From Dehalococcoidia bacterium (GTDB lineage Bacteria > Chloroflexota > Dehalococcoidia > Lucifugimonadales > UBA3495): a stretch of 52,636 nt of DNA. The translations under genes and the position numbers were made by a program. The stretch lies in NCBI GenBank assembly GCA_030740155.1, contig JASLXV010000037.1, positions 1 to 52,636 of the forward strand, read 5' to 3'. The notes under the pieces were generated by a model. That model searched no databases. It was not told the DNA's origin and saw only the letters and a program-made list of their open reading frames with translations. Of the stretch, positions 1 to 52,636 are shown in pieces; the first letter of the stretch is position 1; the number at the start of each line of letters is the position of its first letter.

Positions 1-616
1 TTCAGCCTGATGCCCTTGCGGTACGCCCACTCGTCCATGGTCCTACCTGCAAACTCAGGCCCGTTGTCGACAGTAATTACCTCAGGGAGTCCCCTCGTCT
101 CGGCCAGCCTCTCCAGGACGCCGACTACCCTTGCGCCGCCAAGAGATGTATCCACCTCAATGGCCGGGCACTCCCGCGAGTAGTCATCCACTATGGTCAG
201 TGCACGAAAACGCCGGCCGGTCACGGTGCTGTCTGATACGAAGTCCATTGACCACCTCTGGTTGGGACGCACCGGAGGTGGAATGATCACCCTAGCTCCG
301 GCCGCACCTTTGCGCCTCCTCTTCCTCCGCAACGCAAGTCCCTCTTCTCGATAGAGACGCTCGGTCCTCTTGTGATTGACCACCAACCCTTCCCTCTTCA
401 GCATGATATGCAGCCTGGGGCTACCAAACCGCATCCTCTCCCCTGCAAGCTCCCGCATCCTCCGGCGCAAGGCATCGTCATCACCCCGCTTTGACTCATA
501 CCGGTACACCGAGGGGAAGACGCCGGTCAGCAGACAGGACCTCCTTTCGCTCAGCCCAAGACTCTCTATGGCGTACCCAGCCGCCATCCTCCTCGCCTTG
601 GGCTTCAGAAGTTTTT
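1..616 (-). CDS. IS3-family transposase OrfB (integrase core), reached by -1 frameshift; partial at window edge
   Basis: Hand translation: KLLKPKARR...RFGSPRLHIMLKREGLVVNHKRTERLYREEGL...PNQRWSMDFVSD...LTIVDDYSRE...ITVDNGPEF. Not in the ORF track because it has no stop inside the window. Confidence 0.9.
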
Positions 617-871
617 TCCCAGCAACTCCTTCAACGCCCAGTTGTCCAACGCCTGCTGGGCTACAATATGCTTCAGACGCCGGTTCTCGTCCTCAAGGGA
701 CCTCAGCCTCTTCAGCTCGCTCACCGTCAGGCCTGCGTACTTCGCCTTCCACTTGTAGAAGGTGGCTTCGCTCATCCCGTGCTGCCGGCAGAGCTCGGCC
801 GTCCTGGCCCCGGCCTCAGCTTCGTTCAGCACCCCGATGATCTGCTCCTCCGTGTACCTCTTCCGACCCAT
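605..871 (-). CDS. IS3-family transposase OrfA (HTH)
   Basis: 88 aa, MGRKRYTEEQIIGVL...ELCRQHGMSEATFYKWKAKY...LEDENRRLK, typical IS3 OrfA; AAGGAGG SD upstream. Confidence 0.93.
   Translation of the reverse strand: MGRKRYTEEQIIGVLNEAEAGARTAELCRQHGMSEATFYKWKAKYAGLTVSELKRLRSLEDENRRLKHIVAQQALDNWALKELLGKNF
608..620 (-). other. Programmed -1 ribosomal frameshift site of the IS3 element
   Basis: Minus strand GGGAAAAAACTTC immediately before the orfA stop; contains an A_AAA_AAC heptamer at the orfA/orfB overlap. Confidence 0.75.
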
Positions 872-945
872 GAGCCCTCCTTACTCGTATCATTCTAGCT
901 GAGGACTCTACTTGCCAGTGTTACTGTTCTAGGGGGGGAACGTCA

Positions 946-1888
946 GTTCAGCATCAGTCCGCTGGTCGTGTATCTGGTCGTCCGCGACATGGATTGGAGC
1001 GCCCTTTCCGTCGAACTCCGTGATTTCCCCCTTCGCTACGCCATTGCCTCTCTCCTGATCTTCTCCGTGGCGACAGCGGTGCGCGCCTACCGATGGCAGG
1101 TATTGTTCGTCGGGGAAAAGGTCCCTCTGCACCGGCTTCTGCTCGTCCAAAACGCTGGGATAGGCCTGAACAGCCTTTCCCCCATTCGGCTCATCAGTGA
1201 AGCGGCCCAGTACGTGCTGCTGACCCTACGGTATCAGGTCAAGAAAGAATCGGTGGCTGCCACCCTTGGGGTGCAACGGGTGTTGGACTTCGTCATCAGC
1301 GCGCTCCTGCTGGGCATCGGGTTTATATTGTTGCCGGGCCTTAAAGGCTTTGCCCTCTATATTCTGGGAGCAGAGTTCCTGGCCATCCTCAGCCTGTTGG
1401 CGATACCCGCCATCATCTGGTTTGGCGCCCGGCCGGGCCTGGCCCGCGTGCCGATGCTGGCCTCGACCGCGGCCTCGTTGCGAAGGTTGCTCCAGGCCCG
1501 GCTGAAACTCACCTGGTCCTTCCTGCTGACCCTGATTTACTGGCTGATACTGGGGTTGGCCGCCTGGGTGCTGGCCTACGGCATGGGCATCGAGATTTCG
1601 CTTCTGCTGGCGACCCTGCTGGTAATCGCCACCCTGACCTTTGTCGCCTTGGTACCCTCGCTGCCGGCTTCGATAGGCACCTTCGAGTTCGCGGCGTACT
1701 ACCTGCTGACGGCCTTCGGGGTCGGGCCGATGGAAGCGCTGGGGTACGCGCTGGCCCTCCACGCCATATTGTTCCTGCCCCCAATCCTGGTCGCCCTCCT
1801 GGTGATGATCAGCTGGACCCTCAAAAAGCGGGCGAAAGAAGCCGGTGCACCTGCAACCGGGGAAAGCCCGCCGGTTTCCTCCGCCTAA
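946..1888 (+). pseudogene. UPF0104 / lysylphosphatidylglycerol-synthase TM-domain (flippase-like) membrane protein, 5'-interrupted by IS3
   Basis: Hydrophobic protein with VRAYRWQVL, NSLSPIRL.SE and VPSLPASIGTFEFA motifs. The frame stays open from GTG968 back to the IS junction (FSISPLVVYLVVRDMDW), with no SD. Confidence 0.7.
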
Positions 1889-2135
1889 GGGCTGCACCCC
1901 GGCGCGCCGGTCCTGCCCGGCCGTGGGGCCGGCCCGCCGGACCATCCCTAGCAGCCCTCTTCACCCCTGCCCGTGCTTTCCGGGGCCAAACGGCCATCGC
2001 ATTTTGCTCATATTACGTAAAGTGTTTAGCTAAAGCCGGCCCAGGGCGTTCCCCTATAATTGGCTGCAACCAATTTTGGCTGCCGGTCCGGGCAGTCGCA
2101 TTCGATAGCAGTGGGGACGATTCAGGAGGGATGGG

Positions 2136-3923
2136 ATGAGGCACGGGTCCAGAGCCGGAATCTTCGGCATCGGGGTATTTGCCCTGGTGTTCTTGGCCTG
2201 TACATCCGCCACACCCACGCCCACCGCCGCTCCAACTCCTTCATCGAACGACGCGCCGGCCAGCACGCCGGTTCCCACAGCCACCACGCCGCCTCCAGCC
2301 AGCACGCCGGCGCCCGCTCCCCCGACGGCCCCCAAGGTGACGCCGATTCCGGGGCCAACCGCGACGCCGGTACCCACGCCGGCGCCGGCGCCTCCTGCAG
2401 GCCGGTCCGGCGGCTCGTTGACGGTCGCCGGCTTCGCCGACATTCCCCACCGGGACGTGCATCAATCGGTCCAGGAAGCGCTGATCTCCCTGGGTCCCGG
2501 ACTGGCCTACAGCCGCCTCCTCAGGTTGCGTTCCGACCCGGACCTGGGCCAGCCCAGCCTGCTCTTGGAGTGCGACCTGTGCCAGAGCTGGAGGCTGACG
2601 CCGGACTTCGCCTATGAGTTCCAGCTTCGGCCCGACATCCGCTGGCAGAACATCTCCCCGGTCGACGGCCGCGCCCTGGTCGCCGACGACCTGGTGTACA
2701 GCTACAACCGGTTGCGCACGCCGGGCTGGCCCAACGCTTCTCTGTTCTCGTCGATTGGCGAGATCGAAGTCTCCGGTCCGCTCACCCTGCGAGTCAACCT
2801 GGCCTCGGCCGACGCCGACGCCCTCTTATCCCTGGCAGACGGCCACAGCAAGATCGTGGCCCGCGAGGTCGTGGAGCAGTACCAGGACCTGCGCGACGGC
2901 CCGGTGATCGGCACCGGCGCCTGGCTCTGGGAGGAGACGGAGACGGGGACCGGCACCACGCTGAGCCGAAACCCGGACTACTTCGAGAAGGGCTTGCCGT
3001 TCCTGGACGAGTTGGCCATAAAGGTGATCAAGCCCCTGGGCGCCGGAGGCTCCGCGGACCGGGAGCGGCTGGCCGCGTTCCAGGGCGGCTTGGTGGATGT
3101 AGTGCTGCTGCCGCCATCGGAATGGCAGAAGCTACAAGCGGCCGGTGGCGACATCGGCTCGGTCCTGACCCGGCAGGCCGGTACCGGCGTTATGTTCGCG
3201 ATCAACGCTCAGACACCCGTCTTCCGGAACCTGGAGGTGCGCCACGCCGTCTTCAGAGCCGTGGACCCGTGGGACTACGTCGATACCCTCTGGTCCGGGC
3301 AGGGGTTTGTGAGCTTGGGGATACCGGTGCAGAGTCCGCAATGGCTGTTGGACCGAGCGGAGATGCGCAACGACTACTTCGGCGACCCCGGCGCCGCCCG
3401 GGCGACGCTGGCCGCCGCAGGGCGCTCCGCGCCCGTGGACGTCGAGCTGACGGTGCAAACCCAGGGATCCAGGGATATCTATTTGGAGCTTGAGCAGCGG
3501 GTGGCCGGCGACCTGCGCGCAGTCGGCTTCAACCCGAAGATACGGCGGCTCAATCCAGCCCAGTTCAGCGAGACGGTCTTCGAGTACAAGGACTACCAGT
3601 TGGCCTTGGGGGTACTGCCGCCCACCTCCACCACCAACAGCTTTCTGATGGCCCTGTTGCACAGCAGCGGACGGTGGAACATCGCGGGCCACGAGGACCA
3701 GCTGCTGGATGGAATGATCGAGCAGCAGGCGGCCGAGTTCGATCCGGACCGGCGCCGAATCCAACTCCAGGACATCCAGCGCCGTGTCCTGGAGCAAGCC
3801 TACCTGTTCAGCCCCATAACCGGCACGTCCCGCTGGGTGTTCGATCCGGGCCTCAAGGGATTCCACCCCAACAGCACCCTATCCGAGTACAACTACTGGT
3901 CCCGGGCCTGGCTGGACCGGTAG
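2136..3923 (+). CDS. ABC transporter substrate-binding lipoprotein, family 5 (peptide/nickel type)
   Basis: Lipobox VFLAC, Pro/Thr/Ala-rich linker, LRPDIRWQN..P..GR.L.ADD, IGTGAW and RNPDYFEKGLPFLD motifs. Confidence 0.88.
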   Translation: MRHGSRAGIFGIGVFALVFLACTSATPTPTAAPTPSSNDAPASTPVPTATTPPPASTPAPAPPTAPKVTPIPGPTATPVPTPAPAPPAGRSGGSLTVAGFADIPHRDVHQSVQEALISLGPGLAYSRLLRLRSDPDLGQPSLLLECDLCQSWRLTPDFAYEFQLRPDIRWQNISPVDGRALVADDLVYSYNRLRTPGWPNASLFSSIGEIEVSGPLTLRVNLASADADALLSLADGHSKIVAREVVEQYQDLRDGPVIGTGAWLWEETETGTGTTLSRNPDYFEKGLPFLDELAIKVIKPLGAGGSADRERLAAFQGGLVDVVLLPPSEWQKLQAAGGDIGSVLTRQAGTGVMFAINAQTPVFRNLEVRHAVFRAVDPWDYVDTLWSGQGFVSLGIPVQSPQWLLDRAEMRNDYFGDPGAARATLAAAGRSAPVDVELTVQTQGSRDIYLELEQRVAGDLRAVGFNPKIRRLNPAQFSETVFEYKDYQLALGVLPPTSTTNSFLMALLHSSGRWNIAGHEDQLLDGMIEQQAAEFDPDRRRIQLQDIQRRVLEQAYLFSPITGTSRWVFDPGLKGFHPNSTLSEYNYWSRAWLDR

Positions 3924-4366
3924 CTCTTCATCCCCTTCTCCAGGGCGGTCCAGGCGAGGAGGGTGCACTTGATACGCACCGGGAACTGCATGACCGCTTG
4001 AAGGGCCTTCAGGTCACCCAGCGATTCCTCCTCCCCCTCGGCGGTCAGCTTGCCTTGCATCATATCCCGGAACCGCTGAGCCAGCCTGTCCACCTGCTCC
4101 AGTGACTTCCACCGCAACGCCTCACCCATCATCGACGCCGTGGCCTTGATGATTGAGCAGCCATCGGTCTGGATGCCGACCTCGGCGATGCGCCCGTCTT
4201 CATCCAGCTTCAGCCGGAGCGTCACCCGATCACCGCAGAAGGGATTATCCTCTTCCGCCTCCAGGTCCGCTACCGGGACCGGATCGGAATGCCGGGGGTT
4301 ACGGTAATGGTCGATGATCATCTCGCCATAAAGTTCATCTAGGGGCACGTCTGGGGAACTCGGCAT
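3893..4366 (-). CDS. sufU: SufU/NifU-N family Fe-S assembly protein, second copy
   Basis: LYGEMIIDHYRNPRH, NPFCGD, GCSIIKA, RIKC motifs. ATG at 4366 preferred over TTG 4381. Confidence 0.85.
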   Translation of the reverse strand: MPSSPDVPLDELYGEMIIDHYRNPRHSDPVPVADLEAEEDNPFCGDRVTLRLKLDEDGRIAEVGIQTDGCSIIKATASMMGEALRWKSLEQVDRLAQRFRDMMQGKLTAEGEEESLGDLKALQAVMQFPVRIKCTLLAWTALEKGMKSYRSSQARDQ

Positions 4367-4422
4367 GTTTCTCTCAGCCAACCAGCGGGAATCCCGCCGG
4401 AAAGAATATCACAGGTTCCGGT

Positions 4423-4449
4423 GTAGGGGCGGGTTTCAGCCCGCCCTGC
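4423..4449 (+). repeat. GTAG-type REP-like hairpin
   Basis: GTAGGGGCGGGTTTCAGCCCGCCCTGC: GTAG foot followed by a GGGCGGG/CCCGCCC stem. Confidence 0.65.
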
Positions 4450-4584
4450 GGCGGCTCAATACTGGATACACGATTGCAGAACACTTCTCCCAGATCAACT
4501 CCGGGCTTTCTGCCCGCGCCAAATCTGCCGAGCCGACGGCCTCAGCTTAACACAAGCGGCATACGTGGAATCTTCCCGGTGGCA

Positions 4585-4773
4585 GCGGAAGAGGGGCCGA
4601 GGGGCCTTGCTTCAAAAGTACTTGGGACAATGTCACCCAGAGTGAAGCGAGGGGTCTGGGGTGGTGGGTCCAGGCTCCATGGGTCCAGGTTTTAGTGGAA
4701 GAGCCCCACCTCAGATTCCTCGTCGCTTCACTCCTCGGAATGACAGTTTTGAGGCGGAAGAGGGGCCGAGGGG
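4585..4773. repeat. Palindromic TGTCA...TGACA element (4631-4745) flanked by a perfect 20-bp direct repeat
   Basis: GCGGAAGAGGGGCCGAGGGG at 4585-4604 and 4754-4773; inner arms TGTCACCCAGAGTGAAGCGAGGGGTCT and AGATTCCTCGTCGCTTCACTCCTCGGAATGACA. Confidence 0.8.
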
Positions 4774-4819
4774 AGTGATGCCGGGTATCGGCGGCGGGGT
4801 GGCCGCGGGGACCCGAGGC

Positions 4820-5269
4820 TTACTCCGAGGTAACCGCGTCGGTGCGGCCTTCCAGGGCAGCCCGCATGGCGTGCCAGGCCAGAACAGCGCACTTGATTCG
4901 GGTCGGATACTCGATGACCCCGGAAAGGGACTCCAGGTCGCCCAGGGTGTCGAAGTCCAGCTCCGCGTCCGGTTCCGTCATCATCTGATGAAAGGCCTCG
5001 AATATTTCCAGCGCCCTGGCGCTGCTCTGGCCCTTGATGCTCTGGGTCAGCATGGAGGCGGAGGCCTTGGAGATGGCGCAACCGGCGCCCTGAAATCCCA
5101 CATCGGTGATGACCCCGTCGGCGACGGTGAGGTAGAGGGTAATCTTATCCCCGCACAGCGGGTTGTAACCGTCGACGGAGTGGGTCGCCTCTTCCGGTTT
5201 TCGGAAGTTGCGGGGTTTGCTGTTGTGGTCCAGAAGTATTTCCTGGTACAGGTCACTGACGCCGGTCAT
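4820..5269 (-). CDS. sufU: SufU (SUF system NifU-family) protein
   Basis: Start MTGVSDLYQEILLDHNSKPRN at ATG5269, in TGATG overlap with the sufS stop; NPLCGD, GCAISKASAS, RIKCAVL motifs. Confidence 0.92.
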   Translation of the reverse strand: MTGVSDLYQEILLDHNSKPRNFRKPEEATHSVDGYNPLCGDKITLYLTVADGVITDVGFQGAGCAISKASASMLTQSIKGQSSARALEIFEAFHQMMTEPDAELDFDTLGDLESLSGVIEYPTRIKCAVLAWHAMRAALEGRTDAVTSE

Positions 5270-6540
5270 CAGCCAAAGACCTCCATGACCCGGTCGAGCC
5301 CTTTGACCAGTGCGTCGATCTCTTCTCTGGTGTTGTAGAAGGCCAGAGAGGCCCTGGAGGTGGCGGAGATTCCATACCGTTCCATCAAGGGCTGGGCGCA
5401 ATGATGGCCGGTGCGTACGGCGATGCCCTCCCGGTCCAAAATGGTGCCGATGTCGTGGGGGTGCACGCCGTCCATCACGAACGAGAGGATGCCGGACTTT
5501 TCCGGGGCGGTCCCAATGATCCGGACGGCAGAGAGACTGGAAAGGCACGCCGTCCCATACTCCAATAGTTCCCGCTCGTAGGCCGCGATCCGGTCTATCC
5601 CCAGGCTGTTGACGTAGTCGATGGCGGCTCCCAGGCCGATGCTTCCGGCAATGTTGGGGGTCCCCGCCTCGAACTTGTGGGGCAAGTCGCCGTATATCGT
5701 TTTCTCCATGGTGACAGACTTGATCATCTCGCCGCCGCCCTGGTACGGGGGCATCGCCTCCAGCAACTCGGCCTTGCCGTAAAGGATCCCGATCCCGGTG
5801 GGCCCGTAGAGCTTGTGGCCGGAAAAGACGTAGAAGTCGCAATCCAGGCCCCTAACGTCCACGGGACAATGGGGCACGGCCTGTGCGCCGTCCAGCAACA
5901 CCGGCACGCCGTGGCGGTGGGCCATCTCCACGATCTTCTTCACCGGATTGACGGTCCCCAGGGCGTTGGAGACGTGGGTGAGCGACACCAACTTGGTCCG
6001 AGGGCCCAGCAGCCGTTCGTACTCGTCGATTTGCAGCTCACCCGCATCGTTGACGGGAACCACCCGCAGGTGGGCGCCCCGCTCTTCGCACAAGAACTGC
6101 CACGGAACGATGTTGGAGTGGTGTTCCATCCGGGAGATGATTATCTCGTCGCCCGGCCCCACGTTTGCCCTGCCGAAGCATTGGGCCACCAGGTTGATCC
6201 CCTCGGTGGTCCCCCGCACGAAAATGATCTCCCGGTCCTCGGCGGCGTTGATGAACGCGCGGACCTTGCCGCGGGCCTCCTCGTAGTCATCGGTTGCCAG
6301 TTGGCTCAGGGTATGGACACCCCGGTGGACGTTGGAGTTGTTGGTGGTGTAGTACCGCACCAGGGCATCGATGACCGACTGCGGCTTTTGGCTGGTGGCG
6401 GCGTTGTCCAGGTACACCAGCGGCTTGCCGTTGACCTTTTGATCGAGGATCGGGAAGTCTTTTCTTATCTTGGCAACGTCAAACCGGGCCACGGAATTTT
6501 CCGCCACCCTCCCGTCAGATGAAAGGCTGCCGGCGGTCAT
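5269..6540 (-). CDS. sufS: Cysteine desulfurase SufS
   Basis: VYLDNAATSQKP, FSGHKLYGPTGIG (PLP Lys), RTGHHCAQPL. ATG6540 overlaps the sufD stop (ATGA). Confidence 0.95.
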   Translation of the reverse strand: MTAGSLSSDGRVAENSVARFDVAKIRKDFPILDQKVNGKPLVYLDNAATSQKPQSVIDALVRYYTTNNSNVHRGVHTLSQLATDDYEEARGKVRAFINAAEDREIIFVRGTTEGINLVAQCFGRANVGPGDEIIISRMEHHSNIVPWQFLCEERGAHLRVVPVNDAGELQIDEYERLLGPRTKLVSLTHVSNALGTVNPVKKIVEMAHRHGVPVLLDGAQAVPHCPVDVRGLDCDFYVFSGHKLYGPTGIGILYGKAELLEAMPPYQGGGEMIKSVTMEKTIYGDLPHKFEAGTPNIAGSIGLGAAIDYVNSLGIDRIAAYERELLEYGTACLSSLSAVRIIGTAPEKSGILSFVMDGVHPHDIGTILDREGIAVRTGHHCAQPLMERYGISATSRASLAFYNTREEIDALVKGLDRVMEVFG

Positions 6541-7895
6541 TGCCCACCTCCCAATCGAAGGATTGTGGCCGGCACTGCCCGGAGGAATAGCCCGTCCAGG
6601 TAGTCGCGTAAGGGCTTCAACTTCACCGCGTCGATGATTTCGCTGGCGAAGGCGTGCACCAGCATGCGGCTGGCGGTCTCCGGATCGAGCCCCCGGCTTC
6701 GCAGGTAGAACAACGTGGTCTCGTCCATGTGGCCTGCCGTCGCGCCGTGGCTGCATTTCACGTCGTCGGCGTAGATCAGGAGGCTCGGCTTGCTGTTCAC
6801 CTCCGCCTGCTCCGACAGCAGGAGGTTCTTATCGGTCTGCTGGGCGTCGATCTTCTGGGCGTCTTTTCGCACCAGCACCTGGCCCCCGAAAACCGCTTTG
6901 GACTTGCCATCCAGGATGCCCTTGTACATGAGCCGGCTGGTGGTATGGGGTTTGGCGTGATCGATGTTTATCAGGTTGTCGATATGCTGGCCGGTGGAGG
7001 TCAGGTACAGTCCGTTCAGGAAACAGGAACTGCCCGGCGCGTCCAGCAGCACCTGGAAGTCGTTCCTGGCGAGGGCGGTCCCCATGGCGAACGAGGCCGA
7101 GGAGAAAGTGCTGTCCCGGCCCAGAGACACCCGGCTGGTCCCAACGTGAAAAGCGCCGGGGCTTTCCAGCAGGAGCCGGTAGTGCTCGACGTGGGCCCCT
7201 TCTTCGGCGACGATCTCCGTAACGGCGTTCGTGAAGTATTGGGCGTCGGTGCGGCCCACGTAGGTTTCCACCAGCGTCAGCGCGGCGTTGGGGCCGGCCA
7301 CGACCAGCGTCCTGGGATAGGTGACCCTGGGTTGGGCCCGCTCCGTGGTGACGAAGACCAGATGAACCGTGGCTCCGGTCTCCCGGCCGCCGGACACTTC
7401 AACGAATGCCCCGTCCGATAGGAAGGCGGTATTCAGGGCCGTAAAGCCATCGTCATCGAACGTTGCGTGCTTGGCCAGGTGATGTTCCACGACCCGGCCG
7501 TCGTTCCGGACAACATCTGCCAAGCTGGTAACGCGGACATCGCCGGCCGGCCCCGGCGCGGTGGACAGGGTCTTCGAGAACTTCCCGTCCACGAAGACCA
7601 GGCTTACCCAGCCGTCCTTCCAGGGAGCGATCCTTTTCAGGCCTGCGGAGGTAACAACGCCGTCCGGGTCCAGGTCTCTGGAATAGCTGAAGGCCGCTCT
7701 GGCTATGGGGGCGACGTTGGTGTATTTCCACTTCTCGTTGCCACGTCGAGCGGTGGGGAAACCCAATTGGGAGAAGCGGGACCACGCCTGGTCGCCCAGT
7801 TCCCGAAGCCATGGCGGCACACCGGCCCCGCCGTTTCGCCGCAGGGCCTGGAACTGGTCTGGGTAGCTTACAGGGATAGAAGGAGATTCAGTCAT
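6537..7895 (-). CDS. sufD: Fe-S cluster assembly protein SufD
   Basis: EKWKYT, NLLLSEQAEVNSKPSLLIYADDVKCSHGAT, FYLRSRG motifs; operon position. Confidence 0.93.
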   Translation of the reverse strand: MTESPSIPVSYPDQFQALRRNGGAGVPPWLRELGDQAWSRFSQLGFPTARRGNEKWKYTNVAPIARAAFSYSRDLDPDGVVTSAGLKRIAPWKDGWVSLVFVDGKFSKTLSTAPGPAGDVRVTSLADVVRNDGRVVEHHLAKHATFDDDGFTALNTAFLSDGAFVEVSGGRETGATVHLVFVTTERAQPRVTYPRTLVVAGPNAALTLVETYVGRTDAQYFTNAVTEIVAEEGAHVEHYRLLLESPGAFHVGTSRVSLGRDSTFSSASFAMGTALARNDFQVLLDAPGSSCFLNGLYLTSTGQHIDNLINIDHAKPHTTSRLMYKGILDGKSKAVFGGQVLVRKDAQKIDAQQTDKNLLLSEQAEVNSKPSLLIYADDVKCSHGATAGHMDETTLFYLRSRGLDPETASRMLVHAFASEIIDAVKLKPLRDYLDGLFLRAVPATILRLGGGQ

Positions 7896-7919
7896 AAGGC
7901 AGGGACGCCGCCCGGCCGG

Positions 7920-8711
7920 TCACGTGCCCGCTTCCGCGGTCTCATGGATCCAATCGTAGCCCCTGGCTTCCAGTTCATGCGCCAGCTCAGGGCCGCTAGA
8001 CCGGACCACACGCCCGCCTGACAAGACGTGAACGTGGTCGGGAACAATGTAGTTGAGGATGCGTTGGTAGTGGGTAACCAGCACGATGGCGTTCTCGGAG
8101 GTCCGGAGCCGGTTAACCCCGTTGGCGACGATTCTCAGGGCGTCGATGTCCAGCCCGGAATCGGTCTCATCGAGGACTGCCAATTTGGGCTCCAGGACCG
8201 CCATCTGCAAGATTTCGTTGCGCTTCTTCTCCCCGCCGGAGAACCCTTCATTAACCGCCCTTTTCACCAGGTCCGGGTCGATTTCGACCATCTTGACCTT
8301 TTCCTTGAGCAGCCGGTCGAACTCCCGGGCGCCAAGCTCTTCTTCTCCCCGGTGCTGGCGCAGCGCGTCCAACGCCGCTTTCAGGAACTGCCAGGCGCGC
8401 ACCCCGGGGAGTTCCAGCGGGTATTGGAAAGCCAAGAAAACCCCGAGGCGAGCCCGAATCTCGGGCTCCAGAGCCAGAAGGTTCTCACCTTCGTAAAGGA
8501 CCTCACCGCCGGTGACAGTGTACTCCGGCTTGCCCGCCAGAACGCTGGCCAGAGTGCTCTTACCGGAGCCGTTGGGCCCCATGATGGCGTGGACCTCTCC
8601 GGCGTGAACCGTGAGGTTTACGCCCTTCAGTATCTCCAGGTCGCCCGCCGATACGTGAAGGTCGCGCACCGCCAGCAGTGGTGTATTGTTGCCAGAGTTA
8701 TTCACGCTCAT
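7920..8711 (-). CDS. sufC: Fe-S cluster assembly ATPase SufC
   Basis: GPNGSGKST Walker A, FSGGEKKRNEILQM, LDETDSGLDIDAL. Confidence 0.96.
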   Translation of the reverse strand: MSVNNSGNNTPLLAVRDLHVSAGDLEILKGVNLTVHAGEVHAIMGPNGSGKSTLASVLAGKPEYTVTGGEVLYEGENLLALEPEIRARLGVFLAFQYPLELPGVRAWQFLKAALDALRQHRGEEELGAREFDRLLKEKVKMVEIDPDLVKRAVNEGFSGGEKKRNEILQMAVLEPKLAVLDETDSGLDIDALRIVANGVNRLRTSENAIVLVTHYQRILNYIVPDHVHVLSGGRVVRSSGPELAHELEARGYDWIHETAEAGT

Positions 8712-10178
<1,467 letters not shown>

Positions 10179-10257
10179 TCACTCGCCCTTCGGGTGGCGG
10201 ACGGTAGACCCGCCAGCCCGTGCCAAATATCCTTCGGGGTCGCCATGGGACAAGGGT

Positions 10258-10312
10258 ATTGTCGACTTAATGGGTCAACAATTATCCTATCACCCAGGTC
10301 ATCTAGTGTCAA
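10258..10312 (-). promoter_or_regulatory. Sigma70-type promoter of the suf operon with an adjacent palindromic operator (IscR/Rrf2-like)
   Basis: Minus strand TTGACA(10312-10307)-17 nt-TAGGAT(10289-10284), then ATTGTTGAC-CCATTAA-GTCGACAAT (10282-10258), a 9-7-9 inverted repeat with one mismatch. Confidence 0.72.
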
Positions 10313-10369
10313 CGCGGTTTGCCGGAGTGTGGGCAGCGCAGCCCTCCACCCAAAGGGGGCACGCGCAAC

Positions 10370-10921
10370 TCAACGACTCGTGGCCGAAGTTCTCCACTCA
10401 CTCTCAAGCAGTCCGTAGAGCAGGGTATCCCACCAGCGCCCTTTGAAGTGCTCATTCTCTCGCAACCGGCCTTCCGGCCGCAGTCCCACCCGCTCCAGCA
10501 CCCTCGCGGAGGCAGCGTTGTCGGCGATGCACCAAGACGAGATGCGGTGTAGTCCCAACTCCCGGAATCCAAAGTCGACGATAGCCAGAGCGGCCTCCGT
10601 GGCATATCCTCGGCCCCAGTATTCCGGCGCTAGCTCATAACCGATATCCGCTTCCCAGTCATTTTCAGGTTTACGCCGAATCCCGATATTGCCGATCACC
10701 TGCCCGCCGTCCGGAAAGGTGATTGCGAACTGGAAATTGCGCCGGGGTCGCTCCGTCTGCTGGTCTACAAACAATTTAACGAAGCGCCGCACCTCAGCCT
10801 CAGTGCGGTCGGCCCAAGGGTAGAACTGGAGATAACGCGGATCGCGTTGATAGGCCAGCACGTCGGGCCAGTCATCAGTTACGAAATCGCGGAGGAGAAG
10901 TCGCTCTGTGGCAATGCGCAT
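10370..10921 (-). CDS. GNAT N-acetyltransferase, RimJ/RimL family
   Basis: TERLLLRDF, DIGYELAPEYWGRGYATEA, NAASARVLERVG..EGRLRE motifs. Confidence 0.9.
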   Translation of the reverse strand: MRIATERLLLRDFVTDDWPDVLAYQRDPRYLQFYPWADRTEAEVRRFVKLFVDQQTERPRRNFQFAITFPDGGQVIGNIGIRRKPENDWEADIGYELAPEYWGRGYATEAALAIVDFGFRELGLHRISSWCIADNAASARVLERVGLRPEGRLRENEHFKGRWWDTLLYGLLESEWRTSATSR

Positions 10922-11208
10922 AGCAGTTGGTTACACGAGCCCCAATTGATAGCCTCTGGCCCTCTTGTTCCCGATCAATGCCGGACAACCGATCAGCCTG
11001 CCGGTGTTACTCGTTGCAAGCGTGCAGTTCTCCAGCGACTCCTCAATTTGTCCTCGCGTAACCAGTACGTCAGGTGGCTTCGCACTTGCCTCCTGGTTTA
11101 GATGCGATTGGTCTACCCGGTGTGGCCCAAGCTTGATCGCGGCACGTCACGCCGTTTGACTCCAAAGACACCGGGAGAGTATAACATCCTGCAAAGGGGG
11201 CGGACGGA

Positions 11209-12006
11209 ATGGCACTCAGCTACCTCCTCGGCGATTGCCACACCCACCTGGACCAGTACGCCGCCGCGGAAATCCCGGAAATCCTGGAGCGGGCCGGTGA
11301 GGCCGGTGTCGGCTTCGCGGTCTGCGCCGGGACCACGGTGGAGTCCTCGCGGGCCTGCGTCCGGATGTCCGAGCAGTACGACGCGCTCTACGCCGGGGTC
11401 GGCATCCACCCGATGCAGGCCGACCAGCCCATCGATGAGGCCGTCTACGCTCAGCTCGAGGAGTTGGCCAAGGGGAGCCCGAGGGTGGTGTGCATCAGCG
11501 AGATTGGGTTGGACTTCCTGCCCACTTCTCCCAGCCACGATATTCAGTTCCAGGCGTTCCGGCAGCAGATTCGCCTGGCCCTCAGCCTCAAGCTGCCCAT
11601 AATCTTCCACTCGCGGGAGTCCCATCCGGAGGTGCTGCGGACGTTGCGGGAGGAGGGAGCCGGAGAAGTGGGCGGCGCGATGCACTACTTCCAGGGAGAC
11701 GAGGCCACGGCGCGGGAGGCCATCGACGTTGGTTTCTACATCTCTCTGGCCCGGCCGCTGCTCCGCCTGCCCGAGTTGCAGGAGGCGGCCAAGGCATTAC
11801 CGCTGGAGAACATCGTCCTGGAGACCGACGCGGCTCCCCAGCCGTTCAAGAAGTACCGGAGCAACTGGACCGAGCCCCGCCACACTCAGGATGTCGCCCG
11901 GTGCCTCGCCGAGTTGAAGGGGATAACGTTGGAAGAGGTGGCCGAGGCCACCACCCGGAACCTGACCAGGCTGCTGGGACTGGAACACCTGGCCGGGCCC
12001 AGATAG
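11209..12006 (+). CDS. tatD: TatD-family metal-dependent hydrolase
   Basis: DCHTHL, GIHP, EIGLD, IFHSR, MHYF, LETD motifs; possible promoter TTGACT(11156)-18-TATAAC(11180). Confidence 0.85.
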   Translation: MALSYLLGDCHTHLDQYAAAEIPEILERAGEAGVGFAVCAGTTVESSRACVRMSEQYDALYAGVGIHPMQADQPIDEAVYAQLEELAKGSPRVVCISEIGLDFLPTSPSHDIQFQAFRQQIRLALSLKLPIIFHSRESHPEVLRTLREEGAGEVGGAMHYFQGDEATAREAIDVGFYISLARPLLRLPELQEAAKALPLENIVLETDAAPQPFKKYRSNWTEPRHTQDVARCLAELKGITLEEVAEATTRNLTRLLGLEHLAGPR

Positions 12007-12028
12007 CGGGTGATGGCAGGCCCTGGTG

Positions 12029-12997
12029 ATGGCAGACTCTAATGAAGAGCGGACGTCCCGGTTGGAGAGTGGAAGCCAGCCTCCCCCGGTCAACTTCCAT
12101 CAGCTATACATCTTCCACGCGGTAGCCTCCCACCTCAGCTTTTCCCGGGCCGCGAAGGCCCTTGGAATCACCCAACCGGCGGTATCCATCCAGATTCACG
12201 AGCTGGAGAAGTCTCTGGGGGTGACCCTGTTCCACCGGCAGCCCAGGGGCCTGCGGATTACCGAAGTGGGCGAGACTGTTTTGGCCTACTCCCAGCAGAT
12301 ATTCTCCCTGTCCCAGAAGCTCACGGAGACGGTGCGGGAGATTCAAGACCTGACAACGGGCCATCTGACGCTGGGGGCCAGCACCACGCCGGGAGAGTTC
12401 GTGCTGCCGGTGGCCGTGGGCCGGTTCCGCCAGCTCTACCCCGGCATCCGGGTCAAGCTGGTCATCGCCAACACCCGGATCATCATCCAGCGCCTGTTGA
12501 ATCGCGAGATAGACCTGGGCATGGTCGGCGACCGGCCCCAGAACCGTTCCGGCGAACTGGAAATGGCCAACTACCTAGACGATGAAATCGTTCTGGTGGC
12601 CGCACCCACTCACCCATTGGCCCGCCACCGGACGGTGACACCGGATCAGGTGGCCGCCGAGGGATTGATCGTCCGGGAGGAAGGATCGGCAACCCGCCGG
12701 TCCGCGGAGAGGCACTTCAAGAGTCTCGGAGTGTCTCCTCAGGTAGTCCTGGAACTGGGCAGCAATCAGGCGGTGAAGCAAGCCGCGGCCGCCGGAGGGG
12801 GAGTTGGGGTAATCTCCCGCTTGGGAATTGCCGCCGAGGTCAAAGCCGGAATGCTGGTTGTGCTGAATGTGGCCGGCTGGGACTGCCGCCGCTCTCTCAT
12901 TCTGGTCCATCCCAAGGACCGGTACCTGTCGCCGGCGCAGAAAGCCTTCCGCCACTTCCTGCTCACCGAGCACCCCGGGCCGGCCATCGAGGACTGA
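12029..12997 (+). CDS. LysR-family transcriptional regulator
   Basis: FHQLYIFHAVASHLSFSRAAKALGITQPAVSIQIHELE HTH; LGASTTPG and REEGSATR substrate-binding motifs. Confidence 0.92.
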   Translation: MADSNEERTSRLESGSQPPPVNFHQLYIFHAVASHLSFSRAAKALGITQPAVSIQIHELEKSLGVTLFHRQPRGLRITEVGETVLAYSQQIFSLSQKLTETVREIQDLTTGHLTLGASTTPGEFVLPVAVGRFRQLYPGIRVKLVIANTRIIIQRLLNREIDLGMVGDRPQNRSGELEMANYLDDEIVLVAAPTHPLARHRTVTPDQVAAEGLIVREEGSATRRSAERHFKSLGVSPQVVLELGSNQAVKQAAAAGGGVGVISRLGIAAEVKAGMLVVLNVAGWDCRRSLILVHPKDRYLSPAQKAFRHFLLTEHPGPAIED

Positions 12998-13058
12998 GGC
13001 GCCGTCCCGTAAATAGCTCAACATCGGCACGGTGGTGCGGCCTTCCCTCCCGCCGATT

Positions 13059-13107
13059 CGTCATCCCGGCGGAGGCCGGAATCCAGAGAAGCCCCGCCGG
13101 GATGACG
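13059..13107. repeat. Palindromic repeat CGTCATCCCGGCGG...CCGCCGGGATGACG
   Basis: Perfect 14-bp inverted repeat (13059-13072 / 13094-13107) enclosing AGGCCGGAATCCAG. Confidence 0.75.
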
Positions 13108-13246
13108 GGCCGCGTATAGGAGCGGCCACTAGACGCTAGACTTCGGCTCCCCGCCCTGCCGCGCACGAAACTTTTTCGGCCCACAGCTGCAACGGCCATC
13201 GCACCGGCGGCCAAATGCCAAGGGAGCTACGGTGGGCCCCCACATG

Positions 13247-13282
13247 AATCACCCTTTGTAAAGGGGGACTCAGGGGGATTTC
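13247..13282. repeat. CCCTTT-AAAGGGGG palindromic repeat (same family as 44262-44308 and 33956-33988)
   Basis: AATCACCCTTTGTAAAGGGGGACTCAGGGGGATTT matches the core and right arm of the 44262-44308 copy. Confidence 0.7.
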
Positions 13283-13376
13283 CTCGTCTCATACCCGGCC
13301 AAGGTGAGGCCCCGAGTCCATGGGCACCCGCCTTCGCGATAGTCATTAGCTGGTAATACCGGCGTCAGACCAAAGA

Positions 13377-13405
13377 TTGAGACTAACCCGAGACGATGAT
13401 ACCAT
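13377..13405 (+). promoter_or_regulatory. Sigma70-type promoter for the DUF1802 gene
   Basis: TTGAGA-17 nt-TACCAT with a TGn extension, about 45 nt upstream of ATG13451. Confidence 0.5.
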
Positions 13406-13450
13406 TAGAAATACCCTCGTACAGAAACTTCCCTTCGGGAGATTAGATAT

Positions 13451-14041
13451 ATGTCACCGGAACAACACCTAATTGCCCTCAAAGAGTGGGCGGTCACGGT
13501 TCAGGCCCTTGCCCAGGGCCGGCAGATATTGCTATTGCGCAAGGGCGGCATACGGGAGCCGGGCAAGGACTTTCGGGTGGACCATACCGAGTTTCTGCTC
13601 TACCCAACCTACGAGCACCAGCGAGAGGACCTGCTGAAAGACGGATACCAATCGGCGTTACTCGGCCTCCTTGAGGAGCCCCGTCCGGAGGGGCAAATCA
13701 CCTTCTCCCATTGGGCCAAGGTAGAGGAAGTCATCGAGCTATCCCAACAGGAGAAGGTCTACGATCTATCGCCCCATCACATCTGGACCAACGCCTACGC
13801 CCAGTCCCGGCTCCACTGGAAGCCGAAATTGCCCCTGGCGTTGATGCTGCTTCGCGTGTACCAACTGGAGAAGCCGGTCGACGTTCCGGCGCTGCCCGAG
13901 TACCGGGGGTGCACGTCCTGGATAGAGATACTGGACCGGGTGCCCATGGGCAGCCTGCGTCCGGTGCTCTCGGACCATGATTTCCGTCGCCAGGTGGATG
14001 ATATCAAGAACTGCTTGGGACTGGCCCTCTCCTCCGCCTAG
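13451..14041 (+). CDS. DUF1802 family protein
   Basis: ALKEWAVTVQALAQGRQILLLRKGGIRE, FLLYPTYEHQ, HIWT, YRGCTSW motifs. Confidence 0.85.
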   Translation: MSPEQHLIALKEWAVTVQALAQGRQILLLRKGGIREPGKDFRVDHTEFLLYPTYEHQREDLLKDGYQSALLGLLEEPRPEGQITFSHWAKVEEVIELSQQEKVYDLSPHHIWTNAYAQSRLHWKPKLPLALMLLRVYQLEKPVDVPALPEYRGCTSWIEILDRVPMGSLRPVLSDHDFRRQVDDIKNCLGLALSSA

Positions 14042-14185
14042 GGGCCAGGGAGCGCAGGGTCCGACGGCGAATCCTCTTCCAGCATCTCTCTTCTAACGTG
14101 CGTTGTACGGGGACCGCTCGTGCCGCGTCGCGGGGAGGAGAATTACCTTCCTAACCAATCCAGCGATGATGGTGAAACATAGGCT

Positions 14186-15193
14186 ATGAAGTACCGGCAA
14201 CTGCCCCGCACCGAGCTACTGCTGCCCGAGGTGGGTTTTGGCGTTTGGACCGTGGCTACCGACTGGTGGGGCCGGATGTCCGAGGAACAACGGGCCGCCC
14301 TGCTGGAAAACGCCCTGGAGCTTGGAGTTACCTTTTTCGACACCGCCGACACCTACGGCGAAGGCTACGGCGAAGAGATCCTGGCCAAGGTGCTGGGCCA
14401 TCGCCGCCAGGAACTGGTCCTCTCCACCAAGTTCGGGTACGACTTTTACGACAAGACTGTGACCCGGGAGGGACACCAGGAGCGCCCTCAGAAGTTCGAC
14501 CGGGAGTTCGTGATCTTCGCCTGCGAGCAGAGCCTGCGCCGTCTCCGCACCGACTACATCGACCTCTACCAGATCCACAATCCAAAGAACACCATCCTGG
14601 ACCGGGACGAGCTATTCGAAACCCTGGAGCAATTGCAGTCCGAGGGCAAAATCCGATACTACGGCGTCGCCCTAGGTCCGGACATCGGCTGGTTCGAAGA
14701 GGGCGAGACCGCGATGCGCCGGCGGCACGTGGACAGCGCGCAGATAATATATAGCATCCTGGAGCAGGAGCCGGCGCGAGACTTCTTCCCCATCGCCGCG
14801 GAAGAGCAGGTGGGTTTGCTCTCACGGGTCCCCCACGCGTCGGAGGTGCTCACGGGCCGCTACGTGGAGCCGCCCACTTTCGAGGCGAGTGACCACCGGT
14901 CTCTCCGCCGCGTGGAGTGGATGAGGCAGGCCCTACAAAGGCTGGAGACGGTGAAGTTCCTGGCCCACGAGGACATGGACCGGACCATGGGCCAGGCAGC
15001 CATCAAGTTCTGTCTGGCTCAGCCAACCATCACCTCGGTGCTTCCCAACTTCACCAACCTGGAAGAGCTTCGGGAGTACACCGCCGCGCCGGATGTCCTC
15101 GATCTGAGCCGGGAAGAGATTTCGCGGCTGGAGGATCTGTGGCGGACCGGCTTCACTATGGAAGAGCCAACGCCTGAATTCCGGGAAATCTAA
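14186..15193 (+). CDS. Aldo/keto reductase
   Basis: GFGVW, FFDTADTYG, STKFG, EQSLRRLRTDYIDLYQIHNP motifs. Confidence 0.92.
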   Translation: MKYRQLPRTELLLPEVGFGVWTVATDWWGRMSEEQRAALLENALELGVTFFDTADTYGEGYGEEILAKVLGHRRQELVLSTKFGYDFYDKTVTREGHQERPQKFDREFVIFACEQSLRRLRTDYIDLYQIHNPKNTILDRDELFETLEQLQSEGKIRYYGVALGPDIGWFEEGETAMRRRHVDSAQIIYSILEQEPARDFFPIAAEEQVGLLSRVPHASEVLTGRYVEPPTFEASDHRSLRRVEWMRQALQRLETVKFLAHEDMDRTMGQAAIKFCLAQPTITSVLPNFTNLEELREYTAAPDVLDLSREEISRLEDLWRTGFTMEEPTPEFREI

Positions 15194-15720
15194 ACCCCCG
15201 GCCCTCTTGAGCGCTGGCACCCCAAAATGCTACCTTAGTCACATATCCGGCCGCGATGGATGGGCCGTAGCGGTTAGTGTAGAATGTTTGCGCGTCGCCA
15301 TGACGGGTGACATCGACATGTAGGAACCGGTCGCTCCGCCGTAGTCGGACGAATGTCACCCTGAGTTTCCACGGGCCGGGACCAATCCGGCCCAAAGGTT
15401 CACAGCTTCGAAGGCTGCTGGGGCAAGGATGAGCGTGAGCGGCGGGGCCAAGCTTTCCGCCCCACACCGGATACCCGGTCTCCCGCCTCTGATTGGCTCA
15501 GGGGCGCCGTTAGCCCGCATTGCAACTTCCGCCGGTCTATCAATTCAACACTGGGACGGGGTACACTGCGACGGCGAGCGGCCATCCGATCGGCTGCCGC
15601 GCTTTGCCGGGGCAAGAAAGATCGCAACACCAGGTAATCAATCATTAACTAGACGAGCCCCTGGGCATATCGCTGGGATTCCGCCCCAATTGCCCATGGA
15701 CACCAGGGAAGGAGCAGGCA

Positions 15721-18480
<2,760 letters not shown>

Positions 18481-19195
18481 GGTGACTGGGTACCCTACCC
18501 GGCATCAAGGCGCCGTGACCTACCGGAAAAAAACCTCTATAGAGTTGGCTTACCGCCTCTTTCTCCGTACATCGGTATGAGGTGAGCGTCTCTAGATACT
18601 GGTGCATGCGAAGATCTCTATCTTCTTCTTCGCGGGGTGTCAAGATGTCCCCGTTCACCAAGATGCGCGTGGCGTAGTCCCGCAAAGCTGTCAGGTGTTG
18701 GGCCGTCGACTCTTTGCGATCCGCCGACGTTGCGATAACCATGGTGCCCCTCCCTCCGTGGTGCTCTCGCTCGGAATGCCTCCGGTTCCCCTATTAACAC
18801 CTTACCCTCGCGCACCGTTGCCAAAGTAGTGGGAAACCTAACAATTCCTTTGGGACTTTCTCCCTTGATTGGTTCCCCAGGGCAGATGCTGCTCTCTAAA
18901 TGGCGCCTTCCCCCAGCTACCATCCGCTCCCCCAGCCGCCGAAGACAGAACACGATAGAGGAAGATTGACCGGTAGGTCCCGCCTTAGCGCCCAGGTGAA
19001 CCGGCCGGGTCCGGCGCCGCACAAGAGGGCCTTGCCCCAAAATCGCCATGGAATATGCAATCCCGAGTAGAGCGGGGGTCCGGAGCATGGGTTCCAGGTT
19101 ACCGAGGAGGAACATCGAACCGGATTCCCCGTCGCCTCGCTCCTCGGGGTAACGGTCTTGAAGCGGATCCGCCTACGGCCGGCCGGTGCACCGCT

Positions 19196-20110
19196 TCAGG
19201 TTTGCCTGGCCCGGTAGCTCAGCTCGAAAAGCTCGCCGAGAATATCGAAGAAGCCCGGTCCGTCCACCGGCCCGGCGACCGCGACCGGCCCATTCGCGGC
19301 GATCACCCGCGTCTCCCCCCAGCGAGCCGGGTCGGCAATCTCGACGGTCAGGGTCAACTGCTCGCAGGTGGCCAACCGCGGGTCCAGGGCCACCGCCAGG
19401 GCCAGGGGGTCGTAGAACTCGAACCGCTCCCGCAGGGGGTCCCGGTGGAACCAATTGCCAAGGAGTTGAACCGCCAGCCGGCCCAGATGTGAGGAGGTTT
19501 TCCTACTGCCCAACTCGTCCCTGGTCACGGTAACCTGGCGTGCCGCCCCGAGGTCCACCAAGGTCAACGGAACCCCGGAAGACAAGACCTGATGGGCAGC
19601 CATCGGGTCGCTGTAGAAGTTGAATTCGGCGTTTGGGGTAACGTTCCCTGCCACGTTGACCGCCCCGCCCATGACCACCAGCGAGGCCGCCCGCTCCAGC
19701 GCCCCGGGATGCCGCCGCAGCAGGTGGGCCAGGTTGGTCAGCGGGCCCAACGCCACCAGGGTGATCTGGCCTGGGTAGCTCTGGAGCCGGGCGGCCAGGA
19801 AGTTCGCGGCCCCGGGTTCCACGGGCCTGCCTTGGGGCTCGGGTAGCCGCCGCGAGAGCCCGCCAGGCCCGTGGAAGCGGTAGGCGTAGGAGTAGCGGCC
19901 CCGGATGGGCCGGGCGGCGCCGCGAGCCACGGGTATTTCCGGCCGGCCGGCGTACTCCAGCAACGCCAACGCGTTCCTGGTGCCGCGGGCCAAGGTGACG
20001 TTGCCGCCCACCGTGGTCAGGCCAAGCAGGTCCACGCTGGGGCAGGCCAGCGCCATTAGTAGTGCGATGGCGTCGTCCACCCCCGGATCGGTATCGATGA
20101 TTAATTCGAT
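19196..20110 (-). CDS. Inosine/uridine-preferring nucleoside hydrolase family protein; start codon anomalous
   Basis: Frame extends upstream of GTG20080 as IELIIDTDPGVDDAIAL; also TVGGN, LGPLTNLA, MGGA, AEFNFYSDP, YDPLA motifs. Confidence 0.82.
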   Translation of the reverse strand: MELIIDTDPGVDDAIALLMALACPSVDLLGLTTVGGNVTLARGTRNALALLEYAGRPEIPVARGAARPIRGRYSYAYRFHGPGGLSRRLPEPQGRPVEPGAANFLAARLQSYPGQITLVALGPLTNLAHLLRRHPGALERAASLVVMGGAVNVAGNVTPNAEFNFYSDPMAAHQVLSSGVPLTLVDLGAARQVTVTRDELGSRKTSSHLGRLAVQLLGNWFHRDPLRERFEFYDPLALAVALDPRLATCEQLTLTVEIADPARWGETRVIAANGPVAVAGPVDGPGFFDILGELFELSYRARQT

Positions 20111-21105
20111 GGGTCGGCCCTTGCTCTAGCCGGTTCTTTGCCAACAACGCGGGAGTTGGCGTAGGCGCTCAAGGCTTCCGAGGAGGTGTGCCAGAACCGG
20201 TACCCGGTCGCCCGGTGCAGACCTCCCGTGTCGAGCACCATCGGATACCGCACCAGGTCCAGTCCGCAGGAGGTGGACTCGCGTTGGATTCCGAGCTTCC
20301 AGGTTAGCTGAACCAGCGGGTAAGCCAGCAACGGCGGCAGACTCACCAGCTTGCTCTTTATCATTTTGGCCATCTCCCGGTAGAACACCACGCCTTCGCC
20401 GGCCACGTTGAAGACGCCGGGCAAGCCCCGTTCGATGATGATGGTCAGCACTCTGGCCAGGTCATCCTCGTACAGAAATTGAAGGGGGGGGTCGTAATCC
20501 AGCACCCCCAGCAACCACGGCCGGAAGAAAGCCTTGGTGACGGTATTGGCCGCCGTGGGACCCAGCACAATGCACGGACGGAGGACCGTAACCGTCATCC
20601 TTTGATGCTCCTGGGCAAACTCGCCGATCATCTGTTCAGCCAGGAATTTGTCGTAACCGTAGGGGAAATCCGGCGCCGGCCGCAGGGGGGCCGCGTCGGT
20701 CAAGGGAATGGGATTGTCCTCGTGAGCCCCGTAAACCGTGTGGGAGCTGAGGTAGATGAAGTGGCGCACCCTGGCCCGCAGGCAGGAATCCAGGACCGCC
20801 TTCAGAGCGTCCAGGTTGGCCTGGCGAATTGAAGCAACTTCACGACGGTTGCGGCCCCGCCTGGAAATGAATGCCAGGTGCACCAGGGTGGTGACCCGGT
20901 TGCGGCGCAGAACATCCTCAATGGACTCCGTAACGTCCTGGCGGTGAACGGTGATGTTGTGGATCGGGAAAGGCAGGGGATTGATATCGATGGCCACGAG
21001 CTTGCGCTGCGCCCCTTCTTCCTCCAGGTTCTGGAGCAGGCTGGTTCCAATGTACCCGGAGGCGCCGGTGACGGCCACCACCGTATCCCGTCGATCTTCA
21101 GTCAC
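20101..21105 (-). CDS. NAD-dependent epimerase/dehydratase (extended SDR)
   Basis: VAVTGASGYIG Rossmann motif, VHLAF, YLSSHTVYG, YGYDK (YxxxK). Confidence 0.88.
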   Translation of the reverse strand: MTEDRRDTVVAVTGASGYIGTSLLQNLEEEGAQRKLVAIDINPLPFPIHNITVHRQDVTESIEDVLRRNRVTTLVHLAFISRRGRNRREVASIRQANLDALKAVLDSCLRARVRHFIYLSSHTVYGAHEDNPIPLTDAAPLRPAPDFPYGYDKFLAEQMIGEFAQEHQRMTVTVLRPCIVLGPTAANTVTKAFFRPWLLGVLDYDPPLQFLYEDDLARVLTIIIERGLPGVFNVAGEGVVFYREMAKMIKSKLVSLPPLLAYPLVQLTWKLGIQRESTSCGLDLVRYPMVLDTGGLHRATGYRFWHTSSEALSAYANSRVVGKEPARARADPSN

Positions 21106-21307
21106 TGTGGTCTCTCCAGCCCCTCACCCGGCCGGAAGGCCGTCCGGGGTTTCCCGGCGTCCCATACTGAGCCCGGCCGCAATCCGGCACTTCGTCCCAA
21201 ATAGCGTGGCCCAAAGAGACTAACTGGGCCTTCTCGAGAAATCAAGCCACCCGGGCGGCAGGCAGGGCGGGCCGGGTATATTTCGAAAAGGACGAGCAAA
21301 GACAATC

Positions 21308-22183
21308 TTACCCGCGGGTTGGCGGCAGAAGGGGCAGCACGCTGGACAACCAAGTCTGAGCGGTAACCCGCACCTTCTCCGGTTTACTCAAAGAGATCCG
21401 GTGGTTCAGGACGTCGTAACCGGCGTCTTCGATACGATCCAGCACCTTCCGGTACAGTTGGCCGAGCACCGCGGGGCAGGCCCGGGAGCGAAACGAGAGA
21501 TAGGGCAAAAGCTGAAATCCGCTCCGGAAGTACCATTTGGCGCGGTCGGCTTGATGCCGCATCAACTCGATGAAGGCCGGGTTGACGACCCGGGCCTGCA
21601 ATTCCGCCTCCGAATACCCGAAGCGGGCCATCTCGTCCTGGGGCAAGTAGATCCGGCCGAACTCCAGGTCCTCCCGCACGTCCCGGGCGATGTTGGTCAG
21701 CTGCATGGCCAGCCCCAGGTCAATGGCGTGCTCCTTGGCCGCGGGGTCTTTATACCCGAAGATTTGGATGCAGATCAACCCCACCACCGAGGCCACCTGG
21801 TAGCAATACCGGCGCAGTTGCTCGAAGTCTTCGTACCGGTCTTTGACCAGGTCGCACTCGACCCCGGATATGACCTCTTGGAAGTATTCCTGGGGAATAT
21901 CATACCGCTCGGCGACGTCGGCCAGGGCCATGAAAACCGGGTCGCCGGGGTGCCCCAGGTAGGTTTTTTCAAGCTCTTTTTGCAAACCGGCCAACGCGGC
22001 AAGCTTCTCATCTTGGGAGCCCAACCGGTCGACGGCGTCGTCGCAGTACCGGCAGAACGCGTAGGCCACGTAGATGGCCCGGCGCCGCACTGCCGGGAGC
22101 GTCAGGAAAGCGTAGTAGAAGTTCTTGGCTTCCCGTAGCGTGATCGACCGGCACTCGTCGTAGGCCAAATCCAGATCTGTCAC
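21308..22183 (-). CDS. hpnD: Phytoene/squalene synthase family protein, HpnD-like
   Basis: AKNFYYAF, YAFCRYCDDAVD, YCYQVASVVG, LGLAMQLTNIARDVRED...GRIYLP; last gene of the hopanoid cluster. Confidence 0.78.
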   Translation of the reverse strand: MTDLDLAYDECRSITLREAKNFYYAFLTLPAVRRRAIYVAYAFCRYCDDAVDRLGSQDEKLAALAGLQKELEKTYLGHPGDPVFMALADVAERYDIPQEYFQEVISGVECDLVKDRYEDFEQLRRYCYQVASVVGLICIQIFGYKDPAAKEHAIDLGLAMQLTNIARDVREDLEFGRIYLPQDEMARFGYSEAELQARVVNPAFIELMRHQADRAKWYFRSGFQLLPYLSFRSRACPAVLGQLYRKVLDRIEDAGYDVLNHRISLSKPEKVRVTAQTWLSSVLPLLPPTRG

Positions 22184-22226
22184 GGCGCGCCTTTTCGACC
22201 CGAACCGACTATTCCCCGGGCCCTGG

Positions 22227-24758
22227 TTATTCCCCCACCACCTGCACCATCACCTCCCTGGGTCGCGCACGGTCAAGCTCGATGAAAAAGATGCTCTGGT
22301 AGGGGCCAAATTGCATCAGCCCGTCGATTACGGGCACGGTCTCGCTGGTACCCAGCAGCAGGTGTTGCACGTGGGCATGGCCGTTGGGTGACTCATCTGA
22401 ACTCATATTGACGGTCCGGATACTGAAGTCGTTGTGGTCGTACCCGCCGTTGCGGGGCGACATCTGCTCCAGGAATTTGGCCATATCCTGGAGCAGCAGT
22501 GGCTCGTTCTCATTGATTTTCACCGCGGCGGTAGTGTGTTTGGAGTAGACCACCGCGAAGCCGTTGCTGACGGTGGATTTGGCCACACATTTGCAGACCC
22601 AGTCGGTGATATCAATGAACTCCGGCGCCCTTTGAGTGCTTAACTGGAGGCAAAAAGATTTGCTTTTCATTATGTTTTCCGATCCTTCCTGTCTCCCTGC
22701 GATTGGAAATGCACCGTCGGTCACAACGGTCTCGGTTTTTCTCTGGGCATCGCCCTTTGCGTTGAGAAGCCTAGCATACCGGCCCAAGGCCATCAACGGC
22801 CAGGTGTTCCGGTACAGGTGGTAGTTGATCATGAATCCGGCCGGCATATCCAGCCCCTGGTGGCCTCGTTCTCCGGGTCTTGGAAGGGTATCCACCCGCT
22901 CTCCCACGCCATAGCCGGGGAAACCGGTGCCGGTGAAATACGGCTCGTCCCAGCAACCATCCCGGTTCTGGGTAGTCAGCAAGTAGCGGATTCCCCGTTG
23001 GGTTGCCGGGTGGGCATCTTCCCCCGCGGCCAGCAACGCCATCAAGGCCCAGGCGGTCTGCGAGGCCGTGCTGGCCCCTACCCCACGGAGCGCCGGGTCA
23101 ACGTAGGAACCGCAGCTTTCCCCCCAACCGCCATCACCATTCTGGTGGGCCAGAATCCAGTCCACGGCCCGGCGGATGTAGGGTTGGTCCCTGTCTTCGC
23201 CCATGGCGGCCAGCGCCGGCAACACGGCCCCGGTCCCGTAGACGTGGTTGACGCCCCAGCGCCCGAACCAGGACCCGTCTTCTTCCTGCTCTTGACGTAG
23301 ATAGGCGTAAGCCCGGCGCAGGGCCGGGAAGTGGCGGTCGTAACCCAGCCGGCCAAACATCTCCACCAAGTGAGCGGTGACATCCGCGCTGGGTGGGTCC
23401 AAAGTCTCTCCAAAGTCGGAGAAGGGAAGCATGGTAAGGTGCTTGCGGCCATTGTCCTTGTCGAAGGCGGCCCAACCGCCGTTCTTGGATTGCAGGGCCA
23501 GCAGCCACTCAACACCGCGGCCGATGGCCTGCTCGCGGAGATGGTCAATCGCAGGGTCGAGGCGGGCCGAAGTGAGAGCCACTACCACTTCCGACGCGTC
23601 GTCGATATCCGGATACCGGTCATTATGGAACTCGAAGGACCAGCCGCCGGGTTGGGTGTTCTTGGCCCGGACCTGCCAATCGCCGGCGGTCAAGATCTGC
23701 TGGTCCAGCAGCCAGCGGGTGGACCGGCGCACCATGGGATCGTCCTCCGCCACCCCGGATTCCAGCAGGGCCTGCTGCGCCAGACAGGTATCCCAAACCG
23801 GGGACATGCAGGCCTGGACCATGCAGGTATCTTCGTCCTCGATGGCATATCCCTCGAATCCCGCATACCCTTTTTCCATCACCGGGTGGCCGGGTGGAAA
23901 CCCCAGGTGATGCAATGCGATGAGGGAGTAGACCCAGGGCGGCTGGATCCCGGCCCAGCAACCGTCCGCTTCTTGATGATCCAGGATCCAGTCGACGAGT
24001 CTCTTCTCCGCCCTCGCCCGTAAGGGGTGAACCGGAAACTTCCGGTACAATCCGGCAATCCGGTCCAGGCGGTGCAGCACCCCGGCCCAGCCCCACCCGG
24101 TCTTGGGCTTGGGAAGCGAGTAATCGGTCTCGTTCCGGGGCAGGGGGTAAATCTCGTCGATGCAAGCCGACTCGGGCACGGGGCAACTGGGCCGGTGAGT
24201 CAGAATGAGAAGCATGGGCACCATGGTGGCCCGGGCCCAACTGGCGAACTCGTATAAGTTGAAAGGGACCCAGGAGGGCAGAAAGATCATTTCGGGGGGC
24301 ATGTTGGGCGTGCCCCGCCAGTCCCACTGCCCAAACAGGGCCAGCCAAACCTTGGTGAAGACGCGGACTTTGGGCACGCCCCCCCGAGACATGATAAAAC
24401 GCCGAGCCCGGCGCAGAGGTCCTGAATCCGCGGAGTAGCCGGCCAGTTTCAAGGCAAAGTAACACTCCACGGAGGTGCTCAAATCTCCGGGGGCCTGGTA
24501 GTACTGCCCCCAGGAGCCGTCCTCCCGCTGTTTGCTCAGGATGTAGTTGGTGACCTTACGCCAGCGCTCCCGGTCCTTCCGGCCCAGGAAGTAGCACAGC
24601 ATCAGGTACTCGGCCTCCATGGTGGCGTTCGTCTCCAGTTCGCCACACCAGTAGCCGTCCGAGTGCTGGCTTCGGCGAAAGTAGCCCTGGATGCGCCGGA
24701 TGGCCTCGTCCACAGCTTCTCTGACTGGTCTCTCCGTTGTGCTCGTCTGACTTCCCAT
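22227..24758 (-). CDS. shc: Squalene-hopene cyclase fused to a C-terminal YjbQ (UPF0047) domain
   Basis: YPDIDD (DxDD), repeated QxxDGxW motifs, GRWGVNHVYGT, TGTGFP. The last 147 aa carry YjbQ motifs IDIT, HTTA..INE, YDHND, NGHAH, GPYQSIFFIELD. Confidence 0.93.
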   Translation of the reverse strand: MGSQTSTTERPVREAVDEAIRRIQGYFRRSQHSDGYWCGELETNATMEAEYLMLCYFLGRKDRERWRKVTNYILSKQREDGSWGQYYQAPGDLSTSVECYFALKLAGYSADSGPLRRARRFIMSRGGVPKVRVFTKVWLALFGQWDWRGTPNMPPEMIFLPSWVPFNLYEFASWARATMVPMLLILTHRPSCPVPESACIDEIYPLPRNETDYSLPKPKTGWGWAGVLHRLDRIAGLYRKFPVHPLRARAEKRLVDWILDHQEADGCWAGIQPPWVYSLIALHHLGFPPGHPVMEKGYAGFEGYAIEDEDTCMVQACMSPVWDTCLAQQALLESGVAEDDPMVRRSTRWLLDQQILTAGDWQVRAKNTQPGGWSFEFHNDRYPDIDDASEVVVALTSARLDPAIDHLREQAIGRGVEWLLALQSKNGGWAAFDKDNGRKHLTMLPFSDFGETLDPPSADVTAHLVEMFGRLGYDRHFPALRRAYAYLRQEQEEDGSWFGRWGVNHVYGTGAVLPALAAMGEDRDQPYIRRAVDWILAHQNGDGGWGESCGSYVDPALRGVGASTASQTAWALMALLAAGEDAHPATQRGIRYLLTTQNRDGCWDEPYFTGTGFPGYGVGERVDTLPRPGERGHQGLDMPAGFMINYHLYRNTWPLMALGRYARLLNAKGDAQRKTETVVTDGAFPIAGRQEGSENIMKSKSFCLQLSTQRAPEFIDITDWVCKCVAKSTVSNGFAVVYSKHTTAAVKINENEPLLLQDMAKFLEQMSPRNGGYDHNDFSIRTVNMSSDESPNGHAHVQHLLLGTSETVPVIDGLMQFGPYQSIFFIELDRARPREVMVQVVGE

Positions 24759-24803
24759 TACCAGTTTCCAATTACGGCAGGACCCAATTACATGGGTCTG
24801 GCC

Positions 24804-25829
24804 CTACCTCCGGTTTCTCCCTCCCGTTCCGATTGTTTCTTTCGTCCGAGTATACCCGTGGTCAACGAACCACCTGACCGACCTCTCAAGGGCCGCCTCC
24901 ACCGGGCTCTGGGGCTGGCCCAACTCGCTGACCGCCTTCTGACAGCTAACGTACATTGGAGTTCTCGCCACCTTCAGCCCTTCCAAGGGTATCCGCGGCT
25001 CCCGGCCCAGGACTCTCCCCTCCACCAATTGGTCCAGGTACCCGGCTCCCAGGGCCAGCCAGTAGGGAGCACGCCACCGGGGCGCCCGCCGCCCGGTGGC
25101 TTCCTGGAGCATGGCGAATACCTCCCGCAGCGTCACGTTCCGGTTGCCCAGAAGATAACGCTGGCCCGGCTCTCCTCGTTCCATGGCCAGGATGTGCCCG
25201 GCCGCCACGTCCGCCACGTCGACCAGGTTCATGCCCGTCTCCAAGTATACCGGGATGCGTCCCCTCAAGAAGTCCAGCACCATCCTTCCGGTGGGTGTGG
25301 GCTTGACGTCCCAGGGACCGACCGGAGTGGTGGGATTGACCACCACCACGGGCAAACCTTCCGAAGCCATGGTCAGCGCCAGGCACTCCGCCCGGTACTT
25401 GGACTTCTTGTAGTGCCCCACCAGATGGCTGGGGTCCAGGGGGGTGTTCTCGGTCCCCAGCTCCCCGGCGGCCAGACCGACGGTGGACACGGTGCTGGTG
25501 TAAATCACCCTCGAAACCCCGGCTTGCCGGGCCGCCTCCAAGACGTTGGCCGTGCCACCAACGTTGGTCTGGTACACCAGGTCCGGGTCCGGCGCCCAAA
25601 AAGTGTACGCCGCCGCACAGTGAAATACCACCTCGCACCCTTGGAGGGCCCGGTCCACCGAATCCCGGTCAAGGATGTCCCCGGGTACTTGCTCCACCCC
25701 GGTGCCGTCGATTGTTAAGGTGTTGCTTCCCGGCCGGACCAGCGCGCTGACATCATAGCCACGCCGCCGGAGTTCTCTCGCCAGGTTGCCACCAACGAAC
25801 CCAGTAGCTCCTGTAACCAGGACTCTCAT
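24804..25829 (-). CDS. hpnA: Hopanoid-associated sugar epimerase/SDR HpnA
   Basis: Start MRVLVTGATGFVG at ATG25829 (ATGA overlap with hpnG stop); HCAAAY, YKKSK, VNPTTPVGPWDVKPTPTG motifs. Confidence 0.88.
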   Translation of the reverse strand: MRVLVTGATGFVGGNLARELRRRGYDVSALVRPGSNTLTIDGTGVEQVPGDILDRDSVDRALQGCEVVFHCAAAYTFWAPDPDLVYQTNVGGTANVLEAARQAGVSRVIYTSTVSTVGLAAGELGTENTPLDPSHLVGHYKKSKYRAECLALTMASEGLPVVVVNPTTPVGPWDVKPTPTGRMVLDFLRGRIPVYLETGMNLVDVADVAAGHILAMERGEPGQRYLLGNRNVTLREVFAMLQEATGRRAPRWRAPYWLALGAGYLDQLVEGRVLGREPRIPLEGLKVARTPMYVSCQKAVSELGQPQSPVEAALERSVRWFVDHGYTRTKETIGTGGRNRR

Positions 25830-26629
25830 CCAGGCCTGCTCCCGCCGGACCCGGCGGGCTTGGCGGGGGAAGGCGGATTCGCCCGCGGCTGGACGCCCCG
25901 CGCCTCGCTCGATTGCCCCAGGAAGGCGGTGGCGAAACGGGTCAGGGCCCTTTGGGCCCGAGGGAGCCGGCGGGCTAGCCCCAGCAAGGCGGGTATCCGC
26001 CACGGCATCACCGCAACGGTGACGGCGGCCCTGGTTCGGGAGCGGCTCAGGCCCAGCAGGTAGCCGGGCAGGGCCTGGTCTGCCGCATCCAGGACCACCC
26101 GGGCCGAAAGGAAGGGCACCCCCGCTTCCCGCGCCGCCGCCGCGACCCAGTAGTCTTCCATCTCCACGATGCCGACGGGGTACCGGAAGCGGATGGCCCG
26201 CTTGGCTTCGGGAGTCGCCACCAGGTGGTCGACCGTCAGGGAATCGCTGTTGACCCACGTCTCGCCGGCGGCAGTGGCGGCCCGGACCCCCTGCCGAAAC
26301 ATCTCCGGGCCCGGAGCCAGGTATTCCCCGGCCGGCTCCTGCCGGTAGTAGCGGGAAGACAGGACCAGGGTCCCGGCCCCGATAGCCGGGTCAACCCCGC
26401 CGGCAAACCCCAAAAGCAACAACCTTTCCATGGAGGGCGAACGATCGCCGTTCATCCCCTGGCGTTGCAACAGCGCATTCACAGCCGTCTGAGCCGCGGA
26501 CCTTCCCACGCCGATGACGCGGAGATCTGCCGCTACGGACGCCTCAGGCTCCGAAGCGTCGGCTCGTCCCTCCAACTGCTTCCGGAGGAGAACCAACTCC
26601 TGTTCCATGCTGGCGACGATGGTTAACAC
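25826..26629 (-). CDS. hpnG: Nucleoside phosphorylase-fold protein, HpnG-like (adenosylhopane nucleosidase)
   Basis: IVASMEQE, LLGFAGGVDP, VEMED, VPFLSARVVLD motifs; located between hpnH and hpnA; AGGAGG SD. Confidence 0.72.
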   Translation of the reverse strand: MLTIVASMEQELVLLRKQLEGRADASEPEASVAADLRVIGVGRSAAQTAVNALLQRQGMNGDRSPSMERLLLLGFAGGVDPAIGAGTLVLSSRYYRQEPAGEYLAPGPEMFRQGVRAATAAGETWVNSDSLTVDHLVATPEAKRAIRFRYPVGIVEMEDYWVAAAAREAGVPFLSARVVLDAADQALPGYLLGLSRSRTRAAVTVAVMPWRIPALLGLARRLPRAQRALTRFATAFLGQSSEARGVQPRANPPSPAKPAGSGGSRPG

Positions 26630-26644
26630 CGGGCCTCCTGGCCG

Positions 26645-27685
26645 TCACGCCGCGGTGATGCCGGCCTTGCCGGCGGCACCGGACGTGATCAGCGTCGCCC
26701 AATCCCTGGGAGTGGTGACGGCCTGGAAGATGGTTGCCGATTCGAACCCGCAATGCATCATGCAGTTAGCGCAACGAGGGTCCTTGCCCACCCCGTAGCG
26801 GTCCCACAGCGGGCCTTCGTACAGATCGTTGACGTTTTGAGTGTGCTCGTCGGCCAGGGGATAGCAGGGCTTGCGCCACCCCATTATGGTGTAGGTTGGA
26901 CTGGACCAAGCGGCGCACTGGTAATCCCTGGCCCCGCGCAGAAAATTCAGGTACAAAGGGTTGTTGTAGAACCGCATGCCCGCGGTACTGGCGGGGTGCA
27001 GCAGCTTCCGGAACATGGTTTGAGACTCCCTCCGGGTCAGGAACAGGTCCTGGTTGGACGCATCCGGGAACTCGTACCCCGGTGAAATCATGGAGCCTTC
27101 GACGCCCATGCCGCCCACCAGCCGGAACATCTCCCACAAATCTTCTAAGTCGCTGTTGCGGAACACGGTGGTGTTGGTGCAGACCCGGTATCCCCGGTCC
27201 AGCGCCGCCTCCATGCCTTGAACGGCCTTCCGGAAAACCCCGGCTCGGGCCACCGACTCCTCGTGTTTCCGCTCCATTCCATCCAGGTGGACTACCCAGC
27301 AGAGGTGCTTGGAAGCGGGCACCTGGTCGAGCATCCGCTCCAGCAACAGCCCGTTGGTGCAGCAGTAGACGAAGTGCTTTCGCGCCACCAACCGGTTGAT
27401 AATCTCATCGATTTTGGGATGAATGGTGGGCTCTCCGCCGGCGATGGAAACGATGGGCGCCCCCGATTCCTTTACCGCGTCCAGGGCCACGTCCACCGGC
27501 ATCATTTTTTCGATAACCGGCCGGTACTCCCGGATGCGCCCGCACCCGCCGCAAGCCAGGTTGCACATCTCCAGGGGCTCCAGCATGGTCACCAGCGGGA
27601 ACCGTTTCCGGCCCCGCAGCCGGTTCTTCAATATGTAGAAACCCAAGCGTACAGCGAGTTCAGCGGGTCGTTTGGCGCGTTTCAT
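26645..27685 (-). CDS. hpnH: Adenosyl-hopene transferase HpnH (radical SAM)
   Basis: RFPLVTMLEPL..CNLACGGCGRI, SIAGGEP, WRKPCY, YGVGKDPRCANCMMHCGFE. Confidence 0.92.
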   Translation of the reverse strand: MKRAKRPAELAVRLGFYILKNRLRGRKRFPLVTMLEPLEMCNLACGGCGRIREYRPVIEKMMPVDVALDAVKESGAPIVSIAGGEPTIHPKIDEIINRLVARKHFVYCCTNGLLLERMLDQVPASKHLCWVVHLDGMERKHEESVARAGVFRKAVQGMEAALDRGYRVCTNTTVFRNSDLEDLWEMFRLVGGMGVEGSMISPGYEFPDASNQDLFLTRRESQTMFRKLLHPASTAGMRFYNNPLYLNFLRGARDYQCAAWSSPTYTIMGWRKPCYPLADEHTQNVNDLYEGPLWDRYGVGKDPRCANCMMHCGFESATIFQAVTTPRDWATLITSGAAGKAGITAA

Positions 27686-27720
27686 CTGGCCTCAGCATCA
27701 AAGGGTCAAAGCCCTCGGGG

Positions 27721-28821
27721 TCAATACTCTCGCCATGCCAGGTAGTCCACCAACTCCTCCGCCTCGGTCCTAGCCCAAGGCGGCAGCGGGATCGAGTCCA
27801 AAGCCTTCAGGGCCGCGGCGGCGCTAGCCTCTGTGACTCGCTGGGACTGCTCGCGGGCGCCCACCTCCTCCAGCACGGCCAGCACCCGGATAACGTCCTC
27901 TTCGTCCAGCTCCTCTTTCCGGTAGATCCGCATGAGGTCATCGCGCGCCGGGCCGCCGGCCTGGCTGAAGGCGACCACTACTGGGAAAGACTTTTTCCGG
28001 CGCCGGATGTCGTTGCCCGAGGCCTTCCCGATGGTGGTCTCATCCCCCCAAATGCCCAGGTAGTCGTCCCGGACTTGAAAGGCCCGGCCCAGGTAGCTCC
28101 CAACCTGCCGGAAAGCCTCGACCGCCGCTACGTCGCCACCAGCCAGCAGGGCCCCAATCTCGAGGCCGCTGCGAATCAAGGCCCCGGTCTTGAGCGCGAT
28201 CATCGTGAGGTATTCTTCGGTGGTAATGTCCGATCTGGACTCGAAGGCCATGTCCTGGCACTGGCCCTCGATCATCTCCAGGTAGGCGGAGGTCAATATC
28301 TCCGAGACCTTCAGGACCGTCTCCGGCGGCGAGTTCCGGCGGGCGGCCCCAAGCAGGGCCAGGTCCCCAACGGACTGCATGGCGTTGCCGGCCACCAGCG
28401 CTTTGGGTATTCCCCACAAGCTCCAGACGGTCGGCTGATGGCGCCGCTCCAGGTCCTGGTCCTGGATGTCGTCGTGGACCAGGGAGAAATTGTGGATGAG
28501 TTCCAAAGCGGCGGCGCCCGGCAGGGCCCTATCGGTTTCCCCAGAGAGGGCTTCACAGGCGAAGAGGCAGAGGGTGGGGCGCAGTGCCTTGCCCTGGGAG
28601 ACGGGCGACTGGGCCGGGTTGCCGTGCCGGTCTACCCACCCCAGGTGATACCGGAGCAACACGTGGAGATCGGCATCGTCGGAACCCGGCACCGACCTGG
28701 AAAGCTCCTGCTCCACCAGGTCCTTATACCGGGCGAACATCGCCGGAAGTTCCGGCCCGGTTCTCGCTTTAGCCATCGAGTTTCGGGTCATGCCACGACC
28801 AATCGCTTCCAAGTTGGACAA
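27721..28821 (-). CDS. Polyprenyl diphosphate synthase (FPP/GGPP synthase family)
   Basis: GKALRP, LVHDDIQD..RR (first Asp-rich motif), EGQ, KTG, FQVRDDYLG. Start may be ATG28791 or ATG28776. Confidence 0.9.
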   Translation of the reverse strand: MSNLEAIGRGMTRNSMAKARTGPELPAMFARYKDLVEQELSRSVPGSDDADLHVLLRYHLGWVDRHGNPAQSPVSQGKALRPTLCLFACEALSGETDRALPGAAALELIHNFSLVHDDIQDQDLERRHQPTVWSLWGIPKALVAGNAMQSVGDLALLGAARRNSPPETVLKVSEILTSAYLEMIEGQCQDMAFESRSDITTEEYLTMIALKTGALIRSGLEIGALLAGGDVAAVEAFRQVGSYLGRAFQVRDDYLGIWGDETTIGKASGNDIRRRKKSFPVVVAFSQAGGPARDDLMRIYRKEELDEEDVIRVLAVLEEVGAREQSQRVTEASAAAALKALDSIPLPPWARTEAEELVDYLAWREY

Positions 28822-28864
28822 CGAATTCCGTCGGGGCGACGCCGGGCGCCCTAGCTAGCGGGAT

Positions 28865-28916
28865 ACATCGAGTAACGATGTTTGGAATCCTAGCAAAGCA
28901 TAAACGACAGTGTCAA
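28865..28916 (-). promoter_or_regulatory. Sigma70-type promoter of the hopanoid operon with a downstream palindrome
   Basis: Minus strand TTGACA(28916-28911)-18 nt-TAGGAT(28892-28887) with TGn extension; ACATCG-N5-CGATGT at 28865-28881. Confidence 0.6.
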
Positions 28917-28935
28917 GTGTATCTGAACGATCGAT

Positions 28936-28961
28936 AAAAAACCCCGGATTTCCATCCGGGG
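28936..28961 (-). terminator. Intrinsic terminator downstream of mog
   Basis: Minus strand CCCCGGAT-GGAA-ATCCGGGG followed by TTTTTT. Confidence 0.7.
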
Positions 28962-29080
28962 AAAAGCCGGTTTGGGTCTTTGACCGGCGCCATCGAGGCC
29001 CAATCCCGGCAGGCGGCGGTTGGCCGGCGGGAGCAGCTCTCCCGCGGCGGGCCAAACCGGCCTACTGTTACACCGGATGC

Positions 29081-29572
29081 TTACACCGGGTGCTCGCTGA
29101 CGTTCTCTTTCCTGAGCAACTCCAGGGCGTGGGCGAGGACCGGGTTGACCACCTCCAGGCACTCGCGGACGGCTTTGAGGCTGCCCGGCAAGGTGATGAT
29201 CAGCGTGTTTCCTCGAATTCCAGCCACGGAGCGGCTGAGCATGGCCATGGGGGTGAACTGGAGGGTTTTAGCCCGCATCGCCTCGGCCAGGCCGGGGACT
29301 TCCTTATCGAAGATCGAGAGGCAAGCCTCGGGGGTGACGTCCCGGAGGCCCATGCCGGTCCCACCGGTGGTGATGATCAGGTTCACGTCGGGGGCGCCCG
29401 CCCACTTGGCGAGCTTGCCGGCGATCAAGTCCACATCGTCGGGTACTACCTCATAGCGGACCACCCGGAAGTTCTGGGGTTCCAGCGTTTCCCTGATGGC
29501 CTGCCCGCTGGTGTCCTCGCGCAGTCCCATGTGGCCGGACGTACTTACGGTCAAGATGGCTAACCCGAACAT
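29081..29572 (-). CDS. mog: Molybdopterin adenylyltransferase, MogA/MoaB family
   Basis: DTSG, VPDD, ITTGGTGMGLRDVTPEA, AMLSRSVAGIR, LPGS motifs; GGAGG SD before ATG29572. Confidence 0.85.
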   Translation of the reverse strand: MFGLAILTVSTSGHMGLREDTSGQAIRETLEPQNFRVVRYEVVPDDVDLIAGKLAKWAGAPDVNLIITTGGTGMGLRDVTPEACLSIFDKEVPGLAEAMRAKTLQFTPMAMLSRSVAGIRGNTLIITLPGSLKAVRECLEVVNPVLAHALELLRKENVSEHPV

Positions 29573-29721
29573 GGCTACCTCCGAAACCCATGATACCATG
29601 CGGCCCATCCAACGGTAACTCAGTCGAACAGCCACCTACCCATTTGCCCGTTCCGTTGGCCTACAACACAATACCTGAACGGAGAGGCCACTCCCTCTAG
29701 TGACGTGCCCCCGTAGGTTTT

Positions 29722-29782
29722 GCCACAGAGACACAGAGAGCACAGAGCGAATAAAACTCTGTGTCCTCTGTGGCTCTGTGGC
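29722..29782. repeat. CACAGAG-iterated palindromic repeat
   Basis: GCCACAGAGACACAGAGAGCACAGAG...CTCTGTGTCCTCTGTGGCTCTGTGGC: three CACAGAG units inverted against three CTCTGTG units. Confidence 0.8.
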
Positions 29783-29857
29783 TATTCAAAACTTGGCAGA
29801 GCGGACTTGCTTCCTTGCCGGCGGCTCCACTGGCCGCCAGACGAGGCGGGACCGGCA

Positions 29858-29886
29858 TTGACAAGGGGTATACCGGCCTTTATATT
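29858..29886 (+). promoter_or_regulatory. Near-consensus sigma70 promoter upstream of the HIT gene
   Basis: TTGACA(29858-29863)-17 nt-TATATT(29881-29886). Confidence 0.65.
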
Positions 29887-30014
29887 CACAAGGCGGTGAG
29901 GGTAGCCGTGCCGGAATGGGCCCGCCGGCGCGTTGGGCCGGCGAAGGCGATCCTCCGATCTTCGGACCCTCGAAGCACGTGGAGGTCAAGCTAGCCGATG
30001 CGGAGCGGTGACCG

Positions 30015-30350
30015 TTGAGCGAGCCTGCCTACTGCGTGTTCTGTGAAATCGTCGCGGACCGCGAACCCGCCAAGGTACGGTACCTGGACGAGGACATCAT
30101 CGTCATCGTCAACAAGCTGACCTGGGTGCCCCTGATGCTGCTGGTGATGCCAAAGAAGCACATGGGCCAGATGGAAATGTGGTGCAGCGACCTGATGCCG
30201 AGGCTGGGTGACGTGGCGGTGGAGATGGGTGTCACCTACGCTCCCAACGGGTTTCGGATCCTTTCCAACTTCGGCCGCGACGGAATGCAAAGCCAGAGCC
30301 ACAGCCACCTTCACGTCATCGGCGGGGCCCACCTTGGGCCCTACGCGTAG
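30015..30350 (+). CDS. HIT (histidine triad) family protein
   Basis: CVFCEI zinc motif, PKKH, SNFGRDGMQSQSHSHLHVIGG. Confidence 0.85.
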   Translation: MSEPAYCVFCEIVADREPAKVRYLDEDIIVIVNKLTWVPLMLLVMPKKHMGQMEMWCSDLMPRLGDVAVEMGVTYAPNGFRILSNFGRDGMQSQSHSHLHVIGGAHLGPYA

Positions 30351-30451
30351 GGAAGCTATCAGCGTTGGGGCTGAAGCTTCGAGAGACCGGCCAGAACAAT
30401 ACAAGCCAGGCATGGATTGCGTCTGAATCCATGATCCATGAGGAGGTCCAC

Positions 30452-31228
30452 ATGGGCGACACAGTCCTTTACGAGAAGCGGGACCACACAGTCATCATCA
30501 CCATGAACCGGCCCGCGGCACTCAACTCCATCAACCGGCAGTTCCGGGAGGACCTGTGCAACGCGATCATCCGGTTCGACGGAGACCCTGATGCCTTCGT
30601 AGCCGTGATTACCGGCGCGGGGCGGGCCTTCTGCGCGGGCCGGGACCTTAAAGAGCGGGCGGCGGACAACGCCGAGGGGGTCCAGGCGCGGGCCTCGGAC
30701 AGCATGTCTCCGGACGGTGGCTCCATGTGGCCCCAGACGTGGAAACCCCTCATCGCCGCCATCAACGGCTACGCCCTGGCCGGCGGCTGGTCCATCGCCC
30801 AGATGTGCGACCTTCGCGTCGCATCGGAGGACGCCCAGATGGGCATCAGTGAGGCCAAGTGGAGCCTGTTGGCCCCCTTTGGCACCTATCTGTCCAAGAT
30901 GATGCCCCTGTCGGCGGTGATGGAGTTGGTGCTGACCGCCCAGCCGGTCACGGCCCAGCGAGCCTATGACATGGGATTCCTCAACAGGGTGGTGCCCGCG
31001 GACCAGCTCATGCCGGAGGCCCTGGCCCTGGCCGGGCAGATCGCCGAAAACGCCCCTCTAGCCGTGCAGTACTTCAAGGAGCTGGCCTACCGGGGCCTCA
31101 ACATGTCCACCCATGACATCGCGGCCCTGACTTATCACATGTACGACGACCTGCTGAAGACGGAGGACTCCAAGGAAGGGCCCAAGGCTTTCGCCGAGAA
31201 GCGCAAGCCCCAATGGAAGGGGCGATAG
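30452..31228 (+). CDS. Enoyl-CoA hydratase/isomerase (crotonase) family protein
   Basis: TMNRPAALNS, TGAGRAFCAGRDL, KPLIAAINGYALAGG, AFAEKRKPQW; AGGAGG SD before ATG30452. Confidence 0.92.
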   Translation: MGDTVLYEKRDHTVIITMNRPAALNSINRQFREDLCNAIIRFDGDPDAFVAVITGAGRAFCAGRDLKERAADNAEGVQARASDSMSPDGGSMWPQTWKPLIAAINGYALAGGWSIAQMCDLRVASEDAQMGISEAKWSLLAPFGTYLSKMMPLSAVMELVLTAQPVTAQRAYDMGFLNRVVPADQLMPEALALAGQIAENAPLAVQYFKELAYRGLNMSTHDIAALTYHMYDDLLKTEDSKEGPKAFAEKRKPQWKGR

Positions 31229-31252
31229 ATATCAGTGAATTCATAGGATATT

Positions 31253-31318
31253 TGTCATTCTGAGCGAAGCGAAGAATCTCGTTGTTACGCAGAGATTCCT
31301 CACTTCGTTCGGAATGAC
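31253..31318. repeat. TGTCATTCTGAGCGAAGCGAAGAATCT-type palindromic repeat between convergent genes
   Basis: TGTCATTCTGAGCGAAGCGAAGAATCTC...GAGATTCCTCACTTCGTTCGGAATGAC; same family as 4631-4745. Confidence 0.8.
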
Positions 31319-31350
31319 GGGTAGCCCGGAGCAAAGACGCAGCAGGTACC

Positions 31351-32511
31351 TCAGATCTGGTATTCCGGCCTTTTGAGTAGCTGCCGGGCGATGACCAGCC
31401 GCATGATCTCGTTGGTGCCCTCTCCGATAACCATCAAGGGGGCATCCCGGTAGTAGCGCTCCACCGGGAAATCCTTGATATACCCGTAACCCCCGTGTAT
31501 CCGCATCGCCTCCATGGTCACTTCCTGGCAGGTCTCGCTGGCGAACAGCTTGGCCATGCCCGACTCCAAGTCGAGCCGCTCTCCCCGGTCCATCTTGGCG
31601 GCGGCGTCGTAGGTTAGCAGACGCGCCGCTTGGATCTTCGTGGCCATGTCCGCCAGCTTCAGCTGAATAGCCTGGTGCTGGGCGATGGGAACGCCGAAGC
31701 TCTGCCTCTGCTGCGCGTAGCGTATGGAAGCCTCGAAGGCCGCTTGGGCCACGCCCACGGCCCGGGCCGCGATGTTGATGCGCCCGGTCTCCAGCCCGCT
31801 CATCACGTAGCTGAAGCCCTGGCCTTCTTCTCCGACCAGGTTCTCCATGGGAACGCGGAAGTCCTCGAAGATCAGCTCGCTGGTGTCCAGGCCCCGGTAC
31901 CCCAGCTTTTCCAGGTCCCGGCCCACCCGGAACCCGTCTCCGCCCTTCTCGATGACGAAGCAGCTCAAGCCCCGGTGTTTCGATCCAGGAGGCCCGGTAC
32001 GGGCCAGCAAACAGAAGGTGTTTCCGGAACGGCCGTTGGTGATGAACATCTTTGTCCCGTTGATGACGTACTCTTCCCCGTCCTTGACGGCGGTGGTCTC
32101 GAGGTTGGCGACGTCGCTACCGCCACCCGGTTCGGTGAGGGCTAGGCCGCCCCGCCGGCGCCCGGTGGCCAGGTCGGGAAGGAACTGCTGTCTCTGCTCC
32201 TCGTTGCCGTAGTGGGTCAGCACATAAGTCAGGATGTGGTGGGTCCCGAGGGGTCCGGTCAGGGTCATGAACCCTTTGCTGATCTCTTCGAAGATCAAGG
32301 CGAAGGTGGTGTAGTCGAGGCCCAAGCCGCCGTACTTCTCGGGCACCGTGATGCCGAAGAGGCCCAGGTCCTTCATCTTGTCCACCAGTTCCAGTGAGTG
32401 CTCGTCCTCACGGTCCAGGCGGTCGGCCACCGGCATCACGTCGCGGCGGACAAAATCCCGGACCATGCTGACGATCTGGGCGCGGGCTTCTTCGGGTGTT
32501 GGTGTGGTCAC
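31351..32511 (-). CDS. Acyl-CoA dehydrogenase
   Basis: ALTEPGGGSD, INGTKMFITNG, HGGYGYIKDFPVERYYRDA...IGEGTNEI. Confidence 0.93.
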   Translation of the reverse strand: MTTPTPEEARAQIVSMVRDFVRRDVMPVADRLDREDEHSLELVDKMKDLGLFGITVPEKYGGLGLDYTTFALIFEEISKGFMTLTGPLGTHHILTYVLTHYGNEEQRQQFLPDLATGRRRGGLALTEPGGGSDVANLETTAVKDGEEYVINGTKMFITNGRSGNTFCLLARTGPPGSKHRGLSCFVIEKGGDGFRVGRDLEKLGYRGLDTSELIFEDFRVPMENLVGEEGQGFSYVMSGLETGRINIAARAVGVAQAAFEASIRYAQQRQSFGVPIAQHQAIQLKLADMATKIQAARLLTYDAAAKMDRGERLDLESGMAKLFASETCQEVTMEAMRIHGGYGYIKDFPVERYYRDAPLMVIGEGTNEIMRLVIARQLLKRPEYQI

Positions 32512-32734
32512 GAATTCTCCTTTGAGTTCAGGTATCCGATGCCGGTGCTGGGGCCATTTGACACGGATGTTAGCTGCGGCGGTGCGCCCATTCTAGCCAA
32601 TGCCGACGGGCTGACACCGATGTCTTCTCATGTTTGCCGCGGCCTGGGCTCCGGGGCGAACCCAGTCTATCCCGGCCTATCAGCCCAGTCAAGAATGGGG
32701 TATCTCCCAACGAAAGATGCGTTTGGCCCTGGTC

Positions 32735-35479
32735 CTACTCCACGGCCTCCAGGCGGACGGCGCAGACCTTGTACTCTGGAATCTTGGACTTGGGGTCGTA
32801 AACCGAGTTGGTCAAGAAGTTGGCCGCCGACTCCTCAAGCTTCACGAAGGGGATGAATATCTCCCCCTCCCGCATCCCGTCGGTGAGCAGAGCTTTGCCG
32901 GTGAGCTGGCCTCGGCGGGAGGTGACCCGGACCGGCTGGCCGTCGGACAGGCTGTATTTCCGGCCGTCCTCGGGGTTGATGGCCACCGGCAGCTCCGGAA
33001 CCCGGGCCATCAGCTTGGCCACCCGGCGGGTCATGGTGCCCCCGTGCCAGTGGTACAGGATGCGGCCCGTGTTGAGGATGATGGGGAACCGCTTGCTGGG
33101 CAGCTCCGCGGCGGGCTTTCCCTGGTCGAAGGCGACGAACTTGGCCTGAGGCCCTCTGGGGAACCCGTCGGCATACAGGTAGCGCGTGCCGGGGTGGTCC
33201 GGCGTGGGGCAGGGCCACTGGACTCCGCCCTCATCCTCCAGCCGGTCGTAGGATATTCCGCCGAGGAAGGGGATCAGCCGGGCCATCTCTTCGAAGATCT
33301 CTGAGGGATGCCCGAAAGTGAACTGGTCTTCCAGGGGTAGGCCCAGCTTGCGGCAGATGCGGCGGCCCAGGTCGCAAACGATTTCCCAGTCCGTGCGGCT
33401 CTGACCGACCGGTTGAATGGCCTTCCTGACCCGCTGGACGCGGCGCTCGCTGTTGGTGAAAGTGCCGTCCTTCTCGGCGAAGGAGGTGGCCGGCAGGACA
33501 ACATCGGCAATCTGGGCGGTCTCGTGCAGGAAGATGTCCTGGACCACCAGGAATTTCAGGCTCCGGAACGCCTTCTCGGCATGGTGCAGGTCCGGCTCGC
33601 TCAGGAGGGGGTTCTCTCCCATGATGTAGACGGCCTCGATGCGGCCCTCCGGCATCGCCTCCACCGCCTCGGTGAGCATCAGGCCGGGCTCTTGGGGCAG
33701 CGGGTGGCCGCCCCAGGCCGCCTGGAACCTGGCAACGCCGTCATCGTTGATCGCCTGGTAGCCGGGAAGGGTGTTGGGCAAACACCCCGCGTCGCCGCAG
33801 CCCTGAACGTTGTTCTGCCCCCGCAACGGAGAGACGCCGGAACCGGGCTTCCCGATCTGGCCGGAAACCAATGCCAGGTTAAGCAGGCCGTGGGCGTTGG
33901 CGGTGCCGGCGGTATGCTGGGTGATCCCCATGCCCCAGATGAGGCAGGAGCCGGGAATCCCCTCAAATCCTCCTTGACCAAGGGGGCAGTTGGCGGGGTT
34001 TGCATACATCCGTGCCGCCCGCCGGATGTCGTCGGCGGGCACACCGGTCACCTTTTCAACATGCTCCGGGGTGTACTTGTCGACAACCTCGGCCCACTCC
34101 TCGAAGCCCTCGGTGCGGTTGGCCACGAACTCCCGGTCCGCCAGGCCCTCGTCCAGGATGACCTTCGCCATCCCGTTGAGCAGGGCGACGTCGGTGCCGG
34201 GCCGCGGCCGCAGCCACAAGTCGGCGATGTCGCAGAGCTCGACGCGGCGCGGGTTGATGACGATCAGCTTGACTCCCCGCTCAGCCACGGCGCGCTGAAT
34301 TCTGGCCGCGACGACCGGGTGGTTCGAATTTGGGTCCGCGCCGACGACGACCAGGCAACCCGCTTCCTCGAAGTCGACGTAGGAGTTGCTGGTGGCGCCG
34401 CTGCCCAGGGCGGTCATCATGGCCAGGACCGATGGGGCGTGGCACAGCCGGGCGCAGTGGTCGACGTTGTTGGTCTGCATCAGCAACCGGGCGAACTTCT
34501 GCTGGATGTAGGCGTCCTCGTTGGTGGTCTTCGCGGAGCAGAACGACGCAAAGGAGTCGCCCTGGTACCGGACCAGGCCCTCCGCCGCGTAGTCCAGGGC
34601 CTCGTCCCACGACGCGGGCCGAAGCTCTCCGTTTTCCCTGATGAGGGGAGTGGTGAGCCGGTCCTCGTGGTTGACAAAGTCGTAGCCGTAGCGCCCTTTC
34701 ACGCAGAGCAGGCCCAGGCTGGACTGATTGTCGGGGTCTCCCCGGGAGGATACGACCTCGTTACCTCGAACTCCCAGGTAGATGCCGCAGCCGACGCCAC
34801 AATAGGAGCAGACGGTGCTGACCTCCTGGGTGGGTTGCCGGCGGTCCTTGGGAGCCAGGGCCCCCACCGGGCATCTGACCACGCACTCGCCGCAGGAGAC
34901 GCACCTGGAATCGATCAGCGGTTGGTTGGCGAAGACGCTGATTGTCGTGTCGTAACCCCGAAACGCGTAGTCGATGGCGTGGACCCCGACGATCTCGTCG
35001 CAGGTGCGGACGCAGATTCCGCAGAGGACGCACTTGCCCGGATCGAAGTCGAAAAAGGGATTGGAGGTGTCAACCGGCAGCGGCCCGGTCGGACGCCTCA
35101 TGCGGGCCATCCGCTCCGGGGTAATGCCGACGTAGGCGGCGACCTTCTGCAGGCCGCAGTTGTTGTTCGCGGCGCAGGTGAGGCACTCGCCGCGGTCGTT
35201 CGCAACCAACAACTCCACCGAGATGCGGCGGGTCCTCTCGGCTTCCGGACTCACCGTGTTGACCACCAGGCCCGGCTCGGCCTGGGCCAGGCAAGATGGG
35301 ACCAGTCCCCTGCCCTCGATCTCAACCATGCACAACCGGCAGGCGCCGACTGGTTTCAAGTCCGGATGGTGGCAGAGGCCGGGGATGTAGATGCCGTTCC
35401 GGAGCGCCGCGTCCATCACGGTCATGCCCTCCGGGGCCGAGACCTTCAGGCCGTCAATGGTGAGAATGGCCTCGCCCAT
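32735..35479 (-). CDS. fdhF: Formate dehydrogenase alpha subunit (Mo/W-bisPGD, Cys-type) with N-terminal Fe-S domains
   Basis: N-terminal 2Fe-2S and 2x4Fe-4S motifs, CSYCGVGC, NNVDHCARLCHAPS, PLRGQNNVQG, IPEYKVCAV. ATG35479 overlaps the upstream stop (TGATG). Confidence 0.92.
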   Translation of the reverse strand: MGEAILTIDGLKVSAPEGMTVMDAALRNGIYIPGLCHHPDLKPVGACRLCMVEIEGRGLVPSCLAQAEPGLVVNTVSPEAERTRRISVELLVANDRGECLTCAANNNCGLQKVAAYVGITPERMARMRRPTGPLPVDTSNPFFDFDPGKCVLCGICVRTCDEIVGVHAIDYAFRGYDTTISVFANQPLIDSRCVSCGECVVRCPVGALAPKDRRQPTQEVSTVCSYCGVGCGIYLGVRGNEVVSSRGDPDNQSSLGLLCVKGRYGYDFVNHEDRLTTPLIRENGELRPASWDEALDYAAEGLVRYQGDSFASFCSAKTTNEDAYIQQKFARLLMQTNNVDHCARLCHAPSVLAMMTALGSGATSNSYVDFEEAGCLVVVGADPNSNHPVVAARIQRAVAERGVKLIVINPRRVELCDIADLWLRPRPGTDVALLNGMAKVILDEGLADREFVANRTEGFEEWAEVVDKYTPEHVEKVTGVPADDIRRAARMYANPANCPLGQGGFEGIPGSCLIWGMGITQHTAGTANAHGLLNLALVSGQIGKPGSGVSPLRGQNNVQGCGDAGCLPNTLPGYQAINDDGVARFQAAWGGHPLPQEPGLMLTEAVEAMPEGRIEAVYIMGENPLLSEPDLHHAEKAFRSLKFLVVQDIFLHETAQIADVVLPATSFAEKDGTFTNSERRVQRVRKAIQPVGQSRTDWEIVCDLGRRICRKLGLPLEDQFTFGHPSEIFEEMARLIPFLGGISYDRLEDEGGVQWPCPTPDHPGTRYLYADGFPRGPQAKFVAFDQGKPAAELPSKRFPIILNTGRILYHWHGGTMTRRVAKLMARVPELPVAINPEDGRKYSLSDGQPVRVTSRRGQLTGKALLTDGMREGEIFIPFVKLEESAANFLTNSVYDPKSKIPEYKVCAVRLEAVE

Positions 35480-37320
35480 CAATTCTCGCCTCCATCATTG
35501 AGCGGCGCCCCAACCAGTTGACCGGAGAGAATCTCCACGGCGTTGACCTTCGGCGGGCATACGTCGAAACAGCTCCCGCACTTGGTGCACTTGGACTGGT
35601 CGATAACGTGCAGCTTCTTGAACTCGCCCACGATCGCCTCGGAAGAGCAAGCCTTGAAGCACAGCAGGCAGCCGACACACGAGTCCGTGATGTTGTAGGA
35701 GATGAGTTCCGTGCACACCTTGGCCGGGCAGCGTTTCTCGTTGACGTGGGCCTCGTATTCGTCCCGGAAGTACCGGATGGTCGTGAGCACCGGGTTCGGC
35801 GCCGTCTGTCCGAGCCCGCACAGGGAGCCGGATTTCACCCCGGCGCCCATCTCCAGAAGCAGATCGATGTCCTCGGGGGTGCCCCTGCCCTGGGTTATGT
35901 CTTCCAGGATGGCCAGCATCTGCTTGGTGCCGAGCCGGCAGGGCACGCACTTGCCGCAGGATTCCTTCTGGGTGAAGTCCAGGAAATAGCGAGCGACGTC
36001 GACCATGCAGGTGTCTTCGTCCATGACCACCATGCCGCCGGAGCCCATGATGGTGCCGGCCGCGGTGAGGGAGTCGTAGTCCACCGGAATATCTATCATG
36101 CTGGCCGGAACACAGCCCCCAGAAGGGCCGCCGGTCTGGACGGCTTTCAGCTGCTTGTCGTCGAGTATCCCTCCCCCGATGTCGTAGACTATCTCGCGCA
36201 TCGTGATGCCCAGGGGCACCTCGACCAGGCCCGAGAGCTTTATCTTGCCGACCAGGGCGAAGGTCTTGGTGCCCTTGCTGTTTTCGGTGCCGTACTGAGC
36301 AAACTGGCCGGCGCCGTTTTGGAGGATCAACGCCACGGACGCCAGGGTCTCCACGTTGTTGACCACCGTCGGTTTCCCCATCAGGCCCGACACGGCGGGG
36401 AAGGGTGGGCGGGGGCGGGGCATTCCGCGCTCGCCCTCAATGGAAAGGATCAGCCCGGTCTCCTCGCCGCAGACGAAGGCCCCCGCGCCTTGGCTTACCC
36501 GGATACGGAAGCCGAATCCCGAGCCCAGAATGTCGTCGCCGAGCAGCCCGCGCTCCTCGGCCTGGTCCATGGCTATCCGCAGTCTCTCCAGGGCCAACGG
36601 GTACTCGGCGCGGCAGTAGATGTAGCCTTCATGAGCGCCGATGGCATACCCGGCAATGAGCATCCCTTCCAGGAGTGAATGGGGGTCGCCCTCCAGGAGC
36701 GACCGGTTCATGAAGGCCCCGGGATCGCCCTCGTCGGCGTTACATATCAGGAACTTCCGGTCGGCCTTGGCGTCCCGGCAGAACTGCCACTTGCGCGAGG
36801 TGGAGAAACCGGCGCCGCCCCTTCCCCTCAGGCCCGACCTCTTGATCTCCTCGACTATCCCCTCGGGGCCAAGTTCGAGGGCCCTCTTGAAACCGTTGTA
36901 GCCGTTGCTGGCCAGGTAGTCGTCGATACTTGTGGGGTCGATACGGCCGCAGTTACGTAGGACGAGCCGCGTCTGCTTGGCGTAGAACGGGATATCCCCG
37001 TAATGGGGAACCGGCGCCCCGTTCACCAGGTCCCGGTAGAGAAGGCCCTCCACAAACGTCCCGTTTTCCAGATGCTCTTTGACAATTCTCGAAGCATCGC
37101 CGCTCTTGGCGTGGGTGTAGAGGACGCCCTCGGGTTCCATGGCGATGAGGGGGCCTTGCTCGCAGAAACCGTGGCAACCGCTGAGCTTCACGTCCACCCA
37201 GTCCTTCAGGTCCGACCCATCGATGCGACCCTGAAGGGCCTTCTGGACCTCCGGCGACCGGGCGGAAACACATCCCGTTCCTTGACAGACCAGGACGGTC
37301 CGGCGTTGGGTTGTTGCCAT
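35479..37320 (-). CDS. NuoF/HydB-like flavoprotein subunit of the FDH complex
   Basis: N-terminal CQGTGC...GCHGFCEQGP, SGLRGRGGAGF, NADEGDPGAF, GAGAFVCGEE, ESCGKCVPCR, C-terminal 2x CxxCxxCxxxC. Confidence 0.92.
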   Translation of the reverse strand: MATTQRRTVLVCQGTGCVSARSPEVQKALQGRIDGSDLKDWVDVKLSGCHGFCEQGPLIAMEPEGVLYTHAKSGDASRIVKEHLENGTFVEGLLYRDLVNGAPVPHYGDIPFYAKQTRLVLRNCGRIDPTSIDDYLASNGYNGFKRALELGPEGIVEEIKRSGLRGRGGAGFSTSRKWQFCRDAKADRKFLICNADEGDPGAFMNRSLLEGDPHSLLEGMLIAGYAIGAHEGYIYCRAEYPLALERLRIAMDQAEERGLLGDDILGSGFGFRIRVSQGAGAFVCGEETGLILSIEGERGMPRPRPPFPAVSGLMGKPTVVNNVETLASVALILQNGAGQFAQYGTENSKGTKTFALVGKIKLSGLVEVPLGITMREIVYDIGGGILDDKQLKAVQTGGPSGGCVPASMIDIPVDYDSLTAAGTIMGSGGMVVMDEDTCMVDVARYFLDFTQKESCGKCVPCRLGTKQMLAILEDITQGRGTPEDIDLLLEMGAGVKSGSLCGLGQTAPNPVLTTIRYFRDEYEAHVNEKRCPAKVCTELISYNITDSCVGCLLCFKACSSEAIVGEFKKLHVIDQSKCTKCGSCFDVCPPKVNAVEILSGQLVGAPLNDGGEN

Positions 37321-37321
37321 A

Positions 37322-37768
37322 TCAGAGTCCCTTCAGCATTTTGGCCACTTCTTTGCCCTGCAGCTTCCCGTGCACTTCCGCTCCCACCTTGACCACCGGG
37401 GCCAGACAGCAAGCCCCGATGCAGGCCACGGTCTCCAGCGTGAATTCCCGGTCCGGAGTGGTCTCGCCCACCGTGATGCCCAGCTGGTTCTCCATCTCAT
37501 GGAGCACCTTCGGCGCGCCCCTGACGTGACAGGCGGTGCCCCGGCAGACCATGATGATGTTCCGCCCCACTGGCGCGAACCGGAACTGGCCATAGAAAGA
37601 CGCCACGCCGTATACCCGGCCCTCCGGCACCCGGGTGAACTTGGCGACTTCAAGGAGGGTTTCCCGGGGAAGGTAGCCGTACTCCGCCTGAACCTCCTGG
37701 AGGATCGGGATCAGCTCAGCCTTCCTGCTTTCATGGGACGACAGAATCGCCCTCAGGGATTCTTCCAT
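37322..37768 (-). CDS. NuoE/HydC-like 2Fe-2S subunit of the FDH complex
   Basis: LIPILQEVQAEYGYLP, VCRGTACHVRG, ACIGACCLAP. Confidence 0.92.
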   Translation of the reverse strand: MEESLRAILSSHESRKAELIPILQEVQAEYGYLPRETLLEVAKFTRVPEGRVYGVASFYGQFRFAPVGRNIIMVCRGTACHVRGAPKVLHEMENQLGITVGETTPDREFTLETVACIGACCLAPVVKVGAEVHGKLQGKEVAKMLKGL

Positions 37769-37856
37769 GTCATGCGCTCCATGTTGGTGGGGTATCCTGG
37801 GGTTGCGGAGGGTCTGGTTGGGGCCGTCGGATAACTGTCTGCCGCCGCCACAACCC

Positions 37857-38474
37857 CTATTCCTCCAACTCTCTGGCCCGGGCCAGGTCTTGGGGGGTGT
37901 TGACGTTGAAAAAGCTCAGGAAGTACGGGTCTAAAGCTGCGACCTCTTTTTCGGGAAGGTAGGTGACCCGCACTTTTTCAAAGAACCTGGTGATTTTCCG
38001 GTCGTCGGCCAGGAGCCGTTCTTCCATGAATGGGAGACAGGTCTTGGAGTAGATCGCGTGGGTCGGCTCGGGCCACCCTCTCAACATTGGGACAACGGCG
38101 TCGGCCCCTTGCCGAAGGCAAAGCATGCGCCGCAGAAGGGCTAGGTTGAGAAACGGCATGTCGCAGGCGACGGCGATGCCCCATTGGTGCCGGGCCGCGG
38201 TCAGGCCGGTGAATATGCCCCCCAAAGCACCCCCGCCAGGGTATCGGTCCAAGGCGACCCGGTGCCCTTCTTCCAGGTGTAACGCGTCGGCCTGGGACTG
38301 TTCCGCCACCACCACCACAATTTCCTCGGTTACCTGGGAGATCCGGTCGATGACCCGGTGCGCCAGCGGCCGACCACCGATGTTCTCCAGCGCCTTAACA
38401 CGGCCCAAGCGCTGGCTCCGGCCCCCAGCAAGGACAATACCGGAAGCGTGAAAACTGCCGGGGTTTTTCTGCAT
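37857..38474 (-). CDS. mobA: Molybdenum cofactor guanylyltransferase
   Basis: IVLAGGRSQRLGRVKA, GALGGIFTGL, VACDMPFL, FFNVNTPQD; ATG38474 preferred. Confidence 0.88.
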   Translation of the reverse strand: MQKNPGSFHASGIVLAGGRSQRLGRVKALENIGGRPLAHRVIDRISQVTEEIVVVVAEQSQADALHLEEGHRVALDRYPGGGALGGIFTGLTAARHQWGIAVACDMPFLNLALLRRMLCLRQGADAVVPMLRGWPEPTHAIYSKTCLPFMEERLLADDRKITRFFEKVRVTYLPEKEVAALDPYFLSFFNVNTPQDLARARELEE

Positions 38475-38579
38475 TGTTTCGTCGCCGAAAGGGTTTTCGC
38501 GGCTGGGTTGAAAAAAGTATATCACAGCCATCCGTCACCCCCAAACCGGTTTGGAGGTCAGGCGCGGCCGCCCCCCAGC

Positions 38580-38613
38580 CCTTACCCTCGTTCCCTCTCC
38601 CACAGGAGAGGGA
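38580..38613. repeat. CCCTCTCCC...GGAGAGGG palindromic repeat
   Basis: CCTTACCCTCGTTCCCTCTCCCACAGGAGAGGGA with stem TCCCTCTCC/GGAGAGGGA. Confidence 0.6.
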
Positions 38614-38803
38614 TGCCCTGGCGCAGCCTGGGCCGGGAGGCCTGCGTCACTTTGGTGATCGACCACGCCTTGCAGCCCCTGCTTTAGCCTGGCCGAAAAC
38701 CGGCCGCTGTGGTACCGTTATTCTTGGCGCGCTTCGAGCGTGGGCAGAGAGGCGAACACGGGACCGGGCCTCCGGTCCAAGGGGAGGTCGTCTCAAGAGA
38801 CAA

Positions 38804-41800
38804 ATGGCGCAGAATCACCAATCCTCTCTACAGACCCTGGGAGACGCCGCCCGAGACTTGGCCGGCACCCTGAAGCTGCCCGCCCCGAGGGGCCAGGCGG
38901 AGCGCGAAGCCCTGTGCCTCGCCGCCCGGCGCGCCATTGAAGCGCCCCGTGAAGCGCCGGGCCTGGGAGAGGTGCAGCTCGCCTCCGACCAGTGGGAGAC
39001 CCAACGGGAAGGGTTGAGAAATTTATTGGCCGCCGGGTCCGGACTGTCCCTCCTTCATGACCGGCTCGGCCCGGTGCTCACCCCCGAAGCCTGGGACCGG
39101 GACCTGCTTCAGATCAGCCAAACCTTGGCCGTAAAGTCGGGGCAACGGCTGCGCTGGATATCTCCCGAATACTGGCGGGCCCGGCGGGCGGCGGCGAGTC
39201 TCGCCCGGGGCCGGTTCGCGTGGGTCGGCGGTACCCGCAACGATCTGGTCGACGCGGTACTGGAAGCCCAGCGGCATCAAGCCGTGATACGGCAGCATGA
39301 GGCTCTGGGACAACGGCTGTTCGGCTCCCGGTGGCAGGGCAAAGGGTCCGACTGGGAAGGACTCTCCCGGCTCACCGAGTGGGTTCAGGAGCTTTACCAG
39401 GACATCGGCGCTGGTAAAGTACCCAAGGGGATCCTGGATTTCTTGGCGGATAACCCCCCGGTAAGCCACCTGGACCCGCTGGTCCGGGCCGTGGAGGATG
39501 CCGACCGGACCCATGCTGGAACCGCCAGCGTCATCCGCGCCAGGCTGGAGGCCTCACGCCGAGAGCTGCTGGACCTGGGCCTGCGAAACCCGTTGCTGAA
39601 CTACCGGCTGCTGCGCACGCGGGGGTTGGAAACAGTGGACGAGTTGCCGTCCCAAGCGTACCGAGTCCTGGTGGAGGAAGGAAGGTCCGTGTCCTTTCTC
39701 CCGGTCGCCGAGGAAACGCCAGGCGAGAAACTCGGCCAGCCCGCCGAGGACGAGACCCCGGACCAGCCGGCGGCGCGGCGCACCGACACCCGATTACAGA
39801 CTGAACTGCCTTCCACGGAGCTTCAGGCCCGCCTCCTTTCCACCTACCACCTGGCCAACAGCTTCATCCAGGAACAAGGCGTCAACACGTTGTTCCTGGC
39901 CCTGGGCATGCTCACCTGGTACGAATCAGATGGCAGCCAGGAAGGCCGGCGCGCTCCCCTGGTGCTGGTCCCGGTGGCCCTCGACCGCTCCAGCGCGCGC
40001 CACCGCTTTCAGTTGCGCCACACCGGCGAGGACTCCGGCGAGAACCTGTCCCTGTTGGAGAAGGCCCGGACCGAGTTCGGGGTTACCCTGCCCGGCTTGC
40101 CGGACGCGGAAGACCTGAACATCGAGGGCTACTTCGACGCGGTTTCCGAATCCATGGTGGACCTGCCCAGATGGTCGTTGGACCGCAAGAGCGTGGTTCT
40201 GGGCTTCTTCTCCTTCAGCAAATTCTTGATGTACCGGGACCTGAACGTCGACAACTGGCCGGAGGGCGTCAAGCCCACCGAGCACCCAATCATGGGCGCT
40301 CTGCTGCACGACGGATTCGACGAGCCCCCGCCCGCCTTCAGCAGCGACGACAACCTGGACCAGTACCTTTCCCCCAGCGAAGTCCATCACGTGGTGGACG
40401 CCGACGGCTCCCAGACCCTGGCAATCTTCGATGTAACCAACGGCCGCAACCTGGTGGTCCAGGGCCCGCCGGGAACGGGAAAGTCCCAGACCATCACCAA
40501 TATGATCGCCGAAGCCATCGGACAGGGCCGGACCGCGCTCTTCGTCTCGGAGAAGATGGCGGCCTTGGAGGTGGTCAAGCGCCGGCTGGACAACGTGGGT
40601 CTGGGGGGCGCTTGTTTGGAGCTTCACAGCAACAAGACCGCGAAGAAAGCCGTCCTGGACGAACTCAAGAGGACGCTGGACCTGGGCCGGCCCAAGCTAG
40701 GGCATATAGAGCGAGACCTCGACGCCCTGGGACAGCTAAGGCAACGCCTGAACGACTATTGCGACGCCGTAAACGCGCCCCTGGCAGAGAGCGGGGTCAG
40801 CCCCTACCGGGCTTACGGGGAGCTGCTCTTGCTTCGGCTGGCCAACCAGGACACGCCCCTGCCCAAGCTGGACCTTCCGGCCATGCAATCGTGGACCGAC
40901 CTGGATTTCAGGCGTAAAGAAGGCATCGCCGATGAGCTGCAGGCCAGGCTTGCCGCGATGGGGGTCCCCCAGAACCACCCATTCTGGGGGAGCCGTCTCA
41001 AGGTGCTGCTACCGACCGAGCAGGACCGTCTTCGGGAGCTGCTCCCGGAGGCGCAACAGTCCCTGGCCGGGCTCCGGGACGCCATTGCCGCCCTGGCCGA
41101 CGCCATGGGCCTGTCCGAGGCGGCCGGCCCGGCGGAAGCCCAGGCTTATTGCCTCGCCGCCCGGAAGACCATGGCCGCGCCGGACCTGCGGGGGGCCGAC
41201 CTCCGGTCCGAAGAGTGGCTAACCAGGCGGGGAGAATTGGAAGACCTGCTAGCGGCCGGTTCGGCGCTGGCCGGGCTGCACCAGGAATATGACGGGGTCC
41301 TCATCGCCGGCGCGTGGGGCCAGGACTTGCTCGACGTCCGGCAGACGCTGGAGATCAAGGGGCGCCAGCTGTTGTCCTTCGTTTCCGGGGACTACCGGAG
41401 GGCCAGAAACAGGCTCAGGGGCCTCTGCCGGGCCAAACTACCCCAAGGCATCGATGCCCAAGTGCGGATGGCCGACGCGGTGCTGGAAGCCCAGCGGCTG
41501 CTGGCTGTGCTACACCGGCACGAGTCCCTGGGCGAGAGGCTTTTCGCGCCCCGCTGGCGGGGCGAGGACTCGGACTGGCCGGGCCTGACTGTCCTGGCCG
41601 GCTGGCTCCAGGACCTGTACGACGCCATCGACTTCGGCGAGGTCCCAGAGGAAATAATCGATTTCTTGGCCGAGAACCCTTCGGCGATTGACTTGAAATT
41701 GTACCTCACGCCGGTCGATAGCGCCGGGCACCTCCACGCCCGGAACTGCGGCCGCATCATTGAAGTCCTGGATATGGACGTGGCCCGGCGTTTCGGGTCC

Positions 41801-44248
41801 GGTGAGGGGCTTGAAGACCAGCCCTTTGATGTCCAAGAATCGGCGTTGGCGGCGTGGATCGAGAGAATGAACGATGTCCACGACGTGCTGAGCTTCAACA
41901 ACATCGCGGATACCTGTCGAAACGAGGCTATGGACCCGGTACGAGCCGCCGCCGAGTCGTGGCCTCAGGCGGCAACCCACCTAGTGGATGCCCTCCGGCA
42001 GGCGTGGTTCGAGAGTATATTGGAAGGTGCGCTTCGGGAGCGGGAAGCGCTGTCAGGATTCGACGGGAGCAGCCACCGGCAAGTCCTCCAACGGTTCCGG
42101 GACCTGGACACCCTGGTGCTGCAACACAACCGGGCCCGCCTGGCTCAATCCCACTGGGACCGGCTGCCTCGCCAAGAAGGGGGCGGGCAGATCGGCGGGC
42201 TGCGGCGTCAGTTCGAGTTGCGGCGGAGGCACCTGCCGATCCGGCAACTAATGGAGCGGGCCGGCAACGCGGTCCAGGCGATCAAGCCCGTATTCATGAT
42301 GAGCCCCCTCTCCATTGCCACCTACATCGCGCCGGGCAGTCTGAAATTCGACGTGGTTATCTTCGATGAGGCCAGCCAGGTGAAACCGGTCGACGCCTTC
42401 GGCGCCGTTTTCCGCGCCGATCAAGCTGTCGTCGTGGGGGACAGCAAGCAGCTTCCGCCGACCAATTTCTTCGACTCCATGGCCCAGGACCGGGACGACG
42501 ACGACGAGGAGAACACGACCGCCAACATCGAGAGCGTACTGGGCTTGTTCGCAGCCCAGGGCGCGCCCGACCGGATGTTGCGATGGCACTATCGCAGCCG
42601 CCACGAGTCGCTGATCGCCGTTTCGAACCGGGAGTTCTACGACAGCAGCCTGGTGGTCTTCCCGAGCCCCGACGCGGCCCGCCAGGATCTGGGGCTGCAA
42701 TACCGCCATCTTCCCGATGCGGTGTACGACAGGGGGCACAGCAGGACAAACCAGCTGGAGGCGGAAGAGGTGGCGCGGGCCGTGATGCACCACGCCCGGA
42801 CCCGCCCGGGCCTGACCCTCGGCGTGGCCGCCTTCAGCTCGGCCCAGATGCGGGCAGTCCAGGACCAACTGGAGCTGCTCCGGCGGCAGGACCCCTCCGG
42901 CGAGGGGTTCTTCACGGCCCATCCCGACGAGCCGTTCTTCGTCAAGAACCTGGAGACGGTGCAAGGCGACGAGCGAGACGTCATTTTCATCAGCATCGGG
43001 TACGGGCGCGCCGCTGACGGGACCACCGACATGAACTTTGGGCCGCTGAACCGGGACGGCGGGGAGCGCCGGCTGAACGTGCTGATCACCAGGGCCAAAC
43101 AGCGCTGCGAAGTGTTCACCAACCTGACGGCGGAGGACATCGACCTGGGCCGCACCAACGCCCAGGGGGTACGGGCGCTGAAGACGTTCCTGGCCTACGC
43201 CGCGGCCGGAGCAGAAACCACGACCGAGGAGTCTGACGACGCGGCTGATTCGCCTTTCGAGGAGGCCGTGGCTCTGGCCTTGGCCGGGCTCGGACACGAG
43301 GCGCACCACCGGGTCGGTTCTTCCGGGTGCTTCGTCGACCTTGCGGTGATCGACGCCGAGCGACCGGGCCGCTACCTGTTGGGAATCCAGTGCGATGGAC
43401 CAGCTTACAACATATCGCGGTCCGCCAGGGACCGGGACCGCCTGCGGGAGCATGTGCTCCGGGGCCTGGGCTGGCGCCTGCATCACATCTGGAGCACCGA
43501 TTGGTTCCGGAACCAGGAACGGGAGCTACAGAGGGCCGCGCTGGCCATCGAACAGGCCAAGACCCGTGGAACCGCCAAGCAGCAGCCGGAGCCGGAGCTA
43601 GAAACGGAACCGGACCAGGGCTCATCGGTGGACCGGGCCGACACCGTCCAAGAGGAAATGGCCGGGGACCACGCCCGGGAATACCTGCTGGCCCATCCGG
43701 AGATCAACGCCGAAGGTCAGGAGTTCGTCGTCCTCGACGACGCTACTCTGGAGTTACTGGTAGCCGAGGTCGTGGAGGTGGAAAGCCCGGTGCACGTGAG
43801 CGAGGTAGCGCGGCGCATCGCCGGCGGAACCGGGGTCAGGCGCAGGCGAGGCTACCAAGAAGCCATTGACCGGGCAATTGAGCAAGCGGTGACATCGGAG
43901 CAGGTGCGCCGGCAAGGGGAGTTCTTGTGGTGGGCCGGCATGGAGGAACCGGTCTTGCGGGACCGCGGCAAGCTGCCGGCGCCCTCTCGAAAGCTGGAGT
44001 TGATCGCGCCCGAAGAGATCGCTCTGGCCATTGGCCTGGCCGTCACTGGGTCCTACGGAATCAGCCAAGATGAGGCCGCGGTGGCCGCCGCACGGCTCCT
44101 CGGGTTCAGCCGGGTTACCGCCGGGATGCGCAACACGCTCGATCCCGTCATCCGCCAGATGGTCAGAGACGAAAGACTTGTACGGCAGGGCAACCAACTA
44201 GTATTGGCTGACCAAGAGGACCGCCAAGAGCCGCCGGTTGCCAGCTAG
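38804..44248 (+). CDS. DUF4011 - SF1 helicase - Vsr-like nuclease - DUF3320 protein (Hhe-type anti-phage architecture)
   Basis: LLDLGLRNPLLNYR (DUF4011), QGPPGTGKSQT, FDEASQ, GDSKQLPP, HYRSR, VQGDERD, RRLNVLITRA, SPFEEAV...RDRDRLR..L..LGW, VVEVESPVH. ATG38804 preferred over TTG38474. Confidence 0.88.
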   Translation: MAQNHQSSLQTLGDAARDLAGTLKLPAPRGQAEREALCLAARRAIEAPREAPGLGEVQLASDQWETQREGLRNLLAAGSGLSLLHDRLGPVLTPEAWDRDLLQISQTLAVKSGQRLRWISPEYWRARRAAASLARGRFAWVGGTRNDLVDAVLEAQRHQAVIRQHEALGQRLFGSRWQGKGSDWEGLSRLTEWVQELYQDIGAGKVPKGILDFLADNPPVSHLDPLVRAVEDADRTHAGTASVIRARLEASRRELLDLGLRNPLLNYRLLRTRGLETVDELPSQAYRVLVEEGRSVSFLPVAEETPGEKLGQPAEDETPDQPAARRTDTRLQTELPSTELQARLLSTYHLANSFIQEQGVNTLFLALGMLTWYESDGSQEGRRAPLVLVPVALDRSSARHRFQLRHTGEDSGENLSLLEKARTEFGVTLPGLPDAEDLNIEGYFDAVSESMVDLPRWSLDRKSVVLGFFSFSKFLMYRDLNVDNWPEGVKPTEHPIMGALLHDGFDEPPPAFSSDDNLDQYLSPSEVHHVVDADGSQTLAIFDVTNGRNLVVQGPPGTGKSQTITNMIAEAIGQGRTALFVSEKMAALEVVKRRLDNVGLGGACLELHSNKTAKKAVLDELKRTLDLGRPKLGHIERDLDALGQLRQRLNDYCDAVNAPLAESGVSPYRAYGELLLLRLANQDTPLPKLDLPAMQSWTDLDFRRKEGIADELQARLAAMGVPQNHPFWGSRLKVLLPTEQDRLRELLPEAQQSLAGLRDAIAALADAMGLSEAAGPAEAQAYCLAARKTMAAPDLRGADLRSEEWLTRRGELEDLLAAGSALAGLHQEYDGVLIAGAWGQDLLDVRQTLEIKGRQLLSFVSGDYRRARNRLRGLCRAKLPQGIDAQVRMADAVLEAQRLLAVLHRHESLGERLFAPRWRGEDSDWPGLTVLAGWLQDLYDAIDFGEVPEEIIDFLAENPSAIDLKLYLTPVDSAGHLHARNCGRIIEVLDMDVARRFGSGEGLEDQPFDVQESALAAWIERMNDVHDVLSFNNIADTCRNEAMDPVRAAAESWPQAATHLVDALRQAWFESILEGALREREALSGFDGSSHRQVLQRFRDLDTLVLQHNRARLAQSHWDRLPRQEGGGQIGGLRRQFELRRRHLPIRQLMERAGNAVQAIKPVFMMSPLSIATYIAPGSLKFDVVIFDEASQVKPVDAFGAVFRADQAVVVGDSKQLPPTNFFDSMAQDRDDDDEENTTANIESVLGLFAAQGAPDRMLRWHYRSRHESLIAVSNREFYDSSLVVFPSPDAARQDLGLQYRHLPDAVYDRGHSRTNQLEAEEVARAVMHHARTRPGLTLGVAAFSSAQMRAVQDQLELLRRQDPSGEGFFTAHPDEPFFVKNLETVQGDERDVIFISIGYGRAADGTTDMNFGPLNRDGGERRLNVLITRAKQRCEVFTNLTAEDIDLGRTNAQGVRALKTFLAYAAAGAETTTEESDDAADSPFEEAVALALAGLGHEAHHRVGSSGCFVDLAVIDAERPGRYLLGIQCDGPAYNISRSARDRDRLREHVLRGLGWRLHHIWSTDWFRNQERELQRAALAIEQAKTRGTAKQQPEPELETEPDQGSSVDRADTVQEEMAGDHAREYLLAHPEINAEGQEFVVLDDATLELLVAEVVEVESPVHVSEVARRIAGGTGVRRRRGYQEAIDRAIEQAVTSEQVRRQGEFLWWAGMEEPVLRDRGKLPAPSRKLELIAPEEIALAIGLAVTGSYGISQDEAAVAAARLLGFSRVTAGMRNTLDPVIRQMVRDERLVRQGNQLVLADQEDRQEPPVAS

Positions 44249-44261
44249 GCTACCGCAAACA

Positions 44262-44308
44262 AAATCCCCCTGTATCCCACTTTAAAAAAGGGGGACCGAG
44301 GGGGATTT
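44262..44308. repeat. AAATCCCCCT...AGGGGGATTT palindromic repeat; possible terminator between convergent genes
   Basis: Outer 10-bp inverted repeat enclosing CCCACTTT-AAA-AAAGGGGG. Confidence 0.75.
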
Positions 44309-44405
44309 CTTCGTTTCAACGCTTGCCACGGTAGGGCTTAAGAGCCCCCGCGCCGGTCGGCGGCCGCCTGCGCAGGAACTACGCCGCAACGTGGACACAG
44401 AGGCC

Positions 44406-44984
44406 TCAAGCCAGGTCCAGCAACCGGGCCCCTTTCAATACCCAGGTAGGAACCGGCTCGATGGCCCGCAGCCCCAGGTTTACAAGGCAGGCGACGGCCG
44501 CACCTATGAGCCCCCCGGCAAACACGTCGCTGGGGAAGAACAGGCCGTTGTAGACCCGCACGAAGCTCCACAAACCCGCCAGGAAGAACAGCGGCAAGCC
44601 GGCCCTCCGGTTGCCCAGCCAAACGCCCATCGCCAACGCGAAGGCGACTGCCGCAGGATTGGCGGGAAGAGAGGAGTCGGTCGGCGCGTACAGCAGGTTC
44701 GCCAACTCGTGGTGGGCAATTGGCCGGTCCCGAAAGACCTGCTGGTTCAGCAGCAGCACCGCCAGGTTGGCGAAGCCCAGGGCGATGGCCGCCCCCAAGA
44801 CCGCCCGTTGGTTGCGGTCCCTAGCCTGAGGGTCCTTCCCTTGAAACCAGAGCCCCAGCGTCCATAGGCACATGGCCAGGGGCACGAAATAGTCGCTGAC
44901 CACCAGGTATGTTGCCCGGTCCAAGAGGTAGGACCGGCCGATAATCTGGTTGAGCCAGGAGACGATCTGGGTCTCTAACTCCAC
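44406..44984 (-). CDS. PAP2-superfamily (BcrC-like) membrane protein lacking the catalytic histidines
   Basis: FRDRP (C1), DSSLPANPA (C2; normally SFPSxH), RVYNGLFFPSDV (C3; normally RVxxGxHxPxD). Confidence 0.78.
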   Translation of the reverse strand: MELETQIVSWLNQIIGRSYLLDRATYLVVSDYFVPLAMCLWTLGLWFQGKDPQARDRNQRAVLGAAIALGFANLAVLLLNQQVFRDRPIAHHELANLLYAPTDSSLPANPAAVAFALAMGVWLGNRRAGLPLFFLAGLWSFVRVYNGLFFPSDVFAGGLIGAAVACLVNLGLRAIEPVPTWVLKGARLLDLA

Positions 44985-45550
44985 GAGCGCTTCCGATGCC
45001 GCAAGGGTCCGGCGCGCCGCGCTCGGGCGGCGATCTGGCGGGCAAACCGGAAGCTGGGAACGCGCCCGCCATCGGACTTGTTGCGGCCCTCGGAGTCCTC
45101 GGCGAGGCCAGTTCTTGGGCCGGCCCCCGTCCCGCGGCCCCTTCGGGCCCAGTAGTAGCTACAGGTCCTGTGCAGGGCGCGCAGATAGTTGGTCTCCCGG
45201 AGCGCATCTAGCCCTGGCGGCAGGTGTGGCTGTTTCGCCCCCAGGCTCCAGTTGCGCAGCGACGACACGATCAGGGTGAAGGCAAGGCCGGCACCGGCGC
45301 CGGCGAAGAAGTAGCCAAACTGCTCGTTGCCGTTCATCCCAAGGGCGGTGTCGGGCACATTGCGAGACTCGGAGAGGAAGAACCAGGCCACCGCGCCGGT
45401 CGCCACCAGCGCGCCAAACAGGAAGGTAACGGGGCGCTGATGGAAATACAGCAAGCCCCGGAAGCCGCCAAGCGCCGCCGCCATCTGGAAAACGCCGCCG
45501 GACGCCAGAAATACCAGTATGCAGTAGTCCAGGATGAATGAGCCGGTCAC
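44975..45550 (-). CDS. Hypothetical membrane protein
   Basis: About three hydrophobic segments; tightly packed between plsY and the PAP2 gene on the same strand. Confidence 0.65.
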   Translation of the reverse strand: MTGSFILDYCILVFLASGGVFQMAAALGGFRGLLYFHQRPVTFLFGALVATGAVAWFFLSESRNVPDTALGMNGNEQFGYFFAGAGAGLAFTLIVSSLRNWSLGAKQPHLPPGLDALRETNYLRALHRTCSYYWARRGRGTGAGPRTGLAEDSEGRNKSDGGRVPSFRFARQIAARARRAGPLRHRKRSWS

Positions 45551-45558
45551 GGGAATCG

Positions 45559-46209
45559 CTATCCTCCCGGCAAGGCCCGTTCGTCTCCATCTGCCGGCCT
45601 CGCGGGCCTCCCGGAAGCGAACCGTCGCGTGCTCAGGTGATGGGTAATGCCCACCATTACCGGTAATCCCACCGAATAGATGACGAAGGGGTAGGAGTAG
45701 CCCACCGGCCAGGAAAGCACCGGAACCGCAATGAGGAAGAACCCCAGGGCCGGCGTGGCCTTCTTTGTCAGGAACAGAATCACCAGGGTAAGCGCCCCGA
45801 CCGGCATCGCCAGCGCGGGCAGCATAGCGAGGAAGACTCCCATGGCCGTGGCCGCACCGCGACCACCCCGCAGCCCCAGAAACGCCGGCCAGTTGTGGCC
45901 CGCCACCACCGCGGCGCCGGCCGACATCTCCAAGACGGTGGAATCCACCAGCCCCCGAACCAGCGCAACCGCCACCACCCCTTTCATTATGTCAAGCGCC
46001 CCAACCGCCAGGCCGGCCTTCGGTCCAACGTTGCGATACACGTTGGCCGCTCCGGCGTTGTGGTCGCCGATCCTTCGGATGTCACGGCCGGTCAACAGAC
46101 GCGTGGCCACATATGAGGTGGGGATTCCACCGATCAGGTAGGAGGTCAGTACCAGGCTAAGCCAGACCCAGATTGACACCGTTTCCACCGCTTCCAGGTG
46201 CAATAACAA
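45559..46209 (-). CDS. plsY: Glycerol-3-phosphate acyltransferase PlsY family
   Basis: SYLIGGIP, DIRRIGDHNAGAANV, LDIMKG, GHNWP.FL..RGGRG.AT motifs; exact start uncertain. Confidence 0.82.
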   Translation of the reverse strand: MLLHLEAVETVSIWVWLSLVLTSYLIGGIPTSYVATRLLTGRDIRRIGDHNAGAANVYRNVGPKAGLAVGALDIMKGVVAVALVRGLVDSTVLEMSAGAAVVAGHNWPAFLGLRGGRGAATAMGVFLAMLPALAMPVGALTLVILFLTKKATPALGFFLIAVPVLSWPVGYSYPFVIYSVGLPVMVGITHHLSTRRFASGRPARPADGDERALPGG

Positions 46210-46266
46210 CCCGGGTGAGCAAACCGCCGGCCCTCAAGCGGCGGGTGGGCCGTGCCCCACGGTAAA

Positions 46267-47232
46267 TCAGGCGGGAACCAGCCGAGGCACGGCCGCAGTG
46301 CACCAGTGAAGGTACTTGGGATTTCGTCCCGCGACGATCTCGAAGTACATCTCCTGCAGCCGTTTGGAAATGGGGCCCGTTTTGCCATCGGCGATCGGCC
46401 GGTGGTCCAACTCCACGACCGGAGTCAGGTGGGCGGCGGTGCCGGTCAGGAAGACTTCTTCGGCGAGGTAGAGTTCGCTGCGGTTGATGCTTCGCTCCGC
46501 CACCTTCAATCCCAACTCGCTCTGGGCTAACTGGATCACCGTGTCGCGGGTGATCCCGGGCAGCGCGTTGTCCTCCGGTGTCGGCGTGACCAGAGAGCCG
46601 CCAGAGACCATGAAGATGTTCTCCCCTGAGCCCTCGCAGACGTGGCCGCTATTGTTCAGAATGATTGCCTCGTCGAACCCGGCCAGGGTCGCCTCGGTCT
46701 TGGCCAGGATGCTGTTGACGTAGAGCCCGCAGTTCTTTATCCGCGCGGGTATCATGGGATCGTCCACCCGGCGCCAGGAGGAGGTGCAGCACCGGAGCAC
46801 GTCGGACCCCAGGTAGTTTCCGAATGGAACCGTGATGAGGGTGAAATCGCTCGCCAGGTCCTGGAGCTTCAGATTGGCCACCATTTCGGCGCTCTTATAG
46901 GCCAGGGGGCGAATGTAGATGTCTTGCTGATGGCCGTTGCGCTCTACCAGGTCGACCGTGAGATCGCACAGTTCGTCCACCGTGTGGGGAATATCCAGCA
47001 TCATAATGCGGCACCCGCGCAGGAGCCGCTCGTAGTGCTCCCGCAGGCGGAAGATGTAGACCGCCCCTTTTTCCTGGTTCCAGTTGCCGCGGATGCCCTC
47101 GAACACTCCGGTGCCGTAATGGAGCGCATGGGTCATCACGCTGACCCGGGCCTTACTGGCGGGGACGAACTTCCCCTTGAAATAGGTAAGTAGCTCGCCA
47201 TTGCCACCAGAAGCAGGTTCCGAGGTGCCCAC
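46267..47232 (-). CDS. ilvE: Branched-chain amino acid aminotransferase
   Basis: THALHYGTGVFEGIRG, YIRP, K..GLYVNS, EGSGENIF, LPGITR, FLTGTAA. Confidence 0.93.
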   Translation of the reverse strand: MGTSEPASGGNGELLTYFKGKFVPASKARVSVMTHALHYGTGVFEGIRGNWNQEKGAVYIFRLREHYERLLRGCRIMMLDIPHTVDELCDLTVDLVERNGHQQDIYIRPLAYKSAEMVANLKLQDLASDFTLITVPFGNYLGSDVLRCCTSSWRRVDDPMIPARIKNCGLYVNSILAKTEATLAGFDEAIILNNSGHVCEGSGENIFMVSGGSLVTPTPEDNALPGITRDTVIQLAQSELGLKVAERSINRSELYLAEEVFLTGTAAHLTPVVELDHRPIADGKTGPISKRLQEMYFEIVAGRNPKYLHWCTAAVPRLVPA

Positions 47233-47304
47233 GGCACGCCCCCTTTCGTTACAGACTGGGCTAGATTATAATCGGACTCCCATTACGAATACAAGGGATT
47301 GACC

Positions 47305-47813
47305 ATGGATGGAACGAGCCCAGCTCCCCGGTCGAACCTCTCGATCATCGTTGCGGCAGTCCTGGCTTCCCTGGCCACCGCCGTGGTACTCGGTGCGGTA
47401 CTCCTCTTCGTCCGCCGGGACGACAACGCCCCCATCCAGGTAGTACTTCCGGCCACCGCCGTAGCCGAGCCCGCAACCAATCCTCAGACCGCCGCATCGG
47501 GCGAGGCCGGCCGGGCGCAGGGGGAGGTCCGGGTCTACGTAACCGGGGCCGTGAGCCGCCCCGGGGTATACACCCTGGCGCCGGATGACCGGGTGGAAGA
47601 CGCCATCGCGGCGGCCGGCGGAGCCAACGCCGACGCGGAACTCACAGGGCTAAATCAGGCCGGCCGGGTCCGGGACGAGGAGCATTATCACGTCCCCAGA
47701 CTGGGCGAGATTCCGCCCACGGCGACTGTCTCCGCCGAGAACCAAGCCAACACCTCGGACTCCTCCGCGACGGGCGGTGGCCTGATCGACCTGAACGCCG
47801 CCTCGGCGGAGTT
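47305..47813 (+). pseudogene. comEA: ComEA competence DNA-binding protein, 5' part; interrupted at the start of the HhH domain
   Basis: N-terminal TM, SLBB domain VYVTGAVSRPGVYTL...RVEDAIAAAGG...LNQA..VRD...VP, then LIDLNAASAE. Homology ends there and the frame runs on into element DNA to a stop at 47868. Confidence 0.85.
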
Positions 47814-47815
47814 TA

Positions 47816-49324
47816 CTATAAGGTATATAAAGCTAATAGAGGCCGACAGATTGGCAGCCAATCGATAGCAACTTCACGCTCCGTGATGATTACTCGGTCA
47901 ACCAGAGGCTCCAGAATTTCCCGCCAGCCTTCATCGTCTAGGTCATCCCATTCGATGTCGTCCAGAATTGAGAATAGTCCATCATACTCGGCCCGTGGCA
48001 CGGCTGCTACTTGGGACAAGGAAACCTCTATTTTGCGAAGTTCGGCCATCAGTTGATCCCTGCGGACTATGTATCGCCCCGGAGGGATTAGTCCGTCCAG
48101 CAAAGCGTTCTCTAGGGAGATCAGGCGCTCTTCTTGCTGCTGTTTCCGCTCCAAGAGAGATTCACGGGCCTGATATTGCCCTTGGTGCTCTTTGTCGATT
48201 ATTTCGGCAGCGACTTCTTTAGCCCTTTTCCGCACATCTGTCATTTTTGGGGGCTCTAATAGCTTCTTCATGTTGGCCTTCACCTGGGGTTCAAGCTTCA
48301 GTCCCGAGATGGACGGCTGGTTGCAATCGAGGCGCCCAACACGCCGGGAGCATATATATTGAACCCACCGATGGGCGGTCTTTTTCCCCACCATTGGCCG
48401 GTTACACTTGCCGCAACGCAGCAGTCCGCTCAGAAGGAATTGTGGATGGGGGCCTCCTCTACGCCGATGCCTATTGGTGATAAGTCGGTCGTGTACCTGC
48501 TGGAACGTCGCATCATCTACTAGAGCGGGGTGCAACCCTTCAGCCTCAAAGGGTTCACTCGGGGCTGCGAAGCGCGAGCGAGCTTGGAGTCCGTACACCA
48601 CCTGACCCACATAGGCGCGGTTACGCAGGATTTGCCTCACTCCCTGACGAGAGAACTTGTGGCCCTTTTCAGCCAAGCACATCGTCAGTTCCCCCAGAGA
48701 TGTCCTGCCAATCGCGTACTGCCTGAACAGCTTCTCCACTGCTGGTGCATCCGAGTTGGGTACCAGCACCGACCCTTTGCCATCTGGAGCCTTTCCCAGG
48801 TCGTAGCCGAACGGGGCCTGGCCATTCCACTTCCCATCCCTGGCTCTAGCTCGCTTGTTAGGGATTACCCTGAAGCTGAGCCTCCTGCTCTCTTCCTCCC
48901 CCAGCAGTCCGAATAACCCTTGTACAAAGGGGTTATCAGTGGGCTCGGTGGCGCTGTGGATATCAACACCCAGGCGGCGCATAGCCTTGAGGGCATAGAA
49001 GTAATCAGCGGTGTCTCTCCCCAGTCTGTCCATCCGCCAAACTACAATGGTGTCGAACCGCCCCTCTTGAGCGGCCTTGAGTACCTTCTGGTATTCCGGC
49101 CGGTCACTGTTGAGGCCAGACTCTGCTTCGACATATTGGGCGACCTCGACGAAGCCCTTGGTTTCACAGAACCGTTGGCAGTCCCGAAGTTGGGTATCCA
49201 GAGACGCACCTTCCCGCTCCTGCCGGTCCGTAGACACTCGGCAGTAAATAGCGGCCCGAACTCCCCCGGTAAAGGCACCATTGATTGCCTTGGGGGTTTC
49301 AATTATTTGTAGTATCGTGTTCAC
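47816..49324 (-). CDS. Large serine recombinase (integrase)
   Basis: AIYCRVSTDRQ (catalytic Ser), DRPEY, VWRMDRLGR, GQAPFGY recombinase domain, LSGLLRCGKC...YIC...C zinc ribbon, coiled coil. Confidence 0.94.
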   Translation of the reverse strand: MNTILQIIETPKAINGAFTGGVRAAIYCRVSTDRQEREGASLDTQLRDCQRFCETKGFVEVAQYVEAESGLNSDRPEYQKVLKAAQEGRFDTIVVWRMDRLGRDTADYFYALKAMRRLGVDIHSATEPTDNPFVQGLFGLLGEEESRRLSFRVIPNKRARARDGKWNGQAPFGYDLGKAPDGKGSVLVPNSDAPAVEKLFRQYAIGRTSLGELTMCLAEKGHKFSRQGVRQILRNRAYVGQVVYGLQARSRFAAPSEPFEAEGLHPALVDDATFQQVHDRLITNRHRRRGGPHPQFLLSGLLRCGKCNRPMVGKKTAHRWVQYICSRRVGRLDCNQPSISGLKLEPQVKANMKKLLEPPKMTDVRKRAKEVAAEIIDKEHQGQYQARESLLERKQQQEERLISLENALLDGLIPPGRYIVRRDQLMAELRKIEVSLSQVAAVPRAEYDGLFSILDDIEWDDLDDEGWREILEPLVDRVIITEREVAIDWLPICRPLLALYTL

Positions 49325-49342
49325 CTCAAGCTTCGGAACCGG

Positions 49343-49558
49343 CTAGGTCGCCGAAGAATTGCTGTCGCCCCGGCCCTTCTGGCTGTTGCCAGGGTTCCCC
49401 ATAAGCCTCTCCACCTCGCGCCTGGGCCACCTCAGCCTGCCGCCTACCCCAACCTGTACTGCATACGCGAGCCCCTTCTTATGCCACTTCCAGAGGGTCA
49501 GAGGGCTAACCCTGAGCAGTGTGGCTGCTTCTTTAGTGGTCAATATTTGATTCTTCAT
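49343..49558 (-). CDS. Excisionase-like (MerR-type HTH) DNA-binding protein
   Basis: ILTTKEAATLLRVSPLTLWKWHKKG...GGRLRWPRREVERL; GGAG SD before ATG49558. Confidence 0.8.
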   Translation of the reverse strand: MKNQILTTKEAATLLRVSPLTLWKWHKKGLAYAVQVGVGGRLRWPRREVERLMGNPGNSQKGRGDSNSSAT

Positions 49559-49592
49559 AATGAACGCTCCATGATCTGAGTTTGAAATGGGT

Positions 49593-50123
49593 TTAGACCT
49601 CTTGCCCAAGGACGAACTTGGAATCGTCATCAAAGAACGCCTCGCACCTCTTCTTCGTCATTTTGTAGCTCGTGCTGCCAAAGAAATGGTTCTTTAATGT
49701 TCCGATCAGATCCCTGTAACCTGACTTGTCGTAATCCGCGAACAGACGAGGCACGCTTAGGTCAATGACGTCGGTCCTGTAGAGGAATGACCTCCTGCAT
49801 TCAGGACGGGGACTAGATTGAGGCCCAATAGATATTCCGTAGAATCTATCGGTGACCGGATTCCTAAAATAATCAGCCACTAATTCCTCCTTGCCGTCGT
49901 GGCGAATTTTTGTCGAGGTAGCTCGTTTGTATATCTCTTCCGCTTCCACAGCGTGTCCACCTTCAAATCTCTTGTTATCGTACATGTAAAAGAACCAGTC
50001 AGGGTCGGCGAAGATCACCTGGGGAAGTGTCTTACCCCGGTGTTTTTTGAAGCCTAATGGCGTCCAACCCATCGCTAAGACCCGGCCCTGGTCAGACTGG
50101 TGTGAATGTGGAGTTTCCTGCAT
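49593..50123 (-). CDS. Hypothetical protein with an N-terminal FxKHxGxxLxQ...DPDW motif
   Basis: 176 aa with GAGGAG SD; co-oriented with the HTH and integrase genes. Confidence 0.65.
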   Translation of the reverse strand: MQETPHSHQSDQGRVLAMGWTPLGFKKHRGKTLPQVIFADPDWFFYMYDNKRFEGGHAVEAEEIYKRATSTKIRHDGKEELVADYFRNPVTDRFYGISIGPQSSPRPECRRSFLYRTDVIDLSVPRLFADYDKSGYRDLIGTLKNHFFGSTSYKMTKKRCEAFFDDDSKFVLGQEV

Positions 50124-50870
50124 TCCGAATTCTCCTCAACCGGACGATGTCGAAGCCCGGTACTGTATAATCAGTTATCGTGTCCTACTATCTATTATAT
50201 AACGTATTCAGTTCTACGCAAAGCGATTACTGCACAAAATATGCAATTGGCAAACCCGAGGAAGTGGTCATAGCAGCCACGGAAGGATTCAGGGCACTTG
50301 CTAACTACAACGGAGAATTCGGCAGAGTAGCAAGCGTGGACGGCGTAGCAGTAGGCGACAGGTTTCAGGTTTCCCGTTTTACCTATATAGGGTAGAAACT
50401 AGAAACGGGAATACGCCAGGATGGAGCGGTGGTGTCATCGTGGTAAATGAACGGGGATTAAGGGGGCCGTGTCCCCTACCCCCGAAACGCAGGTCCCCTT
50501 AATGGGGATGGCCCTCTTAACCGATATCACACGGCACGTTTATGCCTGGTGTTTCTAAATCCCCGTCATGCTCGGCAACCTGGTCGAGGGGACGAGTCGT
50601 GACCATATGGGCTGAGATAGTTCCCAACAGTCAATCTGCAGGGCAGGTGCGATTAAGAGGGCCATCTACTGTTCGAGAGAGGCTAAGTCAACAACGGGAG
50701 CAGCACAATGTTACCTTCAACTTGAGATCATCCGTTCTGCCGGCTCCCTGCTCTAAGCCCCTTCCCCAGGCTCCGGCGCCCAAGCGATCTATTGTTCTCG
50801 GCGGTACATCCCCCTCATAATGGCGTTTGGCGACGTATTCTCTTTAAGCCGCATTTTTTGGAGTTTTCTC

Positions 50871-51476
50871 ATGAGCCCGCGATCTTCAACCGTTCACCAC
50901 TTCGAGGTGGCTCTGCAGGAGGTAGAATCTAGAGTATGGCGAGGGATTCAGGTTCCCAGCGATTACAGCTTCTGGGATTTACACGTTGCCATCCAAGACG
51001 CGATGGGATGGCTTGACTACCATCTCCACGAGTTTGAGATTGCTAGTCCTACTACTGGGGAACTTGAGCGCATCGGGATTCCAATTGATGATTTTGATGA
51101 CGAGCAACCAGCTCTGCCTAGCTGGGAGGTGCAAATCTCTGACTACTTTTCCTCCGAGAATGCGTCAGCAACATATACCTACGACTTTGGTGACAATTGG
51201 CAACACACCGTCACGCTAAAGGAAGTAGTGGAGCGGATTCCAAGGATGAAGTACCCACGGTGTGTTGCAGGGAAGCGGGCGTGTCCTCCCGAAGATTGCG
51301 GTGGAGAGTCGGGCTATGAGGGGTTTCTGGATGCTATCCAGAATCCGCAGCATGAAGAACACGACAGAATGCTGGAATGGGTTGGCGGGAGCTTCGACCC
51401 GGAGGCATTCGACGCCAAGAGCGTCCACTTTGACGATCCGGGCGAGAGATGGAGAATCGCCTTCCGGGAAGGGTAA
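50871..51476 (+). CDS. Plasmid pRiA4b ORF3-like family protein
   Basis: VWRGIQVP, LHVAIQDAMGWLDYHLHEF, YTYDFGDNWQH, GKRACPPEDCGG, FDPEAFD motifs. Confidence 0.9.
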   Translation: MSPRSSTVHHFEVALQEVESRVWRGIQVPSDYSFWDLHVAIQDAMGWLDYHLHEFEIASPTTGELERIGIPIDDFDDEQPALPSWEVQISDYFSSENASATYTYDFGDNWQHTVTLKEVVERIPRMKYPRCVAGKRACPPEDCGGESGYEGFLDAIQNPQHEEHDRMLEWVGGSFDPEAFDAKSVHFDDPGERWRIAFREG

Positions 51477-51635
51477 CTGGCAGCTCACCCACCGTTGCCA
51501 TATCATCGGGTTAGCCGAAATGGGGAATCTCGGTTTATATGTCATCCCTGAATGTGGAGGCAGTCAGCTTCCAATAAACCCGTCTGGCTTAAACCTGGGG
51601 ACGTTGGAAGATTCACCTTCGAAGGAGTAAAAGTA

Positions 51636-51743
51636 ATGGGTGATAAGGGTGGTAAAAAGGATAAAGCCAAAAAGGAAAAACAGACAGCCGCAAAACATAC
51701 GCTAAAGGAAAAACGCAAAGTGAAAAAAGAGAAGCAGATTTAG
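51636..51743 (+). CDS. Small Lys-rich basic protein (35 aa)
   Basis: MGDKGGKKDKAKKEKQTAAKHTLKEKRKVKKEKQI with an AAGGAG SD 8 nt upstream. Confidence 0.6.
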   Translation: MGDKGGKKDKAKKEKQTAAKHTLKEKRKVKKEKQI

Positions 51744-51822
51744 GGCGCTTTCACCATGCGAAAGAAGAAGCGAGTTTGCTCACTCCGTTCCTCAGCAGCC
51801 GTGGCCTTGCATCGTCGAGAGA

Positions 51823-52636
51823 TGTCAAGGGCGCTGGGAAAGTGTACCAGGGGGGCGGAGCAAAACTGTACCACTGAACGCCGCAGCATGAGCATGGAAG
51901 TGTCGTGGTCTGCTGAAGCTTGGTTCTAGGCTATCGCCTGATCTCGGTTAGTCTTCCTGCTGTGTTTGAGGCGGTAGCTGTCCCCGTTCATCTCCAGGAT
52001 GTCGACATGGTGGGTGAGGCGGTCGAGGAGGGCTCCGGTCAGCCGCTCGGACCCAAAGATCTCGGTCCACTCGTCGAAGGGCAGGTTGGAGGTCACGAGA
52101 ACCGATCCTCGCTCGTAGCGCTGGCTAAACACCTCGAAGAGCAACTCGGCCCCAATCTTGGATAAGGGCACGAAGCCCAGTTCGTCAACGATCAGGAGCT
52201 TGAGACGTGCCAGCCTTCTCTGGAGGTTGAGCAGACGCCGTTCGTCCCTGGCCTCGATCAGCTCGTGGACCAGGGCGGCAGCGGTAGTGAAGCCAACGGA
52301 CAGTCCTCTCTGGCATGCGGCAAGACCGAGACCGAGGGCGACATGGGTCTTGCCGGTTCCGCTGTTGCCGAGCGCGATGACGTTGTGGTTGCGCTCGATA
52401 TACTCGCATCGAGCCAGCTCCAGCACCAGGGCCTTGTTGAGGGATGGCATCGATAGGAAGTCGAAGGTGTCGAGGCTCTTGGTAGTTGGGAAGCGGGCCT
52501 CTTTGATCCGCCGGTCCACCATGCGATGATGACGGTCGATCAGTTCCAGCTCCGATAGGCGCAATAAATAGTCCGGATGGTCAGCCCCCTCGACGGCGCA
52601 CTGGGTAGCCAGCTTGCCGTACTCCCTCAGGAACGT
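51823..52636 (-). mobile_element. IS21-family insertion sequence, right end; runs off the window
   Basis: Terminus TGTCAAGGGCG at 51823 with iterated AAA(G/C)TGTACCA boxes (51839-51849, 51863-51873), next to the istB stop. Confidence 0.88.
51926..52636 (-). CDS. istB: IS21 helper ATPase IstB, 5'-partial
   Basis: ARFP..KSLDTFDF, GNSGTGKTH, LIVDELGF, TSNLPFDEW, LLDRLTHH, GDSYR. The frame is open upstream of TTG52564 to the window edge. Confidence 0.95.
   Translation of the reverse strand, partial: TFLREYGKLATQCAVEGADHPDYLLRLSELELIDRHHRMVDRRIKEARFPTTKSLDTFDFLSMPSLNKALVLELARCEYIERNHNVIALGNSGTGKTHVALGLGLAACQRGLSVGFTTAAALVHELIEARDERRLLNLQRRLARLKLLIVDELGFVPLSKIGAELLFEVFSQRYERGSVLVTSNLPFDEWTEIFGSERLTGALLDRLTHHVDILEMNGDSYRLKHSRKTNRDQAIA

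What the first reader, a model, noticed from the sequence alone, without database searches (positions are those of the whole stretch)
22227..24758. Squalene-hopene cyclase fused in frame to a complete YjbQ (UPF0047) domain
Seen: after the normal SHC end (YRNTWPLMALGRY) the frame continues through a ~30-aa linker into a full 147-aa YjbQ domain with intact HTTA, HND and NGHAH motifs. An internal ATG at 22670 has a purine-rich stretch upstream. Established: YjbQ proteins are normally stand-alone, poorly characterised (reported promiscuous thiamine-phosphate synthase activity) and not part of canonical hpn gene sets. Inference: either a genuine bifunctional cyclase or recent stop-codon loss. Either way yjbQ sits between shc and hpnD, hinting at an undescribed role in hopanoid metabolism.
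Basis: partly seen in the sequence, partly recalled or inferred. Interest (0 to 1): 0.8.

Follow-up and report, generated by a model that had tools for sequence, protein, structure and literature searches.

The report
Hopanoid-fused YjbQ likely replaces DXP synthase
In this marine bacterium the hopanoid-making enzyme runs without a stop into a small protein of unknown function (YjbQ); the join itself is probably incidental, but YjbQ turns up almost only in relatives that lack the usual first enzyme of isoprenoid synthesis, so it likely supplies that missing step by an undescribed route.

Summary
The fusion is real: one 843-aa frame holds a full squalene-hopene cyclase and a full YjbQ, contigs from four studies bridge the linker with no stop, and the sister species is fused too. 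It probably arose by stop-codon loss in a conserved shc-yjbQ operon: 80 of 80 closest loci are unfused, the linker drifts freely, and fused cyclases do not form one clade.

The more important result concerns YjbQ. This long-loop subfamily is also fused to IspH, IDI-1, IDI-2, cis- and trans-prenyltransferases and a phytoene/squalene synthase. This genome has DXR, IspF and IspH but no Dxs. Among Dehalococcoidia searched, Dxs is present in 2 of 66 genomes with long-loop YjbQ against 38 of 51 without it. Three dxs-bearing genomes carry decayed yjbQ remnants. YjbQ therefore likely replaces Dxs, alone or with a partner, rather than acting on hopanoids.

Against: 13 genomes have neither gene, 19 of 40 carriers outside the class keep Dxs, and no activity is shown. 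This scan noted the same idea earlier on other DNA (unchecked notes, seen after my test). My literature searches found no paper proposing it.

The parts
22227..24758 (-). Fused ORF, squalene-hopene cyclase + YjbQ, 843 aa
   Evidence: contigs of four studies bridge the join
22767..24758 (-). Squalene-hopene cyclase domain (residues 1-664) with YPDIDD motif at 373-378
   Evidence: TIGR01507 784.9 bits; invariant columns
22671..22766 (-). 32-codon linker, likely former C-terminal tail plus intergenic spacer; predicted disordered
   Evidence: 50% aa identity to G001, differences per codon position 0.25/0.31/0.22; pLDDT under 50 at residues 672-694
22681..22700 (-). Purine-rich block, identical in G000 and G001, upstream of the internal ATG; likely retained ribosome-binding region
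   Evidence: no stable fold over it (z 0.66); use as a start site is inferred
22227..22670 (-). Long-loop YjbQ (UPF0047) domain, 147 aa, own ATG; candidate Dxs replacement; only yjbQ found in this genome
27721..28821 (-). Trans-prenyltransferase (IdsA/IspA-like), first gene of the cluster
   Evidence: PF00348
26645..27685 (-). HpnH radical SAM
   Evidence: TIGR03470 410 bits, over cut-off
25826..26629 (-). HpnG-like phosphorylase
   Evidence: TIGR03468 71.5 bits, below cut-off
24804..25826 (-). HpnA
   Evidence: TIGR03466 418 bits, over cut-off
21308..22183 (-). HpnD
   Evidence: TIGR03465 292.6 bits, over cut-off
20101..21105 (-). NAD-dependent epimerase/dehydratase-family protein; kept in clusters that lost yjbQ
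19196..20080 (-). Nucleoside hydrolase-family protein
   Evidence: PF01156

Best explanation
The cyclase and YjbQ are joined in one open frame, likely by a near-neutral loss of the cyclase stop codon in a conserved operon, and the YjbQ part is likely the missing entry enzyme of the MEP isoprenoid pathway, predicted to supply deoxyxylulose 5-phosphate (DXP) in place of Dxs, alone or with an unidentified partner. Shown: the open frame; the unfused state in relatives; several separate fusion lineages; absence of a Dxs match with DXR, IspF and IspH present; the complementary distribution of long-loop yjbQ and dxs; yjbQ remnants in dxs-bearing genomes. Inferred: free YjbQ is still made from the internal start, so the tether matters little. 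Inferred with lower confidence (about 0.3 for this chemistry): a His/Glu metal site (invariant H45, E54, D62, H79, H100; near-invariant E131; subfamily-typical E56, R85, E93, H98) does enediolate-type chemistry on a five-carbon sugar phosphate. It would either eliminate the C1 oxygen of ribulose/xylulose 5-phosphate, with a separate reductase finishing the job (mutant RibB is the precedent for DXP from ribulose 5-phosphate), or isomerise 5-deoxyribulose 1-phosphate to DXP.
For: Fusion passive: 80 of 80 closest GTDB loci have shc then a separate yjbQ; 23 of 28 other shc loci from relatives likewise, 1 remnant, 4 none; AU test rejects one clade for 8 fused cyclases among 28, p-AU 8e-62, at least 4 changes; linker neutral and disordered. 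Isoprenoid link: 45 of 53 longer proteins with this domain carry SHC (7), cis-prenyltransferase (7), IDI-2 (21) or trans-prenyltransferase (10); further fusions to IDI-1, a phytoene/squalene synthase and IspH. Dxs gap: no match over cut-off in 5 of 5 genomes including three in 1-2 contigs, DXR and IspF in 5 of 5. Complementarity in 80 Dehalococcoidia picked before Dxs status was known: Dxs in 1 of 41 with and 30 of 39 without long-loop YjbQ (Fisher p 7e-13). Second batch: 1 of 24 against 8 of 12. Within five families holding both states, one genome per genus and state, CMH p 0.002. dxs lies in the isoprenoid/hopanoid clusters of 8 genomes without long-loop yjbQ. yjbQ remnants in dxs-bearing G037, G030, G094, whose dxs fall in one tight clade across six families. 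L214 has xseA-xseB-ispA-yjbQ, the slot I recall dxs holding.
Against: No activity is shown. 13 of 51 Dehalococcoidia without long-loop YjbQ also lack Dxs (four of them checked have IspH and no yjbQ match at all: G005, G065, G095, G045), so another route or missing sequence exists. G094 and G023, and probably G171, have both genes. Outside the class 19 of 40 carriers keep Dxs, though these are mostly divergent or fused variants (14 of 15 weaker matches against 5 of 25 strong ones). Ca. Thiodictyon has idi-yjbQ-RLP and, in the Marshall table, Dxs as well. 53 of 120 long-loop loci with enough flank have none of my isoprenoid queries within 1.5 kb. Genomes are kin and were hand-picked, so p-values overstate; four second-batch genomes of uncertain YjbQ status (G099, G171, G307, G078) were left out of the counts. 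Making DXP from ribulose 5-phosphate needs a reductant and no dedicated partner was found; no RuBisCO-like protein or class II aldolase matched in G000.
Confidence: 0.62

Rival explanations
1. The fusion is passive, YjbQ does isoprenoid housekeeping (for example hydrolysing surplus prenyl diphosphates), and DXP comes from a promiscuous transketolase or pyruvate-dehydrogenase-type ThDP enzyme.
For: Fusions and adjacency to IDI-1, IDI-2 and prenyltransferases. The family's reported side activity displaces pyrophosphate (passages). aceE mutants make DXP in E. coli (passages). Split transketolase-like genes in G002 and G028. yjbQ knock-down gave 1.08x pinene in E. coli (passages; different subfamily, weak).
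Against: Housekeeping does not predict near-exclusion with dxs inside families, nor yjbQ decay where dxs is present. The transketolase-like match is absent at that strength from G000 and G013.
Confidence: 0.13
2. YjbQ replaces Dxs functionally but feeds the pathway at another point (the rearranged DXR intermediate or MEP), or is an accessory subunit of a multi-gene bypass whose catalyst lies elsewhere.
For: The distribution shows replacement of the step, not the product. YjbQ has no nucleotide-binding fold, so a net reduction needs a partner.
Against: DXR is kept in 5 of 5 Dxs-less genomes tested. The neighbouring SDR, nucleoside hydrolase, hydroxyacid dehydrogenase-like and aldolase genes persist in clusters that lost yjbQ.
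Confidence: 0.12
3. Long-loop YjbQ is a third type of IPP/DMAPP isomerase.
For: In 80 Dehalococcoidia IDI-2 is in 0 of 41 with and 6 of 39 without it (p 0.011); G000 has no IDI over cut-off; three fusions carry a decayed IDI-2 domain.
Against: 23 of 40 carriers outside the class have IDI-2 over cut-off, 8 of them fused to YjbQ. IDI-1 is fused or adjacent elsewhere. All six IDI-2 genomes also carry dxs, so the pattern can follow from the dxs cassette.
Confidence: 0.06
4. The fusion is a selected bifunctional cyclase in which YjbQ acts on squalene, hopene or the cyclase itself.
For: SHC fusions arose at least four times and are stable within clades; in one lineage (P0006, P0029, P0030) no Met stands at the usual YjbQ start.
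Against: Most relatives are unfused; linker neutral and disordered; yjbQ persists in genomes without shc and is missing from many shc clusters; it fuses to whichever isoprenoid gene is adjacent.
Confidence: 0.06
5. The missing stop is an assembly error.
For: The genome is a metagenome-type assembly with 7.65% contamination.
Against: Four runs from four studies agree; G001 and a 28-member protein cluster P0001 are fused too.
Confidence: 0.01

Closest known systems
Squalene-hopene cyclase (HpnF/Shc, TIGR01507)
   Same: Full two-domain cyclase over cut-off with the DxDD motif, in an hpnAGH/hpnD cluster.
   Different: Carries a 32-residue linker and a complete C-terminal YjbQ.
YjbQ / UPF0047 family (TIGR00149; PDB 2p6c, 1vmj, 1ve0, 1vph)
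   Same: Same fold (Z 21.1, rmsd 1.2 over 137 residues; TM 0.88) and invariant H45, T46, E54, D62, H79, H100.
   Different: About 11 extra residues between HND and NGHAH, with R85, E93, H98, E56 typical of the subfamily; isoprenoid gene context; G000 has two ThiE matches, so no thiamine role is needed.
DXP synthase (Dxs, TIGR00204)
   Same: Predicted to serve the same pathway step; complementary distribution and overlapping cluster positions.
   Different: No homology: 147 aa against about 620, different fold, no ThDP-enzyme match; substrates unknown.
Dxs-less MEP bacteria (Marshall et al. 2023, PMC10663253; Rhodothermus marinus, bioRxiv 2021.05.17.444423)
   Same: Downstream MEP genes without dxs; the paper counts 181 such species, 172 unexplained.
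   Different: The main text names no candidate and does not mention yjbQ or Chloroflexota (0 occurrences).
Known Dxs bypasses: MTA-isoprenoid shunt (RLP + cupin); E. coli RibB and AceE mutants; YajO
   Same: DXP made without Dxs; yjbQ lies beside an RLP in L214 and Ca. Thiodictyon.
   Different: No RLP match in G000; YjbQ is unrelated in fold to these enzymes.

Membership tests
Squalene-hopene cyclase | Score over TIGR01507 cut-off | tested here: met
   784.9 against 431.1
Squalene-hopene cyclase | DxDD catalytic motif | tested here: met
   D375, D377, D378 invariant in 38 sequences; role of the motif is recalled
Squalene-hopene cyclase | Cyclises squalene to hopene | not testable with these tools
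   needs assay
YjbQ/UPF0047 | Score over TIGR00149 and PF01894 cut-offs | tested here: met
   112.9 and 109.8 bits
YjbQ/UPF0047 | Fold and conserved His/Glu/Asp residues | tested here: met
YjbQ/UPF0047 | Metal-bound homotrimer (recalled; three PDB entries list 3 chains) | not tested
YjbQ/UPF0047 | Secondary thiamine-phosphate synthase activity | not testable with these tools
   needs assay
Dxs family | Homology to ThDP-dependent Dxs | tested here: not met
   no TIGR00204 hit on the protein; so not a member, only a candidate analogue
Non-orthologous replacement of Dxs | Downstream pathway present, Dxs absent | tested here: met
   DXR, IspF, IspH over cut-off; IspE and IspG by recalled motif only; IspD not established
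Non-orthologous replacement of Dxs | Complementary distribution, also within families | tested here: met
   2 of 66 against 38 of 51; CMH p 0.002, in Dehalococcoidia
Non-orthologous replacement of Dxs | Complementarity holds everywhere | tested here: not met
   13 genomes with neither; 19 of 40 carriers outside the class have Dxs
Non-orthologous replacement of Dxs | Forms DXP or rescues a dxs deletion | not testable with these tools
   needs experiment
MTA-isoprenoid shunt | RuBisCO-like isomerase in the genome | tested here: inconclusive
   no tblastn hit in G000 with one query, genome 93.7% complete; cupin not searched
IPP isomerase analogue | Excludes IDI-1/IDI-2 | tested here: not met
   co-occurs in 23 of 40, fused in 8

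The most novel reading that the evidence does not exclude
Long-loop YjbQ is a natural, thiamine-independent DXP-forming enzyme of about 150 residues that opens the MEP pathway in SAR202 and other Dxs-less bacteria, and repeated fusion to the membrane-bound cyclase places precursor supply at the site of hopanoid synthesis.
Probability: 0.45. Interest if true: 0.93.

Novelty: new variant of a known kind. Interest (0 to 1): 0.8.

Why it matters
How bacteria run the MEP pathway without Dxs is an explicitly open question (172 unexplained species in PMC10663253; route unknown in R. marinus), and the widespread YjbQ family has had no physiological function. A single complementation test can now address both. 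A small Dxs alternative with different substrates or regulation is what that paper says metabolic engineers would want. The clusters also suggest that SAR202, discussed in PMC5395668 as degraders of hopanoid-like matter, may make hopanoids. The fusion itself is a modest curiosity.

Tried and rejected
Thiamine role: G000 has two ThiE matches. Replacement of HpnC/HpnE: 18 of 80 close loci carry two synthases plus hpnE beside yjbQ, so YjbQ does not stand in for them. Replacement of IspF or DXR: both present. Mevalonate route: no HMG-CoA reductase in G000, 3 of 40 in other carriers. IDI analogue: failed outside the class. Neighbouring SDR, hydrolase, dehydrogenase-like and aldolase genes as dedicated partners: they persist without yjbQ. 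Fold searches gave no informative non-YjbQ match (next Z 5.1). Promoter and terminator scans matched chance (3 against 2.3; 11 against 10.5). Complex prediction of cyclase with YjbQ was not available, so there is no verdict on binding. Oddities among the 53 long proteins (RNase G, TrpRS, PHP partners) were treated as likely chimeras without testing. Literature searches without a relevant hit: yjbQ+hopanoid 0 papers; yjbQ or UPF0047, 40 of 41 listed, 9 irrelevant; yjbQ+DXP 3 papers, two read as passages and not proposing this, PMC7954711 seen as listing only. The library lacks most subscription journals.

Full report
Observation. The window holds one 843-aa ORF at 24758-22227 on the minus strand, with a cyclase over the TIGR01507 cut-off and a YjbQ over the TIGR00149 cut-off. 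Contigs from four DNA runs of four studies span the linker with no indel or listed difference (one run may be the source sample). The window is contig C37 of G000; the closest named loci are Dehalococcoidia, several labelled SAR202, so that placement is inferred from relatives.

The fusion in context. Among 41 genomes, only G000 and its same-genus relative G001 are fused. Of 28 other shc loci, 23 have a separate yjbQ directly downstream, 1 a remnant and 4 none. All 80 closest GTDB loci have shc, a stop, then yjbQ with its own ATG, mostly in the order idsA-hpnH-hpnG-hpnA-shc-yjbQ-hpnD (some of these are the same genomes as the handles). Protein searches found eight SHC-YjbQ clusters. On cyclase trees the fused state needs at least four changes (quick trees) and one clade is rejected (p-AU 8e-62, 8 of 28 rows); counts cannot tell gain from loss. 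Between G000 and G001 the linker is 50% identical with differences spread evenly over codon positions, unlike both domains, while a 20-nt purine block before the internal ATG is identical. The folded model has two confident domains and a disordered linker. I infer stop loss with a retained internal start; expression is untested.

What YjbQ is linked to. This YjbQ has about 11 more residues between HND and NGHAH than the solved structures but the same fold. Of 53 longer proteins with the domain, 45 carry SHC, cis-prenyltransferase, IDI-2 or trans-prenyltransferase. A profile search added IDI-1 and phytoene/squalene synthase fusions, and IspH fusions are in G061 and L172. Among loci with enough flank, 67 of 120 long-loop copies have an isoprenoid gene within 1.5 kb, against 0 of 7 short-loop ones; 32 loci had too little flank and two short or unparsed loops were isoprenoid-linked (sampling favoured similarity to the query). 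In Ca. Thiodictyon an intermediate-loop yjbQ directly follows idi in a photosynthesis/carotenoid region.

The pathway gap. G000 has IspH, IspF and DXR over cut-off, IspE and IspG by recalled motif, no HMG-CoA reductase, no IDI over cut-off and no Dxs. Four relatives, three in 1-2 contigs, also lack Dxs and have DXR. In 80 Dehalococcoidia that I picked by YjbQ or shc status before knowing Dxs status, long-loop YjbQ (over 200 bits; the next match is 124.5) is in 41 and Dxs in 31, with one genome holding both and nine neither. The profile was built partly from these sequences. A second batch of 36 with known status gave Dxs in 1 of 24 carriers and 8 of 12 non-carriers; YjbQ status there comes, and four uncertain genomes were dropped. 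Pooled with G000: 2 of 66 against 38 of 51; within five families CMH p 0.002. Kin are not independent. dxs lies in the isoprenoid clusters of eight non-carriers. G037, G030 and G094 keep only C-terminal yjbQ fragments at the cluster position and have dxs; their dxs belong to one short-branched clade spanning six families, consistent with transfer followed by decay. G094 retains an intact copy elsewhere.

Results against. Thirteen non-carriers also lack Dxs. Outside the class 19 of 40 carriers have Dxs; the split follows sequence type (5 of 25 strong matches, all one family, against 14 of 15 weaker or fused ones), a distinction I drew after seeing the data. The IDI idea looked good within the class and failed outside it. 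No partner reductase was identified.

Mechanism. I commit to YjbQ supplying DXP in place of Dxs (about 0.65-0.7 for the role, 0.62 with the passive fusion). The chemistry is inference: invariant His/Glu/Asp residues suit a metal site (metal binding in this family is recalled, not from a call), and extra conserved Arg/Glu/His could hold a sugar phosphate. DXP from ribulose 5-phosphate has precedent in RibB mutants and YajO, and the RLP neighbours suggest a salvage variant.

Comparison and novelty. The cyclase is ordinary. Dxs-less MEP bacteria are known and unexplained. My ten searches found no paper tying YjbQ to this gap. After my own test I found that this scan had noted the same idea on other DNA and the same fusion in another genome; those are unchecked AI notes and are not counted as support.

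Papers seen. PMC10663253: parts 1-3 of 6, passages, supplement part 2 and searched rows (its Figure S3 list was not seen). Passages only: PMC3424233, PMC3010111, PMC3020362, PMC6556621, PMC5395668, PMC5727528, bioRxiv 2021.05.17.444423, bioRxiv 2026.06.26.734693. Morett 2008, Kirby 2015, Erb 2012 and Ershov 2002 were seen only as citations.

Verdict. [quoted passage not shown] Interest 0.8.

Noticed in passing
window 21308-22183; G000:C80:90196-91230 (L319): The cluster has hpnD but no hpnC or hpnE, and no HpnE over cut-off was found in the genome; 59 of 80 close loci show one synthase and no hpnE in the stretch held. A second SQS/PSY-family gene on C80 scores below all named cut-offs. How squalene is made here is unclear.
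   Followed up: partly
L292 (NZ_CP020372) 4415-6736; L214 3580-7747: Intermediate-loop yjbQ followed by a RuBisCO-like gene: after idi in Ca. Thiodictyon, after xseA-xseB-ispA in L214.
   Followed up: partly
P0124, P0140, P0226, P0203: Fusions in which the IDI-2 or prenyltransferase-like partner looks decayed while YjbQ is intact.
   Followed up: partly
P0042, P0045, P0048: Long-loop YjbQ fused behind a domain with at most a weak rubrerythrin/ferritin-like match; not isoprenoid.
   Followed up: no
P0210, P0217, P0241: Long-loop YjbQ with N-terminal extensions resembling algal plastid transit peptides (by eye); the atlas also lists cyanobacterial and Minisyncoccota clusters.
   Followed up: no
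G005, G065, G095, G045: IspH present, neither Dxs nor any yjbQ match: a further bypass or missing sequence.
   Followed up: no
L199, L202, L208 (low-GC contigs): yjbQ directly after a prenyltransferase, in L202 an IDI-1-like/prenyltransferase fusion.
   Followed up: partly
G110, G164, G129, G327: Two long-loop copies: one solitary near tungstate-type ABC and TldD genes, one beside shc.
   Followed up: partly
L128 8407-10911: HpnE-like oxidoreductase in one frame with a 2-hydroxyacid dehydrogenase-like domain.
   Followed up: no

Follow-up and report, generated by a model that had tools for sequence, protein, structure and literature searches.

The analysed window, 52,636 nucleotides long, is the entire contig C37 of the 3.6-Mb, 108-contig genome G000 (94% complete, 7.65% contamination). 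Towards its right end it carries the 5' part of a comEA gene (47305..47804, + strand), divergent from ilvE in the host flank (46267..47232, - strand; NCBIfam PRK06606/ilvE_I over cut-off), which adjoins comEA in 17 of 29 relative loci. From its start at 47305 the comEA frame encodes a membrane anchor, seen as a hydrophobic segment at the N-terminus (KD19 2.65 from residue 14), an SLBB domain (residues 76-126 in a profile search), a linker and the first HhH residues; the same search found no HhH domain of comEA in the window. The SLBB domain is presumably the oligomerisation domain of Bacillus ComEA. At the end of this host DNA the GC content changes from 0.635 (1-47804) to 0.53 (47805-51850), and an element-derived tail (47805..47868, + strand), antisense to the 3' end of an integrase gene, closes the truncated frame at 187 amino acids. 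An earlier note on this DNA, which had recognised a serine-integrase element inside comEA, placed the junction at about 47812-47814 and read the residues IDLNAASAE as wholly comEA. Metagenome contigs with an empty site (see below) put the junction at 47804/47805, about 8 nt further left, and assign to the element the GGCGGAG at 47805-47811 that had been read as Ala-Glu. In two of these contigs (L062, L065) the intact gene reads IDLNAASVDLLDTLPGIG at the junction, and comEA of a congener (G001) reads IDLNAASVD at the same place.

The leftmost gene of the element (47816..49324, - strand) encodes a large serine recombinase of 502 amino acids in an intact frame, with PF00239, PF07508 and PF13408 all over cut-off. 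With its Resolvase, Recombinase and Zn-ribbon domains combined in a single chain, a protein of this size matches the large serine recombinase architecture (400-650 amino acids). S31, which we take to be the catalytic serine, and the DRLGR motif are invariant in the integrase alignment (A1), and seven of the eight other members of the integrase cluster (n=9) are 99.2-99.8% identical, the remaining one being a 57-aa member without alignment. Against phage proteins the best identity among the matches listed is 25-27%, and viral contigs reach at most 40% over short segments. Next to the integrase lies a 71-aa excisionase-like HTH gene (49343..49558, - strand; PF12728, HTH_17, over cut-off), a candidate directionality factor, whose product scores 25.6 bits against TIGR01764, under the cut-off of 28.8, and matches phrog_66 with an E-value of 1.8e-10. 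It is followed by a hypothetical gene (49593..50123, - strand) without Pfam or PHROG match, for which an ExoX-like C-terminal family serves as a lead only (12% of one Atlas cluster), by a pRiA4b ORF-3-like cargo gene (50820..51476, + strand; PF07929, E 6e-65) and by a small lysine-rich ORF (51552..51743, + strand) without family match. The stretch around this last ORF (51504-51809) is 79-87% identical to several family genomes. An IS21-family istB, cut by the contig end (51926..52636, - strand), has a summed depth above 600 in all four metagenome runs compared below and accounts for the assembly gap. The element thus measures at least 5.2 kb; its middle is not in the assembly, and a genome-wide search gave no contig-end overlaps and no further istB, cargo or excisionase copy. 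The assembled 5.2 kb contain no virion or packaging genes by Pfam and PHROG, the unassembled middle lying outside this count, and conjugation genes are likewise absent from the assembled part.

The earlier note had predicted that the missing 3' half of comEA would lie at the far boundary of the element. A six-frame motif scan of the genome located it on contig C105, directly before comEC. The first 400 bp or so of C105 are low in GC (0.485) and form the right element end (C105:1-402), after which a frame reading SASVDLLDTLPGIG runs to a stop at 580 with an HHH_3 domain at 395-562; comEC follows (C105:646-3108; 820 aa; DUF4131, Competence and Lactamase_B domains). No promoter-like site on the + strand was found in C105:1-700, and the two sites that were found point into the element. 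A strong sigma-70-like site at 219-191 of C105 (L001; - strand, 10/12, extended -10) faces the element and, within it, a reading frame that the contig start truncates. A HhH-only frame of 69 amino acids, without the anchor, could be read from a TTG at C105:371.

The two junctions have 7 bp in common, CCGCCTC (47798..47804 in the window, C105:396-402 at the other end), and the core is the TC at 47803-47804. With this dinucleotide as centre, the two element arms are mirror images at 17 of 25 positions, the best of 28 registers, all others giving at most 10/25. Symmetry of this degree was reached at 15 of 200,000 random genomic sites, a genome null of 7.5e-5 per site. The host arms are symmetric at 8 of 25 positions. 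The TT at 47812-47813, proposed earlier as core dinucleotide, gives 9/25 and is absent from C105. attL and attR therefore display the features of serine-integrase att sites, a short shared core with arms inversely symmetric about a dinucleotide. The earlier observation that the element-side arm overlaps the end of the integrase gene holds: the P' arm of the left junction (47805..47829) includes the stop codon (47816-47818), 11 nt from the core, as well as the last integrase codons, and the integrase ORF remains whole in the integrated state despite this overlap. The best other att-like site in the genome scores 27/36 and lies within an unrelated ORF, and the element arms have no match in viral contigs. 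We also considered whether the element arm mimics the comEA consensus of 28 relatives. Over the first 7 nt it agrees at 3.5 positions versus 2.9 for the host arm, over 15 nt at 4.4 versus 7.6, and mimicry is thus unsupported.

A 29-nt host-side pattern matched four metagenome contigs. Three of them (L062, L064, L065) have an empty site in which C37 joins C105 at 99.0-100% identity, the comEA 5' part of the window being 99.0-99.9% identical to their left part. In all three, C37 sequence gives way to C105 sequence at the shared 7 bp, which places attB inside comEA as the earlier note had proposed, and two of them (L062, L065) encode a 225-aa ComEA with SLBB and HHH_3 domains. The fourth contig, L063, repeats the split junction and bears the same assembly prefix as the empty L064. 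There are few flanking SNPs, and none separates empty from filled alleles across the four contigs and G000. It is highly improbable, given these contigs, that the split is an assembly artefact or that comEA is naturally short. Such a reading could draw on the position of the two junctions on different contigs, on the 7.65% contamination of the genome and on the unequal depth of cargo and integrase described below, with variants possibly mixed in the contig beyond about 49600. Against it, L063 and a single contig of run X6 (record 27, 47077-47983) bridge the junction independently, ruling out the chimera that the earlier note had named as a possible refutation, and the empty-site contigs connect C37 to C105. 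A gene naturally ending here, another caveat of the note, is ruled out by the relatives, which keep the HhH domain. Both junctions, the core, the empty allele, its coexistence with the split one and the intact genes on the element establish a real serine-integrase insertion in comEA.

Among the matches listed, 20 of 22 sequencing runs (12 marine studies, 2017-2025) contain at least 0.65 (0.65-0.96) of the words of 46300-49300, a query stretch that is half host and half integrase, and runs X21 and X22 contain next to none. Four of the 20 runs (X1, X3, X6, X13) were compared at the level of contigs, where uncovered parts do not signify absence. In both X1 and X3, position 47804 is the exact end of the host contig; the following contig starts at 47775, and across 47804 the depth passes from 18.9 to 6.45 in X1 and from 15.7 to 7.21 in X3. 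This pattern is a fork in the assembly graph right behind the core, and its other branch, judging from the empty-site contigs, should be the empty allele. In X13 the integrase contigs have a depth of 4.7-7.4 as against at least 30 summed over host DNA, and no piece across the junction is among the matches listed. Contig depth is not the share of cells, so that these values speak for coexistence rather than for an allele frequency, and rare excision may still take place. Both alleles coexist in ocean samples. The cargo region (~50025-51850) has a host-like depth in all four runs (16.6, 10.2, 13 and 27), which exceeds the integrase depth two- to fivefold. In the same comparison diverged contigs cover the excisionase region. 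L063 differs from the window at 2 positions in the integrase and at 37 over the next 440 bp (49354-49793). Sister elements with common cargo and other integrases and sites would explain both the cargo depth and the divergence of L063; mixing of variants in the contig beyond ~49600 would explain them equally well.

The coexistence of the two alleles also bears on the suggestion of the earlier note that the element may act as a reversible switch. In such a system, of the active-lysogeny type, conditional excision would rebuild comEA-comEC and with it uptake, possibly followed by re-integration, and the empty alleles in the samples would be excision products. Several observations are compatible with this: restoration is precise and in frame, with a full protein in the empty-site contigs; the integrase and the excisionase-like gene are intact; both alleles occur in the same runs, with no flanking SNP setting them apart; and the element persists over the 12 studies. 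Coexisting empty alleles are explained just as well by lineages that never carried the element. An excised circle (attP join) was found in none of the contigs of the four runs, which drop rare forms, and a contig break at 47798, the join expected of an abundant circle, was seen in none of X1, X3 and X6, which counts against a switch within the same limit on rare forms. The empty form moreover seems to make up at least half of the signal in X1, X3 and X13, excessive for a transient state, a close integrase occurs in only one of 202 other family genomes and there at another gene, and the element looks mosaic and IS-laden rather than domesticated (37 versus 2 differences in L063). We accordingly regard a regulated switch as doubtful. 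In its full form it would be a reversible, excision-controlled uptake switch in an abundant uncultured marine lineage of Dehalococcoidia (probably the SAR202 group), acting at comEA and by polarity on comEC, with on and off states side by side and uptake proceeding without a recognisable pilus ATPase; this too we hold to be quite unlikely.

The gene hit by the element belongs to the true competence genes; it is split at a defined position, and elsewhere it is whole, as the 225-aa SLBB and HHH_3 protein followed by comEC. comEA is contiguous in all 29 relative loci, with comEC adjoining in 24, and a comEA query matches in 188 of 203 family genomes, some of the matches being to a Tex-like HhH only. 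The insertion site is spanned in all 148 family rows other than the two of G000 among the matches listed (150 of 290). Splits of comEA across the family were considered and rejected: none of 15 re-searched low scorers is broken at the insertion codon, several of them giving only long Tex-like HhH matches or partial matches. Frameshifts or stops in comEA of L020, L030 and L014 (G001, G003 and G013) are pseudogenes or sequencing errors. Besides comEC (820 aa, three domains), G000 has dprA and comM. At C73:523-1879 and at C107:5910-6365 and 5324-5431, comM is represented by a near-complete copy that lies at the end of a contig, by an extra 3' half, 90% identical, which begins at the CPCG motif behind unrelated DNA, and by another copy of the comM tail, 111 nt long, that flanks two small genes; these copies point to successive insertions at comM or to a mixture of strains. 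A PF00437 pilus ATPase over cut-off was found neither in G000, at 94% completeness, nor in its congener, and it is absent over cut-off from 17 of 24 family genomes and present in seven. Across the family, comEA and comEC are thus widely kept, with the pilus ATPase in 7 of 24 genomes only. Competence is unproven because no PF00437 ATPase was found, and DNA uptake in the host may be pilus-independent or absent.

Close homologues of the integrase are few (84, 63, 57 and 41% identity), and among these four only the 57% homologue has genomic context; the 84% homologue (P0002) comes without it. The 57% homologue (L066/L226) belongs to the same family, where it occurs in one of 202 other genomes. Directly after its stop codon comes the 3' half of a NarL/LuxR-type regulator; the orthologues of this gene are read through in 18 of 22 loci. 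The 5' half of this regulator was not found by DNA search, protein search or within 68 kb, so that the regulator as target rests on one junction. G000 itself has a NarL-type regulator with a 1-nt frameshift (C67 ~27237; L241:838), no more than about 5 nt from the position at which, in G003, the 57% homologue adjoins the orthologous gene; this frameshift is an element scar, a mutation or an assembly error. Three more distant integrases (L034, L035, L293; 31-38%) abut truncated major-head-protein-like genes (phrog_212, 5' fragments), which suggests elements that insert into a capsid-like gene. The expectation of the earlier note that close homologues would abut split comEA genes was not borne out: none of the eight most closely related loci with DNA has a comEA match. 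At a greater distance, 160 loci have no comEA at the integrase; the two comEA HMM matches among them lie 4.5 and 6.5 kb away, one of them being a Tex-like gene. A genome-contig scan with the single integrase protein returned no match, and one with the integrase alignment returned at least 80 loci. In a sample of the class, distant large serine recombinases occur in 116 of 401 genomes, with a comEA neighbour in none of the 29 non-self loci returned; in a sample of the order, 3 of 401 genomes including G000 have a match. Integrase representatives without genomic context (n=150) have 34-43% identity in the top nine. With no homologue locus in which comEA adjoins, comEA as a target of the whole clade is rejected on present data. 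Members of the clade appear to change their target gene, and what they have in common is their arrangement, in which the att site lies at the 3' end of the integrase gene.

Given that homologous integrases are found at other genes, comEA may have been hit by chance. On such an account the clade moves from one conserved host gene to another, the present integrase allele fits comEA by accident, uptake is irrelevant to the success of the element and the host may not be transformable at all. The regulator abutting the 57% homologue, the capsid-like genes beside the 31-38% integrases, the lack of comEA at the integrase in 160 distant loci, the intact site in the 148 non-G000 family rows among the matches listed and the missing pilus ATPase all favour it. 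Set against these are the comEA matches in 188 of 203 family genomes, the presence of comEC, dprA and comM in G000, where comM too has traces of insertion, and a reported enrichment of competence genes among the targets of large serine recombinases (in the available parts of Durrant et al., PMC10083194); the closest test, the context of the 84% homologue, is absent. Taken together, we consider an incidental site unlikely, if still a serious alternative.

We favour the interpretation, with a probability of roughly 0.6, that the element is a polymorphic island blocking DNA uptake in its carriers. The integrase would recombine attP, whose near-mirror arms flank a TC core, with an attB in comEA located at the Ser codon with which the HhH domain begins, bringing in an element of at least 5.2 kb. 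After integration, what remains of ComEA would be an SLBB stump that is anchored in the membrane and lacks the DNA-binding domain, and the HhH half together with comEC would be parted from the comEA promoter, with a probable polar effect on comEC expression. In the accessible text of a study of Bacillus, uptake needs membrane-bound ComEA with both its oligomerisation and its DNA-binding domains (PMC9747964). Carriers would consequently take up little DNA, and low uptake would in turn benefit the island by shielding it from removal through transformation with the empty allele. Excision is likely possible, as integrase and excisionase-like gene are intact, and the two proteins probably reverse the reaction precisely, as in most such elements. 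The element would then be a polymorphism, present in some members of a widespread marine population and missing from others, rather than a fixed developmental switch. Three observations tell against a blocking island: the missing PF00437 ATPase, the homologous integrases at other genes, and the depth of the cargo, which is close to that of host DNA while the integrase reaches a third of it or less, a difference for which one element alone does not account.

The disruption of DNA-uptake genes by mobile elements is well known; comEA as their target seems to be new. The integration targets given in the available part of a 2025 review (PMC12378983) are comYC, comC, comGA, pilB, pilQ, comFA, comEC, comM, ssbB, comK and RNAs; comEA is absent from them and appears in that part only as target of an sRNA and of ComI. 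The same part reads targeted integration as a defence against chromosome curing, and an excerpt of PMC11472951 covers comM islands. The elements in the review's available part (the comEC island of S. pneumoniae, prophages in comFA, comYC, comGA, pilQ and ssbB, and comM islands) resemble ours in their site-specific insertion into an uptake gene, within-species polymorphism and plausible role as a shield against curing; they differ in that here the target is comEA, the host is an uncultured marine Dehalococcoidia and the assembled part has no phage or conjugation genes. The sections of Durrant et al. seen here name competence as the most enriched pathway among targets of large serine recombinases (PMC10083194). 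ComEA, HHH, SLBB, PF12836, PF10531 and PF00633 do not occur in the retrieved text or in eight supplement files, where targets given only as sequence would escape. Our integrase shares with those described there the Resolvase, Recombinase and Zn-ribbon architecture of about 500 amino acids, the short shared core and an attP more symmetric than attB (17 versus 8 of 25), but in contrast to the competence-targeting ones its relatives strike different genes and not one conserved target.

As in the active lysogeny of the Listeria prophage phi10403S in comK, outlined in passages of PMC7397523 and PMC8987985, precise excision would rebuild a competence gene; unlike there, prophage genes, condition-linked excision and a circle were not seen in our data, and empty alleles are common. 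The ssrA islands of Dehalococcoides with DsiB, as far as the available sections of PMC3146451 describe them, are also serine-integrase islands from the same bacterial class, with an att site overlapping the 3' end of the integrase gene. They lie in ssrA instead of comEA, a second small recombinase and a six-gene module have no counterpart in the assembled part of our element, and the integrase stop codon here is clearly element-encoded. In Streptococcus constellatus subsp. pharyngis an insertion within comEA was linked by the authors to absent competence (a passage in PMC3897883). There, too, comEA is truncated by an insertion, but that passage names no integrase, element or att site. In the literature, mostly outside subscription papers, we found no report of a large serine recombinase element in comEA.

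With this locus, comEA joins the competence genes split by serine-integrase elements, and the conflict between such elements and transformation, mostly studied in pathogens, extends to an uncultured marine lineage. Public metagenomes from many studies allow split and intact comEA alleles to be counted there, and the locus provides a full, naturally validated set of integrase, attB and attP from a little-sampled clade. If excision were regulated, it would amount to a gene-restoring switch in a lineage for which the literature found describes none. Elsewhere in the window, positions 38474-44248 hold a gene for a 1924-aa protein with DUF4011, AAA helicase and MTES_1575 nuclease domains, which is possibly defence-related.
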